Part shown: one piece after another, positions 1 to 12,343 of the stretch
How positions within the stretch are numbered: position 1 is the stretch's first letter
Layout: each line of letters opens with the position of its first letter
DNA from: a virus
Direction: 5' to 3' (one strand)
UHGV virus genome: UHGV-0377305
Length of the DNA: 12,343 bases
Notes under the pieces: generated by a model
The model's database searches: none
What the model saw: the letters and a program-made list of their open reading frames with translations, nothing else
What the model was told of the DNA's origin: nothing
Translations under genes and position numbers: made by a program

Positions 1-1002
1 ATCACCGAGCTGTTCAATATTGCGGGTTGGTATTTTGTAGAGCTGGGCGATTTTCCCCAGACTTTCTGACAGTTCATCAGCTGGCAGCTCAAAGGCTGTT
101 GCCGCCTTTGCTGCCGTACTGGCGAAGGCCAGCAGGTCACGTTTCTGGTCCTCCCAGCTGTCGTCAGGGTTTGCCACATTCATGCGCGCACCACCTTCAA
201 CCAGTGCGGCGAAGTCCACAGCACCGTTTTCCATTGGCAGCTGTTCACTGGCAGCTTTGATGGCATCCTGCATTTCGTAAAAACGCGCAGTGCGGTTGCC
301 ATTATCGTCACGCAGACCATTGACCTGCTTTGCCACACCTTTCATGGCATCTTCCATGCTGGTATAGCTTTTTACCGCCGCCATCACTGGCGCGCCCATT
401 GCCAGCCCTGCAGCCGTGGTGGTGGCTCCGGCTCCTGCGATGCGATCGCGCACTTCAAGCCGTCTTGAGTATTGTTCTCTGGCAGCGTTCATCCGTGCCT
501 GTTGTTCACCCAGACGTTTAAGTGCTTTTTTCTGGCCCGCCAGTGCCTGACGAGTTTCTTCGGCATTTTTCTTAAGTTCTCGCTGGGCACTACTGAGTTG
601 TCTGGTATCAATCCCTGATTCTTTAAGTGCCTGACGTTGTCTCTGGACCGCCCCCAACAAGCCGTTATAGGTCTGCTGAAGTTCCTGTACTCGTGTTTTG
701 GCCTGACTGAATAACTTTGCCTGCGCGGCGGTTGGCCTGTTAGTGGCAGCAAATTGTGTGGCGAGTTTTGCCGCCTCTTCGCGGGCTGCGTTCAGGTTGT
801 TGGCTGTTATGGCTAGTTGCGAGCGCGTCTTGCGAAATTCATCAATTCTGCCAGCCTGCTTATTCAGTTCTTTGAGGCTGTTTCGGGTATTCTGAATTGC
901 GCCAGCCAGCTCTTTCGAACTGGCCTGTGCAGCACGGAATGGGCGGGTGAGTTTGTCAACCGCATTAAGAATGACCTGCAGGCGCAGGTTATTATCACTC
1001 AT
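1..1002 (-). CDS. T: Tail tape measure protein (P2 gpT-like), N-terminal 334 codons; C-terminal part lies beyond the window start
   Basis: Minus-strand ORF opens with ATG (rc of 1000-1002) and reads MSDNNLRLQVILNAVDKLTRPF... with no stop to position 1 (1002 nt, exactly 334 codons). It sits immediately downstream of E/E' with the E' stop overlapping this ATG, as in P2. It is absent from the ORF track only because it runs off the window. Coiled-coil, Ala/Gln-rich composition fits a tape measure. Confidence 0.75.
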   Translation of the reverse strand, partial: MSDNNLRLQVILNAVDKLTRPFRAAQASSKELAGAIQNTRNSLKELNKQAGRIDEFRKTRSQLAITANNLNAAREEAAKLATQFAATNRPTAAQAKLFSQAKTRVQELQQTYNGLLGAVQRQRQALKESGIDTRQLSSAQRELKKNAEETRQALAGQKKALKRLGEQQARMNAAREQYSRRLEVRDRIAGAGATTTAAGLAMGAPVMAAVKSYTSMEDAMKGVAKQVNGLRDDNGNRTARFYEMQDAIKAASEQLPMENGAVDFAALVEGGARMNVANPDDSWEDQKRDLLAFASTAAKAATAFELPADELSESLGKIAQLYKIPTRNIEQLGD

Positions 1003-1431
1003 CGTTGGCCCCGCTTCTCTGAATCGCTTTATACCGCCATTCCAGCACTTCGGTCAGCGGCATAACGTCAGTAACGGATGGCGGCCAGTGAAAGATGGTG
1101 GCGATATCAGCCACCAGATCGTCAACCGTCAGGCTGTCGGTAAACCGGCAAGCACCGACTTCTTCAACAAAAAAGTGACAACCTCAACCGACATGGCAGT
1201 GAGATCTGCCGGGTCCATCTCTGCAATTTCCTGTGCAGTCAGTGCCGGACTGGAGATGCGGGGGATCACGGTCATCATCGCGTTCACATCCATATCCATA
1301 ATGGCCTGCAGGCGTGTACCGCGCAGCGCACCGGACTGCGGTTTACGCAGCACAATTTCGGTGATTTCTGTTTTACCGCGCTTGATGGGGGTATCCAGTT
1401 GAATAGTCTTTTCAGTCTGCTTATCGCTCAT
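995..1431 (-). CDS. gpE+E' fusion made by programmed -1 ribosomal frameshift (tail assembly chaperone, long form)
   Basis: The zero-frame codons TTT TTG inside T_TTT_TTG (minus-strand rc of 1168-1174) allow -1 slippage. The -1 frame then stays open for about 58 codons (FFVEEVGACRFTDSLTVDDLVADIATIFHWPPSVTDVMPLTEVLEWRYKAIQRSGANDE) and ends at a TGA (rc of 995-997) that overlaps the ATG of T. This is the same architecture as P2 E/E+E' and lambda G/GT. Confidence 0.65.
1129..1431 (-). CDS. E: Tail assembly chaperone gpE (P2 E-like)
   Basis: 100-aa minus-strand ORF (MSDKQTEKTIQLDTPIKRG...) between FII and T. It ends shortly after a TTTTTTG heptamer. Position and size match P2 gene E. Confidence 0.8.
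   Translation of the reverse strand: MSDKQTEKTIQLDTPIKRGKTEITEIVLRKPQSGALRGTRLQAIMDMDVNAMMTVIPRISSPALTAQEIAEMDPADLTAMSVEVVTFLLKKSVLAGLPTA
1168..1174 (-). other. Slippery heptamer T_TTT_TTG for -1 programmed frameshift (E to E')
   Basis: Plus strand reads CAAAAAA at 1168-1174, so the minus strand reads TTTTTTG in the X_XXY_YYZ register of the E reading frame. Confidence 0.65.
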
Positions 1432-1456
1432 TTTGCTGTCCTGTCAATTGGGTTCT

Positions 1457-1474
1457 GGCGCGGTATCCCGCGCC
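1457..1474 (-). other. Intergenic stem-loop between FII and E (7-bp GC stem, 4-nt loop)
   Basis: GGCGCGG-tatc-CCGCGCC on the plus strand, a perfect inverted repeat in the 54-nt FII-E spacer. No U-tract follows on the coding (minus) strand, so it is probably not a terminator. It may be an mRNA stability or processing element. Confidence 0.3.
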
Positions 1475-1485
1475 GTTCAGATATA

Positions 1486-2001
1486 TCAGAGGCCGAGGGC
1501 GTTGCGGTGCGCTTCCATCAGGTCCACACCGTCTACAATTTCCACCATGTTGATAAGGTCCACTTCATAGAGCACCTCACCATTGATGGTCAGCTTCGCG
1601 TAGCTGTTGGTACTGGTCACTTTGGTGGTGTTGCTTTCGCCCGTCTTCCACTCGCCGGAATCCACTTCTTTGTGACGTCCACGCACCACAAGCTCCACGG
1701 CCTGCACTTCCCCGGTATCGTCACGCTGGATAGAGCCGGTAAAGCGCAACTGGATACCATCCACCGTGGCTTTGCCCATCTGCTTAAACAGCAGCAGTTC
1801 AGTACCACCAATGGAAAATTCCGTATCCAGTGCGCCGTCATCCAGCCCCAGATCCACATCCACTGCACCCGGCATTCCGCCGCCGCGATACTTCTCATAT
1901 TTGCGGGTAAATTTCGGCAGCGTCAGCGACTCAACGATCCCCTGCCAGTTGTTCCCGTCATTAAACAGGTTCAGGTGTTTTAATTTGCGTGGTAAAGCCA
2001 T
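1486..2001 (-). CDS. FII: Tail tube protein (P2 gpFII-like)
   Basis: 171-aa ORF MALPRKLKHLNLFNDGNNWQG...GGGMPGAVDVDLGLDDGALD..., which closely resembles P2 FII as I recall it. It lies directly downstream of the sheath gene and has an ATG start. Confidence 0.9.
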   Translation of the reverse strand: MALPRKLKHLNLFNDGNNWQGIVESLTLPKFTRKYEKYRGGGMPGAVDVDLGLDDGALDTEFSIGGTELLLFKQMGKATVDGIQLRFTGSIQRDDTGEVQAVELVVRGRHKEVDSGEWKTGESNTTKVTSTNSYAKLTINGEVLYEVDLINMVEIVDGVDLMEAHRNALGL

Positions 2002-2010
2002 GTTGTCCCC

Positions 2011-3183
2011 TTACGCGCTGACCTGGCTGGAGAAATTAACCAGGTACTGATCGGTGATGCGCTGACGCAGCATCAGGTTTTCAAGTGGCGGCACTGGCGT
2101 GTAGTCGTAGTCGATGGTGAGTTTTCCGGCTTTCAGCGTGTCTTTGTCGTTCACCGACTCATCCAGCCAGCAATCACCACCAATGAGATAGCCCTGACTG
2201 ACCAGGCTGCGCATTTTGGCGCGGATACCCTCGATAATGTCGCGGGCCAGCGACGGATTCAGCGGTTTATCCACCGCCCACATGTGCGCTTCTGCCATCG
2301 TGTCCGTCAGCACCTGCGCCGTGCGGGTGTAGTTTTCGAAGGCAAAGAGCGGGTCATCACTCAGGCAGCGGGAACCCCAGAAGCGAAAACCGTCTTTGCG
2401 GATAAGGGTGGTGACGTCGTTCTGGTTCAGCAGTCCCGCATCGGTTGCCGGGTCCTGCAGATCCCAGAACACATCAGCAGAAATTCCGGTGACACCGTTA
2501 ACGCCCACGTTGGACAGGCTTTTGTGCCATCCGGTCTGCTCGTCAATTTTGGCGCGCAGACCAAGCGCACGGGCGGTGGCATAAGCCGTTGCTTCGGCAT
2601 TCAGCACCGTGTCCCAGCCAGTAAAGTCGGGCCAGATCAGCATTCCTTCACGCTGACTGAAGTTTTCACGGTAAGTGATTGCTTCCTGCACCGTCTTGCA
2701 ACCATACGCTGACAGGTAAGCAAATCCACGCAGGCTTTGCGCCACACTCAGCAACTCAGTAGCTACCGCCTTCGTGTCGTGACCTGGCACGCCGAGAATG
2801 CGCGGTTTAACGCCGAGCTGTGACTGGGCAGATAACAGGGCTTTCATGCCTGTTTTTTTACCTTCAGCGGTCACTGCGCCGATGATATTGGTCGTGGTTT
2901 CGTCTTCCGTTTCACCCTGCGGCACACGCACAACAATGGTCACGGGTTTTGCCTGGTCAGCGATGGCATCCAGCGAACGAGCCAGCGTGCCTGACTCACC
3001 CGCTTTACCGCTGGCAGTCAGCACATCAGTGATCAGCACGGGTTTATTAAGAGGAAACATTTTTGCATCGGCATCATCGCCCGTGCAGACCATACCCACG
3101 ATGGCGGTGCTCACCGTGGTAATGGATCGGGTGCCTTCGTTGACTTCAACAACGCGCACCCCGTGGTGGTAATCCTGAGCCAT
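2011..3183 (-). CDS. FI: Contractile tail sheath protein (P2 gpFI-like)
   Basis: 390-aa [36 protein letters not shown]...[31 protein letters not shown]...[24 protein letters not shown], matching conserved P2 FI blocks from memory. A strong SD (AGGAGG, rc of 3193-3198) lies 9 nt upstream of the ATG. Confidence 0.92.
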
Positions 3184-3259
3184 AGTGGCGAACCTCCTGA
3201 TTGGATTAGGCTTCGCCCTATGTTGAAGTGATTGTGCCTGACAAACAGCTAAGCGCAGT

Positions 3260-3277
3260 TGTACCGTTATTCACACA
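3260..3277 (-). promoter_or_regulatory. Candidate Ogr/Delta-type late promoter activator site (TGT-N12-ACA dyad) upstream of FI
   Basis: Minus strand reads TGT-GTGAATAACGGT-ACA (plus-strand tgt at 3260-3262 and aca at 3275-3277, 12-nt spacer), centred about 85 nt upstream of the FI ATG, in the pin-FI intergenic region. P2 late promoters carry this dyad near -55. The motif is short and can occur by chance. Confidence 0.4.
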
Positions 3278-3325
3278 AAATGACGGTATTTGTCTGCTTT
3301 CAGGGATAATCAAAATAAAGCTGAT

Positions 3326-3892
3326 TCAGGGAGATTTATTGTTCTTATTTGCCGGAAATTTTCGATAAATGGTAGAAACGCCTACATCAAAAATCAGTGC
3401 AATACGCTGTCTTGATTCTCCGTCCTCGAGTAAACGCCCAATCTGTGCCCACTGTTCGCTGGTCAACTTAGGACGGCGTCCACCTACTCTGCCTTTAGCA
3501 CGAGCTGCAGCCAGCCCCGCCCTGGTACGTTCAACTATCAGTTCGCGTTCCATTTCAGCCAGGGCACCCATGACATGAAAAAAGAAACGGCCCATTGGGG
3601 TGCTGGTATCAATACTGTCAGTCAGGCTTCGGAAATTCACGCCACGCTGGCGCAGCTCTTCTATCAGCGTAACAAGATGCCGCATACTGCGCCCCAGTCT
3701 GTCCAGCTTCCAGACAACCAGCGTGTCTCCTGCCGATAGTGTCCTGAGCAGCTTTTTCAGCCCCGGTCTGTCGGACTTGGTGCCACTGATTTTATCCTCA
3801 AAAATCCGCTCACATCCCGCACAGTTCAGTGCATTGCGTTGCAAATCGGTGTTCTGGTCATTTGTTGACACGCGTACATAGCCAATAAGCAT
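3326..3892 (-). CDS. Serine site-specific DNA invertase (Gin/Pin/Cin/Hin family)
   Basis: ORF MLIGYVRVSTNDQNTDLQRNAL...DRLGRSMRHLV...GRFFFHVMGALAEMERELIVERTRAGL... carries the resolvase/invertase catalytic N-terminus (the serine in YVRVSTNDQ) and a C-terminal HTH. The track ORF starts two codons earlier (MIM...); the second ATG matches the paralog's start. Confidence 0.9.
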   Translation of the reverse strand: MLIGYVRVSTNDQNTDLQRNALNCAGCERIFEDKISGTKSDRPGLKKLLRTLSAGDTLVVWKLDRLGRSMRHLVTLIEELRQRGVNFRSLTDSIDTSTPMGRFFFHVMGALAEMERELIVERTRAGLAAARAKGRVGGRRPKLTSEQWAQIGRLLEDGESRQRIALIFDVGVSTIYRKFPANKNNKSP

Positions 3893-3947
3893 GATCATCC
3901 CCCTGAATAAAAACCGGAGATGATGCCAGTTAGCCGTTATCTCTGCA

Positions 3948-3973
3948 TTTTCATAAACGTCGGTTTACGGGAA
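3948..3973. other. gix/cix-like 26-bp crossover site A (inverted partner of site B)
   Basis: TTTTCATAAACG-TC-GGTTTACGGGAA. The inner half, extended to a 17-mer CGGTTTACGGGAAACGG (3961-3977), is the exact reverse complement of 5370-5386. The site resembles the Mu gix consensus (TTCCTGTAAACCGAGGTTTTGGATAA, from memory). It lies between the invertase start and the Sv cassette. Confidence 0.6.
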
Positions 3974-4327
3974 ACGGTAAATAAGGCCGCTGATGCCCTG
4001 CCATCGGGGGGAACCGCCGTGGCAGCAAACAGACTCGCCACCCCAAGAAATATTAATGGTGTTCCTTTCGACGGGACGCGGGATATAAACATTACGTCAG
4101 GAATGCCGGAATCAACGGCCAATCAGCGTTATGTTACAGGGGTAAGACTGGGAGCGCAGGCATTAAGCGGCGTACTGGAATATAATTACTCCCTGTCATC
4201 AGGAAATGTGATTACCGGTTTTAAGACTGACGGAGACTGGGAAATGCGTGGTGGTGATGACCGTGTTTATTACAGACAGATACAATATTGTATTAATGGG
4301 AATTGGGTATCCGCTGCAAGTATTTAA
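3962..4327 (+). CDS. Tail-fibre C-terminal variable cassette (Sv); no constant N-terminal part attached in this orientation
   Basis: The open frame begins inside crossover site A (GLRETVNKAADALPSGGTAVAANRLATPRNINGVPFDGTRDINITSGM...). The first roughly 50 residues are homologous to the start of the opposite cassette, then the two diverge. The only in-frame ATGs upstream (3920, 3923) have no usable SD spacing. Reported as a cassette, not an independent gene. Confidence 0.6.
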   Translation, partial: GLRETVNKAADALPSGGTAVAANRLATPRNINGVPFDGTRDINITSGMPESTANQRYVTGVRLGAQALSGVLEYNYSLSSGNVITGFKTDGDWEMRGGDDRVYYRQIQYCINGNWVSAASI

Positions 4328-4447
4328 TTAACGGCTCATGGCGTACGGCAGGCAGCGCCTGATATATGCGTTATCTCAGACAACCCCTGTCCGTATATAG
4401 CGATAGTATTATTCCTGTTTTTATCATTGATTCACATGGTGATGTTT

Positions 4448-4969
4448 ATGCAACTGATTAATGTTAAACGATATTACCCGGAAAATACCCTCTATGGTAA
4501 TGATGTACAGTATTTTCAGAGTGAAGATGGTAAGGATTTCTACGAGTCCCTGCCATTATTCACAAAAAAATATAAACTTTGTATAACACCTGACAGCGGC
4601 ATTATCTGCTCAATATCACAGGACGCTTCGGCGCTGTATCCTGCGGGGTTCTCTGTGGTTGAAGTCGACGAACTCCCTGAAGGTGCTGATATTTCGGGTA
4701 ACTGGAAGTTTGATAATGGCGTGATCTCCCGTATTCCGGTTAACTACGCAAGAAAACTGGAAGCAATGCGCCAGTCATATCTTAATCAGGCATATGAAAA
4801 AATTAATGACTGGAGAACAGAATTACAGCTGGGCACCATCAGTGATGAAGACAGAGCCGCACTTACCCGATGGATGGCATACATCAGTCAGGTGAAAAAA
4901 ATGGAACTACCAGCGATTAAAAACAAAGCTGAATTTGACGACATTAAATGGCCGGAGAAGCCTGAATAA
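4448..4969 (+). CDS. Tail fibre assembly protein (Tfa/gpG/U-like chaperone)
   Basis: ORF MQLINVKRYYPEN...SEDGKDFYE...GFSVVEV...DWRTELQLGTISDEDRAALTRWMAYISQV... has the conserved Tfa layout and the C-terminal Tfa motif. It lies immediately downstream of Sv on the same strand. The track ORF starts at an upstream TTG (4427); the ATG at 4448 is the more likely start. Confidence 0.8.
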   Translation: MQLINVKRYYPENTLYGNDVQYFQSEDGKDFYESLPLFTKKYKLCITPDSGIICSISQDASALYPAGFSVVEVDELPEGADISGNWKFDNGVISRIPVNYARKLEAMRQSYLNQAYEKINDWRTELQLGTISDEDRAALTRWMAYISQVKKMELPAIKNKAEFDDIKWPEKPE

Positions 4970-4972
4970 CGT

Positions 4973-4996
4973 AAAGGGTGCTTATCGCACCCTTTT
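4973..4996. terminator. Bidirectional intrinsic terminator between convergent tfa and Sv'
   Basis: Perfect 9-bp stem AAAGGGTGC-ttatc-GCACCCTTT followed by T on the plus strand, with a T-rich stretch on the minus strand. It sits in the 34-bp gap between the tfa stop (4969) and the Sv' stop (5004). Confidence 0.6.
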
Positions 4997-5003
4997 CCTT
5001 TAA

Positions 5004-5385
5004 TCAGACGGATGAAACTGTGCGCCAGGCATTACCGATATATATCTGCACCGGACGGTAATAAACGCCTCCGATATTATCGGCTGAATTTCTCCCGGTC
5101 TCCTGCACGTTAATACCTGAAAGCATACAACCGGAAGGCGCGCCATAACTCCAGGACATTTCATTACCTCCGGGTGAATGGTAACTCTGGGCACCAAGCT
5201 GAACGTTGCGAACGTATTTGTTATCAGCAGCAGCTTCGGTCATACCGGAGGTAATGTTGATATCCTGCGTTCCGTCAAAGGGAACACCATTAATTGTGTG
5301 GGCATTTGCCAGCCTGTTCGCGGCAACGGCCGTTCCGTTCGATGGCAGGGCATTCGCCGCCCTGTTTACCGTTTCCCGTAAACCG
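5004..5385 (-). CDS. Alternative tail-fibre C-terminal variable cassette (Sv'), start-less
   Basis: The minus-strand frame opens just inside site B, immediately after an in-frame TGA, and reads NLGLRETVNRAANALPSNGTAVAANRLANAHTINGVPFDGTQDINITSGMTEAAADNKYVRNVQLGAQSYHSPGGNEMSWSYGAPSGCMLSGINVQETGRNSADNIGGVYYRPVQIYIGNAWRTVSSV. Its N-terminal part is homologous to Sv and the C-terminus is different. No start codon or SD is at the cassette head. Confidence 0.6.
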
Positions 5386-5399
5386 AGGTTTCAGGGATG
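5374..5399. other. gix/cix-like 26-bp crossover site B
   Basis: TTCCCGTAAACC-GA-GGTTTCAGGGAT, matching Mu gixL (as recalled) at about 20 of 26 positions. It lies in inverted orientation to site A, 54 bp upstream of the second invertase ATG. Confidence 0.65.
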
Positions 5400-5452
5400 C
5401 CGTATATCTGCTTTAAAAAGCATTTCCACCTCTTTTTAAGGAAGGTAAATAC

Positions 5453-6013
5453 ATGCTGATTGGCTATATACGCGTATCAACAAATGACCAGAACACAGGT
5501 TTACAAAGAAATGCGCTGGAATGTGCAGGATGTGAGCAGATTTTTGAAGACAAAATGAGTGGTAAAACGACGCAGCGGCCGGGACTGAAGCGGGCACTGA
5601 AGAAACTAAAACCCGGCGACACACTGATGGTCTGGAAACTGGACAGGCTGGGGCGCAGTATGCGCCACCTTGTTGCGCTGACAGATGAATTACAGCAACA
5701 GGGGATAAATTTTCGTAGTCTTACTGACAACATTGATACGTCAACCCCCATGGGGCGCTTCTTTTTTCACATAATGGGTGCGCTGGCAGAAATGGAGCGT
5801 GAATTGATTGTCGAACGGACACGGGCTGGTCTTGCTGCTGCCCGTGAAAGGGGACGAACCGGCGGCAGACCCCGTCGTCTCACGCAGGAACAATACGAGC
5901 AGGTCGGGCGTTTACTGGCCGGGGGTGTCAGCCGAAGACAGGTGGCACTTATTTTTGATATCGGCCTTTCAACCCTTTATCGTTATTATCCTGCGAGCGT
6001 TTCGGAAAAATAA
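5453..6013 (+). CDS. Serine site-specific DNA invertase (Gin/Pin/Cin/Hin family), second paralog
   Basis: ORF MLIGYIRVSTNDQNTGLQRNALECAGCEQIFEDK...DRLGRSMRHLV...GRFFFHIMGALAEMERELIVERTRAGLAAARERG..., with an SD AAGGAAGG upstream. It is about three-quarters identical to the 3326-3892 invertase by eye (not computed) and is transcribed away from the cassette region. Confidence 0.9.
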   Translation: MLIGYIRVSTNDQNTGLQRNALECAGCEQIFEDKMSGKTTQRPGLKRALKKLKPGDTLMVWKLDRLGRSMRHLVALTDELQQQGINFRSLTDNIDTSTPMGRFFFHIMGALAEMERELIVERTRAGLAAARERGRTGGRPRRLTQEQYEQVGRLLAGGVSRRQVALIFDIGLSTLYRYYPASVSEK

Positions 6014-6112
6014 GACGCTCTCTTTGTTGGGCCTTTACTGAATTAACGCAAAATGGCGTTTATCGGTCTGTGGATATGATAATTCTGTTTATTCAGGAAC
6101 AGGCTGATTATT

Positions 6113-8152
6113 ATGACGTCCAAATGGGTTCAACTATCATCAATGCCCGGAAACTTTACTGTTAAAGTTTCCGGTGGTACAGCGGCATTTCTTGAGGCTC
6201 CCTTTCCTCCGGCCGAAACAAAAGGAGGAATGACATTTGCTGACTGTCTCATCAGTTTTAATACACGGGATTGCCTGTGGGTAAGGCCAGTATCCGGTGA
6301 TCCGAGCGTGGAAATTACCGGTGCGGGTATTGGTGCTGTCATTCCGTTAAGTGCTGATGTTGCCGGTACTGCTGAACCGTCAGACTGGGATAATGCTGAA
6401 ACACATACCCGTCCGTCAGGAAATGAAACTGCTTCCAGCTCCCCTTCCTGGTATTACGTGGTGGTTCTTGCTGGTCAGTCAAACGGGATGGCCTACGGTG
6501 AAGGTCTGCCGCTGCCGGAGACATATGACCACCCCGAACCGCGTATTATGCAGTTAGCCCGTCGCAGTACAGTCACGCCGGGAGGTAAAGCCTGTCAGTA
6601 TAACGACATCATTCTGGCCGACCACTGTCTGCATGATGTGCAGGATATGAGTGGAAAAAATCACCCGAAAGCGGATGTGGCTAAAGGGCAATATGGCACC
6701 GTGGGTCAGGGGCTTCACATTGCCAAAAAACTGCTGCCGTTTATTCCGGCAGATGCGGGGATTCTGCTGGTTCCCTGCTGCCGTGGTGGTTCTGCATTCA
6801 CGGCGGGTGCTGACGGCACGTACAGTGACAGCACGGGTGCTTCAGAGGACTCAGCCCGCTGGGGTGTGGATAAGCCGCTGTATAAGGACTTAATCAGCCG
6901 GACAAAAGCGGCACTGGCGAAGAACCCGAAAAACCGCCTGCTTGCTGTGGTGTGGATGCAGGGCGAGTTTGATATTGATGCGAAGCCGACGGAGCATTCC
7001 GCGCTGTTTCTGGCGATGGTGGAAAAATTCCGCGCAGACCTGGCTGAACAGGCGGAACAGTGTACCGGTGGCAGTGCTGCTGGCGTTCCGTGGATTTGTG
7101 GCGATACCACGTATTTCTGGAAACAGAAAAACGAACAGGCATACCAGGCAATCTATGACGGCTACAAAAATAAAACAGATAAAAACATTCATTTCGTCCC
7201 ATTAATGACAGATGAAAATGGCGCGAATGTACCCACCAACAATCCGACAGAAGACCCGGATATTGAATCCATTGGTTATTACGGCTCAACGTGGCGTAAC
7301 AGTGCCGCCACCTGGACATCTGCGGGCCGGGCCAGCCATTTCAGTTCATGGGCACGTCGTGGGATTATTTCCGACCGTCTGGCCACGGCTGTTCTGACTC
7401 ATGCAGGGCGAACCACAGTAAAAGCCGATGTTCCATCTTCTGAAACTGAAGCACCAGTGCCGTCACCTTCAGAAACTGAAGCAGTAACCACAACACTGCT
7501 GTCTTACCGTGTCAGTGAGTCAGAAGGAAATCTGAAAGCCCAGGGCTGGGAGCCGGCTGGCGGTAAAGCTGAAATTATCAGTGATGCAGGAGGCACAGGT
7601 GGTAAGGCAATGAAACTGACCAAGGAAACAGGTAAATCATCCTGGTATCTGGATCATGATGCCGGTACTGGTGCTGAACTGCTGAAAAATGGTGGTTTAA
7701 TCAGTTGTCGTTTTAAAGTACCTGGCGACCTGGTGGCAAACCAGTATGTCATGGCGCTTTACTGGCCGGTTTCCTCTCTGCCGCAGGGTGTCACCCTGAC
7801 AGGGGATGCAGGGAATAATCTGCTGGCATCGTTCTACATCCAGACAGACGCAAAAGACCTGAATGTGATGCACCACAATGCAAAAGTGGCAACAAATAAC
7901 CAGAAACTGGGAACCTTTGGTGTATTTGATAATGAATGGCATACGCTGGCCTTCCGTTTTGCAGGAAATAACAGCCTTCAGGTTATTCCGGTTATTGATG
8001 GTCAGGATGGTGCCGCGTTTACCCTGACGCAGTCACCAGTAGGAACTTTCCCGGTGGACAAACTCCGCGTAACGGATATCACCAAAAATGCAACTTACCC
8101 GGTGCTGATTGACAGCATTGTGGTGGAAGTGAAAAAAGCGGTAACAGAATAA
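6113..8152 (+). CDS. Putative SGNH/sialate O-acetylesterase-domain protein (NanS / prophage NanS-p-like) with a C-terminal probable carbohydrate-binding domain
   Basis: 679-aa ORF. The central region carries VVVLAGQSNGMAYGEGLPLP...LLVPCCRGGSAFT...VVWMQGEFD...WICGDTTYFW, i.e. the GQSN block and downstream blocks typical of sialate O-acetylesterase (SASA/DUF303) domains. A Ser/Thr/Pro/Glu linker (SETEAPVPSPSETEA) precedes an approximately 230-aa C-terminal domain. Function is assigned from motifs only. Confidence 0.6.
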   Translation: MTSKWVQLSSMPGNFTVKVSGGTAAFLEAPFPPAETKGGMTFADCLISFNTRDCLWVRPVSGDPSVEITGAGIGAVIPLSADVAGTAEPSDWDNAETHTRPSGNETASSSPSWYYVVVLAGQSNGMAYGEGLPLPETYDHPEPRIMQLARRSTVTPGGKACQYNDIILADHCLHDVQDMSGKNHPKADVAKGQYGTVGQGLHIAKKLLPFIPADAGILLVPCCRGGSAFTAGADGTYSDSTGASEDSARWGVDKPLYKDLISRTKAALAKNPKNRLLAVVWMQGEFDIDAKPTEHSALFLAMVEKFRADLAEQAEQCTGGSAAGVPWICGDTTYFWKQKNEQAYQAIYDGYKNKTDKNIHFVPLMTDENGANVPTNNPTEDPDIESIGYYGSTWRNSAATWTSAGRASHFSSWARRGIISDRLATAVLTHAGRTTVKADVPSSETEAPVPSPSETEAVTTTLLSYRVSESEGNLKAQGWEPAGGKAEIISDAGGTGGKAMKLTKETGKSSWYLDHDAGTGAELLKNGGLISCRFKVPGDLVANQYVMALYWPVSSLPQGVTLTGDAGNNLLASFYIQTDAKDLNVMHHNAKVATNNQKLGTFGVFDNEWHTLAFRFAGNNSLQVIPVIDGQDGAAFTLTQSPVGTFPVDKLRVTDITKNATYPVLIDSIVVEVKKAVTE

Positions 8153-8158
8153 AAAAAA

Positions 8159-8187
8159 TCCCGCCGGTCATGATATGGCTGGCGGGA
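8159..8187. terminator. Hairpin after the esterase gene (A8 tract upstream; U-tract only on the minus strand)
   Basis: TCCCGCCGG-(11-nt loop)-CTGGCGGGA, a 9-bp stem with one G-U pair. On the plus strand it is preceded by AAAAAAAA and not followed by a T-run. On the minus strand it is followed by T8. It may act bidirectionally. Confidence 0.3.
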
Positions 8188-8301
8188 GCTACCTAACCCA
8201 TAAAGGAAAATAAAAATACTCCCGAAGGAGTAGTTACCAGTCACTTCGTCATGTTTTTACCCGATAACGAATTATGTAGTCAATATCAAAGGTAAGGTTA
8301 T

Positions 8302-8484
8302 ATGACATTCGTTCATACAATGCTGCTTTATTTCTGCGCTGTGGTCAGTGCGTTATATCTGGTGAGCGGCGGTTATAAGGTCATCAGAAATTATATTCGC
8401 CGCAAAATTGATGACGCAGCAGCCGAAAAGCTCAGTAAAACAGCACAGGCACCATCATCCCCAAACGACCCGACCCCGCTCTGA
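8302..8484 (+). CDS. Hypothetical small membrane protein (60 aa, one predicted TM helix)
   Basis: ATG start with AAGG upstream. Hydrophobic N-terminus MLLYFCAVVSALYLVSGG followed by a basic and polar tail. No family recognised. Confidence 0.5.
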   Translation: MTFVHTMLLYFCAVVSALYLVSGGYKVIRNYIRRKIDDAAAEKLSKTAQAPSSPNDPTPL

Positions 8485-8519
8485 TAACGGGGCAATATAC
8501 CTGCAAAAGGAGAATATTC

Positions 8520-8765
8520 ATGCCAGAGATTAAAGGCACGGTTACTGAAGAGCTTGTCAAACAGGCACTTTATTCTGAAGAAGTGAACCGCGTGCTGAAG
8601 GCGCAGGTTCGCAAGGATTTTGAGGCACAAATCGACGCATATGTTGATGAAGTGCTGGCCCGAATGGTTGGCCGTTCTCCGGCTGAAAACAGCACGGAAA
8701 ATGCTCCTCAACCCGTAGAGCAACCAGAGCCGGTTCAGCCCGGAACTGACGGTACTATGATGTAA
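8520..8765 (+). CDS. Hypothetical protein (81 aa, acidic Pro/Glu-rich C-terminus)
   Basis: Strong SD AAGGAG 8 nt upstream of the ATG, and a perfect hairpin immediately downstream. No family recognised. Confidence 0.6.
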   Translation: MPEIKGTVTEELVKQALYSEEVNRVLKAQVRKDFEAQIDAYVDEVLARMVGRSPAENSTENAPQPVEQPEPVQPGTDGTMM

Positions 8766-8774
8766 CAATACCGA

Positions 8775-8805
8775 CCGGCAGGTTTCCCTGCCGGGTGAAT
8801 TTGTT
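8775..8805 (+). terminator. Probable intrinsic terminator after the 81-aa ORF
   Basis: Perfect 8-bp stem CCGGCAGG-tttc-CCTGCCGG followed by the T-rich GTGAATTTGTT, 10 nt after the stop codon. Confidence 0.45.
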
Positions 8806-9119
8806 AATGCACGTTTTGTGTATTTTCCCTCTGGGGAGAACAGGCAGGGCATATCAGCATCCTGAAACAGGAAGCATTTTTTGGTTTGTATGTCTTGCCA
8901 TTTTGAGATCGAGAACGGCGATAGATGAGCTGTAAGGGAGTCTTACAGGCAGGGTAAACAGGCTCTTTATCCATGATAAAGATCTCCTTTTTATGCATCT
9001 CTGCTTTACAGGAGACCGGGGAATATCATAGGATACGCCACGAGCTCGAAGTAAAGCATTGATGCAAAATTGTCTAAATCGGCCCAGAATAGTTCGCGCT
9101 ATCTGGGTCGCCCTTTATG

Positions 9120-9155
9120 TATGTAGTATCCCATTGATTTGAAACATACTACATA
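9120..9155. promoter_or_regulatory. 10-bp inverted repeat with 16-bp spacer (candidate operator)
   Basis: TATGTAGTAT-(16 nt)-ATACTACATA in the AT-rich region about 230 bp upstream of com. Confidence 0.25.
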
Positions 9156-9197
9156 TACGCACAATCCTACCTTCACTGTATAAAAAGTCAATAAAAT

Positions 9198-9340
9198 GAT
9201 CATTTTATGATCGTTTTCACCACCTAACTCTTCGTTTTCTTTAAGTAAATAATCACCGCCCTGAATCATTGTTGATGACTTTTCAATCTATTTGTTGTAT
9301 CAATTAAACAAACCGAATCGATCGTTTTTGTCGATCGATT
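9198..9340. promoter_or_regulatory. GATC (Dam-site) cluster with palindromes upstream of com, a candidate methylation-sensitive control region
   Basis: Four GATC sites in about 140 bp (9198, 9209, 9320, 9333). Two sit in the palindrome AAAATGATCATTTT and its neighbour, and two in the 9-bp-arm inverted repeat AATCGATCG-tttttgt-CGATCGATT (9316-9340), about 45 bp upstream of the com ATG. This recalls the GATC/OxyR region of the Mu mom promoter. Confidence 0.35.
9293..9310 (+). promoter_or_regulatory. Candidate Ogr/Delta-type late-activator dyad (TGT-N12-ACA) upstream of com
   Basis: TGT-TGTATCAATTAA-ACA, centred about 82 nt upstream of the com ATG. This is the same dyad geometry as upstream of FI. 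Chance occurrence is possible. Confidence 0.3.
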
Positions 9341-9383
9341 GCATGAGAAAGGCATCAACAACAAAGCAGGAGGTTATGCGGCC

Positions 9384-9569
9384 ATGTATCGAAACATACG
9401 GTGCCGACACTGCAATAAGCTACTGGCACGGGCCAGTTTCAGTTATCTGGAAGTAAAATGTCCGCGCTGCAAAACCCTCAATCAAATCACATCTCAGAGC
9501 GCCACAGAGCACCCCACATACACAAGGAAATCCTGCCGTGGGGAACAAGAAACATTACTTTCAGTCTGA
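9384..9569 (+). CDS. com: Com-like zinc-ribbon translational activator (Mu Com family)
   Basis: 61-aa ORF MYRNIRCRHCNKLLARASFSYLEVKCPRCKTLNQITSQSATEHPTY... with the Com-type CxxC...CPRC zinc ribbon and an EHPT motif, as recalled for Mu Com. AGGAGG lies 9 nt upstream of the ATG. The 3' end overlaps the start of the downstream gene by 32 nt, as com overlaps mom in Mu. The track ORF begins at an upstream TTG (9339). Confidence 0.75.
   Translation: MYRNIRCRHCNKLLARASFSYLEVKCPRCKTLNQITSQSATEHPTYTRKSCRGEQETLLSV
9512..9543 (+). promoter_or_regulatory. Possible translation-inhibiting stem that sequesters the MTase GTG start (candidate Com target)
   Basis: CCCCAC (9512-9517) can pair with GTGGGG (9538-9543). 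The start codon lies in the 3' arm and the SD in the 20-nt loop. This is analogous in position to the stem-loop in mom mRNA that Com unwinds. The stem is only 6 bp. Confidence 0.3.
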
Positions 9570-10590
9570 TAAGTCACTAACCTATGGTTCAGTATGCAGT
9601 GGTATTGAAGCTGCGACAGTAGCCTGGAGCAATCTTGGCTGGAAAGCCAGATGGTTCAGTGAAATAGAGGACTTCCCGTCAACACTTCTTTCATATCGCT
9701 GGCCCCATATACCAAATCTTGGTGATATGGCTTTGCTTGCGCCTCGTATCAGGGATGGGCTTATTGAAGCACCAGATATTCTTGTAGGTGGAACTCCGTG
9801 TCAGGCATTCAGTATGTCAGGCAAACGAAAAGGCCTTTCAGATCCACGGGGGCAGTTAACACTGTCTTTTGTTGAACTGGCGAATCAGATAGATACCGTT
9901 CGGGCATCGCTCAATAAATCCCCCTCAATAATCGTATGGGAAAACGTCACAGGAGTTTTAAGTAGCCATGACAATGCATTCGGTCATTTTCTTGGTGCGC
10001 TGGCCGGAGCAGGTTGCGCATTACAGCCAGCAAGGAAAAGATGGGCAAACGCTGGTGTTGTGTCTGGACCATCGCGTATCGTCGCCTGGCGAGTACTTGA
10101 TGCCCAATATTTCGGAGTCGCCCAGGCTCGCAGAAGAGTGTTTGTTGTGGCAAGTGCTGGAAAAAGGCTCGATCCCGGAAAGGTATTATTTGAGTTCCCG
10201 CCTGTGTCGCAGGGCGATAAAAACTATTACGGAAAGAAGAAAAAATCCGAATCCCTTCTTGATCAAGGCATTGAAGGAAAATTGCACCGATATTGCCTTG
10301 AAGCATTGCCAAAACGAACAGGCACAGTAATAGCTGGCTATAACGGAACAACTAACCAGGACATGACTATGTCTGGTGGGCTCATAGTTGAAAGAGCGCC
10401 ATATTCAAGGGTTCGTAGGTTGACGCCAACCGAATGCGAGAGGCTACAAGGTTTTCCCGATGGATATACAGATATTCCATGGAAAAATTCATCTCCAGCT
10501 CATCGTTATAAGGCCATTGGAAATTCAATGCCTGTACCGGTCATGAAATGGATTGGTCGAAGAATACAGGAAGCGTTAAACGAAGTTTAA
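9538..10590 (+). CDS. DNA (cytosine-5)-methyltransferase
   Basis: 350-aa ORF with canonical C5-MTase blocks: GGTPCQAFSMSG (PCQ catalytic motif IV), IIVWENVTG (ENV motif VI), QARRRVFVVA (motif VIII), RRLTPTECERLQGFPDGYT and AIGNSMPVPVMKWI (C-terminal motifs). The N-terminal GSVCSGIEAA stands in place of motif I. GTG start at 9538 with AAGGAAA 8-9 nt upstream; no alternative start exists in frame after the upstream stop at 9454. Confidence 0.88.
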   Translation: MGNKKHYFQSDKSLTYGSVCSGIEAATVAWSNLGWKARWFSEIEDFPSTLLSYRWPHIPNLGDMALLAPRIRDGLIEAPDILVGGTPCQAFSMSGKRKGLSDPRGQLTLSFVELANQIDTVRASLNKSPSIIVWENVTGVLSSHDNAFGHFLGALAGAGCALQPARKRWANAGVVSGPSRIVAWRVLDAQYFGVAQARRRVFVVASAGKRLDPGKVLFEFPPVSQGDKNYYGKKKKSESLLDQGIEGKLHRYCLEALPKRTGTVIAGYNGTTNQDMTMSGGLIVERAPYSRVRRLTPTECERLQGFPDGYTDIPWKNSSPAHRYKAIGNSMPVPVMKWIGRRIQEALNEV

Positions 10591-10608
10591 ACCTAAGCAA
10601 AAGACATT

Positions 10609-10914
10609 ATGAAGTTGGTTTTTGTGCCGTTAAAAGATGTCTTTAAGGAGTGCAAAGGAAAGCGCCAATTTAGTATCAAAAAAGATGCTTATCGGCGCTT
10701 TTCATCGGTATCAAATGAAATGCAAATCTGTATCAAAAAAATCGCCGCGCTATATACCCGAAAAGAAAACGTATTTACCAGTTGGGTGATGCGATTGCTG
10801 ATTGTTGTAAGTCTCGCCTGGACGGGGTGGGCTATTACCCTGGTCTTTTATCTACTGACCGTTATTGCCTTCTGGATCACCCGTAATCAGATGGCGCAAC
10901 AGGTAGCAGCATGA
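10609..10914 (+). CDS. Hypothetical protein; the C-terminal hydrophobic part may be a LysA-like remnant fused to unrelated N-terminal sequence
   Basis: 101-aa ORF. The N-terminal half is AT-rich, hydrophilic and lacks a clear SD. The C-terminal roughly 40 aa (WVMRLLIVVSLAWTGWAITLVFYLLTVIAFWI) is membrane-like and ends overlapping the lysB start (ATGA), the position lysA occupies in P2. Confidence 0.4.
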   Translation: MKLVFVPLKDVFKECKGKRQFSIKKDAYRRFSSVSNEMQICIKKIAALYTRKENVFTSWVMRLLIVVSLAWTGWAITLVFYLLTVIAFWITRNQMAQQVAA

Positions 10915-11339
10915 ACCGGTTACTGCTGGTTGTGCTGGCGTTATTACTGGCGGCGCTGGGCTGGCAGACGTGGCGGCTGGCTGATGCCAGCCAGACCATC
11001 AGCACGCAGGCAGACGAGCTGCAGAGCAAAAGCCAGGCACTGGCAAAGAGCAACAGCCAGCTTATCAGCCTGTCTATTCTGACTGAAACCAATAACCGGG
11101 AGCAGGCGCGGCTCTATGCCGAAGCAGAACAGACCAGCGCGCTGCTGAGACAACGACAACACCGGATCGAGGAACTGAAACGTGAGAACGAGGATTTACG
11201 CCGCTGGGCTGATACTCCTTTGCCTGCTGACATTATCCGGCTGCGGGAACGCCCCACACTCACCGGAGGTGCAGCTTACCGTCAGTGGTTGTCCGCGAGT
11301 GACGCCGTGTCGGCTGGATCAGGCAGCGCCGCGCACTAA
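10911..11339 (+). CDS. lysB: LysB (Rz-like inner-membrane spanin)
   Basis: 142-aa ORF with an N-terminal TM helix (LLLVVLALLLAALGW) followed by a coiled-coil, Gln/Glu/Arg-rich periplasmic region. It lies upstream of R and S with lysC embedded in the +1 frame, the P2 arrangement. Confidence 0.75.
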   Translation: MNRLLLVVLALLLAALGWQTWRLADASQTISTQADELQSKSQALAKSNSQLISLSILTETNNREQARLYAEAEQTSALLRQRQHRIEELKRENEDLRRWADTPLPADIIRLRERPTLTGGAAYRQWLSASDAVSAGSGSAAH

Positions 11340-11472
11340 CGGTGATCTGAATGCGTTGCTGGATGAAACGGAGGCCGCCTGGGCGGTCTGTGCAGACAAA
11401 GTGGATATGATTATTGCGTGTCAGGAGCGAAACAGTGAACAAACCACAATCCCTGCGCCACGCCCTCAATAA
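11182..11472 (+). CDS. lysC: LysC (Rz1-like outer-membrane lipoprotein spanin), embedded in and extending beyond lysB
   Basis: 96-aa ORF in a different frame from lysB, with signal peptide and lipobox (LLCLLTLSG-C) and a Pro-rich mature part. GTG start. Confidence 0.7.
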   Translation: MRTRIYAAGLILLCLLTLSGCGNAPHSPEVQLTVSGCPRVTPCRLDQAAPRTNGDLNALLDETEAAWAVCADKVDMIIACQERNSEQTTIPAPRPQ

Positions 11473-11866
11473 AGCAGTGCCTTATGTCCGCAATAACCCG
11501 GACAAACTGCATCTGTTTGTGGATAACGGTTCGCTGGTTGCCACGGGGGCCAGCTCCATGTCGTGGGAGTACCGTTACACCCTGAACGCGGTGATTGAGG
11601 ATTTCAGCGGCGACCAGAATCTGCTGATGGCCCCGGTTTTGCTGTGGCTGCGTGATAACCAGCCCGATGCCATCAATAACCCGGCGTTACGGGAAAAACT
11701 ATTCACCTTTGAGGTGGATATTCTGCGCAACGATGTCTGTGATATCAGCCTTAACCTGCAACTGACGGAGCGTGTGCTGGTCAGCACTGACGGTAGTGTG
11801 TCGAGCGTTGAAGCTATAGCGGAACCTGATGAACCTGAAGAAATGTGGACGGTGAAACGTGGCTGA
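11435..11866 (+). CDS. R: Tail completion protein R (P2 gpR-like)
   Basis: VNKPQSLRHALNKAVPYVRNNPDKLHLFVDNGS...LNAVIEDFSGDQNLLMAPVLLWLRDNQPD...LQLTERVLVS resembles P2 gpR as recalled. The likely start is GTG 11435 with AGGAG 8 nt upstream; the track ORF starts at TTG 11414. Confidence 0.85.
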   Translation: MNKPQSLRHALNKAVPYVRNNPDKLHLFVDNGSLVATGASSMSWEYRYTLNAVIEDFSGDQNLLMAPVLLWLRDNQPDAINNPALREKLFTFEVDILRNDVCDISLNLQLTERVLVSTDGSVSSVEAIAEPDEPEEMWTVKRG

Positions 11867-12305
11867 ACTGCAGAAAGTGGACGACTGGCTGAGTGCCTTG
11901 CTGGCGAATCTGGAACCAGCCGCCAGAAGCCGCATGATGCGCCAGCTGGCGCAGGAACTGCGCCGGACACAGCAGCAGAACATCAGGATGCAACGCAATC
12001 CTGATGGCAGCAGCTATGAACCGAGGCGAGTAACAGCACGCAGTAAAAAAGGCCGTATCAAACGGCAGATGTTTACAAAACTTCGCACCACAAAATACCT
12101 GAAAACCGCCGCCAGCGAGGATTCTGCCAGCGTGCAGTTTGAAGGTAAGGTGCAGCGCATTGCCCGCGTTCACCATTATGGCCTGCGTGATCGCGTCAGC
12201 CGCAAAGGACCGGAGGTCCGTTACGCAGAGCGTCGCCTTCTGGGTGTAAATGATGATGTTGAGGCAATGACCCGCGACATGATTCTGCAATGGTTGGCGG
12301 GGTGA
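11859..12305 (+). CDS. S: Tail completion protein S (P2 gpS-like)
   Basis: MAELQKVDDWLSALLANLEPAARSRMMRQLAQELRRTQQQNIRMQRNPDGS... resembles P2 gpS. The GTG start overlaps the R stop (GTGGCTGA), which suggests translational coupling. Confidence 0.85.
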   Translation: MAELQKVDDWLSALLANLEPAARSRMMRQLAQELRRTQQQNIRMQRNPDGSSYEPRRVTARSKKGRIKRQMFTKLRTTKYLKTAASEDSASVQFEGKVQRIARVHHYGLRDRVSRKGPEVRYAERRLLGVNDDVEAMTRDMILQWLAG

Positions 12306-12343
12306 TTTTTGTATCAGCAGTGATACAAGTTGCAGCACTGCCG

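Follow-up and report, generated by a model that had tools for sequence, protein, structure and literature searches.

How two blocks of P2-like late genes came to point in opposite directions within one viral sequence is the question raised by UHGV-0377305, a stretch of 12,343 nucleotides analysed here at its full length and referred to as the window. Its minus strand carries T, E, FII, FI and an invertase gene (1-3892): the 5′ part of the tape measure gene T, which runs off the window (1-1002; also called in contigs L003 and L010), the tail chaperone genes E′ (995-1114) and E (1129-1431), with a Pfam Phage_TAC_7 match for the E/E′ region (995-1431), the tail tube gene FII (1486-2001), the tail sheath gene FI (2011-3183), and the invertase gene inv1 (3326-3892). 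The plus strand carries, from 10911 to 12305, lysB (10911-11339), lysC (11224-11472), R (11435-11866) and the P2-like gene S (11859-12305), which are 99.7% identical to positions 16157-17551 of L007, the intact P2-like prophage of E. coli STEC2018-553 from which the annotation of both blocks was mapped.

Both blocks are 99.7-99.8% identical to this one colinear prophage, window 1-3966 aligning to its reverse strand (26910 to 22945, 99.77%) and window 10755-12343 to its forward strand (16001-17589, 99.69%). The coordinates and strands given in the original prediction are borne out by these alignments, and the opposite orientation of the two blocks is real. In both L007 and phage Cartapus a single strand holds all late genes from lysis through H, the invertase, FI, FII, E and T, so the arrangement in the window reflects a genuine rearrangement and not a stable non-P2 architecture shared among relatives. 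V, W and J, which had been expected beyond the right edge, do follow S in L010, a longer contig of the same structure. L010 is separated from the window by a patch of 14 SNPs in FII, which shows that the samples contained at least two P2-like variants. No phage record and no complete E. coli genome contains as much as 80% of the window at a single locus, and coverage by any phage record is at most 45%. Its P2 genes are P2-like at 97-99.8% identity and the colinear late order is broken by an insertion and an inversion, so that on sequence comparison the P2 part reads as a rearranged derivative, not as an intact member of the Peduoviridae (Elveevirus-type). Taken together, the data suggest that the window probably represents two prophages, a Mu-like one nested inside a P2-like one, that were later rearranged.

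The DNA between the two blocks (3961-10754) is 99.4-99.6% colinear with ordinary Mu-like prophages and is the right end of a distinct transposable prophage of the Mu-like kind, comprising a G segment, gin, a SASA/DUF6645 gene, com, a C5-methylase gene and attR. Window 3944-10617 is colinear with one such prophage (L012) at 99.6%, and the whole Mu-like layout, from left-end transposition genes through tail, G segment and gin to com-modification, is seen in L009. The G segment holds Sv (3923-4327, plus strand), an orphan tail-fibre variable part that is severed from the Mu constant part and instead carries a 15-codon leader derived from the P2 flank (MPVSRYLCIFINVGL followed by RETVNK...); the exact 134-aa fusion product is found on only two contigs of the collection. 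It also holds a tail-fibre assembly gene (4436-4969, plus; Pfam Caudo_TAP); the 10 contexts shown for its exact protein are all Mu-like prophages, with both G orientations represented; Mu-like relatives show still other flanks in these contexts. Sv′ (5004-5385, minus), the alternative variable part, is silent in the present orientation. The S protein encoded by the SW070917 Mu-like prophage ends in the identical sequence, and the G segment of that prophage is 100.0% identical to window 3975-5230. The G segment of the window is accordingly attributed, from these identities, to the Mu-like phage.

To its right lies gin2 (5453-6013, plus), a Gin invertase identified through Pfam and through the Mu Gin structures 3UJ3/4M6F (E=2e-91, residues 1-182), with the catalytic-serine motif MLIGYIRVSTNDQ. 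The SASA/DUF6645 gene (6113-8152, plus; Pfam) occupies the same position in L002, L008, L009 and L012 and, by that comparison, is standard in the right arm of this Mu-like group. Two small genes (DUF1378, 8302-8484; DUF826, 8520-8765), com (9384-9569; Pfam Zn_ribbon_Com) and a C5 cytosine methyltransferase gene (9538-10590; Pfam DNA_methylase), all on the plus strand, lead to the right end, attR (10700-10754, plus; terminus ...CGCCGCGCTATA). Base 10754 is where homology stops for each of four insertions of independent origin, in ttdB, rihA, lambdoid gene L and P2 lysA. Phage Mu makes a 5-bp target-site duplication and has 5′-TG...CA-3′ termini, whereas the direct repeat measures 4 bp in 3/3 insertions here (TACC, CGAC, AAAG) and the element, which begins with TG, finishes in ...CTATA and not in CA. 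The element is thus Mu-like by gene content, while its end chemistry may differ in detail.

This prophage is nested in the P2-like lysA, as seen from both sides. The lysA-type gene of L007 is intact and encodes 125 aa; the insertion point lies after nucleotide 218 of 378, and comparison with it identifies the last 52 codons of the gene on the far side of the Mu terminus (10755-10914, plus), beginning with the target duplication TACC (10755-10758, plus). The right junction (10754/10755, the latter being L007 16001) is present on five contigs. An open reading frame at 10609-10914 is an accidental in-frame fusion of Mu and LysA sequence. The left junction had been predicted in silico as a 99-aa LysA′-Mu fusion and was found as that exact sequence in the same metagenome sample, on a 34.6-kb contig (L013; ENA ERZ27281703:k141_3210) from the sample that yielded L004. 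This contig carries the P2 lysozyme gene, lysA′ up to L007 16004, the Mu left end, and the genes for the repressor, MuA, MuB and Gam, its Mu part being 99.99% identical to SW070917; it is expected to extend ~790 nt beyond gixL, the left crossover site of the Mu segment. Both junctions recur in a second dataset, SRR7411377 (L006 and L014). The original prediction of a single P2-type element with cargo does not survive the Mu terminus at 10754, the split lysA and the joining of its other half to the Mu left end. Invertase 2, the esterase and the com-methyltransferase genes do lie inside the inverted segment, as had been proposed, but they are the right end of the Mu-like prophage and not P2 cargo.

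Where the rearrangement took place can be read from the crossover sites. These are 26-bp imperfect palindromes in which 12-bp half-sites flank a 2-bp core. Only two sites within 8 mismatches of the consensus are found in the window (3948-3973 and 5373-5398), in inverted orientation and in frame with Sv and Sv′, both with a TC/GA core. The right one, termed site B or gixB (TTCCCGTAAACC GA GGTTTCAGGGAT, core GA at 5385-5386), is the native Mu-like gixR; the same 26-mer with its flanks occurs in L008 and L009, and both flanks are contiguous in the ordinary Mu-like prophage L012. The left one, gix*, reads TTTTCATAAACG-TC-GGTTTACGGGAA and is a hybrid in alignment with the P2 and Mu sites, its outer half corresponding to P2 gixR and its core (3960-3961) and inner half to Mu gixL, so that P2 sequence gives way to Mu sequence precisely within the 2-bp core; homology to P2 extends to 3966, and homology to Mu begins at 3944-3956. 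The P2-like reference sites have the cix form, TTTTCATAAACG TT GGTTTGGGAGAA, with core TT in both references (L007 and L001). The native P2 18-mer with this core was recovered from at least 120 IMG/VR contigs, whereas the hybrid 18-mer and 30-mer gave no match in IMG/VR and the 30-mer none in the JGI metagenomes. No high-identity copy of the joint occurs in 5,426 complete E. coli genomes, in which the best full-length match (86%) is a Mu gin homologue. The joint is present in three assemblies (the window, L010 and L004), and its polarity, outer(d) to inner(a), fits an inversion and not a deletion. These alignments identify gix* as the recombinant joint and indicate that site B is not an endpoint of the rearrangement. 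The predicted inversion of more than 10 kb thus holds as to its type and the involvement of tail-fibre crossover sites, with the endpoint moved from site B to 3948-3973. Intact P2-like phages natively carrying TTTTCATAAACG-TC-GGTTTACGGG beside the invertase would contradict an inter-prophage inversion.

The proposed history comprises two steps. The first is documented by the junctions described above: a Mu-like phage nearly identical to the E. coli SW070917 prophage integrated, in the direction of the P2 late genes, into a P2-like (Elveevirus-type) prophage, where it split the lysis gene of lysA type and left the 4-bp direct repeat TACC. Each of the two phages has, besides its Gin-family invertase, an invertible tail-fibre segment flanked by 26-bp crossover sites. 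Either inv1 or gin2 would then have synapsed Mu gixL, located in the tail-fibre gene S, with P2 gixR, the invertase-proximal site of the P2 segment. These two sites would have been inverted and ~13.7 kb apart, and strand exchange at the 2-bp core is predicted to invert 13,743 bp, including from the Mu side the G segment, gin, SASA/DUF6645, com-methylase and attR, and from the P2 side lysA′, lysB, lysC, R, S, V, W, J, I, H and the P2 G segment. Such an inversion would place the P2 invertase-FI-FII-E-T block against the Mu G segment and point it away from lysB-R-S, and recombination between crossover sites of the two prophages most likely flipped ~13.7 kb. The joint itself is observed, and the 13.7-kb segment is seen as one isomer, in short-read metagenome contigs throughout, with the parental arrangement reconstructed; the 1.4-kb G segment is flipped in SW070917 and occurs in both orientations among relatives.

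Both invertases are small serine recombinases (~190 aa) that combine a Resolvase catalytic domain with HTH_7 at the C-terminus, and they are 72% identical to each other. The P2-like inv1, of the Gin family (Pfam Resolvase and HTH_7, E=3e-53), is 99.8% identical to the L007 invertase and appears from its sequence to be intact, with an N-terminal GYVRVST serine motif (MLIGYVRVSTNDQ). The enhancer of Gin, Cin, Pin and Hin systems (sis) is Fis-dependent and located in cis, in the 5′ portion of the gene for the invertase; the 5′ parts of inv1 and gin2 are conserved, at 76% nucleotide identity. Since inv1, gin2, gix* and gixB all look intact, further flipping would be possible. Unequal core dinucleotides strongly disfavour recombination by Gin, Hin and Cin, and the difference between the reference P2-like cores (TT) and the Mu core (TC) speaks against the inversion. 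The reciprocal junction, in which a P2 variable part would follow the constant part of Mu S, was not recovered: a search with that constant part gave only Mu-type S proteins, at 97% identity or more, and exact look-ups of two predicted chimeras were negative.

The original prediction had described a single P2-type prophage in which cargo rides in a huge invertible segment bounded by site B (5386) and the end of H, the window being one isomer. Part of it stands: the block orientation is correct, a crossover site at the end of H does exist in the reference prophages (L007 ~21096-21121), and this site and B are inverted with respect to each other and share a reading frame (CTT GGT TTG versus CTC GGT TTA), so that the reaction is geometrically possible and the constant part of H could fuse to Sv′ as had been envisaged. 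However, the sequence to either side of B is native to Mu, the cargo runs up to a Mu-type terminus that interrupts lysA, with the rest of a 40-kb Mu-like prophage on the other side, and 3960/3961 is the only place in the window where a non-native joint occurs. These findings refute this reaction as the origin of the present state. Far from restoring a parental genome, which would require gix* and its reciprocal partner, an inversion between B and H would yield a P2 tail fibre with a Mu variable part, and the model as a whole is very improbable. More remote still is the idea of a stable, native architecture of a viable hybrid phage. The P2 late operons are separate transcription units, and an inverted block may still be expressed; yet the coverage of phage records stays below half of the window, lysA is split by ~40 kb of a complete Mu-like genome including MuA and MuB, and the two elements together are over twice as large as a P2-type genome (Cartapus, 33.4 kb), which leaves this reading hardly credible.

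An assembly artefact deserves more attention, all contigs being from short-read metagenome assemblies. If both prophages carried an identical G segment, an assembler could have entered it via the P2 flank and left via gin, the true genome being colinear; the SNP patch in FII and the missing reciprocal junction are compatible with such an error. The two sequences share only ~11 bp at the joint, however, and no longer repeat able to mislead the assembler into joining P2 flank and G segment exists there, while the identical path occurs in all three assemblies. No P2-like context for the G segment was seen in 24 contigs (10 distinct contexts shown), in the 5,426 complete genomes or in IMG/VR, and an artefact would still presuppose that the Mu G segment had previously moved into a P2 prophage by a gix-mediated event, hence inter-prophage recombination, and we regard it as unlikely. 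Somewhat less probable again is that the invertase-FI-T block stems from a second P2-like prophage or another molecule, through a larger chromosomal inversion or an intermolecular fusion in place of the 13.7-kb flip. The far side does lie outside the window, and E. coli strains can hold several P2-like prophages (up to six places per genome), but both blocks share L007 as best relative at the same identity, and the extra element explains nothing more. Gin-type invertases act on two sites and an enhancer on one supercoiled molecule and favour short distances, which also counts against it.

The preferred reading, an inversion between crossover sites of two nested prophages, has partial precedents. 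As in the Mu G segment, a variable part and an assembly gene lie between inverted 26-bp sites with a GA/TC core, gin directly right of the segment (gin2 being a close homologue) is followed by a com-regulated modification gene and attR, and both G orientations occur among genomes. Unlike in Mu, the left partner of the segment is the invertase flank of another phage and not the Mu S gene, the segment is Sv-tfa-Sv′ (1.4 kb) as opposed to S/U/U′/S′ (3 kb), and com is paired with a C5 methylase in the place held by mom. The P1 Cin system reportedly also recombines quasi-cix sites, whereby the core dinucleotide undergoes localized conversion (Iida and Hiestand-Nauer, 1986-87). The P2-like sites are likewise of the cix type, and a non-identical partner would leave a converted core, which fits the TC in the hybrid; the partner here, however, is a genuine crossover site from the inversion system of a second phage and not a chance chromosomal quasi-site, and the event comes from natural samples and was not selected in the laboratory.

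Min of plasmid p15B and the three-site shufflon of a P2-like prophage in EPEC (PMC4272514) also have more than two sites per molecule, nested or overlapping inversions and several tail-fibre C-termini. There, one element and one invertase move 2-4 kb, whereas here four sites, two invertases and two unrelated phages would be involved in a flip of ~13.7 kb that includes structural, lysis and transposition-end sequences. E. coli EC958 carries several prophages with invertible tail-fibre segments and 26-bp sites of the CCTC-GG or CGTT-GG class, and an invertase from one prophage was inferred to flip the segment of another (PMC4134206), but those inversions stay within one prophage and join no sites across prophages. 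The same Mu-like group is found inside resident prophages in the Stx phages LC727895/LC727881 and in the lambdoid gene L of SW070917, as simple insertions with no later recombination between the elements.

In the present isomer, the Mu S constant part would be parted from its own variable parts, and Mu attR would be flipped relative to attL, leaving the Mu-like phage presumably unable to transpose; the P2-like phage would carry ~40 kb of foreign DNA, its lysA being disrupted and its late region divided. While the flip lasts, this intermediate state could keep both prophages disabled, as a kind of reversible lock. It is conceivable, albeit doubtful, that the locus is an intermediate through which two unrelated phage families exchange host-range cassettes, with recombination of Mu gixL and P2 gixR giving the present state and a second inversion, between Mu gixR (B) and P2 gixL at the end of H, re-flipping the intervening DNA. 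Both prophages would then be colinear again, each with the other's tail-fibre segment. Mosaicism at the tail-fibre ends of Mu, P1 and P2 has long been known, and Mu-like S proteins with P2/P1-type 'NVGLGE...collar' ends exist; if the exchange is real, it would provide a concrete site-specific mechanism for such mosaicism exactly at crossover sites.

Open reading frame listing and similarity searches divided the 12,343 bases of the window into three pieces, the outer two being P2-like. The first (1-3966), carrying T (partial), E/E′, FII, FI and the DNA invertase inv1 (3326-3892), all on the minus strand, shares 99.77% identity with the reverse strand (26910->22945) of L007, an intact P2-like prophage integrated adjoining ssrA in E. 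coli STEC2018-553, and 96.9% with phage Cartapus (Peduoviridae, Elveevirus). The last (10755-12343) matches the forward strand of L007 (16001-17589) at 99.69% identity and holds, by similarity to L007, the final 160 nt of a lysA-type gene followed by lysB, lysC, R and S on the plus strand. The original prediction that two P2-type blocks lie here in opposite orientation was therefore correct, and this orientation is not native, since L007 and Cartapus keep all of these genes on a single strand in the order lysis genes-R-S-V-W-J-I-H-invertible segment-invertase-FI-FII-E-T. V, W and J, which had been anticipated beyond S, do follow it in L010, a 15.2-kb metagenome contig colinear with L007. This contig is otherwise identical to the window, with 17 differences confined to two short patches in FII (1729-1882, 14 within 154 bp) and at the end of S (12294-12320), a pattern that points either to a recombined patch or to another P2-like variant present in the community.

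The DNA between the two blocks had been regarded as cargo of a single P2-type element, and is actually the right arm of a Mu-like prophage nested in lysA, both junctions of which were found. Window 3944-10617 is colinear with an ordinary Mu-like prophage (L012, 99.64%), and 5237-10754 matches L009, the Mu-like prophage of E. coli SW070917, at 99.4% identity. Reference Mu-like elements of ~40 kb hold the repressor, MuA, MuB and Gam at the left end, and at the right end S is followed by the G segment, gin, SASA/DUF6645, DUF1378, DUF826, com and a C5 methylase. Position 10754 (...CGCCGCGCTATA) is the shared homology endpoint for four independent insertions, beyond which lie ttdB, rihA, the lambdoid tail gene L and, in the window, P2 lysA, with more unrelated flanks among the listed contexts; a constant terminus with unrelated flanks characterizes the end of a transposable phage.

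Several further features of this Mu-like group were observed. Its direct repeat is 4 bp rather than 5 bp in three independent insertions (TACC, CGAC, AAAG), and, unlike canonical phage Mu, its right end terminates in ...CTATA rather than ...CA, the left end beginning with TG (window 10750-10758; L013, a 34.6-kb contig, 745-760; L009 2060-2075 and 41925-41935; L025 2700-2712 with the Mu-like prophage L008 12440-12455). Where Mu has com-mom, the window carries com and then a C5 cytosine methyltransferase (9384-10590), whereas close relatives that share this G segment have a Mom-family gene instead (L016 11092-11829, L019 647-1384), so that the gene for DNA modification, too, is a cassette that can be swapped. 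The 679-aa protein encoded at 6113-8152 (+), with SASA-type carbohydrate esterase and DUF6645 domains, is conserved between gin and com in the group; it might deacetylate surface sugars or mediate superinfection exclusion, though both are guesses. One relative (L011 10001-10420) contains an additional 139-aa ORF directly 5′ of full-length S, in which the first 90 residues of S are repeated before the sequence diverges, marking a partial duplication of, or an insertion into, the beginning of the tail-fibre gene.

L007 carries an intact lysA-type gene of 125 codons, and the window retains only the part of it after nt 218. Mu-like transposition into lysA should have joined the 5′ part of the gene to the Mu left end, and this junction was built in silico from L007 and the SW070917 left end with duplications of 3-6 bp. 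The 4-bp version predicted a 99-aa LysA′-Mu fusion, the exact sequence of which is present in a collection of 15 billion proteins (P0121) and is carried by the 34.6-kb contig, from sample ERZ27281703. This contig runs from the P2 lysozyme through lysA′ up to L007 16004 (100% identity), and then into TGTAACCAGG..., the repressor, MuA, MuB, Kil and Gam, its Mu-like portion being 99.99% identical to SW070917. The same sample contains a contig, L004, 100% identical to window 3837-11354, and both junctions were found again in a second dataset, SRR7411377 (contigs L006 and L014). Nesting of the Mu-like prophage in the P2-like lysA is thus established from both sides. Exact scans of GTDB representative genomes and JGI metagenomes for the attR/lysA junction returned none, and the arrangement of the window was in no phage record and no complete E. 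coli genome searched.

At this junction, an ORF (10609-10914, +) reads out of the Mu right end in frame into the last 52 codons of the lysA-type gene; the resulting 101-aa chimera is encoded on 5 contigs of the collection and has a precomputed Pfam LysA hit on record, while our own Pfam scan gave none. The same Mu-like group also resides inside other prophages, namely in the lambdoid tail gene L of SW070917 (L009 1413-2072 and 41987-42730), and the Stx-converting phage records LC727895 and LC727881 are annotated 'inserted Bacteriophage Mu-like phage', so that nesting inside prophages recurs.

Exactly two Gin-type crossover sites occur in the window. Site B (5373-5398, TTCCCGTAAACC GA GGTTTCAGGGAT) has the sequence and both flanks of ordinary Mu-like prophages and, judged on these, is the native Mu-like gixR. 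The second site (3948-3973, TTTTCATAAACG TC GGTTTACGGGAA) is hybrid: its left half and everything leftward are P2, as beside the invertase in L007 and Cartapus (TTTTCATAAACG TT GGTTTGGGAGAA), and its core, right half and everything rightward are Mu, as in the Mu-like gixL within S (TTATCGATAACC TC GGTTTACGGGAA). P2 homology stops at 3966 and Mu homology starts at 3944-3956, and the half-sites place the switch within the central dinucleotide, at 3960/3961, which is the cut position of serine invertases. The segment enclosed by the two sites is Mu's own G segment, with window 3975-5230 being 100.0% identical to that of SW070917, where it is flipped; the exact tail-fibre assembly protein has a Mu-like context in all 10 distinct places among the matches listed, in both orientations.

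The hybrid site is rare. A 30-mer across it had no match in JGI metagenomes, and neither this nor a hybrid 18-mer had one in IMG/VR, where the native P2 18-mer has at least 120. Among complete E. coli genomes none showed the joint at high identity; full-length matches reached at most 86%, in the homologous Mu gin region, and the exact hybrid ORF (15 P2-flank codons plus Mu Sv, the variable part of S) is present on only two contigs.

As the attR-lysA junction makes the Mu-like prophage co-directional with the P2 late genes, a parental order can be proposed, in which a and b (site B) denote the Mu gixL and gixR, c the P2 gixL at the end of H, and d the P2 gixR adjoining inv1. It would have read from P2 K and lysA′ across attL into the Mu-like prophage with Sc (the constant part of S), a, G(Mu), b, gin and attR, and then through 'lysA and lysB to H, c, G(P2), d, inv1, FI, FII, E and T. 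Sites a and d would lie in inverted orientation, and their exchange would flip the intervening DNA and bring the flank outside d up against the inner side of a, exactly the joint observed; with the unseen P2 part taken from L007, the inverted segment would measure 6,794 + 6,949 = 13,743 bp. The original prediction had instead made site B and the end of H the endpoints. The opposed blocks it described stand, and an exchange between b and c is permitted by site orientation and reading frame, but as the origin of the present state it fails, as it would put G(P2) rather than G(Mu) beside inv1, while site B retains native flanks on both sides and the enclosed segment matches the Mu G segment with 100% identity. 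A deletion would give outer-outer flanks or leave a circle; the joint pairs outer with inner flank, the polarity of an inversion, on which ground a deletion or fusion product was rejected. Repeat-driven misassembly at the joint was rejected because it would have had only ~11 bp in common there to act on.

The evidence comes throughout from short-read metagenome assemblies showing a single isomer, in which two identical G copies may, though improbably, have collapsed; such a collapse would still need a prior gix exchange between the prophages. The inversion between a and d should also leave a reciprocal joint, in which the constant part of Mu S (...SAFIDNLGL) runs on into a variable part of P2 type (GE..., e.g. 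CTTTATCGATAACCT[C/T]GGTTTGGGAGAAG). A DNA pattern scan of GTDB genomes for it gave 0 matches, high-identity protein matches to the Mu S constant part were all Mu-type S proteins, and two predicted Sc-P2 chimeras were absent on exact look-up; the contigs of two candidates, P0112 and P0002, were ordinary Mu-like prophages from other samples. The cores also differ, TT in P2 reference sites and TC in Mu sites. With Hin, Gin and Cin, unequal cores recombine inefficiently and leave a converted core behind, which fits the observed TC yet makes the event rare; alternatively, the P2 prophage of the window may already have had a TC core.

Both invertases, inv1 and gin2 (5453-6013, +), the latter a close homologue of Mu Gin, are apparently intact with the serine motif and are 72% identical to each other; mutual complementation of Gin, Cin, Pin and Hin has been known since the 1980s. 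Across 3326-6013 they flank a single 1.4-kb invertible segment, diverging from each other, and form a 395-nt inverted repeat (76% complementary). Without the inter-prophage joint this mirror-image layout would not exist; it provides the segment with two enzymes and two potential enhancers.

In the present isomer, the Mu S constant part would be detached from its own variable parts, and the Mu right end would be flipped relative to the left, which, going by how the Mu transpososome assembles, would prevent transposition. The P2-like prophage would have its lysA and its late region split and would be more than double a P2-type genome in size (Cartapus, 33.4 kb). If exchange between site B and the end of H followed that between a and d, each prophage would be colinear again and would hold the G segment of the other. 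P2/P1-type variable ends do occur in some Mu-like S proteins of E. coli (P0065, P0071, P0074), consisting of a collar domain or an GEAAKRDVGTGENQ... end like that of P2 H, joined via 'NVGLGE', the P2-type reading of the crossover site; cassettes have thus been exchanged between families in evolution exactly at this site.

The components are all textbook: Mu G/Gin, P1 C/Cin-type sites, P2-like invertible tail fibres and Mu-like insertion into prophages. Mu, P1, P2, e14 and p15B have mosaic tail-fibre genes with seams at crossover sites, but to our knowledge a natural case of one phage's site physically joined to that of another has been lacking until now, and the literature searched described no inter-prophage invertase recombination, joint of two phages' sites or inversion spanning both. 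The locus is such a natural joint, a hybrid 26-bp site that switches at its 2-bp core from P2-like to Mu-like prophage sequence; transposition of one prophage into the other has brought the two within a few kilobases. As a practical lesson, gene blocks resembling cargo in an invertible segment may represent a second mobile element. More broadly, the locus suggests that prophages lying inside or near one another can, if their invertases cross-react, reshuffle DNA far beyond their own 1-3 kb segments, that inter-prophage inversions can immobilise ('ground') both prophages, and that two successive events would exchange host-range cassettes without homologous recombination.

Follow-up and report, generated by a model that had tools for sequence, protein, structure and literature searches.

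Conserved P2-type late-promoter dyads upstream of FI and V, and a probable chance resemblance upstream of a Mu-type com-methyltransferase operon, in nested prophages

The window analyzed here (the whole stretch of 12,343 nt) carries a P2-like prophage interrupted by a Mu-like one. Positions 1-3981 are approximately 97% identical to the P2-like phage Cartapus and encode the start of the F operon on the minus strand. The tail sheath gene FI (2011-3183; approximately 97% identical to Cartapus) is the first gene of this operon, and it is followed downstream by FII (1486-2001), E (1129-1431), and the 5' part of T, with FII and T approximately 97% identical to the Cartapus tail tube and tape-measure genes. 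At the other end, positions 10755-12343 are 96.9% identical to the P2-like Klebsiella phage 4LV2017 and carry lysis and tail-completion genes on the plus strand (10755-12305), including lysB (10911-11339), R (11414-11866), and S (11859-12305). This part begins with a 3' fragment of a lysA-like membrane-protein gene (plus strand, to 10914), and the match to 4LV2017 begins within the coding sequence annotated there as “putative membrane protein.”

Between these parts lies the right end of a Mu-type transposable prophage resembling Sp18 (approximately 3956-10754, plus strand). It is 96-99% identical to the phage in LC727895 labeled “inserted Mu-like phage” and to E. coli prophages including Sp18 of O157 Sakai, where the com region is annotated as part of this Mu-like prophage. 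For positions 5224-10754 the identity is approximately 96-99% to a Mu-like phage that is described as an insertion in Stx phages and whose right end corresponds to window position 10754. The Mu-like part contains the G segment, gin (5453-6013), a DUF6645/SASA protein gene (6113-8152), DUF1378 and DUF826 genes, a frameshifted divergent gene (8804-9269, minus strand), com, a methyltransferase gene, and the right terminus at 10754. The Sp18-like prophage interrupts the P2-like lysis cassette, having inserted within its lysA-like gene.

The consensus TGT-N12-ACA is cited for late promoters of P2-type phages (PMC3931495). The original prediction placed such dyads at 3260-3277 and 9293-9310, some 82-85 nt before the start codons of FI and com, and both are present as described. 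The FI dyad (TGTACCGTTATTCACACA) is centered 85.5 nt 5' of the FI ATG on the minus strand, and the com dyad (TGTTGTATCAATTAAACA) is centered 82.5 nt 5' of the com start at 9384. Two further matches occur in the window, one within the FII coding sequence at 1950-1967 (a coincidental match with a half-site score of -13.4) and one at 12310-12327, upstream of V, which the prediction had missed. It had also proposed a scan of the whole element for enrichment, and none was seen by count: the four matches compare with 3.67 ± 2.07 expected, and at least four occurred in 105 of 200 shuffles. The FI and com dyads are the same, as had been suggested, in the six core bases only; their spacers and inner half-site bases are unrelated.

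Conservation and position set the FI and V dyads apart. The FI dyad (PF; 3260-3277, minus strand, where it reads TGTGTGAATAACGGTACA) is identical in Cartapus at 15568-15585. A dyad is found at -87 to -94 in all 81 related FI upstream regions, and among their 65 unique sequences the arms are invariant while the spacer varies. Its position is equivalent to the annotated activator-binding site of P2 pF, which is centered 83 nt from the FI ATG and 57-59 nt from the mapped transcription start, and it fits the extended half-site t-TGT-R-Y-S-R-t with a score of +10.0. The V dyad (PV; 12310-12327, plus strand, TGTATCAGCAGTGATACA) begins 5 nt past the S stop codon. Gene V itself lies past the end of the window, but 4LV2017 has the dyad in the same position, and there, as in Cartapus and P2, the V ATG follows the dyad center by 55.5 nt. 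All 79 V upstream regions compared have a dyad, at -63 to -66. By these sequence comparisons, 3260-3277 is a conserved P2-type late-promoter activator site of genuine Ogr type, as originally predicted for FI, and 12310-12327 is the site of the PV promoter.

The late promoters of P2, namely PP, PO, PV, and PF, are activated by Ogr (Delta in P4, B in 186). The FI and V dyads share the consensus and the operon heads of this system, and their geometry is that of the activator sites and transcription starts annotated in the P2 record. The distance from dyad center to FI ATG is 85.5 nt here and 83 nt in P2, and that to the V ATG is 55.5 nt in both. P2 differs in that the right arm of its sites is imperfect (CCA or CAA), whereas the dyads of the window are perfect, and in that the F and O/V operons are oppositely oriented in the window because of an inversion. 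Cartapus has dyads at PO/PP, PV, and PF and encodes an Ogr-like protein downstream of D; the ogr of the P2-like prophage lies outside the window. The prophage is of the P2 family (Elveevirus-like), and the two dyads are the activator sites of its PF and PV late promoters. An activator with a zinc finger, of the Ogr/Delta/B family, would bind the dyad approximately 55 bp before the start and bring in RNA polymerase where the promoter's own -35 and -10 elements are poor. For PF and PV, conservation and position were computed here, and binding and activation are taken over from P2.

The com dyad precedes an operon of a different kind. Com (9384-9569, plus strand) is a 61-aa zinc-ribbon translational regulator (Pfam PF10122 Zn_ribbon_Com, E = 5.8e-13; PHROG “gpCom control of modification”). 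Its 3' end is overlapped by 32 nt by a gene for a C-5 cytosine DNA methyltransferase (9538-10590, plus strand; Pfam PF00145, E = 1.6e-42), which occupies the position of mom. Control of mom in phage Mu involves Dam, OxyR, C, and Com (PMC3378877). The operon of the window resembles com-mom in that a com zinc-ribbon gene overlaps a modification gene between gin and a Mu-type right end, in its upstream GATCGAT-type Dam sites, spaced 13 bp apart like Mu sites II and III, and in the stem that contains the second gene's start codon. It differs in that the second gene encodes a PF00145 C5 methyltransferase and not Mom, and sister prophages with the same promoter have mom in its place. The GTG start of the methyltransferase gene is inside a CCCCAC/GUGGGG stem, and this sequestration suggests Com-dependent translation. 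This is the Mu-like phage's own com-mom operon, with a C5 methyltransferase replacing Mom, and not cargo of the P2-like element as had been supposed. The relation to mom in Mu that had been drawn is one of homology instead of analogy.

The operon would have its own control module, centered on two Dam sites within a palindrome similar to an OxyR half-site. The palindrome AATCGATCG-N7-CGATCGATT (9316-9341) contains GATC at 9320 and 9333, 13 bp apart, and an OxyR-type half-site (ATCGTTTTTGTCGAT, 9321-9335) overlaps the com promoter at its predicted -35 and spacer. Relative to the com ATG, the two GATCs keep an invariant position, -64/-51 (or -65/-52), in the Mu-like groups A and B and in the P2-like group C. 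The match to the OxyR half-site consensus at this pair is 7-8 of 10 positions over the groups (7 in the window), and that of a second half-site 22 bp upstream is 5-8 of 10 (5 in the window). The known OxyR region of Mu scores 7 and 6 in the same way, and the window match (5/10 plus 7/10) is without significance by sequence alone. A presumptive OxyR tetramer site would span 9299-9335, and the com dyad would cover part of its weaker, promoter-distal half (9299-9313).

Dam and OxyR together form epigenetic switches at P22 gtr and at E. coli agn43. In P22 gtr, GATC pairs spaced by 13 bp inside OxyR half-sites were demonstrated experimentally (PMC2909390). The window shares with P22 gtr and E. coli agn43 a 13-bp-spaced GATC pair within a 15-bp OxyR-type half-site overlapping the promoter; GATC3 and GATC4 of gtr are at -46 and -33, and the GATCs of the window are at approximately -36 and -23. 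However, only one half-site bears GATCs here, its partner is weak, and the OxyR site of the window is a putative one. The window differs from Mu in having just two GATC sites, which are 27 bp nearer to com and overlap the promoter instead of lying upstream of a C site. This position leaves no room for a C site and T6 spacer, and near the window com we found no TTAT-N6-ATAA C site (near -43.5 in Mu), no TAAGAT -10, and no sub-optimal 19-bp spacer containing a T6 run. Control by OxyR/Dam and by Com would be expected from the homology to Mu mom and from the analogy of P22 gtr.

The com dyad itself extends beyond the TGT-N12-ACA core to TTTGTT-N10-AACAAA (9291-9312), with 6-bp arms, and is confined to the Sp18-like lineage. 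FI sites of enterobacterial P2-like phages were used to build a symmetric half-site model, which gave scores of -0.1 to 16.4 for true sites (39 FI sites, 16 independent unique PV sites, and PO/PP of Cartapus). The com dyad scored -7.4, within background, where other matches to the core scored at most -0.9; none of the 55 unique true sites falls below -0.1. It agrees with the Ogr consensus in the TGT/ACA core only; its inner half-site bases (TGT-TGT) break positions that are 93-99% conserved in true sites, and the extended half-site consensus is not present. Among the 37 closely related loci of group A, the dyad is broken in 10 (ACA to ATA in nine of L111 type, and a 1-nt deletion in L130). It is missing from the 8 unique, more distant Mu-like loci of groups B and B' and from group C, the P2-like phages that do carry a com-methyltransferase cargo. 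The latter include Escherichia phage Chuche (PP925824), where the cargo lies between ogr and int of a P2-like genome, the arrangement that the original prediction had imagined for the window. TGT-N12-ACA is lacking from com promoters of the Chuche type, whose elements are a TATCAT -10 and three GATCGAT sites, and they differ in context, since the cassette of the window sits in a Mu-like phage. In Sp18-like prophages outside a P2 context (Stx-phage insertions and chromosomal loci), the com dyad is unchanged. The 39-kb Mu-like genome has six TGT-N12-ACA matches where nine are expected; the com dyad is the sole intergenic one, no paralogue of it was found in this genome, and no Ogr homologue was found in the Mu-like phage.

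The resemblance of the com dyad to an Ogr site, limited to TGT/ACA, is most likely due to chance on this sequence evidence. We consider it highly probable that the FI and PV dyads are late-promoter sites of the P2-like prophage, that the com dyad belongs to the nested Mu-like prophage and matches the core most likely by chance, and that the com-methyltransferase operon has a control module of its own. The com dyad is unlikely to be an Ogr-type site: it matches the core only, scores -7.4, is lost in relatives, and precedes a Mu-like operon. The proposal that the methyltransferase is wired into the P2 late regulon is unsupported, given the same score, the loss of the dyad in relatives, and its absence from true P2-like cargo carriers.

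The dyad could be an AT-rich leftover of a decayed distal GATC/OxyR element of the ancestral com promoter, with no function of its own and with its symmetry a remnant of the palindrome of that element, an explanation we regard as possible though tentative. The dyad center (9301.5) falls on ATC|AAT, which at a fixed spacing of 18 bp from GATC II lines up with ATC|GAT within the distal GATCGAT of Mu and group C, and relatives tolerate point changes and a 1-nt deletion. However, the alignment with Mu is ambiguous, with another register setting ATCAATTAAA against the same string in Mu, and groups A and B share the conserved block ATTAAA(T/C)AAAT.

The 6+6 palindrome, together with homology to a JE86-type prophage that starts just 5' of the dyad, suggests that the sequence may be functional for some protein. 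A site for a factor of the Sp18 lineage, for example its single late activator of the Mor/C family acting from approximately -55 and offsetting the degenerate -10 of group A, is improbable in our judgment. The dyad does lie at the 5' edge of a block conserved between prophages with different upstream genes, and the phage has a homologue of Mu C (39% identity), the protein on which Mu mom depends. Group A alone combines the dyad with the poorest -10, which would fit dependence on an activator. But Mor/C proteins act from approximately -43.5 and not -55, the genome contains no other copy of the dyad, which is not intact throughout group A, and Plys and PI share another, non-palindromic motif, CCGCAAAnCCnGCC (L003, 10799 and 18726), that is absent near com.

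Trans-activation of the com-methyltransferase (or com-mom) operon of Sp18-like prophages by Ogr of a co-resident P2-like prophage, with a dyad near -55 that replaced the distal OxyR/Dam element and offsets the degenerate -10, is unlikely, and we give it very little credence given the Mu-like identity of the operon, the unchanged dyad in Stx-phage and chromosomal copies, its loss in relatives and lack in real cargo carriers, its score, and a motif count at chance level. In its favor are the core with a T at -1, the absence of good sigma-70 hexamers at the com promoter, and the physical nesting of the two prophages. The predicted -55 geometry is also compatible: with the weak -10 (approximately 9344-9350) and a start at approximately 9356, placed by alignment with the TATACT/TATCAT -10 of groups B and C, the dyad center is at approximately -54 to -57, and the -10 is approximately 44 nt from it, as in P2 PF. 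If such activation did occur, induction of one prophage would turn on DNA modification by another.

Serine invertases of the Gin/Cin/Hin type switch tail-fibre segments, and the window has such a segment, with inverted sites of AAACC-NN-GGTTT core on either side of alternative tail-fibre C-termini, and with two invertase genes. The inverted repeats are at 3955-4038 and 5308-5391. A P2-like DNA invertase gene (3326-3898, minus strand; Pfam Resolvase and HTH_7; gp23 in Cartapus) lies between the PF region and a hybrid crossover site, AAACG-TC-GGTTT (3955-3966), whose partner site is at 5380-5391. In a three-way comparison with Cartapus and the FHI_NMBU_11 prophage, this site is P2-like left of the central dinucleotide and Mu-like right of it, and the P2-like and Mu-like prophages were recombined there by an invertase.

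If true as proposed, the original prediction that one late-activator dyad serves both FI and the com-methyltransferase operon would place a cargo DNA methyltransferase under a phage late activator. Its FI site is real, whereas membership of the methyltransferase operon in the P2 late regulon is unsupported. The evidence reveals two separate things: a late promoter of the ordinary P2 type and the usual modification operon at the end of a Mu-like prophage. No new regulatory link joins them, and everything present is of known kinds.

The window combines parts of two prophages. Across bases 1-3981 (tape measure, E, FII, FI, and DNA invertase), it shares about 97% identity with Cartapus, a phage of the P2 family (Elveevirus). 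Bases 5224-10754 (in some genomes from 3956) are 96-99% identical to a Mu-like phage. Two Stx-phage records label this phage an "inserted Bacteriophage Mu-like phage," and its right end there coincides exactly with window position 10754; the E. coli O157:H7 Sakai annotation calls this com region "prophage Sp18, Mu-like phage." From 10755 to its end at 12343, the window matches the P2-like Klebsiella phage 4LV2017 with 96.9% identity; this match begins within a "putative membrane protein" gene in the lysA position and runs on through lysB, R, and S. Because the window matches separate P2-like and Mu-like phages, the com-methyltransferase operon is not P2-like cargo but the terminal operon of a Mu-type prophage. 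Gene order is the same as in Mu: gin, accessory genes, com, modification gene, and right end. At 10754/10755, the Sp18-like Mu-type right end splits the lysA-like membrane-protein gene of the P2-like lysis cassette, and a 101-aa ORF (10609-10914) is a fusion spanning this junction. Insertion into an endolysin gene was rejected, the interrupted gene being the lysA-like one.

The gene between gin and com (6113-8152) encodes a 679-aa protein that combines a SASA-type carbohydrate esterase domain with DUF6645. Sp18-like prophages conserve this protein, which may deacetylate surface glycans. Divergent from com is a frameshifted gene (8804-9269, minus strand). The match of its 56-aa ORF (9099-9269) to a 135-aa PHROG family is confined to residues 1-53 of the latter, and the annotation of strain FHI_NMBU_11 lists this gene as a pseudogene with a frameshift. 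A small ORF with a CxxC motif (8804-8998) is the tail of this frameshifted gene and matched no family.

Ogr dependence and the consensus of P2 late promoters are established (Christie and Calendar, 1985; Julien and Calendar, 1995; both as cited in PMC3931495). The window contains four TGT-N12-ACA dyads (1950-1967, 3260-3277, 9293-9310, and 12310-12327) against a chance expectation of 3.67 ± 2.07, and 105 of 200 shuffled sequences reach four; by count, the whole-window scan gave no enrichment. The predicted positions and distances were accurate, with dyad centres 85.5 nt from the FI start codon and 82.5 nt from that of com. FI is a 390-aa ORF on the minus strand (2011-3183), so the dyad at 3260-3277 is upstream of it. 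The com gene (9384-9569) encodes 61 aa matching Pfam Zn_ribbon_Com (E=5.8e-13).

In the P2 reference record, activator-binding sites are marked at pO/pP, pV, and pF along with mapped starts; the pF site has its centre 83 nt ahead of the FI ATG, at a distance of 57-59 nt from the start. The FI dyad of the window lies at the equivalent position and is identical in Cartapus. Every one of 81 FI loci taken from viral contigs has the dyad (65 distinct upstream sequences, several of which cannot be aligned with each other), with the first T at -87 to -94; TGT and ACA were invariant and the spacers variable. By position and conservation, the FI site is thus predicted to be an ordinary P2-type late-promoter element, as originally proposed. 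The dyad occurs at two further places in Cartapus, between P and O and 55.5 nt ahead of the V ATG. A PV activator site that the original prediction did not list is located at 12310-12327, 5 nt past the S stop codon, with 8-bp arms (TTGTATCA-GCAG-TGATACAA); gene V lies just past the window end. In 4LV2017 the PV dyad is at the equivalent place, centred 55.5 nt before the V ATG, and 79 of 79 V loci examined carry it at -63 to -66. Given the FI and PV evidence, the four matches are therefore two real Ogr-type sites, one chance match within the FII coding sequence (1950-1967), and the com match.

A six-base dyad match is insufficient for calling an Ogr site. A 30-position full-length matrix built from FI sites scored the com dyad at -7.5, yet it scored the genuine PV site at -5.0. 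Because it was overfitted to the FI lineage, it was dropped for a symmetric half-site model derived from FI sites (consensus t-TGT-R-Y-S-R-t, scores excluding the core) and validated on independent PV and PO/PP sites. The base following TGT in FI half-sites is a purine in 93% and T in 3%. FI sites scored 4.0-16.4, Cartapus PO/PP and PV scored 8.6 and 10.6, the window PV site scored 3.4, and 16 independent unique PV sites ranged from -0.1 to 11.6. Remaining TGT-N12-ACA matches in five phage genomes scored -0.9 or less, so the model separates true sites from chance. The com dyad scored -7.4.

For conservation of the com dyad, 48 unique sequences from upstream of com were compared. In Sp18-like prophages (group A) it occurs unchanged within Stx phages and at unrelated chromosomal loci, and it is native to the Mu-like lineage. 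Of the 37 group A loci, ten have it broken: nine of the L111 prophage type by ACA to ATA (likewise in prophage JE86) and another com locus, L130, by a 1-nt deletion. It is absent from two other Mu-like groups, B and B', in which Com is 71-76% identical (e.g., Citrobacter braakii), and from group C, P2-like phages such as Chuche that carry com-methyltransferase cargo between ogr and int. The Mu-like genome has six TGT-N12-ACA matches against nine expected, and the com match is the only intergenic one. That genome has no second copy of the com dyad, and no TTGT-Nx-ACAA relative was found at its late promoters. Alignment with the Mu upstream region is ambiguous in register, so no base-by-base homology is claimed for the dyad. 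On these comparisons, the com dyad does not appear to behave like an Ogr site.

The dyad could instead be the site of a lineage-specific factor, a doubtful reading that draws on the same features as Ogr binding: a geometry fitting an activator at about -55, a 6+6 palindrome, and its pairing in group A with a -10 poorer than those of the other two groups. By eye, the consensus sequences of IHF, Fis, FNR, CRP, and TyrR did not fit it. Cross-activation of the com promoter by Ogr is highly improbable, since the dyad belongs to a Mu-like phage in which tblastn found no Ogr homologue, is lost in relatives and genuine P2-like com-methyltransferase cargo, and fails the extended half-site consensus; the proposed wiring of the methyltransferase operon to the P2 late regulon is unsupported on the same grounds.

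In Mu, control of mom involves Dam, OxyR, C, and Com (PMC3378877; PMC4461284). In P22 gtr, GATC pairs 13 bp apart lie within OxyR half-sites, and methylation blocks OxyR by experiment (PMC2909390). In groups A, B, and C, a GATC pair with 13-bp spacing precedes the com ATG, at -64/-51 (or -65/-52), and all com genes examined (L107-L175), from Mu-like and P2-like phages, keep the pair at a fixed distance from com. In the window it forms the palindrome AATCGATCG-N7-CGATCGATT (9316-9341), flagged by the terminator scan as terminator-like on the minus strand only; an Rfam scan of the window gave no match. The 15-mer ATCGTTTTTGTCGAT (9321-9335) matches 7 of the 10 specified positions of the OxyR half-site ATAGnTnnnAnCTAT, and groups B and C match 8. 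A second OxyR-like half-site 22 bp upstream matches 5 of 10 in the window (9299-9313), 6-8 in most relatives, and 2 in one group B' locus; the Mu region, a known OxyR binder, scores 7 and 6 on this consensus. The invariant Dam-site pair points to Dam/OxyR control as the common logic of com cassettes, and the comparison suggests a control module shared by those of Mu-like and P2-like phages and travelling with the cassette.

Aligned to the -10 elements of groups B and C (TATACT and TATCAT), the window would have a weak -10 at about 9344-9350 and a start near 9356; the GATC pair would then overlap the -35/spacer, and the com dyad would share bases with the distal half of the presumptive OxyR tetramer site. 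Scans around both dyads detected no plus-strand sigma-70 promoter near com. Compared with Mu, the GATC pair is 27 bp nearer com, and the C site (TTAT-N6-ATAA), T6 run, and TAAGAT are all absent upstream. A Mu-type C site was also sought near com; only a non-conserved CCG lies at a suggestive distance, and it was rejected because most group A variants read TCG. The Plys and PI promoters of the Mu-like phage share the motif CCGCAAAnCCnGCC, absent near com. In its 39-kb genome (L003), regions upstream of lys (10799-10812) and I (18726-18739) share yCTGAwATyCCGCAAArCCyGCC followed about 13 nt on by TTAyGCT, and are probably its C-dependent late promoters. One Mor/C-family gene was seen in this genome (10369-10794; its product 39% identical to Mu C), whereas Mu has two. 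Because the Mu C elements and the Plys/PI motif are absent near com, dependence of com on this single protein is not demonstrable.

The second gene of the cassette (9538-10590) encodes a C5 cytosine methyltransferase (PF00145, E=1.6e-42). Second genes are interchangeable: in sister Sp18-like prophages (L024, L025, and L026), this position behind the same promoter holds mom, and Chuche-type P2-like phages have a different methyltransferase behind com, between ogr and int (L006, 8794-9736). The GTG at which the methyltransferase starts (9538) is paired within a CCCCAC/GUGGGG stem whose loop holds the ribosome-binding site (9510-9545), an arrangement resembling the translation-inhibition structure of Mu mom that Com relieves; overall, the fold is no better than that of shuffled sequence (z = -0.74).

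The P2-like invertase gene (3326-3898, minus strand) and Mu-like gin (5453-6013, plus strand) flank an invertible tail-fibre segment (3955-5391) with inverted repeats at 3955-4038 and 5308-5391. The left crossover site, AAACG-TC-GGTTT (3955-3966; partner 5380-5391), agrees with Cartapus (AAACG-TT-GGTTT) as far as the central dinucleotide, and from there onward with the FHI_NMBU_11 Sp18-like prophage (AACC-TC-GGTTT), where the site is inside the tail-fibre gene. This hybrid, P2-like on the left and Mu-like on the right, places one tail-fibre segment between invertase genes of different prophages. The F operon and lysB-R-S are co-directional in Cartapus and 4LV2017 but opposed in the window (F minus, lysB-R-S plus). 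The hybrid junction was not found in the complete E. coli genomes of the collection, and the window junction may be an assembly chimera. Together with the hybrid site, the opposed orientation points to invertase-mediated inversion, and the simplest explanation would be serine-invertase inversion between crossover sites of two nested prophages. Such exchange between their tail-fibre switches would be a neat, minor case of prophage cross-talk.

Follow-up and report, generated by a model that had tools for sequence, protein, structure and literature searches.

Tail-fibre C-terminal cassettes of Mu, P1, P2, e14 and p15B are mosaic, with exchange points at crossover sites, and the mechanism by which they are transferred between unrelated phages has so far been mostly inferred. 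Serine invertases cut at the 2-bp centre of the crossover site; Gin and Hin need both sites and an enhancer on one supercoiled domain, and invertase recombination across a one-base central mismatch is known as a rare event. In the Min system of plasmid p15B a single invertase serves an evolved cluster of six sites, and shufflons use the tyrosine recombinase Rci; systems of these types have a cluster of at least three crossover sites with one dedicated recombinase, and provide one gene with several C-termini. In the work of Iida and Hiestand-Nauer (1986, 1987), Cin reportedly acted at quasi-cix sites, giving large inversions and products whose central dinucleotide was converted to that of one parent.

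Invertases of one element are also able to act on the sites of another, as with Fin on hix, PinE on the Mu G segment and hix, and PinQ on the e14 P segment (PMC12529663; PMC4134206), although there a segment is flipped between its own two sites. For ST131 wound isolates, part of a report describes how the homologous fibre proteins GpH and Mup49/S of co-resident, invertase-bearing P2-like and Mu-like prophages are altered by inversions and by a translocation, ties the translocation to a 70-bp repeat, and within that part describes no nested prophage, hybrid 26-bp site or dual-invertase isomer (bioRxiv 10.1101/2022.05.07.487787).

Here we describe, in a 12,343-nt stretch of viral DNA (UHGV-0377305; hereafter the window), a locus in which two invertase genes enclose a 1.4-kb tail-fibre segment. 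We argue that this dual-invertase cassette is probably the tail-fibre switch of a Mu-like prophage, lying inside a P2-like prophage, that has cross-recombined with the P2-like switch, one site of each element having taken part.

Composition of the window

The window is a mosaic of three parts: P2-like sequence in minus orientation (1-3966), Mu-like sequence (3956-10754), and P2-like sequence in plus orientation (10755-12343). Its features are as follows.

1..3183, minus: P2-like (Peduoviridae) tail genes, namely the tape-measure 5' part, E/E' region, FII and FI (Pfam families; L006 and Cartapus matches)
1486-2001, minus: tube FII, in the P2-like tail block
2011-3183, minus: sheath FI, in the P2-like tail block
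3326..3898, minus: inv1, Gin-type serine invertase, 190 aa, the P2-like phage's own (Resolvase and HTH_7)
3948..3973: site A, hybrid 26-bp crossover site, TTTTCATAAACG TC GGTTTACGGGAA on the plus strand
3961..4327, plus: Sv, Mu-like tail-fibre C-terminal variable part (translation; Mu-like DNA match from 3956)
4427..4969, plus: sole tail-fibre assembly gene of the segment, tfa/U-like (Pfam Caudo_TAP, E=3e-19)
5004..5384, minus: Sv', alternative tail-fibre C-terminal part, silent here (translation)
5373..5398: site B, unaltered Mu-like gixR, ATCCCTGAAACC TC GGTTTACGGGAA on the minus strand
5453..6013, plus: inv2, Gin homologue, 186 aa, the Mu-like phage's own (Resolvase and HTH_7)
6113..10754, plus: right arm of a Mu-like prophage (98-99.4% identity to Mu-like prophages; Pfam)
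6113-8152, plus: SASA/DUF6645 protein, in the Mu-like right arm (Pfam)
within 6113..10754, plus: DUF1378 and DUF826 proteins, in the Mu-like right arm (Pfam)
9339-9569, plus: Com, in the Mu-like right arm (Pfam)
9538-10590, plus: C5 cytosine methyltransferase, in the Mu-like right arm (Pfam)
10754: Mu-like phage right terminus (shared end of Mu-like prophage matches)
10755 to 10914, plus: lysA 3' fragment, where the P2-like part resumes (L006 match)
10911-11339, plus: lysB, P2-like part
11414-11866, plus: R, P2-like part
11859-12305, plus: S, P2-like part

Window 1-3966 matches positions 19806-15841 of a prophage of E. coli ED1a (L006) at 99.77% in minus orientation, and phage Cartapus at 96.8%, while window 10755-12343 matches L006 8897-10485 at 99.56%, starting inside lysA (8679-9056 in L006). 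The two flanks face opposite ways and are both close to one ED1a-type prophage. Gene content and an identity of 99.6-99.8% are those of a P2-like phage, but the single-orientation late order lysA-lysB-R-S-V-W-J-I-H-G-(invertase)-FI-FII-E-T is broken: the FI-FII-T block is inverted relative to lysB-R-S, with the Mu-like arm between them.

The Mu-like part is a right arm, the left junction lying outside the window and the contigs retrieved. Matches to Mu-like prophages all end at 10754/10755, in insertion contexts that include ttdB, Stx phages, a lambdoid tail gene and, here, lysA; because right termini share one base across such unrelated contexts, 10754 is the transposon end. This common terminal base, together with gin, com and a modification gene near the right end, is what characterizes the right arm of a transposable Mu-like prophage. 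At the border with lysA a 101-aa fusion ORF has been annotated as LysA. The borders at site A and at 10754 are sharp, and no record in three collections spans either of them. The gpS protein is shared by 2,976 blocks, so that it was non-discriminating in look-up.

The layout from the cassettes onward resembles that of the Mu G segment, with gixR, gin, then com and a modification gene, and then the right end. It differs in that the left site has no adjoining S constant part, that a single tfa gene takes the place of the U and U' of Mu, that a C5 methyltransferase stands in place of Mom, and that a SASA/DUF6645 gene follows gin.

Crossover sites

Sites A and B each consist of two imperfect 12-bp half-sites around a 2-bp centre, are related to gix, cix and hix, and fit the crossover-site consensus of PMC4134206 (Table 3). 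Both align with gixL and gixR of Mu, TTATCCAAAACC TC GGTTTACAGGAA (NC_000929), site B matching Mu gix at 22 of 26 positions and the inner half of site A at 11 of 12, with the TC centre in common. They lie in inverted orientation with equal centres, TC being on the plus strand at A and on the minus strand at B. A 19-nt core, AAACNTCGGTTTACGGGAA, occurs in exactly two copies on opposite strands (expected 0.00, 200 shuffles), and beyond it the inverted repeat runs on into the two cassettes in stretches of 84 nt (82%) and 60 nt (83%). The relation to gix agrees with the original prediction, which also placed A correctly and put B, at 5374-5399, 1 nt from its actual position. These are the only two crossover sites in the 12.3-kb window.

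The Mu-like prophages L002 and L023 have the same site B with the same flank. Site A is a hybrid of two parents. The invertase-proximal site of P2-like phages, TTTTCATAAACG TT GGTTTGGGAGAA, is identical to it over the left 12 nt and the flank upstream, and the Mu-like gixL, TTATCGATAACC TC GGTTTACGGGAA, over the centre, the right 12 nt and the flank downstream; the 26-mer as a whole is found in neither parent. Position 12 (G) is still P2-specific and position 14 (C) already Mu-specific, so the switch of parent falls between them, at the 2-bp centre, where the two parents have only about 6 bp in common. P2-like invertible segments, as in Cartapus, the ED1a prophage, EC958 Phi2 and Fels-2 (Fin), are the source type of inv1, of the promoter-side flank and of the left half of site A; the locus differs from them in its Mu-like site centre and inner half, and in that the P2 cassettes lie away from the P2 invertase.

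Homologous or illegitimate recombination, with the invertases uninvolved, would be in keeping with the mosaic nature of tail-fibre genes, in which homologous exchange is common. We consider it extremely unlikely here, given that the breakpoint lies within 2-3 bp at the crossover-site centre with almost no flanking homology, and that the topology, an inversion between inverted sites, follows the rule of the enzyme.

The centre is TT in all five P2-like relatives and TC in site A, so that the event required either recombination across a one-base mismatch or a parental site unlike those of the relatives examined. The TT class also occurs in EC958 Phi2 (PMC4134206, Table 3). A strict division into TC-centred Mu-like and TT-centred P2-like sites was rejected, as one Mu-like prophage, L021, belongs to the TT class.

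Invertases and tail-fibre cassettes

Both invertase ORFs have the make-up of Gin/Cin/Pin/Hin invertases: about 190 aa, an N-terminal resolvase domain (Pfam Resolvase, E=3e-53 and 1e-51), a C-terminal HTH (HTH_7 in both), and the motifs GYVRVSTNDQ and GYIRVSTNDQ (catalytic Ser in YxRVST). They are 74% identical over 186 aa, and inv2 is matched by two solved structures of Mu Gin, 3uj3 (over residues 1-182) and 4m6f, at E=2e-91. Judged by their sequences, both genes look intact. The first gene, inv1, is syntenic with Cartapus gp23 and with the 190-aa invertase of L006, upstream of FI, and the position of inv2 matches that of the recombinase in L002, L021 and L023. Invertases of this family have a Fis-bound recombinational enhancer in cis, located in the 5' part of the invertase gene; the first 240 nt are conserved in inv1, inv2 and Mu gin, but a loose Fis-like pattern scan gave no clear shared site pair. 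The two genes point outward from the 1.4-kb segment; domains, identity and the inverted shared core bear out the original description of two invertase paralogs facing outward round inverted gix-like sites.

In a classical G/C/P-type switch, such as those of the parental elements L002 and L006, inversion joins now one and now the other of two C-terminal cassettes to a fixed fibre constant part beside a site. Here both sites adjoin invertase genes and a constant region adjoins neither end of the segment, as had been proposed. Both cassettes had also been described as start-less, which is true of Sv', whose frame is closed by a TGA two codons before NLGLRETV, but not strictly of Sv, which is fused at the junction to a fortuitous 13-codon leader (ATG at 3920/3923, ORF to 4327) and has no fibre constant part. 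A 134-aa form of the Sv ORF has been picked up by gene callers and is on record; an exact look-up of the 135-aa form from ATG 3920 gave no record. Elsewhere the Sv cassette is joined to Mu-like constant parts (P0012, P0122). Strain SW070917 and P0121 have a cassette identical to Sv' in fusion with a Mu-like constant part; P0121 comes from a normal Mu-like prophage in a different sample.

The reading frame over the site (…L-G-L…) is the same in the P2-like and the Mu-like phage, and all four constant-part-by-cassette fusions are therefore in frame. With inverted, TC-centred sites and intact-looking enzymes, the 1.4-kb segment should still flip, which in this isomer has no effect on coding.

Proposed origin

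The opposite orientation of the P2 parts requires an inversion, since deletion or insertion cannot yield it, and together with the switch of parent at the centre of site A it marks the locus as a rearrangement product. We infer an order of events involving a single P2-like prophage and a reciprocal junction. A Mu-like phage would have transposed into lysA of the resident P2-like prophage, reading the same way as the P2 late genes, and each of the two would have contributed an ordinary Gin-type switch (constant part, site, invertible cassettes, site, invertase). Either of the two interchangeable invertases may then have recombined the gixL of the Mu-like phage, which lies where Sc meets Sv, with the right-hand P2-like site beside the P2 invertase. 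These sites would have been inverted and about 13.7 kb apart, and everything between them would have been flipped.

In the reconstructed pre-inversion order, Mu gixL, with its TC centre, and the P2 right site, whose centre reads AA on that strand, form an inverted repeat. Recombination between them is expected to give TTCCCGTAAACC GA CGTTTATGAAAA on the right-hand side, and the minus strand of site A has exactly this sequence. The window would be one of two new junctions, at which the P2 invertase and FI/FII replace the Mu fibre constant part at the left of the segment; such a replacement would explain why there are two outward invertases and no constant region. At the reciprocal junction, predicted about 5.4 kb past the window end, a Mu-like constant part would stand in frame with a P2 cassette, and the P2 invertible segment would gain a constant region at both ends. 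The original prediction had likewise expected the fibre constant region and further sites past the right end: contig L017 carries V, W and J after S, and in the ED1a prophage (99.6-99.8% identical) H starts 2.5 kb, and the two crossover sites of that prophage lie 3.5 and 5.4 kb, past the equivalent of the window end.

The partner of gixL may instead have belonged to a second P2-like prophage elsewhere in the chromosome, the Mu-like prophage residing in the lysA of one P2-like element and the 13.7-kb inversion giving way to a large chromosomal one. Contigs with the arrangement end in J and T. The mismatches of L013 to the window are concentrated in FII (14) and S (3), a hint that the samples contain a second P2-like sequence; E. 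coli genomes, moreover, often hold several such elements, with up to 12 matching places per genome. Against this, one ED1a-type prophage is almost as close to the one P2 part as to the other, and the need for one supercoiled domain favours sites 14 kb apart over distant loci. We regard a two-element origin as unlikely, though it deserves consideration.

The proposed nested inversion resembles the quasi-cix experiments in that a cognate site recombined with a non-identical one to give a large inversion and a product whose central dinucleotide is that of one parent. The earlier experiments used plasmids and the Cin of P1; the partner in the present case is the bona fide site of a second phage's switch, in a natural population.

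Occurrence of the junction

At least two independent ENA metagenome assemblies (ERZ27281744, 15.3 kb; ERZ27281703) contain the dual-invertase arrangement, at 99.9-100% identity, and the attR/lysA junction occurs in two further samples. A 161-bp query over the site A junction found no spanning match in 5,426 complete E. coli genomes, a scan of species-representative genomes for a 93-mer over site A gave nothing, and the site A 26-mer was absent from IMG/VR and JGI metagenomes. Exact-pattern scans for the predicted reciprocal 26-mer, TTATCGATAACCTYGGTTTGGGAGAA, gave nothing in IMG/VR, JGI metagenomes or representative genomes. Thirteen hybrid proteins were predicted (two Mu-like constant-part variants with the P2 cassettes, plus fusions of Sv or Sv' to the P2 Hc); exact-sequence look-ups found none of them, and two profile searches gave no full-length hybrid match, the matches being only ordinary Mu-like S, P2 H, and Mu-like S of other lineages with P2-type cassettes.

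All sources of the junction are short-read metagenome assemblies, and it is known that invertible segments can fragment or mislead an assembly (PMC4134206). An assembly fork is indicated at site B, where contig L015 stops at 5365, the last base of a 20-nt perfect inverted repeat. That site A is itself a chimeric join through a repeat common to two prophages is nevertheless scarcely credible: the parents share only about 6 identical bases at the junction, three assemblies are identical base for base across it, and the absence of the 26-mer from either parent means that reads must contain site A.

The original prediction took the locus for an evolved Min- or shufflon-like multi-site system with two dedicated invertase paralogs and its constant region elsewhere. 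Such a system would have two intact invertases, compatible intact sites and in-frame cassettes, as found here, and multi-site P2-like switches are known in E. coli (PMC4272514). With four sites predicted in all, more than two would lie within recombinase reach and several isomers would be possible, as in Min and shufflons. However, the window holds two sites and two recombinases of different phage origin, the predicted outside sites being those of the P2 switch, and the halves are 96-99.8% identical to ordinary switches of different phage families, each normally of the one-invertase, two-site G type. A single evolved system also fits poorly with a site A that changes parent at its central dinucleotide, with P2 late genes split into opposed orientations and a Mu-like right end parted from its body, and with a junction missing from the 5,426 E. 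coli genomes and IMG/VR and seen only in a few near-identical metagenome contigs. We therefore judge it very unlikely, and favour two independent two-site systems joined by accident.

Related rearrangements in other prophages

Recombination between a Mu-like switch and a neighbouring sequence has parallels. In L022, a related Mu-like gixL is joined at its centre to a quasi-site in the flanking AAA_5 ATPase gene, with the prophage right end inverted behind the join, a true quasi-site case in this Mu-like family. L021 is a Mu-like prophage with a P2/e14-type segment, in which the outer half-sites are Mu-type and the inner ones P2-type. Two further candidates for reciprocal-type junctions, L019 and L020, were downgraded, as both were assembled from short reads, a process that cassettes shared between elements could have led astray.

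Starting from the arrangement in the window, a second inversion, between Mu gixR and the P2 left site, would restore both gene orders and leave the host-range segments swapped. We raise, tentatively, the possibility that the window is a half-way intermediate of a natural recombinase-mediated cassette exchange, of which L021-like prophages would be the completed products.

Implications

Isomers of this kind disable both prophages, at least temporarily, by splitting the P2 late genes and inverting the Mu right end; they also confuse prophage and gene annotation and break short-read assemblies. The locus appears to be a natural recombinant that joins the switches of nested Mu-like and P2-like prophages, with its breakpoint at the cleavage centre of the site. 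Together with L022 and with the apparently completed exchange in L021, it offers a concrete, testable route by which cassettes may move, through invertase recombination between elements in polylysogens. If the window is indeed a half-way intermediate, invertase cross-talk in polylysogens would be the actual route of cassette movement between unrelated phage families.

Architecture of the dual-invertase region

Two outward-facing invertase genes bound a 1.4-kb segment of the window in which neither tail-fibre cassette is joined to a constant part.

Features of the invertase region
3326-3898, minus strand: inv1, 190 aa, Resolvase and HTH_7 domains
3948-3973: site A, crossover site
3961-4327: Sv cassette, between inv1 and inv2, startable, without a constant part
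4427-4969: tail-fibre assembly gene (Caudo_TAP), between inv1 and inv2
5004-5384: Sv' cassette, oriented opposite to Sv, its frame closed by a TGA two codons before the site
5373-5398: site B, crossover site
5453-6013, plus strand: inv2, 186 aa, Resolvase and HTH_7 domains

The invertases share 74% identity, and inv2 matches solved structures of Mu Gin (E=2e-91). A 19-nt core is present in exactly two copies, one per strand, where chance predicts 0.00; the inverted repeat of sites A and B extends into the cassettes, and both sites can be aligned with gixL and gixR (the left and right Mu sites) taken from the Mu genome itself. The ORF table, domains, site alignment and repeat count confirm the original prediction of paired outward-facing invertases, inverted gix-like sites and cassettes without a constant part, its coordinates for site B being one base off. 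The single assembly gene of this Mu-like segment is co-oriented with Sv; because Sv' has none, a dedicated chaperone may be dispensable for one of the two fibre forms.

A mosaic of P2-like and Mu-like prophages

Database matches to the window stop at site A and at 10754. Neither the phage collection nor the set of 5,426 complete E. coli genomes contains a record that covers the whole arrangement, which divides into three blocks.

Blocks of the window
1-3966, minus strand: P2-like (Peduoviridae) tail region with its invertase, 96.8% identical to the P2-like phage Cartapus and 99.77% to the E. coli ED1a prophage
3956-10754: right arm of a transposable Mu-like prophage, with G-type segment, gin homologue, SASA/DUF6645 gene, DUF1378, DUF826, Com and C5 methyltransferase
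10755-12343, plus strand: ED1a-type P2-like prophage again (99.56%), beginning within lysA and continuing with lysB, R and S

On a longer metagenome contig (L017), S is followed by V, W and J. The Mu-like block ends at the same base as other copies of this phage, which adjoin ttdB, Stx phages or a lambdoid tail gene. In their normal homes, the P2-like and Mu-like switches are ordinary, each with one invertase and two sites; the evolved dual-invertase, multi-site system that had been proposed is thus not borne out.

The Mu-like arm has several further features. Four assemblies have a gene call for a chimeric 101-aa ORF (10609-10914) that begins within the right end of the Mu-like prophage, crosses the transposon terminus at 10754 and continues into the 3' part of P2 lysA. 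The gene directly downstream of the gin homologue encodes a 679-aa protein (6113-8152) that combines a sialate O-acetylesterase-like (SASA) domain with DUF6645; many Mu-like prophages of E. coli keep it in the same place. The place taken by com-mom in Mu and in the close relatives L021 and L022 is filled here (9339-10590) by a Com zinc-ribbon gene whose end overlaps the beginning of a gene for a C5 cytosine methyltransferase, an alternative DNA-modification module that apparently has the same translational-control layout. Other copies of the Mu-like phage lie in a lambdoid minor-tail gene next to ompC in E. coli SW070917 (L023, 413-1072) and in Stx phages (LC727895, LC727881), so nesting in a resident prophage is not unusual for it.

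Site A is a hybrid joined at the cleavage centre

Comparison of site A with its two parents
P2 invertase-adjacent site (five relatives): TTTTCATAAACG TT GGTTTGGGAGAA
Mu-like gixL: TTATCGATAACC TC GGTTTACGGGAA
Window site A: TTTTCATAAACG TC GGTTTACGGGAA

Serine invertases cut at the 2-bp centre of their sites. Site A is a hybrid in which each flank has the same parentage as its half-site, and the parent switch falls between positions 12 and 14, at that centre. Only about six bases are common to both parents at the switch point, and this, together with its exact placement, all but excludes an assembler chimera and argues against homologous recombination, each of which we consider very improbable. 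The same structure, at 99.9-100% identity, is present in ENA assemblies ERZ27281744 (15.3 kb) and ERZ27281703, and the junction between the Mu-like end and lysA occurs in two further samples.

The arrangement is probably the product of an invertase-mediated inversion. In the parental order, the Mu-like phage would have occupied P2 lysA and pointed the same way as the P2 late genes. In this reconstruction gixL and the P2 invertase-adjacent site are inverted repeats, and the right-hand product that recombination would yield is identical to site A read on its minus strand. ED1a coordinates put the length of the inversion at about 13.7 kb, of which 6.8 kb is Mu-like and 6.95 kb P2 DNA. Because the centres of the P2 relatives are TT and that of site A is TC, the two sites that recombined probably differed by one base at the centre, with TC retained in the product. 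Iida and Hiestand-Nauer, in 1986 and 1987, reportedly saw Cin cross mismatches at quasi-sites, with the product centre likewise fixed.

The reciprocal junction was not found by exact-pattern scans of IMG/VR, JGI metagenomes and representative genomes, nor by profile searches and exact look-ups of predicted hybrid proteins, and the Mu-like left junction is absent from the window and the retrieved contigs; for these reasons we only infer that one P2 prophage, not two, took part. All 17 differences between the window and contig L013 are clustered, 14 in the tube gene (1729-1882) and three at the end of S (12294-12320), which points either to a tract exchanged by recombination or to a second P2-like prophage that was co-assembled in the sample.

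Consequences of the isomer

As it stands in the window, the Mu-like segment is flanked by an invertase on either side and lacks a constant part. As sites A and B are still compatible, it should still flip, silently. Another metagenome contig, L015, terminates exactly at the final base of the perfect repeat within site B, which suggests that both segment orientations are present in its sample. The reciprocal junction would put a constant part at both ends of the P2 segment, P2 Hc and Mu-like Sc. Its site, predicted as TTATCGATAACC-T(C/T)-GGTTTGGGAGAA, would lie about 5.4 kb past the end of the window; the centre would be TC if the heteroduplex segregated simply with site A, whereas a TT centre would prevent reversal. 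The reading frame across the site is identical in both phages (…L-G-L…), and therefore each combination of constant part and cassette is in frame. The P2 late genes now stand in two blocks of opposite orientation, and the right end of the Mu-like prophage runs counter to the rest of it. Unless the DNA flips back, both prophages should be badly impaired.

Parallel cases

In L022 (GCA_053436265.1, DBKPSW010000073.1; 6518-6543), the gixL of a related Mu-like prophage meets, at its centre, a gix-like quasi-site within an AAA_5 ATPase gene. The fibre constant part is fused in frame to an ATPase fragment at the crossover centre (TTATCGATAACC|TC|CGTTTTGAAGAG), and the right end of the prophage, from gin to com-mom, follows the junction in inverted orientation. 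The layout resembles the outcome of a gixL x quasi-site inversion extending beyond the prophage end. L021 (GCA_011836255.2) is a Mu-like prophage whose entire invertible segment is of P2/e14 type. Both its sites (10518-10543 and 12409-12434) have Mu-type outer halves, a TT centre and a P2-type inner half, GGTTTGGGAGAA; it is within these sites that homology to other Mu-like prophages breaks off and resumes. L021 looks like a completed segment exchange.

Two further loci were observed. In L020 (Logan SRR8924463, 10001-13299) an invertible segment lies between two convergent Mu-like modules of baseplate and constant part, and in L019 (GCA_053802295.1, 1-3448) a segment connects Mu-like Gp48 and a constant part with a P2 invertase and FI-to-ogr. 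Both loci may be more inter-prophage recombinants, or else short-read assembly chimeras formed via shared cassettes. The same Collar cassette is found fused to many different constant parts at …NLGLGE….

Discussion

Mu and P2-like switches flip independently within one strain (PMC4272514), TC- and TT-centre site classes both exist and trans-action between prophages has been suspected (PMC4134206), and PinQ, PinE and Fin act across elements (PMC12529663). A preprint describes how the GpH and Mup49/S genes of prophages that share a host have rearranged with each other (bioRxiv 10.1101/2022.05.07.487787). The components described here are already known as Gin-type systems; what is new is a natural inter-element recombinant isomer with its breakpoint at the cleavage centre. 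It provides a concrete mechanism for cassette exchange between unrelated phages, and is possibly an intermediate of that exchange.

Follow-up and report, generated by a model that had tools for sequence, protein, structure and literature searches.

The gene at positions 6113-8152 of the window, the 12,343-nucleotide stretch of viral DNA that was analysed, encodes a three-domain protein that its domain matches place in the NanS-p family, the prophage-type sialate 9-O-acetylesterases. Sequence matches assign positions 3969-10754, which include this gene, to the right end of a Mu-like prophage of the Sakai Sp18 type. As judged from the genomes compared, the esterase is a regular resident of the Mu-like lineage in Escherichia, Shigella, and Salmonella, in an old conserved association and not through recent acquisition. 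The P2-like DNA in the window (1-3968 and 10755-12343) belongs to a separate prophage. A preliminary description of this DNA had treated the esterase as cargo of a P2-like element; both the gene and the neighbouring invertase were instead found within the Mu-like prophage.

Domain architecture of the esterase

The coding sequence is divided as follows.

6113-8152, plus strand: coding sequence of the NanS-p-like sialate O-acetylesterase; ATG start, 679 aa, stop codon at 8150-8152 (ORF list and translation, Pfam and PDB matches)
6113-6349, plus strand: N-terminal domain, residues 1-79, predicted to be an all-beta, cupin-like small barrel
6350-6448, plus strand: linker 1, residues 80-112, low-complexity and predicted to be disordered (pLDDT <50 for residues 80-110)
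6449-7411, plus strand: SGNH type II/SASA catalytic domain, residues 113-433 (3PT5 alignment, invariant active-site residues)
7412-7486, plus strand: linker 2, residues 434-458, rich in Pro, Ser, Glu, and Thr (alignment, sequence)
7487-8149, plus strand: C-terminal lectin-like jelly-roll domain (DUF6645), residues 459-679 (6YP6, PF20350)

The 679-aa reading frame and its GQSN block, both noted previously, were confirmed, with GQSN at residues 121-124. The start codon is backed by residues 1-10, which are kept in 60%-identical homologues. In the collection searched, 71 index blocks contained contigs with an identical 679-aa protein, and a profile search matched phrog_143 to residues 62-677. From its N-terminus the protein is composed of the all-beta domain of ~80 residues, a disordered linker, the SASA catalytic domain, a Pro/Ser-rich linker, and the lectin-like jelly-roll, in agreement with the extra domains proposed earlier for both ends. 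A full-length AlphaFold model generated from a nine-sequence alignment was poor (mean pLDDT 52) and was set aside; the catalytic and C-terminal domains were judged from solved structures (3PT5 and 6YP6) and not from this model.

The Pfam SASA family (PF03629) matched residues 116-313 (E=5.9e-12; 46.1 bits, cutoff 24.8), and the crystal structure of NanS/YjhS (PDB 3PT5) matched residues 104-428 (E=1.6e-118), which upheld the original assignment as a NanS-like SGNH/SASA esterase. Q122, S123, and H409 were invariant in 9 of 9 aligned sequences, including the GQSN serine that had been presumed catalytic, and in the 3PT5 alignment they coincide with Gln18, Ser19, and His301, the active residues of NanS (PMC9063846). 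The alignment to NanS points to S123 as the nucleophile, Q122 as the oxyanion residue, and H409 as the catalytic histidine. Homology to chromosomal NanS (YjhS, 3PT5) of E. coli covers the full length of the catalytic domain, with the Gln-Ser pair and the histidine conserved and an identity of ~70% by inspection of the 3PT5 alignment. Chromosomal NanS, however, is a single-domain protein of 326 aa in the NanR regulon, whereas the protein described here has added N-terminal and lectin-like domains and is prophage-borne.

The C-terminal region matched the 'NanS-p' lectin-like domain of PDB 6YP6 over residues 459-674 (E=4.3e-111) and Pfam DUF6645 (PF20350) over residues 524-642 (E=2.1e-68). The DUF6645 domain has a lectin-like fold, and a carbohydrate-binding role has been proposed for it (PMC10462455, PMC8065619). 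Values of dN/dS were 0.11-0.12 in the catalytic domain and 0.11-0.26 across the catalytic and lectin domains, and both domains are under purifying selection. Linker 2 contains a 30-bp duplication (PSSETEA occurs twice) that the common 669-aa alleles do not have; Tandem Repeats Finder missed this duplication, which was visible by direct reading.

The Mu-like prophage and its P2-like flanks

The features surrounding the esterase gene are listed below.

3956-3981, no strand: hybrid gix/cix-type crossover site, 26 bp; left boundary of the Mu-like DNA
5372-5397, no strand: right gix-type crossover site of the Mu-like invertible segment (sequence, inverted repeat, alignment)
5453-6013, plus strand: gin-type serine invertase (Resolvase and HTH_7), 99 bp upstream of the esterase gene
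8159-8187, no strand: GC-rich hairpin with a 13-bp stem, just 3' of the stop codon (sequence, fold, four-way alignment)
8302-8484, plus strand: DUF1378 small membrane protein, 60 aa, second gene of the module (phrog_494, E=3.5e-34)
8520-8765, plus strand: DUF826 protein, 81 aa, third gene of the module (phrog_311, E=5.7e-30)
9384-9569, plus strand: com (phrog Com matches), overlapping the methyltransferase gene
9538-10590, plus strand: C5 cytosine DNA methyltransferase (PF00145), with com the last gene pair before the right end

The GenBank annotation of the same DNA reads 'inserted Bacteriophage Mu-like phage'. Mu-like matches stop at 10754, the right end, beside differing host genes. The invertase, which lies directly upstream of the esterase as first reported, has 71% nucleotide identity to Mu gin and was present in all Mu-like contexts seen. 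In the annotated context, Mu-type tail and baseplate genes (DNA circularization protein, gp45, gp46, gp47/J, and gp48) are followed by tail fibre, Tfa, invertase, esterase, DUF1378, DUF826, com, and then either a methyltransferase gene or mom. The right end of phage Mu likewise comprises a tail fibre, an invertible segment, gin, com, a modification gene, and the transposon right end. Unlike the prophage described here, Mu carries no esterase/DUF1378/DUF826 module between gin and com, and its mom is replaced here by the C5 cytosine methyltransferase. The module is accessory relative to Mu, because it is absent from that phage and only gin matches.

The preliminary description regarded this placement as unusual and suggestive of horizontal acquisition; the distribution of the gene shows that it is not unusual there and contradicts a recent acquisition. 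Eight different chromosomal sites have this Mu-like prophage with the identical esterase, always in the same slot, and DNA of the N-terminal domain was detected in 205 (~4%) of the 5426 complete E. coli genomes, many of them STEC. The same arrangement is conserved in an E. coli lineage with a 65%-identical esterase, and a Salmonella Mu-like prophage has the gene in the same position with a 29%-identical N-terminal domain. The slot lies between the gin-type invertase and either com/mom or com/C5-methyltransferase, and the module was present in all examined Sp18-type, P0082-type, and Salmonella Mu-like prophages. Sp18 itself is predicted to be intact, and its DNA is packaged (PMC2669165). Among the papers searched, none contained both 'nanS-p' and 'Mu-like'; earlier descriptions of the Mu-like copy may exist.

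The esterase, DUF1378, and DUF826 genes form a three-gene module that in Stx phages lies between stx and the holin gene. The DUF1378 protein is 53% identical to its Stx-phage homologue at the same position, and the DUF826 protein is 47% identical to its Stx-phage homologue over 51 aligned residues. A minus-strand ORF at 8391-8852 was rejected as a gene; it had no family matches and overlaps both DUF1378 and DUF826. The 101-nt stretch around the hairpin folds at -30.8 kcal/mol (z=-4.2). On the plus strand the hairpin has an A-run on its 5' side and no T-run on its 3' side, the minus strand reading as a stem followed by a T-run, and it is not a canonical plus-strand terminator. It is kept in Mu-like variants and in Stx phage SH2026Stx1 (four-way alignment); because it is conserved in an Stx phage, it appears to have come along with the nanS-p module and is no mark of a fresh moron boundary. 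The AT-rich DNA and the hairpin, previously read as consistent with a moron, are both present (40% GC at 8153-8301 and 41% GC at 8766-9338, compared with 51% for the esterase ORF), but the hairpin shared with an Stx phage does not support that reading. Nor does the esterase deviate in base composition, its GC content equalling that of the neighbouring gin gene.

Upstream of the esterase, 5 promoter-like sites were found against 5.8 expected, which is not above chance. Conserved blocks in the gin-esterase spacer were considered as a sigma-70 promoter and rejected, their spacing being unfit for a -35/-10 pair. The esterase could be expressed by co-transcription with gin or from a late transcript.

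The P2-like tail genes reported previously are present at 1-3183, but they lie on the strand opposite to the esterase and belong to a different element. The match to Cartapus, a P2-like phage, stops at 3981 and restarts after 10754, and the Mu-like match begins at 3956. Within the crossover site at 3956-3981, the outer half, beside a P2-like invertase, is P2-like and the inner half is Mu-like; in the four-way alignment the P2-like/Mu-like junction falls exactly at the centre of the site. An inverted repeat pairs 3955-4038 with 5308-5391. A Mu-like phage would have transposed into a P2-like prophage, and an invertase would then have inverted the ~14 kb of DNA between a Mu-like and a P2-like crossover site. 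Transposition together with inversion best explains the P2-like flanks, both events being deduced from the sequence. As cargo of the P2-like element the esterase gene would have to lie among that element's own genes, but the DNA that separates the two P2-like stretches is Mu-like.

Exchange with lambdoid phages and the N-terminal domain

The kinship to lambdoid NanS-p of EHEC that had been proposed was confirmed over residues ~113-679, where the proteins share the SASA and DUF6645 domains with 74-81% amino acid and ~77% nucleotide identity. Both are prophage-borne, and both genes are followed by the post-stop hairpin, DUF1378, and DUF826. The lambdoid proteins begin with DUF1737, whereas the protein described here begins with the all-beta domain. 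The carrier is a transposable Mu-like myovirus and not a lambdoid phage, and the gene lies in the gin-com interval, whereas lambdoid nanS-p belongs to the Q-antiterminated late operon, where stx precedes it and the holin gene follows. DNA homology to Stx-phage nanS-p is limited to residues ~113 to the end and, in blastn, begins at window positions ~6451-6467, just past linker 1. In the catalytic domain, identity is 81% with the Stx-phage enzyme but 73% with the other Mu-like type. These alignments showed that the Mu-like lineage and lambdoid phages exchange the catalytic and lectin part, while the N-terminal domain keeps to the Mu-like phage type.

The preliminary description anticipated DUF1737 among the domains; the Pfam search gave no PF08410 match at E<=1 in the esterase, and the N-terminus was not alignable with DUF1737-type sequences in the nine-sequence alignment. 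DUF1737 folds as one helix and three strands (bioRxiv 10.64898/2026.04.10.717836), whereas the fold predicted here is all-beta. The N-terminal domain is unrelated to DUF1737, stands in its place relative to lambdoid NanS-p, and is the sole new feature of the esterase compared with the Shiga-toxin-phage enzymes. It is under purifying selection (dN 0.29, dS saturated). With the N-terminal 107 residues as query, a word-index search for homologues returned nothing beyond fragments of the same protein, and a HMMER search of 1.8 billion representative proteins returned NanS-like fragments only, with no standalone homologue of the domain; a low-complexity repeat protein among the HMMER matches was discounted. 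In a fold search the nearest structural neighbours were uncharacterised phage proteins of ~90 aa, and the 79-position profile phrog_4772 gave a weak match (E=0.006). Both linkers were inspected for the SSP motif, the proposed autoprocessing site of the phi24B protein gp84. A motif of this type occurs in linker 1 (ASSSP) but not in linker 2, and the P0082 type does not conserve it.

Proposed function and significance

We consider it likely that the protein is a NanS-p-family sialate 9-O-acetylesterase of the Mu-like lineage that is targeted by its lectin-like domain, released at lysis, and of benefit to lysogens, with the P2-like flanks a secondary matter. In EDL933 and O104:H4, NanS-p alleles encode active esterases for Neu5,9Ac2, which also remove O-acetyl groups from mucin glycans and permit growth on Neu5,9Ac2 (PMC8065619; PMC10462455). 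Activity on Neu5,9Ac2 and mucin has been demonstrated for lambdoid alleles only (PMC8065619), and the substrate specificity proposed here is extended from those 74-81% identical enzymes. By analogy with characterised NanS and NanS-p enzymes, Neu5,9Ac2 in mucin glycans or as free sialic acid would be attacked at its 9-O-acetyl ester by Ser123, His409 would serve as the base, and the C-terminal domain would direct the enzyme to glycans. Because the protein has no signal peptide, it would be set free when the phage lyses the cell. The de-O-acetylated sialic acids would then be open to sialidases and the Nan pathway, and the lysogen population would gain.

The picture of a released host-fitness enzyme may be incomplete, given that gp84 of phi24B, a NanS-p homologue, is a capsid decoration protein bound to hexons via its N-terminal DUF1737 (bioRxiv 10.64898/2026.04.10.717836). 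It is possible, though we hold it only tentatively, that the N-terminal domain anchors the esterase to the capsid or tail of the Mu-like particle as DUF1737 does in phi24B; esterase and lectin at the virion surface would then act on mucus glycans, for adherence or penetration. This reading is compatible with lysis release and lysogen benefit and would extend them. Besides the phi24B precedent, it is favoured by the replacement of the N-terminal domain alone and by the strict tracking of that domain with the Mu-like phage type at 60% and 29% identity across Escherichia, Shigella, and Salmonella, whereas recombination with lambdoid copies affects the catalytic and lectin part. The purifying selection on the domain, the disordered linker that follows it, its small phage-protein structural neighbours, and the weak phrog_4772 match point the same way. 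Against it stand the absence of a standalone homologue in the HMMER search and the unconserved gp84-type motif of linker 1; moreover, among 50,697 phage records the domain occurred only in two Stx-prophage records with an inserted Mu-like prophage. More broadly, NanS-p proteins might perhaps be modular virion-display proteins, in which an esterase/lectin cassette shared by unrelated phages is joined to a swappable N-terminal particle anchor.

Some phages carry SGNH esterases on their tailspikes, and these act on surface polysaccharides to expose a receptor. A comparable aid to infection, by de-O-acetylation of O-antigen or the polysialic acid capsule, is improbable here. The gene does adjoin the tail-fibre and invertible host-range region, residues 210-311 weakly match phrog_25867, annotated as a tail protein (E=4e-5), and a review has suggested such a role for NanS-p (PMC8065619). 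However, the closest characterised relatives work on Neu5,9Ac2 and mucin glycans (PMC8065619), the catalytic domain closely resembles the catabolic chromosomal NanS, and the phi24B homologue is on the capsid and not the tail (bioRxiv 10.64898/2026.04.10.717836). Pfam and PHROG searches gave no likeness to tail-fibre or baseplate attachment domains.

Least probable is a recent moron, in which a gene for host fitness with boundaries of its own would have entered a P2-like tail and invertase region: the P2-like tail genes and an invertase in the window, the absence of the module from Mu, and the AT-rich and hairpin flanks would suit it, but the adjacent invertase and all of 3969-10754 are Mu-like, the arrangement persists in the 65%-identical lineage and in Salmonella, GC matches gin, the hairpin is common to Stx phages, and no promoter/terminator pair bounds the gene.

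To our knowledge, NanS-p esterases have been discussed almost only as accessory genes of lambdoid and Stx phages that aid EHEC on O-acetylated mucin sialic acids. The enzyme chemistry is already known, and the architectural variant is modestly new. The Mu-like architecture represents a second conserved form of NanS-p, present in ~4% of complete E. coli genomes, and the Mu-like copies will escape per-strain counts of nanS-p alleles that rely on DUF1737 or on a lambdoid setting. The strict pairing of N-terminal domain and phage type, together with the 2026 finding of DUF1737 as a capsid anchor, yields a testable hypothesis on these N-terminal domains. If virion display holds true, selection would have favoured de-O-acetylation of mucin glycans at the virion surface twice independently, in lambdoid phages and in a transposable myovirus, and NanS-p would be more than a lysogen fitness factor.

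Identity and domain anatomy of the esterase

From sequence alone, the preliminary description read the protein encoded at 6113-8152 as a NanS-like SASA-domain sialate O-acetylesterase (hereafter the esterase), and database comparisons support this assignment far beyond chance. In Pfam, SASA (PF03629) matched residues 116-313 (E=5.9e-12, exceeding the curated cutoff) and DUF6645 (PF20350) matched residues 524-642 (E=2.1e-68). Among solved structures, NanS/YjhS of E. coli O157:H7 (3PT5) aligned with residues 104-428 (E=1.6e-118), and 6YP6, a chain deposited as 'NanS-p', aligned with residues 459-674 (E=4.3e-111). Databases annotate this abundant sequence as 'sialate O-acetylesterase' or 'DUF6645 domain-containing protein'. 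The GQSN block occupies residues 121-124, and the 3PT5 alignment placed Q122 and S123 on NanS Gln18 and Ser19, and H409 on His301. The passage of PMC9063846 that cites the NanS structure paper gives these as the oxyanion residue, the nucleophile and the base, respectively. Nine diverse homologues were aligned, and all three residues are the same in each, so that the catalytic Ser of the block is conserved. Homologue alignment and structure prediction divided the protein into five parts.

Features of the esterase
6113-8152, plus strand: esterase open reading frame, ATG start, 679 residues
Residues 1-79: N-terminal all-beta domain
Residues 80-112: disordered linker
Residues 113-433: catalytic domain
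Residues 434-458: Pro/Ser/Glu/Thr linker
Residues 459-679: lectin-like domain

The extra domains proposed for both termini are therefore present (residues 1-79 and 459-679). DUF1737, which a domain search had been expected to find, is absent, with no Pfam match even at E<=1. Two architectures were found in the database: the lambdoid/Stx-phage NanS-p form, with DUF1737, SASA and DUF6645 (about 640-650 aa), and a form of 669-691 aa that lacks DUF1737 and carries the N-terminus of the window esterase. [quoted passage not shown] Compared with a 60%-identical homologue, this domain gave a dN of 0.29 with saturated dS, and a Salmonella protein with 29% identity in the domain retains its fusion to the catalytic domain. 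These comparisons show it to be a genuine domain under constraint. In the second linker, a 30-bp duplication (window 7438-7482) that repeats PSSETEA marks the 679-aa allele; the common 669-aa alleles are without it.

The Mu-like prophage and its P2-like flanks

The preliminary description took the esterase for cargo of a P2-like element, and that view was not upheld, as the surrounding DNA (~3969-10754) comes from a Mu-like prophage, of which it forms the right end. A 98%-identical copy of this DNA is present in E. coli FHI_NMBU_11, where it follows genes annotated as Mu-type tail and baseplate functions and terminates at the equivalent of window 10754, adjoining ttdB. GenBank LC727881 and LC727895 annotate it as 'inserted Bacteriophage Mu-like phage'. 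The identical 679-aa esterase was found on eight contigs, all of which carry tape measure, DNA circularization protein, gp45, gp46, J and gp48 upstream, then tail fibre, Tfa and invertase, and, downstream of the esterase, DUF1378, DUF826, com (where called) and a C5 methyltransferase. Chromosomal genes beyond the Mu-like end differ contig by contig, as expected of a transposing phage, and Tfa was seen in either orientation, indicating that the invertible segment flips in nature.

Among 5426 complete E. coli genomes, 205 contain the N-terminal-domain DNA at >=95% identity, and STEC of types O157:H7, O111, O103 and O91 account for many of these. The Sakai Mu-like prophage Sp18 is reported to be intact and to have its DNA efficiently packaged (PMC2669165). 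A 65%-identical esterase lineage (689 aa, including Shigella sonnei) occupies the same slot, and the Salmonella relative lies downstream of an invertase in a Mu-like prophage. In phage Mu itself, the region holds only a match to gin and lacks the module formed by the esterase, DUF1378 (8302-8484) and DUF826 (8520-8765) genes. The module is thus accessory relative to Mu, though within this Mu-like lineage it appears to be a long-standing and conserved component.

Mosaic features of the window
1-3981, minus strand: P2-like tape measure, E, tube, sheath and P2-like invertase
3920-4327, plus strand: C-terminal part of the tail fibre
4427-4969, plus strand: tail-fibre assembly gene
5004-5243, minus strand: alternative fibre C-terminus, in the opposite orientation of the invertible segment
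10755-12343, plus strand: P2-type lysB, R and S, resuming past the Mu-like right end at 10754

Window 1-3981 is P2-like: phage Cartapus (Peduoviridae) matches it at 97% with the orientation reversed. The Mu-like match begins at 3956, an overlap of 26 bp. The window left site, a normal Mu-like gixL, Cartapus cixR and the window right site were aligned four ways; across the 26-bp gix/cix-type crossover site, the window follows Cartapus up to the centre and is Mu-like thereafter. The segment at 3982-5371 lies between 84-nt inverted repeats and is flanked by two outward-facing invertase genes that are 76% similar. Judging by how the genes are ordered in Cartapus (lysB, R, S ... H, invertible segment, invertase, sheath, tube), the simplest history would be that the Mu-like phage first transposed into a P2-like prophage, immediately upstream of lysB and with its right end at 10754, and that an invertase then inverted the roughly 14 kb separating the left site of the Mu-like DNA from the right site of the P2-like DNA. 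The hybrid left junction severs the fibre C-terminal reading frame from its constant N-terminal part, so that in this configuration the Mu-like prophage cannot make a complete fibre. No complete E. coli genome showed the mosaic arrangement, nor did any of the eight contigs that encode the identical esterase.

At the right end, com of Mu, a zinc-ribbon translational activator, is kept and overlaps by 32 nt the gene for a C5 cytosine DNA methyltransferase that replaces mom (together 9384-10590). In O157:H7 FRIK2455, com-mom follows the same esterase slot. Paired GATC sites upstream (about 9207-9222 and 9318-9336) recall the promoter region of mom, which is regulated by Dam. The stretch at 8766-9338 is 41% GC and its sole open reading frame is broken (minus strand, 8804-8998); the intact 154-aa counterpart is annotated as a hypothetical protein in O157:H7 FRIK2455 and as frameshifted in FHI_NMBU_11. 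Minus-strand hairpins with T-runs at 8159-8187 and 8217-8232, downstream of this frame past DUF826 and DUF1378, could serve as terminators of its transcript.

Exchange with Stx phages and likely function

DNA similarity of ~77% to Stx phages begins at window ~6451-6467 (residue ~113) and stops just short of the stop codon. The catalytic domain is 81% identical in amino acid sequence to the Stx-phage enzyme, compared to 73% for the other Mu-like type. In Stx1 phage SH2026Stx1, the order is stx, a small ORF, esterase, DUF1378, DUF826 and holin, and its DUF1378 and DUF826 proteins share 53% and 47% identity with their counterparts in the window. An A-run and GC hairpin 3' of the esterase stop are conserved among the Mu-like variants and in the Stx phage; the 'oddly oriented hairpin' previously remarked upon therefore belongs to the inherited module and is no fresh insertion scar. 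A hybrid esterase in a draft genome (L010 608-2539) begins with DUF1737 and a catalytic domain whose first third is lambdoid-like; the rest of the protein is almost the same as the window esterase, and Mu-like DUF1378, DUF826, com and mom lie downstream. It may be a real lambdoid/Mu-like recombinant or, as its contig ends 607 bp upstream, an assembly chimera. Taken together, the Stx-phage and hybrid comparisons show that different phage types swap the catalytic and lectin part, whereas each type keeps its own N-terminal domain.

DUF1378 (60 aa; one N-terminal hydrophobic helix, then a basic stretch) is a constant companion of the esterase. In Stx phages its gene is followed by that of DUF826 and then by holin, and it could conceivably have a part in membrane- or lysis-related release of the enzyme.

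The NanS-p alleles of EDL933 and O104:H4 encode active Neu5,9Ac2 esterases, which strip O-acetyl groups from mucin glycans and permit growth on Neu5,9Ac2, and carbohydrate binding has been proposed for their lectin-like jelly-roll C-terminal domain (PMC8065619, PMC10462455). At 74-81% identity, and with its catalytic residues intact, the window esterase is best inferred to perform the same chemistry. Direct reading of the translation revealed no hydrophobic signal-like stretch at the N-terminus, so the enzyme would be set free when the phage lyses the cell. Upstream of the esterase no promoter signal above chance was detected, nor a terminator between gin and the esterase. The gene may be read together with gin, from a regulated promoter of its own, or late. 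Two blocks at window 6030-6112, within the 99-bp gin-esterase spacer, TGAATT..CGCAAAA and TATG.T.A.TCTGTTTA, are conserved between lineages with ~65%-identical esterase proteins, which suggests a regulatory element. They are not spaced like the -35 and -10 elements of a sigma-70 promoter.

In phi24B, the NanS-p gp84 decorates the capsid: its DUF1737 inserts into the centres of the hexons, and the protein is later processed (bioRxiv 10.64898/2026.04.10.717836). Because DUF1737 is a capsid anchor there, the replaced N-terminal domain is the interesting part of the window esterase. This domain co-varies strictly with phage type, is under purifying selection, is followed by a flexible linker and has phage proteins as structural neighbours, all of them circumstantial observations that would fit an anchor to the Mu-like particle; we put this forward tentatively, as less likely than not.

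In the searchable literature, where coverage of key papers is incomplete, no paper was found that ties nanS-p to Mu-like phages. The window esterase shares the catalytic and C-terminal domains of NanS-p and differs in lacking DUF1737 and a lambdoid late-operon location. Judged by its sequence, it would work like NanS-p, as an architectural and contextual variant of that enzyme.

Follow-up and report, generated by a model that had tools for sequence, protein, structure and literature searches.

Does host adenine methylation control the synthesis of a cytosine methyltransferase encoded by a prophage? The question is raised by a stretch of DNA of 12,343 nucleotides (UHGV virus genome UHGV-0377305), hereafter the window, a term that indicates the whole stretch analysed, in which Dam (GATC) sites are grouped upstream of com and of the DNA-modification gene that follows it. 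In phage Mu, mom is under the control of Dam and OxyR (PMC3378877, PMC2909390) and, by analogy with it, a preliminary description of the sequence proposed that the GATC sites, embedded in palindromes, are a methylation-dependent switch of the com-methyltransferase operon.

The prophage, com and its methyltransferase

RefSeq annotation and Pfam identify the window as the right end of a Mu-like prophage of E. coli, and a stretch of E. coli chromosome matches it at 100% identity; close relatives are present in 233 of 5,426 complete E. coli genomes (about 4%). The genes and the signals required for their translation are the following, in window order.

First in the gene order: baseplate and tail-fibre genes (RefSeq/Pfam)
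5453-6013: Gin-like recombinase gene (RefSeq/Pfam)
6113-8765: three inserted genes (DUF6645/SASA esterase, DUF1378, DUF826), between the Gin-like recombinase gene and com
9368-9373, plus strand: Shine-Dalgarno sequence of com, AGGAGG, 10 nt upstream of the ATG at 9384
9384-9569, plus strand: com, homologue of a zinc-ribbon translational activator (PF10122, E=5.8e-13; RefSeq; PHROG 'gpCom control of modification')
9512-9543, plus strand: predicted stem CCCCAC (9512-9517)/GTGGGG (9538-9543), which masks the GTG start of the methyltransferase gene
9538-10590, plus strand: C5 cytosine DNA methyltransferase gene (PF00145, E=1.6e-42; RefSeq), in the place occupied by mom in Mu

As in Mu, com is followed by an overlapping DNA-modification gene whose GTG start is located in a CCCAC/GTGGG-type stem; in the window the overlap is 32 nt and both reading frames are intact. 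Since the GTG is predicted to be masked by a stem, like that of Mu mom, the methyltransferase should still depend on Com for its translation. In contrast, the payload is a C5 cytosine methyltransferase and not Mom, which is responsible for adenine modification in Mu, and about 3.3 kb of extra genes are located between the gin-like recombinase gene and com. In many relatives, mom takes the place of the methyltransferase gene, behind upstream DNA and a com that are the same as in the window; O157:H7 strains too have the mom version. In particular, the Mom and the C5-methyltransferase versions are identical through GTGGGGAACA (9538-9547, the first 3-4 codons) and then diverge at once, and this swap point is observed in two independent com lineages. 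Since the versions diverge right after GTGGGGAACA and the GTG is paired, the portable unit consists of the operator described below, com and the masked start codon, whereas the enzyme is swappable.

The insert at 6113-8765 encodes a 679-aa DUF6645 protein with a SASA sialate O-acetylesterase-like domain, together with DUF1378 and DUF826 proteins; none of these is present in Mu and the block looks like inserted cargo. On the other side, the Mu-like prophage ends soon after the methyltransferase gene (window about 10590-12343; 12001-20851 in locus L001) and its flanks are tail genes of a lambdoid prophage, namely minor tail protein L, then a copy of ompC and then the tape measure gene. Judging from these lambdoid tail genes, the Mu-like element seems to have inserted itself by transposition in another prophage, and the same 'inserted Mu-like phage' is annotated in two Stx phage records. 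A search of Rfam with the whole window gave no match at gathering thresholds, the matches in 8750-9600 being at chance level alone (E about 1).

The four GATC sites and the divergent promoter

The four GATC sites reported within about 140 bp upstream of com are all present, at positions 9198, 9209, 9320 and 9333, and the accompanying chance expectation of about 0.5 was right, being about 0.3-0.5 GATC per 140 bp locally. By itself, the density of the cluster is not significant: the whole window is poor in GATC (29 found vs 41 expected), and the chance of four sites in 140 bp anywhere in it is P about 0.09 with 29 sites and about 0.29 with 41 sites. The GATC-N9-GATC arrangement is seen once in the window against 0.12 expected, and other perfect 9-bp inverted repeats with short spacers exist elsewhere in it. 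The true signal is conservation together with identity to known operators; site density is not. The four sites are two separate things, a proximal pair (9320, 9333) and a distal pair (9198, 9209), the latter being located as follows.

9164-9191, minus strand: divergent promoter TTGACT (9191-9186)-16-TAGGAT (9169-9164), called by promoter scan, with predicted start at about 9157
9191-9212: distal pair, formed by an 18-bp perfect palindrome, ATAAAATGATCATTTTAT (9191-9208, GATC 9198), and then by GATC 9209

The two distal sites had been described as embedded in one perfect palindrome; this is correct for GATC 9198, which is inside the 18-bp palindrome, and not for GATC 9209, which is in an adjacent direct copy, ATGATCGTTTT. 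Both sites adjoin the -35 hexamer of the divergent promoter, at about -41 and -52 from the predicted minus-strand start. They are both kept in near-identical relatives only, the L035/L036 group having just one of them and L039/L041 neither. The minus-strand promoter is kept in three diverged lineages, with the sequence TTGACT-16-TAAGAT in L035/L036 and TTGACG...TATAAT in L039/L041. The distal pair, which is not conserved with com and lies at the -35 of a minus-strand promoter, was consequently removed from the com switch to which it had been attributed: it borders the -35 of the divergent promoter, as an element of its own outside the com gate. In most relatives (L006, L013, L022 and others), an extra GATC overlaps the minus-strand -10 (TAGGATC), at the position where the window reads TAGGATTG (9164-9170); judging from this overlap, the divergent promoter itself may be Dam-sensitive in the relatives with TAGGATC.

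The predicted minus-strand transcript, from about 9157 on, contains a hairpin at 9155-9120, a second hairpin at about 9105-9082 and a zinc-ribbon ORF at 8974-8804. The first hairpin is conserved also in L035, L036, L039 and L041, with arms TATGTAGTAT/ATACTACATA and a variable 16-nt loop; the region may correspond to a 5' UTR or to a small RNA, and the hairpins have no Rfam match. The zinc-ribbon-like ORF at 8974-8804 (minus strand; about 55 aa, MDKEPV-C/Y-PAC...CPAC) is conserved upstream of com in diverged Mu-like lineages and belongs to no Pfam or PHROG family. The window has a Tyr for the first Cys of the first CxxC, and the zinc-ribbon protein may be defective here because of this Cys-to-Tyr change. 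The 'frameshifted hypothetical protein' annotated by RefSeq at 8804-9269 (minus strand) was considered as an explanation of the distal pair and rejected, its frame varying from 56 to 154 aa among near-identical relatives. The 56-aa ORF, which is the N-terminus of this pseudogene, matches phrog_26524; the 'frameshifted' ORF is probably an annotation artefact and not a gene.

The proximal inverted repeat, known OxyR operators and conservation

The inverted repeat with 9-bp arms and an N7 spacer, already noticed upstream of com, is exact (9316-9324/9332-9340) and is a single occurrence in about 50 kb of prophage and flanks, with up to 3 mismatches allowed. Its similarity to OxyR sites was scored against the published consensus, ATAGnTnnnAnCTAT, in which 10 positions are defined per half-site and 20 per pair; this counting of consensus matches is crude, and the A+T content of the region, 64%, inflates the scores. 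The features of the proximal element are the following.

9268-9282: possible third OxyR-like half-site H0, ATTGTTGATGACTTT, 7/10, 22 bp upstream of H1, without GATC
9290-9304: predicted OxyR half-site H1, ATTTGTTGTATCAAT, 7/10, 31 bp upstream of H2
9316-9340: perfect inverted repeat AATCGATCG-TTTTTGT-CGATCGATT, with GATC at 9320-9323 and 9333-9336, 13 bp start to start
9321-9335: predicted OxyR half-site H2, ATCGTTTTTGTCGAT, 7/10, both GATC overlapping its ends

GATC 9320 and GATC 9333 are at both ends of one 15-bp half-site with an ATCG-N7-CGAT core, in the same register as in Mu, agn43 and gtr; in this register the validated sites score 7 (Mu), 8 (agn43) and 8 (gtr) of 10. With a 16-nt linker, the stretch 9290-9335 matches 14 of the 20 positions and is the sole best OxyR-consensus match in the 12.3-kb window, the runner-up having 12, and at the conventional 7-nt linker spacing Mu reaches 13/20 and agn43 14/20. 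The best match of the window at this conventional spacing is 9268-9304 (14/20), which comprises H0; the evidence for H0 is weak because of the same A+T richness. GATC I, which is part of the upstream half-site (its 3' end) in Mu, in P2-like phages and in agn43, is replaced by TATC in H1, and the window operator has therefore two GATC sites. As far as its sequence can tell, the proximal element has the features expected of a Dam-sensitive OxyR operator.

In a base-by-base alignment the repeat corresponds to GATC II/III of the Mu mom regulatory region, in which Dam relieves the repression by OxyR; Mu reads AATCGATCG-GTAATACA-GATCGATT, its GATC II and III are likewise 13 bp apart and an upstream half-site is 31 bp away; the putative OxyR footprint in Mu is here positioned from the sequence. 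Mu differs in having three GATC sites (18 + 13 bp spacing) instead of two, and in the distance from the last GATC to the com ATG, which is 77 bp in Mu and 51 bp in the window, the interval being 26-27 bp shorter here. Moreover, the TTAT-N6-ATAA C-binding dyad and the T-run are absent between the window operator and com, the Mu sequence GATTATGCCCCAATAACC is without counterpart in the window, and the weak promoter of Mu has a 19-bp spacer. The analogy with Mu mom is thus retained as regards the homology of the proximal pair to GATC II/III, and given up as regards the number of GATC sites, two and not three, and the layout relative to com.

Dam-sensitive OxyR binding has been demonstrated by experiment at agn43 and at P22 gtr, whose sites are nearly identical to the repeat. 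In agn43 (flu) of E. coli K-12, a chromosomal adhesin gene with proven phase variation, the corresponding sequence is ATCGATCGTTTATATCGATCGAT, and its methylation-sensitive half-site, ATCGATCG-TTTATAT-CGATCGAT, differs very little from ATCGATCG-TTTTTGT-CGATCGAT of the window. The upstream half-site of agn43, ATAGAATAAAACGAT (8/10), is at a 32-bp offset, over the -10 hexamer of this gene; unlike the window, agn43 contains three GATC sites, with an operator placed at and just downstream of the transcription start. In P22 gtr, the half-sites A and C (AATTGATCGGTAACAACGATCAATT and ATTGATCGCTTGTATCGATCAAA) are 9-bp-arm inverted repeats with two GATC 13 bp apart, and the B half-site, without GATC, is 32 bp from A and from C. 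In this system, two GATC 13 bp apart in one half-site suffice for Dam methylation to abolish OxyR binding, and the occupation of the promoter-proximal site determines low expression (PMC2909390). A second GATC-bearing half-site (A) makes gtr bistable, whereas H0 of the window is without GATC and has a 22-bp spacing; in sequence, the known layout most like that of the window is the pair formed by the half-sites B+C of gtr, next to its promoter.

Com-relative loci were collected from viral contigs (80 loci) and from genomes (80 loci). GATC-N9-GATC is present upstream of com in at least 6 diverged lineages, at 64-65 bp from the com ATG in four lineages and at 70-103 bp in others, with flanks that share about 33-37% pairwise identity between lineages, near random. 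Despite this drift of the flanks, the non-GATC core positions are kept together with AT at -30/-29 and -17/-16, the ends of the upstream half-site, and in each of the lineages examined the upstream partner half-site is offset by 31 or 32 bp. In the lineage of the window, represented by 15 distinct sequences, both half-sites are invariant and the linker 9309-9315 and positions 9341-9356 vary most.

The enzymes encoded behind operator and com are Mom (PF25680), C5 methyltransferases (PF00145) and N6/N4 methyltransferases (PF01555), and the operator is found upstream of com in both Mu-like and P2-like phages. In P2-like phages (e.g. Escherichia phage Chuche), com precedes a swapped-in methyltransferase, as in the window, although of the N6/N4 type, and the enterobacterial ones share the GATC operator, with GATC spacing of 18 + 13 bp as in Mu. 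A com homologue precedes a swapped-in DNA methyltransferase also in FluMu hin1523, Pnm1 and B3, cassettes in which this operator is not present (PMC3299994); unlike the window, the com cassettes of Haemophilus, Neisseria and Acinetobacter have no GATC operator.

A scan of one genome per species detected the operator in 4 Enterobacterales loci (Citrobacter, Salmonella, Apirhabdus and one Enterobacteriaceae); the 52 loci with a non-enterobacterial label, among which are those of Haemophilus, Acinetobacter, Neisseria and Methylophaga, are all without it. Dam and OxyR are both present in E. coli, and both are also present in Haemophilus. The operator occurs in hosts with Dam and OxyR, the window being in an E. 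coli chromosome and the loci found by the scan being of Enterobacterales only; since com loci of Haemophilus are without it despite Dam and OxyR, the operator is lineage-specific and not an obligatory partner of com. Conservation and host range therefore argue against a phage-specific regulator, an autoregulation by the downstream enzyme and chance; the same results point to a host factor common to enterobacteria, identified by the sequence as OxyR, with Dam as its antagonist.

Two loci of the collection have fewer GATC sites. L090 (1340-1500), which is among the 52 with the label 'Vagococcus', contains an enterobacterial P2-like com cassette in which three GATCGAT repeats are collapsed to one, apparently by a deletion between repeats, and the label suggests contamination or misbinning. 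In L051, GATC II is lost through point changes (CCGAACGAT).

Candidate com promoters, the proposed gate and its alternatives

The promoter consensus scan called no plus-strand promoter near com. Two candidates can be proposed from the sequence.

9275-9303, plus strand: alternative candidate promoter ATGACT-17-TATCAA, with -10 at 9298-9303
9353-9358, plus strand: candidate -10 hexamer CATCAA, with predicted start at about 9365 and GATC at -45 and -32

The distance from the G of the last GATC to the hexamer at 9353-9358 is 20 bp. At the equivalent position close relatives have TATCAT or TATCAA, TATCAT being that of O157-type relatives; CATCAA is a poor candidate, and the -10 equivalent in the window lineage is decayed. 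In gtr, TACACT, located 21 bp after the G of GATC4, can be read as the -10 hexamer, a reading that fits the mapped start 33 bp downstream of GATC4 (PMC2909390). In the same promoter GATC3 is at -46 and GATC4 at -33 (PMC2909390), a geometry like that predicted for the window (-45/-32). The alternative promoter belongs to a block kept in the L007 and L009 lineages, with the version ATGACA-17-TATCAA in L009, and would set the palindrome at about +6 to +30, in an agn43-like position. P2-like phages have a strong terminator before the cassette and, unlike the window, an evident extended -10 (TGnTATCAT) immediately downstream of GATC III, the operator overlapping the -35 and the spacer of this promoter; in the L034 group, which is another Mu-like lineage, TATACT is at nearly the same place as the P2-like -10. 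With either candidate com promoter, the operator would be placed where it can repress.

The locus is best read as a Dam/OxyR gate on the com-methyltransferase operon because of the homology with Mu and of the match to the validated agn43 and gtr sites. The proximal palindrome is thus probably the methylation-sensitive half of an OxyR operator (9290-9335) of this operon; of the Dam-dependent switch originally proposed, the palindrome next to com is supported by the sequence, and the distal pair is lost. In the predicted operator, two half-sites of 15 bp are offset by 31 bp. It would be bound by an OxyR tetramer as long as the adenines of GATC 9320 and 9333 carry no methyl groups, and probably in the hemimethylated state too; the tetramer would cover the -35 and the spacer of a weak com promoter that starts at about 9365 or, if the upstream candidate is the promoter, the initial 30 nt of the transcript. 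In both cases the transcription of com would be blocked; repression is in fact the expected sign because an OxyR tetramer on 9290-9335 would prevent RNA polymerase from working at either promoter. Full Dam methylation would keep OxyR off and make the operon transcribable, and Com would then free the GTG start of the C5 methyltransferase from its stem. In this scheme OxyR binding, methylation sensitivity, promoter position and repression as the direction of control are all deduced from the sequence.

The element could also be an inherited relic that moves with the com module and no longer controls anything in this prophage, which is unlikely. A relic would fit with two GATC being too few or with a decay of the promoter, and GATC I is lost, the -10 candidate is CATCAA instead of the TATCAT of O157-type relatives and the adjacent small minus-strand ORF has a Cys-to-Tyr change. 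Against it, the half-sites are invariant in 15 distinct close relatives in which neighbouring bases are freely variable, gtr loses OxyR binding by the methylation of just two GATC in one half-site, and the reading frames of com and of the methyltransferase gene are intact.

It is decidedly improbable that the palindrome is the site of a phage regulator, a late activator of the Mor/C family or a repressor, and not of host OxyR. With a com start at about 9365 the palindrome would be centred at about -37, near the position at which Mu C binds its 16-bp dyad, centred at -43.5 (PMC2582627). The prophage has a gene for a Mor/C-family protein, adjoining the lysis genes, but its product is just 39% identical to Mu C. 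In addition, there is no second copy of the motif, with up to 3 mismatches allowed, in 31 kb that include other late operons, and the regions upstream of the lys and head protease genes have no similar motif. As for a site of a Mor/C-family activator, no Mu-type C-binding dyad is recognisable between the last GATC and com, and no shared late-activator motif was found by comparing the upstream regions of the prophage lys and head protease genes with Mu Plys. The motif is instead present upstream of com in P2-like phages, which use a late activator different from that of Mu, and at agn43 and gtr, where there is no such phage protein.

There is very little probability that the operator is the target of the methyltransferase itself, which would regulate its own synthesis by self-methylation, or that it is read by a SeqA-like, GATC-sensitive host factor. 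Some methyltransferases regulate their own promoters, two GATC about one helical turn apart suit SeqA binding, and the arms of the repeat contain CGATCG and ATCGAT. However, the enzymes encoded behind this site belong to three unrelated families, and one of them, Mom, is no site-specific methyltransferase; the motif is also at agn43 and gtr, without such an enzyme, while SeqA would leave unexplained the conserved upstream half-site without GATC.

Hardly credible, finally, is a nucleic-acid structure (5'-UTR hairpin, minus-strand terminator or cruciform) with incidental GATC sites: the transcript would fold as a 9-bp hairpin and a terminator scan flags the minus strand, with a 9-bp stem and then CGGTTTGTTT, but the stability of the fold is no better than that of shuffled sequence (z = -0.93), no minus-strand gene ends at the repeat, whose minus-strand tail is weak, and the lineages keep the GATC sites and their 13-bp spacing and not the stem complementarity, the Mu arms CGATCG/AGATCG being non-complementary. 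The scan call of a weak minus-strand terminator was rejected for the same reasons.

The Dam/OxyR mechanism of Mu mom, agn43 and gtr is known and is extended here, the mechanism itself not being new. Here this familiar switch would guard a cytosine methyltransferase; the searchable literature contains no paper on the regulation of com-methyltransferase cassettes by Dam and OxyR, or of the com region of the O157 Mu-like prophage. If the Dam/OxyR gate is true, host adenine methylation controls a prophage cytosine methyltransferase and two DNA methylation systems are linked. Operator, com and the first few codons move jointly between Mu-like and P2-like phages and guard three unrelated enzyme families; such a transferable gate would explain why methylome surveys generally find these prophage methyltransferases silent, and suggests dam or oxyR status as the condition for switching them on.

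In heritable phase-variation switches of the agn43, gtr and opvAB kind, OxyR shields the GATC sites from Dam and so maintains ON and OFF lineages. In lysogens, by analogy with agn43 and gtr, the operator may also set com and the orphan methyltransferase heritably ON or OFF from cell to cell, a doubtful possibility. Such behaviour seems most likely in the P2-like versions, in which a self-sufficient TGnTATCAT promoter is under the operator. If this were true, 6mA at two GATC sites would decide, lineage by lineage, whether a second writer (5mC, or 6mA/4mC elsewhere) is made, and the methylome would be switched by Dam and not by repeat slippage. More widely, operator, com and masked start would then be a portable safety cassette for toxic DNA-modification enzymes in enterobacterial phages.

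Follow-up and report, generated by a model that had tools for sequence, protein, structure and literature searches.

Bacteriophage Mu carries the com-mom module at its right end, the same position that the module described here has in its prophage. The Com protein of Mu is a zinc ribbon with Cys6, Cys9, Cys26, and Cys29 as its zinc ligands (PMC3299994). Its target hairpin in the mRNA adjoins a translation-inhibition structure that holds the mom GUG in its stem; the bipartite Com target obtained by SELEX is NGAGNNCC(N)2-3GAGNNCCNN, with the loop motif CC(N)2-3GAG (PMC6483171). The Mu mom region contains three GATC sites and is subject to OxyR control (PMC7549136). Com homologs are also found in front of adenine methylases that occupy the mom position, namely, in phage B3 (ORF47 and ORF48), in FluMu (HI1522.1 and HI1523), in Pnm1 (NMA1821), and with Hia5. 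The enzymes HI1523, NMA1821, and Hia5 are nonspecific adenine methylases, and 5' of hin1523, potential binding sites for Com have been pointed out (PMC3299994, where Braid 2004 and Morgan 2002 are cited). For B3, the annotation of the phage genome and Pfam agree with this assignment, a Com protein in ORF47 followed by an adenine methylase in ORF48.

The locus analyzed here is found in a 12,343-nt stretch of viral DNA (UHGV virus genome UHGV-0377305), which is called the window in its entirety and to which all coordinates refer. With a probability of about 0.8, this locus represents a com-controlled modification operon of an Sp18/Mu-like prophage, in which an orphan C5-cytosine methyltransferase has taken the place of mom. 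It shares with the com-mom modules of Mu and of the Sp18-type prophages of Escherichia coli O157 a right-terminal location in a transposable phage, the Com zinc ribbon, the Com-binding hairpin motif, the start hairpin that holds the GUG, the overlap of the two open reading frames (ORFs), and the upstream GATC palindrome. It differs from them in the payload, which is Mom (PF25680) in those modules and a C5 methyltransferase (PF00145) here, with only the first four mom codons left. Compared with Mu, it has a shorter leader in front of com, and only two of the three regulatory GATC sites have a counterpart. Judged by its sequence, the locus appears to have every testable feature of a Mu-type module, except for the Mom payload.

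In Megablast searches, positions ~3956 to 10754 of the window match the right-hand end of a transposable prophage of the Sp18/Mu-like kind. Two Stx phage genomes in the databases carry the annotation "inserted Bacteriophage Mu-like phage" for this region, which ends there at the base equivalent to position 10754, with a target duplication after the prophage end. The Mu-like elements of these Stx records resemble Sp18 of O157 Sakai (PMC10132054). The chromosomal site of this element differs among complete E. coli genomes, and the point where the flanks of its copies diverge from each other places the prophage end at 10754/10755. The right-terminal ~100 nt of the Mu-like prophage (10655 to 10754, plus strand) are conserved.

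The com gene (9384 to 9569, plus strand) encodes a 61-aa protein with a CCCC zinc ribbon, a predicted RNA-binding translational activator. The initial annotation had described this protein as a clear Com homolog, and a profile search agrees, assigning it to the Zn_ribbon_Com family (Pfam ID PF10122) with an E value of 5.8e-13 and a score of 48.5 bits, above the curated cutoff of 22.9. With Mu Com, the protein shares 46% identity; its cysteines 7, 10, 26, and 29, which form a CxxC...CPxC arrangement, align with the Mu zinc ligands and are invariant across the alignments. Compared with the Sp18-type Com, it shows 89% identity overall, and all the differences are located in the C-terminal tail, beyond the junction of the swap discussed below. 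A Shine-Dalgarno sequence, AGGAGG, can be read from the sequence at 9368 to 9373 (plus strand), 10 nt upstream of the ATG at 9384.

The downstream gene (9538 to 10590, plus strand) encodes a 350-aa orphan C5-cytosine DNA methyltransferase, whose profile match extends over positions 5 to 323 of the 324 positions of PF00145 (E value of 1.6e-42). Its ORF is intact and contains motif I (CSGIEA, residues 20 to 25), motif IV (TPCQ, residues 86 to 89, with the catalytic Cys of PCQ), motif VI (ENV, residues 135 to 137), motif VIII (QARRR, residues 196 to 200), and motif X (GNS, residues 328 to 330). By its domain and motifs, the enzyme is a canonical member of the C5 class, as previously proposed from the sequence, and the profile search gives no match of this product to the Mom family (PF25680). 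In its reading frame, a TAA codon is found at 9454 to 9456, the first start codon past it is the GTG at 9538, and the following in-frame ATG is located downstream of motif I, so that the GTG is the sole start that gives a complete enzyme. The overlap of com with this GTG start, proposed to span 32 nt, is indeed of that length (9538 to 9569).

The first four codons of the methylase specify MGNK, as compared with MGNR in Mom, and are inherited from mom. The alignment of the methylase with its relatives from other phages begins only at residues 12 to 14. Thus, the orphan C5 methylase of Pectobacterium phage ZF40 (64% identity) and the C-terminal domain of the P1/P7 Dmt protein (about 47% identity) belong to the same family; however, these enzymes have no com upstream, start with an ATG of their own, and lack the N-terminal extension that begins with MGNK. 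No cognate restriction endonuclease is found next to the methylase gene. Upstream of it lie com and a split hypothetical ORF, and the prophage ends 164 nt downstream of the methylase stop codon, which leaves no partner restriction enzyme. A sequence search of the PDB as a source of target specificity yielded only the generic similarity to M.HhaI and HaeIII, so no specificity can be inferred from it.

Two RNA elements are predicted in front of the methylase. The candidate Com-binding motif, GAGCGCCACAGAGCACC (9497 to 9513, plus strand), fits exactly both the bipartite SELEX consensus and the loop motif. It forms a short hairpin with the arms GCGC (9499 to 9502) and GCAC (9509 to 9512), which make three of the four possible pairs, around the loop CACAGA (9503 to 9508); this stem, with its single C.A mismatch, is weakly predicted by free-energy folding. 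The adjacent translation-inhibition hairpin (9512 to 9543, plus strand) is predicted by folding and by homology to the Mu hairpin. In agreement with the stem drawn in the initial annotation, CCCCAC (9512 to 9517) pairs with GUGGGG (9538 to 9543) in the minimum-energy fold, and in the ensemble these nucleotides have an unpaired probability of about 0. The Shine-Dalgarno sequence AAGGA (9524 to 9528, plus strand) is located in the loop of this hairpin, which is predicted to sequester the GUG start. The fold energy of -12.5 kcal/mol is only about 2 standard deviations better than that of shuffled sequences (z = -2.0), so the significance of the hairpin rests on homology and not on thermodynamics. 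Its counterpart in Mu is UCCCAC/GUGGGA, found in the same place; the outer pair shows a compensatory change from U-A in Mu to C-G here, which is synonymous in both reading frames. An Rfam scan of positions 9200 to 9700, with E values of up to 10, returned only noise; the Com target has no curated family in that database.

Upstream of com, the window contains the palindrome AATCGATCG-N7-CGATCGATT (9316 to 9340), with arms of 9 bp at 9316 to 9324 and 9332 to 9340. In an alignment with the Mu mom regulatory region, it falls on GATC sites II and III, so that two of the three regulatory sites of Mu are conserved. The segment from 9198 to 9336 (~140 nt) has 4 GATC sequences, compared with 29 in the whole 12.3 kb, and thus is a GATC-rich palindromic region, as had been noted. 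The TGT-N12-ACA dyad (9293 to 9310), which had been listed as a further feature of the operon, has to be dropped, as this pattern occurs at chance frequency (4 occurrences in the window versus 3.67 expected from shuffles). By analogy with Mu, the com-methylase operon may be subject to Dam/OxyR control and have a C-activated late promoter. A promoter scan predicted no sigma-70-type promoter upstream of com; this null result fits an activator-dependent promoter and is no evidence for one. The gene for a late activator lies outside the window.

The com region (9280 to 9547) is found in 233 of the 5426 complete E. coli genomes, at 285 places and with 94 to 100% identity. In most of these 233 genomes, the gene after com is annotated as mom or as a member of the Mom family, so Mom is present in sister prophages; in O157 strain F1273, the annotated mom starts at the base equivalent to position 9538. 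The part consisting of com, the Com-binding motif, the start hairpin, and the GTG is about 98% identical to Sp18-like com-mom modules. This similarity, the use of the same GTG, and the right-terminal place in a Mu-like prophage bear out the initial view of the locus as a Mom-operon-like module. The F1273-type com-mom sequence is identical to the window through GTGGGGAACA and divergent afterward, about 10 nt past the GTG, and the megablast match coming from the left stops at 9552. Homology to the Sp18-type prophages is back at about 10655, ~100 nt before the prophage end. The break in identity after the GTG and the homology that resumes near 10655 therefore indicate that a cassette of ~1.1 kb (9548 to 10654, plus strand) replaced the mom coding region. 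The swap kept com, the Com-binding hairpin, the start hairpin, the Shine-Dalgarno sequence, and the GUG with three more codons.

The methylase segment (9560 to 10640) is found in only 10 E. coli genomes, at 11 places, and always adjoins com, at the end of a Mu-like prophage whose chromosomal site varies. Its copies in these genomes are 99.8 to 100% identical, as compared with 94 to 100% for the flanking com region, which goes down to 96% within these 10 genomes. The cassette has since spread among Sp18-type phages.

In other species, a scan with the Com alignment, restricted to one genome per species, reveals 289 relatives, with 80 loci kept. Among the 58 downstream ORFs from the kept com loci that were typed, D12 adenine methylases are the largest class (22), followed by N6/N4 methylases (12), C5 methylases (7), and Mom (3). 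As judged from these payload classes, Com is generally found in front of DNA-modifying enzymes, and 3 of 58 loci suggests that, in this sample, Mom is a minority payload. The seven loci of the C5 class are those of Citrobacter braakii, three Pseudomonas species, Aquirhabdus, an alphaproteobacterial metagenome-assembled genome (MAG), and one other MAG. These seven of 58 loci answer the question of whether com is found next to C5 methylases elsewhere and provide sequence evidence that the com-C5 arrangement recurs across Proteobacteria. Citrobacter-type com-C5 modules are also found in viral contigs, with 68 to 69% amino acid identity; these contigs are Mu-sized (~39 kb), and the modules lie at their ends, with the GTGGGGAAC start and the hairpin in common.

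Because choosing hairpins by their pairing would be circular, Com-type hairpins at com loci were searched for by the unpaired anchors only (GA-N4-C-N2-3-GA-N4-C). This motif is found in 84 of the 87 com loci, compared with about 7 in shuffles. Four perfect stem pairs are formed in 67% of the 88 unique instances, as opposed to 11% when the arms are permuted (1000 permutations, with a maximum of 20% perfect stems). The perfect stems include 29 distinct ones, and the stems covary. The presence of the motif at almost every locus, combined with this covariation, indicates selection on the protein-RNA interaction. Most of the nonenteric loci contain two tandem Com-type hairpins, 22 nt apart, within the 3' part of com.

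Whether the pairing of com with such a methylase had been described before could not be told in the initial annotation; it is only partly new. The combination of com with adenine methylases has already been described (PMC3299994), whereas for com and a C5-cytosine methylase no description was found in the literature searched, with most subscription journals outside its coverage; within that literature, C5 is an undescribed payload class for com. The B3, FluMu, Pnm1, and Hia5 modules are similar to the present one in having a Com homolog that directly precedes or overlaps a DNA methyltransferase other than Mom. However, their payloads are N6-adenine methylases, either of the D12 class or of the nonspecific Hia5 type, and not C5-cytosine methylases. 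In the present case, moreover, the break from the com-mom ancestor maps to within about 10 nt of the start codon. The module of Escherichia phage Chuche (PP925824) also comes from an enteric host, with a Com that is 65% identical and with the same CCCCAC...GUGGGG hairpin and Com motif. Its payload, in contrast, is an N6_N4 methyltransferase (PF01555), and since an integrase is annotated nearby, it is not the end of a Mu-type element.

By homology with Mu, a bicistronic com-methylase mRNA would be made late in the lytic cycle, with the methylase start locked within the CCCCAC/GUGGGG stem. Com translated from the upstream cistron would bind the adjacent CC(N)3GAG hairpin and open this stem, so that the methylase would be made only once Com has accumulated. 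We infer this dependence on Com from the homology with Mu and the conservation of the target. The late timing of expression and an antirestriction role of the enzyme are likewise suggested by analogy: progeny DNA would be C5 methylated prior to packaging and thereby protected against restriction enzymes sensitive to cytosine methylation. In the lysogen, the methylase would be off, avoiding damage by methylation-dependent nucleases; McrBC is a nuclease of this kind.

The layout of the two genes leaves room for the main alternative, in which methylase translation is merely coupled to that of com, or is constitutive, and the zinc ribbon is a dispensable vestige of the mom ancestry. The start hairpin lies entirely inside the com ORF, which overlaps the methylase ORF by 32 nt, and ribosomes translating com could therefore melt the 9512-to-9543 stem with no need for the Com protein; the mismatch in the stem of the Com hairpin points in the same direction. 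We regard this as unlikely, as the geometry is the same in Mu, yet there the Com protein is required and binds RNA (PMC6483171; references 13 and 14 in PMC3299994), and the Com target motif is exact in the window and found with covariation at 84 of 87 loci. Com-controlled translation is thus retained as the preferred reading, and two other rivals concern what the enzyme does.

Orphan prophage methylases can alter host methylomes, and the present enzyme might act chiefly on the host, either in epigenetic lysogenic conversion or in the defense of the lysogen, rather than in the late protection of phage DNA. The position of the gene, the Com switch, and the GATC region are nevertheless those of the late mom operon of Mu, and there is no partner restriction enzyme, with the prophage ending 164 nt past the stop codon, which makes a mainly host-directed function improbable. 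Even less credence, very little in fact, is given to the methylase being an inactive relic or a passenger with no function for the phage. The 10 E. coli copies, at 99.8 to 100% identity, are too close for purifying selection to be shown, and to that extent they suit such a relic. On the other hand, the ORF is intact with all catalytic motifs, including PCQ, no copy is annotated as a pseudogene, diverged com-C5 modules (69% amino acid identity) persist in the Citrobacter-type Mu-like contigs, and further C5 payloads are found behind com in Pseudomonas, Aquirhabdus, and an alphaproteobacterium.

In a broader interpretation, to which we assign even odds, com and the two RNA hairpins constitute a portable translational switch for unrelated DNA-modifying enzymes, moved by recombination within the conserved sequence of the hairpin and start codon (GUGGGG...). 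If so, this switch would serve Mom, D12 adenine, N6/N4, and C5 methylases across Proteobacteria, and its C5 version would be the cytosine counterpart of momification. The C5 enzyme would then have to stay silent in the lysogen, because m5C is attacked by methylation-dependent nucleases. It would also follow that the RNA hairpins encoded in the conserved C-terminal tail of Com have largely shaped that tail.

The locus extends the known payloads of the Com switch from adenine modification to cytosine methylation. In the sister E. coli prophages, a Com switch that is ~98% identical stands before either Mom or the C5 methylase, which amounts to a natural experiment with mapped junctions. With one shared switch and two payloads, Com gating and the cost of ungated expression become directly comparable. 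For the genomics of Shiga toxin-producing E. coli, the locus provides a putative prophage-borne orphan m5C methylase, which could change the host range of the phage with respect to restriction systems and could show up in methylome data only after induction.

RefSeq already annotates the com and methylase genes side by side, and the same 186-nt com coding sequence is annotated in identical prophages. Its product is labeled there as "DNA-binding transcriptional regulator," which is a misdescription, as experiments show that Com is an RNA-binding translational activator. In some E. coli genomes, the gene after com is annotated as "hypothetical protein" and was considered as a third payload; the one compared proved to be 99% identical to Mom. 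A second "hypothetical" gene after com has the same length and position as the Mom-identical one.

The window joins parts of two prophages. A P2-like left flank (1-3898, minus strand) encodes a gpE-like protein, tube FII, sheath FI and a serine invertase, and a P2-like right flank (10755-12343, plus strand) contains the 3' part of a lysis-region gene of the DNZ54_00345 family, LysB, LysC, gpR and gpS; between them lies the right end of a Mu-like prophage (3956-10754). In the intact P2-like prophage of strain SF-468, all these flank genes are on a single strand, whereas here they are on opposite strands. The layout fits insertion of the Mu-like prophage within the lysis region of the P2-like one and a subsequent large inversion, with the G-segment crossover site of the Mu-like prophage and the invertible tail-fibre site of the P2-like one as its proposed endpoints. 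Alternatively, the composite layout may be an assembly artefact; among complete E. coli genomes, none covers at least 80% of the window.

The serine invertase gene of the left flank (3326-3898, minus strand) is accompanied by a second serine invertase gene in inverted orientation (5453-6013, plus strand), and this pair forms 395-nt arms that are 76% complementary. The ORFs between the two genes encode a tail-fibre C-terminal part and a tail-fibre-assembly protein, and additional inverted repeats are found at 3955-4111 and 5235-5391. At the other boundary, a chimeric 101-aa ORF (10609-10914, plus strand) spans the junction of the Mu-like right end and the P2-like flank: the 5' part falls on the Mu-like side, and the disrupted DNZ54_00345-family gene supplies the 3' part.

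Between the second invertase gene and com, the Mu-like prophage carries cargo (6113-8765, plus strand) that encodes a 679-aa SASA esterase/DUF6645 protein, a DUF1378 protein and a DUF826 protein. Cargo of this type is more usual in lambdoid and Stx phages. The gene divergent from com is split into two minus-strand ORFs (8804-8998 and 9099-9269) with no Pfam match, whereas E. coli O157 F1273 has it as one uninterrupted hypothetical gene of 465 nt; in DETEC-S792 and 61_150228 it is annotated as frameshifted. Two further GATC sites (GATCATTTTATGATC, 9198-9212) form a second pair within this divergent ORF, some 110 nt upstream of the palindrome that contains GATC.

Most non-enteric com genes (loci L006-L088) contain two tandem Com-type hairpins in the 3' coding region, 19 and 41 nt past the CPxC codons, with the pattern GA-N4-C-N2-3-GA-N4'-C. 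These hairpins are encoded in the 3' region of com and covary extensively, which suggests that the constraint on Com's conserved C-terminal tail acts mostly on the RNA. Several loci (L016, L070) offer an alternative pairing, in which the proximal hairpin's 3' arm joins the sequence immediately preceding the AUG of the downstream payload gene. In RefSeq, PGAP labels Com (L002, L004, L089, L090) a "Com family DNA-binding transcriptional regulator," but experiments have established it as an RNA-binding translational activator (PMC6483171).

Follow-up and report, generated by a model that had tools for sequence, protein, structure and literature searches.

A lysA chimera very probably left by transposition of a Mu-like prophage into a P2-like prophage

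Results

Very probably, a Mu-like prophage of ~39 kb has transposed into lysA of a P2-like prophage, splitting the lysis cassette of the latter without deleting it, and the 101-aa open reading frame (ORF) found at the junction is an accidental fusion that most probably has no function. The junction lies in a stretch of 12,343 nucleotides from UHGV virus genome UHGV-0377305, hereafter called the window, whose features are collected in Table 1. A preliminary description of this DNA had read the locus differently, as a truncated lysis cassette in which holin and endolysin genes were replaced by a com-methyltransferase cargo, with a chimeric lysA-like ORF left by recombination near 10780.

Composition of the fusion ORF

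The ORF runs on the + strand from ATG to TGA. Its ATG at 10609 lies 18 nt past the stop of the methyltransferase gene, in identical orientation, and its stop shares an ATGA (10911-10914) with the start of lysB. The two halves are unlike, as had been recognised at the outset. GC content is 37% over 10609-10754 and 48% over 10755-10914; mean Kyte-Doolittle hydropathy is -0.19 for residues 1-49, among them 12 lysines and arginines, and +0.84 for residues 50-101; and the database matches switch at the junction. Base-by-base comparison placed the breakpoint between 10754 and 10755, so that the proposed junction exists and is sharp, but lies 25 bp away from the position first given. When the whole window was compared with complete E. 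coli genomes by megablast, matches to Mu-like prophages ended at 10754 or 10755, extending over 5237-10754 and, in some genomes, over 3956-10754 or 10755. Megablast of 10400-11500 against phage genomes returned P2-like matches that begin exactly at 10755, in Escherichia phage 500465-1 (genus Wadgaonvirus), many Klebsiella prophage-derived phages and the circular 37-kb record CP019275.1. With a 401-bp query laid across the junction, none of the complete E. coli genomes in the collection covered both sides.

The hydrophobic C-terminal part of the ORF derives from a lysA-family gene, of which it is the 3' end, still at the native place before lysB, as the preliminary description had supposed. By BLASTP, residues 50-101 are identical at 51 of 52 positions to residues 74-125 of an intact 125-aa homolog. 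NF038378, the NCBIfam model (DNZ54_00345 family) by which RefSeq names the lysA-family gene, matches residues 46-100 of the chimera at profile positions 70-124 of 124 (E=2.6e-15), and the intact homolog at positions 1-124 (E=4.3e-36). The full-length LysA alignment that had been named beforehand as evidence against a chimera is thus absent, and by its partial profile match the ORF falls outside the LysA family. It does so also by its helices: a hydropathy scan of the chimera gave hydrophobic stretches only at residues ~55-95, corresponding to helices 3-4 of the family's four, whereas the intact homolog has two extra N-terminal hydrophobic blocks. As to gene position, the lysB side is present with its ATGA overlap; K is absent upstream within the window and lies on the opposite side of the insert, beside the 5' fragment of lysA. 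Pfam-A, in a version older than PF28015, gave no match for either the chimera or the intact homolog, and the evidence for the family is that of NCBIfam and precomputed Pfam tags.

P2's own LysA (141 aa) was almost uninformative when aligned, with only 30-31% identity over 32-33 residues (pairwise E=0.003 for 30% over 33 residues). Given so low a similarity, the relation to P2 LysA proper is drawn from family models and synteny; the informative references for the lysA side are P2-like phages of the Wadgaonvirus type. The gene order of P2 in NC_001895, X-Y-K-lysA-lysB-lysC-R-S, confirmed the order Y-K-lysA-lysB from which the preliminary description had argued. In the same record, the annotation of P2 lysA calls the gene non-essential, with an effect on the timing of lysis only, and a single late O operon, with an O-operon attenuator and terminator, runs through S. 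P2 LysA is described as an antiholin with four helices (PMC3091744).

Two other LysA chimeras with a break near codon 74, P0055 and P0070, proved to have arisen by unrelated deletion or rearrangement in P2-like prophages; both had been chosen by query coverage, and they provide no evidence of an insertion hotspot. In an unrelated P2-like prophage (L030, 4001-4875), lysA is joined by a deletion, at codon 74, to the portion of the tail sheath gene that encodes the C-terminus. The break is within one codon of the same lysA position; with hits chosen by coverage, this is likewise no evidence of a hotspot.

Table 1. Features of the window (positions count from its first nucleotide; a slash marks a prophage end)
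Feature	Position	Strand	Remarks
P2-like tail genes: sheath FI, tube FII, E, start of T	1..3325	-	inverted relative to the P2-like lysB-R-S block
Serine invertase, P2-like prophage	3326..3898	-	Resolvase and HTH_7 domains; 98.6% DNA identity to CP019275.1
Hybrid 26-bp crossover site	3948..3973	+	P2-like half TTTTCATAAACG (left), core TC, Mu-like half GGTTTACGGGAA (right)
Mu-like invertible G-type segment	3974..5372	.	tail-fibre C-terminal variants and tail-fibre assembly gene; PF02413
26-bp invertase crossover site (gixR-like)	5373..5398	+	TTCCCGTAAACC GA GGTTTCAGGGAT; beside Mu-like invertase gene
Gin-type serine invertase, Mu-like prophage	5453..6013	+	PF00239, PF02796; recombinase in L002, L003
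com (Mu Com-type zinc ribbon), Mu-like prophage	9384..9569	+	PF10122, E=1e-12; RefSeq 'Com family' in L002, L003
C5 cytosine DNA methyltransferase, 350 aa	9538..10590	+	where Mu has mom; PF00145, E=1.6e-42
Right terminal region (attR-like), Mu-like prophage	10591..10754	+	ends ...CGCCGCGCTATA-3'
Chimeric 101-aa fusion ORF	10609..10914	+	codons 1-48 Mu-like right end; 49 across junction; 50-101 LysA-family 74-125
Terminal repeat TTTGATAC, R3-like, putative transposase-binding site	10673..10680	-	third from end, 76 nt inward
Terminal repeat TTTGATAC, R2-like, putative transposase-binding site	10708..10715	-	second from end, 41 nt inward
Terminal repeat TTTGATAC, R1-like, putative transposase-binding site	10730..10737	-	first from end, 19 nt inward
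TACC, right copy of 4-bp target-site duplication	10755..10758	.	left junction ...ATTACC/TGTAACC (L010, L011)
3' fragment of P2-like lysA-family gene	10755..10914	+	codons 74-125; last two of four predicted membrane helices
lysB (Rz-like spanin), intact	10911..11339	+	TIGR03495, E=9.8e-52, profile 1-134 of 135
lysC (Rz1-like spanin), intact	11182..11472	+	out of frame inside lysB and R; NF038368, E=5.3e-37
P2 gpR-type tail completion gene	11435..11866	+	PF06891 on identical gene in L004
P2 gpS-type tail completion gene	11859..12305	+	PF05069 in L004

The right end of a Mu-like prophage

In E. coli genomes, the DNA leading up to 10754 forms the right-hand terminus of a ~39 kb prophage. This prophage carries genes for a repressor, a Ner-like HTH protein, Mu transposase, a MuB-type AAA ATPase, Kil, Gam, GemA, Mor and lysozyme, further Mu-type tail and baseplate genes, an invertible tail-fibre segment and a gin-type invertase, and then genes for a SASA/DUF6645 protein, DUF1378, DUF826, com and the methyltransferase. 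Domains of the Mu transposase (PF02316/PF09299) and of MuB (PF09077) are present in L010, and RefSeq annotates a 'Mu transposase' in L008, L012, L027 and L028. The prophage also has lysozyme and spanin genes of its own. The supposed com-methyltransferase cargo is in fact a module of the Mu-like phage itself, in com/mom position. In the relative L019, Mom (PF25680) stands where the window has the methyltransferase, and the DNA-modification gene behind com appears to be exchangeable.

Between the invertase gene and com, the right arm encodes a 679-aa protein (6113-8152) with a sialate O-acetylesterase-like (SASA) domain and DUF6645, and small DUF1378 and DUF826 proteins at 8302-8484 and 8520-8765. 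Two overlapping ORFs on the minus strand at ~8391-8998 are, according to RefSeq, a frameshifted pseudogene in the relatives L002, L003 and L013.

The end ...CGCCGCGCTATA (or ...GCGCTATA) meets unrelated DNA at 13 different insertion sites, which include ttdB, comEC, a lambdoid tail gene, a hydratase gene and places beside his and mhp genes. Phage Mu has three transposase-binding sites at each end, clustered on the right and spread on the left. The Mu-like prophage likewise has three TTTGATAC repeats per end, to which binding is putative, close together on the right and spread on the left: from the left end, 5'-TGTAACCAGG..., they lie 19, 114 and 166 nt inward. The first repeat is 19 nt inward at both ends. 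With this layout, the AT-rich and lysine-rich N-terminal half of the fusion ORF is explained as terminal repeats in translation.

The reciprocal junction and the target duplication

With the intact LysA homolog as query, two proteins with a matching source pattern were retrieved, the chimera (P0085) and a 99-aa protein, P0060, in which LysA residues 1-73 are followed by 25 residues that exactly translate the Mu-like left end (TGTAACCAGG...). The P0060 contigs come from ERZ27281703 and SRR7411377, and both samples also contain the right junction. A 34.6-kb contig reads, in order, the last 36 nt of Y, the K endolysin gene (PF00959), lysA', repressor, transposase, MuB, Kil, Gam and GemA. The contig end falls within Y, so the holin gene of the reciprocal-junction lineage is represented by those last 36 nt only.

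The left flank ends in ...ACAATTACC and the right flank starts with TACCCGAAAAG, while the intact target reads ATTACCCG (L001, L009), also given as ACAATTACCCGAAAAG. TACC occurs as a single copy in the intact target and as one copy on each side of the insert. Joining the two flanks minus one TACC restores an intact 125-aa LysA-like ORF, which differs from the L009 reference at 3 residues. The reconstructed LysA and the TACC repeat together are the signature of simple transposition. The two junctions are linked by their shared samples and by the perfect reconstruction; the whole composite was not seen on any one contig.

These data bear directly on the proposal that com and the methyltransferase had replaced Y, K and the 5' half of lysA by recombination, leaving a truncated cassette. 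Such a replacement would explain why the window has no holin or endolysin gene ahead of lysB and why the DNA upstream is foreign to P2-like phages. However, the foreign DNA has at its end the terminus of a transposable phage, known from many unrelated sites, Com together with a DNA-modification gene is a standard module of the Mu-like right arm, and the 5' half of lysA and K are found on the Mu-like left end in the same samples, with TACC duplicated. We therefore consider a replacement very improbable: holin and endolysin did not give way to cargo, and the cassette was split by transposition, with a reciprocal junction bearing the TACC repeat, and not truncated. The preliminary description had itself allowed that the lysis genes might be elsewhere, and this alternative was the correct one, as they lie ~39 kb away beyond the Mu-like insert. 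It had also held that Y and K homologs just beyond the inserted DNA would speak against a replacement, and such homologs were found in the case of K and of the last 36 nt of Y.

Prophage repeats frequently misjoin, and the junction is in no complete E. coli genome of the collection, which raises the question of a chimera of Mu-like and P2-like prophages made by assembly or scaffolding and absent from any cell. Against this, the exact 101-aa product occurs on 5 contigs from at least 4 samples, with record names that suggest different assembly pipelines; three of these contigs match the window at 100% identity and a further one at 99.86% over 11.7 kb. Furthermore, the reciprocal junction and the matching 4-bp duplication come from the same samples, and a misjoin gives no duplication. 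An artefact of this kind is exceedingly improbable, even more so than a replacement.

Origin of the fusion

We propose that the transposable Mu-like prophage, ~39 kb long, jumped into the lysA-family gene, encoding a putative antiholin, of a resident P2-like prophage. The insertion point separates lysA codons 73 and 74, within the loop that links predicted membrane helices 2 and 3, and the 4 bp TACC is duplicated, the window representing the right-hand junction. K and lysA' are now at the left end of the prophage and 'lysA-lysB-lysC-R-S at its right end. A 48-codon frame from ATG 10609 crosses the three terminal repeats and exits the phage as ...CTA TA/N, where the slash marks the prophage end. 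With T as the first target base and a match to the lysA frame, the ORF continues through 52 lysA codons to the natural stop. The outcome at other sites fits this scheme: an A or G as first flanking base gives a stop after 48 codons, which is the case at 5 of the 12 other sites with an intact frame, and the product of the end-ORF ranges there from 48 to 189 aa (50 to 189 aa for those that read through), depending only on the flank. The L016 copy of the end-ORF has an early stop and amounts to 21 aa.

No Shine-Dalgarno-like sequence was found within 20 nt upstream of ATG 10609, and promoter and terminator scans around the fusion ORF gave results at chance level. Some transcription of the ORF is plausible, given that it lies directly downstream of the com-methyltransferase operon in the same orientation. 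As far as can be read from the DNA, the 101-aa protein is probably an accidental fusion without function.

The same origin could also have produced a fusion that is expressed and functional, namely a two-helix membrane protein made from the late com-methyltransferase transcript of the Mu-like phage and serving as a partial antiholin or as a translation coupler for lysB-lysC-R-S. The shared orientation with the methyltransferase gene, the gap of 18 nt, the native ATGA overlap with lysB and the retention of two C-terminal hydrophobic helices would all suit such a role, as would the occurrence of the lineage in several samples and hence its persistence. Nevertheless, we consider it unlikely: ATG 10609 has no ribosome-binding site, the N-terminal 48 codons overlie putative transposase-binding repeats, the products at other sites are arbitrary and include the stops after 48 codons described above, half of the family profile is absent, and P2 lysA is annotated as non-essential. 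An accidental fusion is thus our preferred account of the ORF.

A 4-bp duplication and a TA terminus

Phage Mu makes 5-bp target duplications and has a CA terminus. The Mu-like insertions for which both ends were read (window 10750-10758 with L010 745-760, L008/L003, L012/L002, L027/L013 and L028/L029) have 4-bp flanking repeats in five cases out of five, these being TACC, AGAG, CGAC, AATT and TGGA. The fifth flanking base differs in four of the five, which speaks against a duplication of 5 bp as in Mu. The right terminus is TA (...TATA-3') in all copies and the left is TG, which is not the 5'-TG...CA-3' arrangement. By its 4-bp duplication and its TA-3' right end, this Mu-like group therefore departs from textbook Mu. 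No report of a 4-bp duplication in E. coli Mu-like prophages was found in the part of the literature covered, which is weak evidence. For specialists in transposition, the uniform 4-bp duplication is a minor anomaly open to testing.

A hybrid invertase site

The left part of the window is again P2-like. Positions 1-3966 are 98.6% identical to the P2-like record CP019275.1, but in the window this block (T, E, FII, FI and invertase) is on the minus strand; in the record the same genes lie downstream of lysB-R-S and in the same direction. The change from P2-like to Mu-like sequence occurs inside the crossover site at 3948-3973. As in segments of the Gin/Cin/Hin type, this site and that at 5373-5398 are inverted, share the core TC/GA and have invertase genes adjacent. 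The G-type segment between them matches the G segment of L002 in opposite orientation, and the two invertase genes that bracket it (3326-3898 and 5453-6013) are both intact. An independent 15-kb contig (L004) has an arrangement identical to that of the window, and L005 also crosses the hybrid site.

The simplest reading, judged from one of the two products, is an inversion between the left crossover site of the Mu-like prophage and the right crossover site of the P2-like one. The flipped DNA would start with the Mu-like invertible segment, include the right end, 'lysA and lysB, and reach as far as the P2-like H gene. Searches for the reciprocal inversion junction with the Mu-like S protein and the P2-like Hv' fragment gave no match with the lineage signature, and the candidate P0242 belonged to an unrelated myovirus prophage. 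Alternatively, recombination may have involved a second P2-like prophage at another place in the genome. Contigs of the lineage break inside Y (L010 position 1), after J (L004), and, beside the two crossover sites, at window position 3837 (L005 start) and at window position 5365 (L006 start). These breaks fit either repeats from another P2-like prophage or inversion isomers coexisting in the samples.

Taking the inversion further, the locus may form one composite in which invertases of the Gin/Cin type act across prophages, the window being one isomer of a reversible inversion of ~14 kb, a length estimated from the reference P2-like map, on top of a transposition with a 4-bp stagger and a TA terminus. 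We offer this combined account tentatively and regard it as doubtful in its entirety. If true, the inversion would alternately scramble and restore both prophages, parting the right end of the Mu-like one from its left end and flipping P2-like lysB through H relative to FI/FII.

Discussion

The split of lysA has consequences for the P2-like prophage, which is very likely defective and unable to make phage. With ~39 kb placed inside the counterpart of the single late O operon of P2, lysB, lysC, R and S are separated from the late promoter. The cut through the late O operon, R and S being off their promoter and the inversion of a part of the prophage together point to this defect. Disruption of lysA alone would not abolish lysis and would only shift its timing, judging from the annotation of P2 lysA. 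The preliminary description had suspected a lysis-defective prophage; a defect is very likely, but loss of holin and endolysin is not its cause. The composite element is also far too large for packaging, given the capsid capacity of P2.

For annotation, the 101-aa ORF is best treated as a junction artefact, neither a LysA protein nor a new gene. Its use is to show precisely where, inside the P2-like prophage, the nested Mu-like one has its right end. Prophage prediction should count two elements in this region, of which the P2-like one is interrupted and partly inverted. The locus offers a clean natural case of insertion of one phage into another, and a composite of this Mu-like and P2-like kind was not reported in the literature covered, which was partial and is weak evidence on the point. 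Recombination between the tail-fibre switches of two unrelated prophages is, in addition, a proposed route for the exchange of tail-fibre modules.

Set beside known systems, each part of the locus has a familiar counterpart from which it departs. Residues 50-101 of the chimera share 98% identity with the last 52 residues of members of the P2 LysA family (PF28015 / NF038378), and the fragment keeps its native position and native ATGA overlap onto lysB; unlike the members, it lacks helices 1-2, has an unrelated N-terminus and covers only profile positions 70-124 of 124. The right arm resembles the Mu com-mom module in that a Com zinc-ribbon gene overlaps the start of the modification gene, in the last operon before the right end and downstream of gin. 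Here, however, a C5 cytosine methyltransferase replaces Mom, and SASA/DUF6645, DUF1378 and DUF826 are extra genes between gin and com. The crossover sites agree with the Gin/Cin/Pin/Hin systems in their 26-bp length, 12-bp half-sites, 2-bp core and inverted arrangement, and in flanking tail-fibre variants near serine invertases. They differ in that one site is a hybrid of P2-like and Mu-like halves, and the invertases come from two prophages.

The kind of event is itself well known, being insertional disruption by a transposable phage, here with an accidental fusion ORF. As in the disruption and fusion of genes by bacteriophage Mu, the agent is a complete transposable prophage with MuA/MuB-type genes and terminal repeats at both ends, it occupies many sites and makes a short target duplication, and the split gene can be rejoined in silico. 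What differs from Mu is that a gene belonging to another prophage was hit, that 4 bp instead of 5 were duplicated, that the right terminus is TA instead of CA, and that a reading frame leads out of the phage end and into the target.
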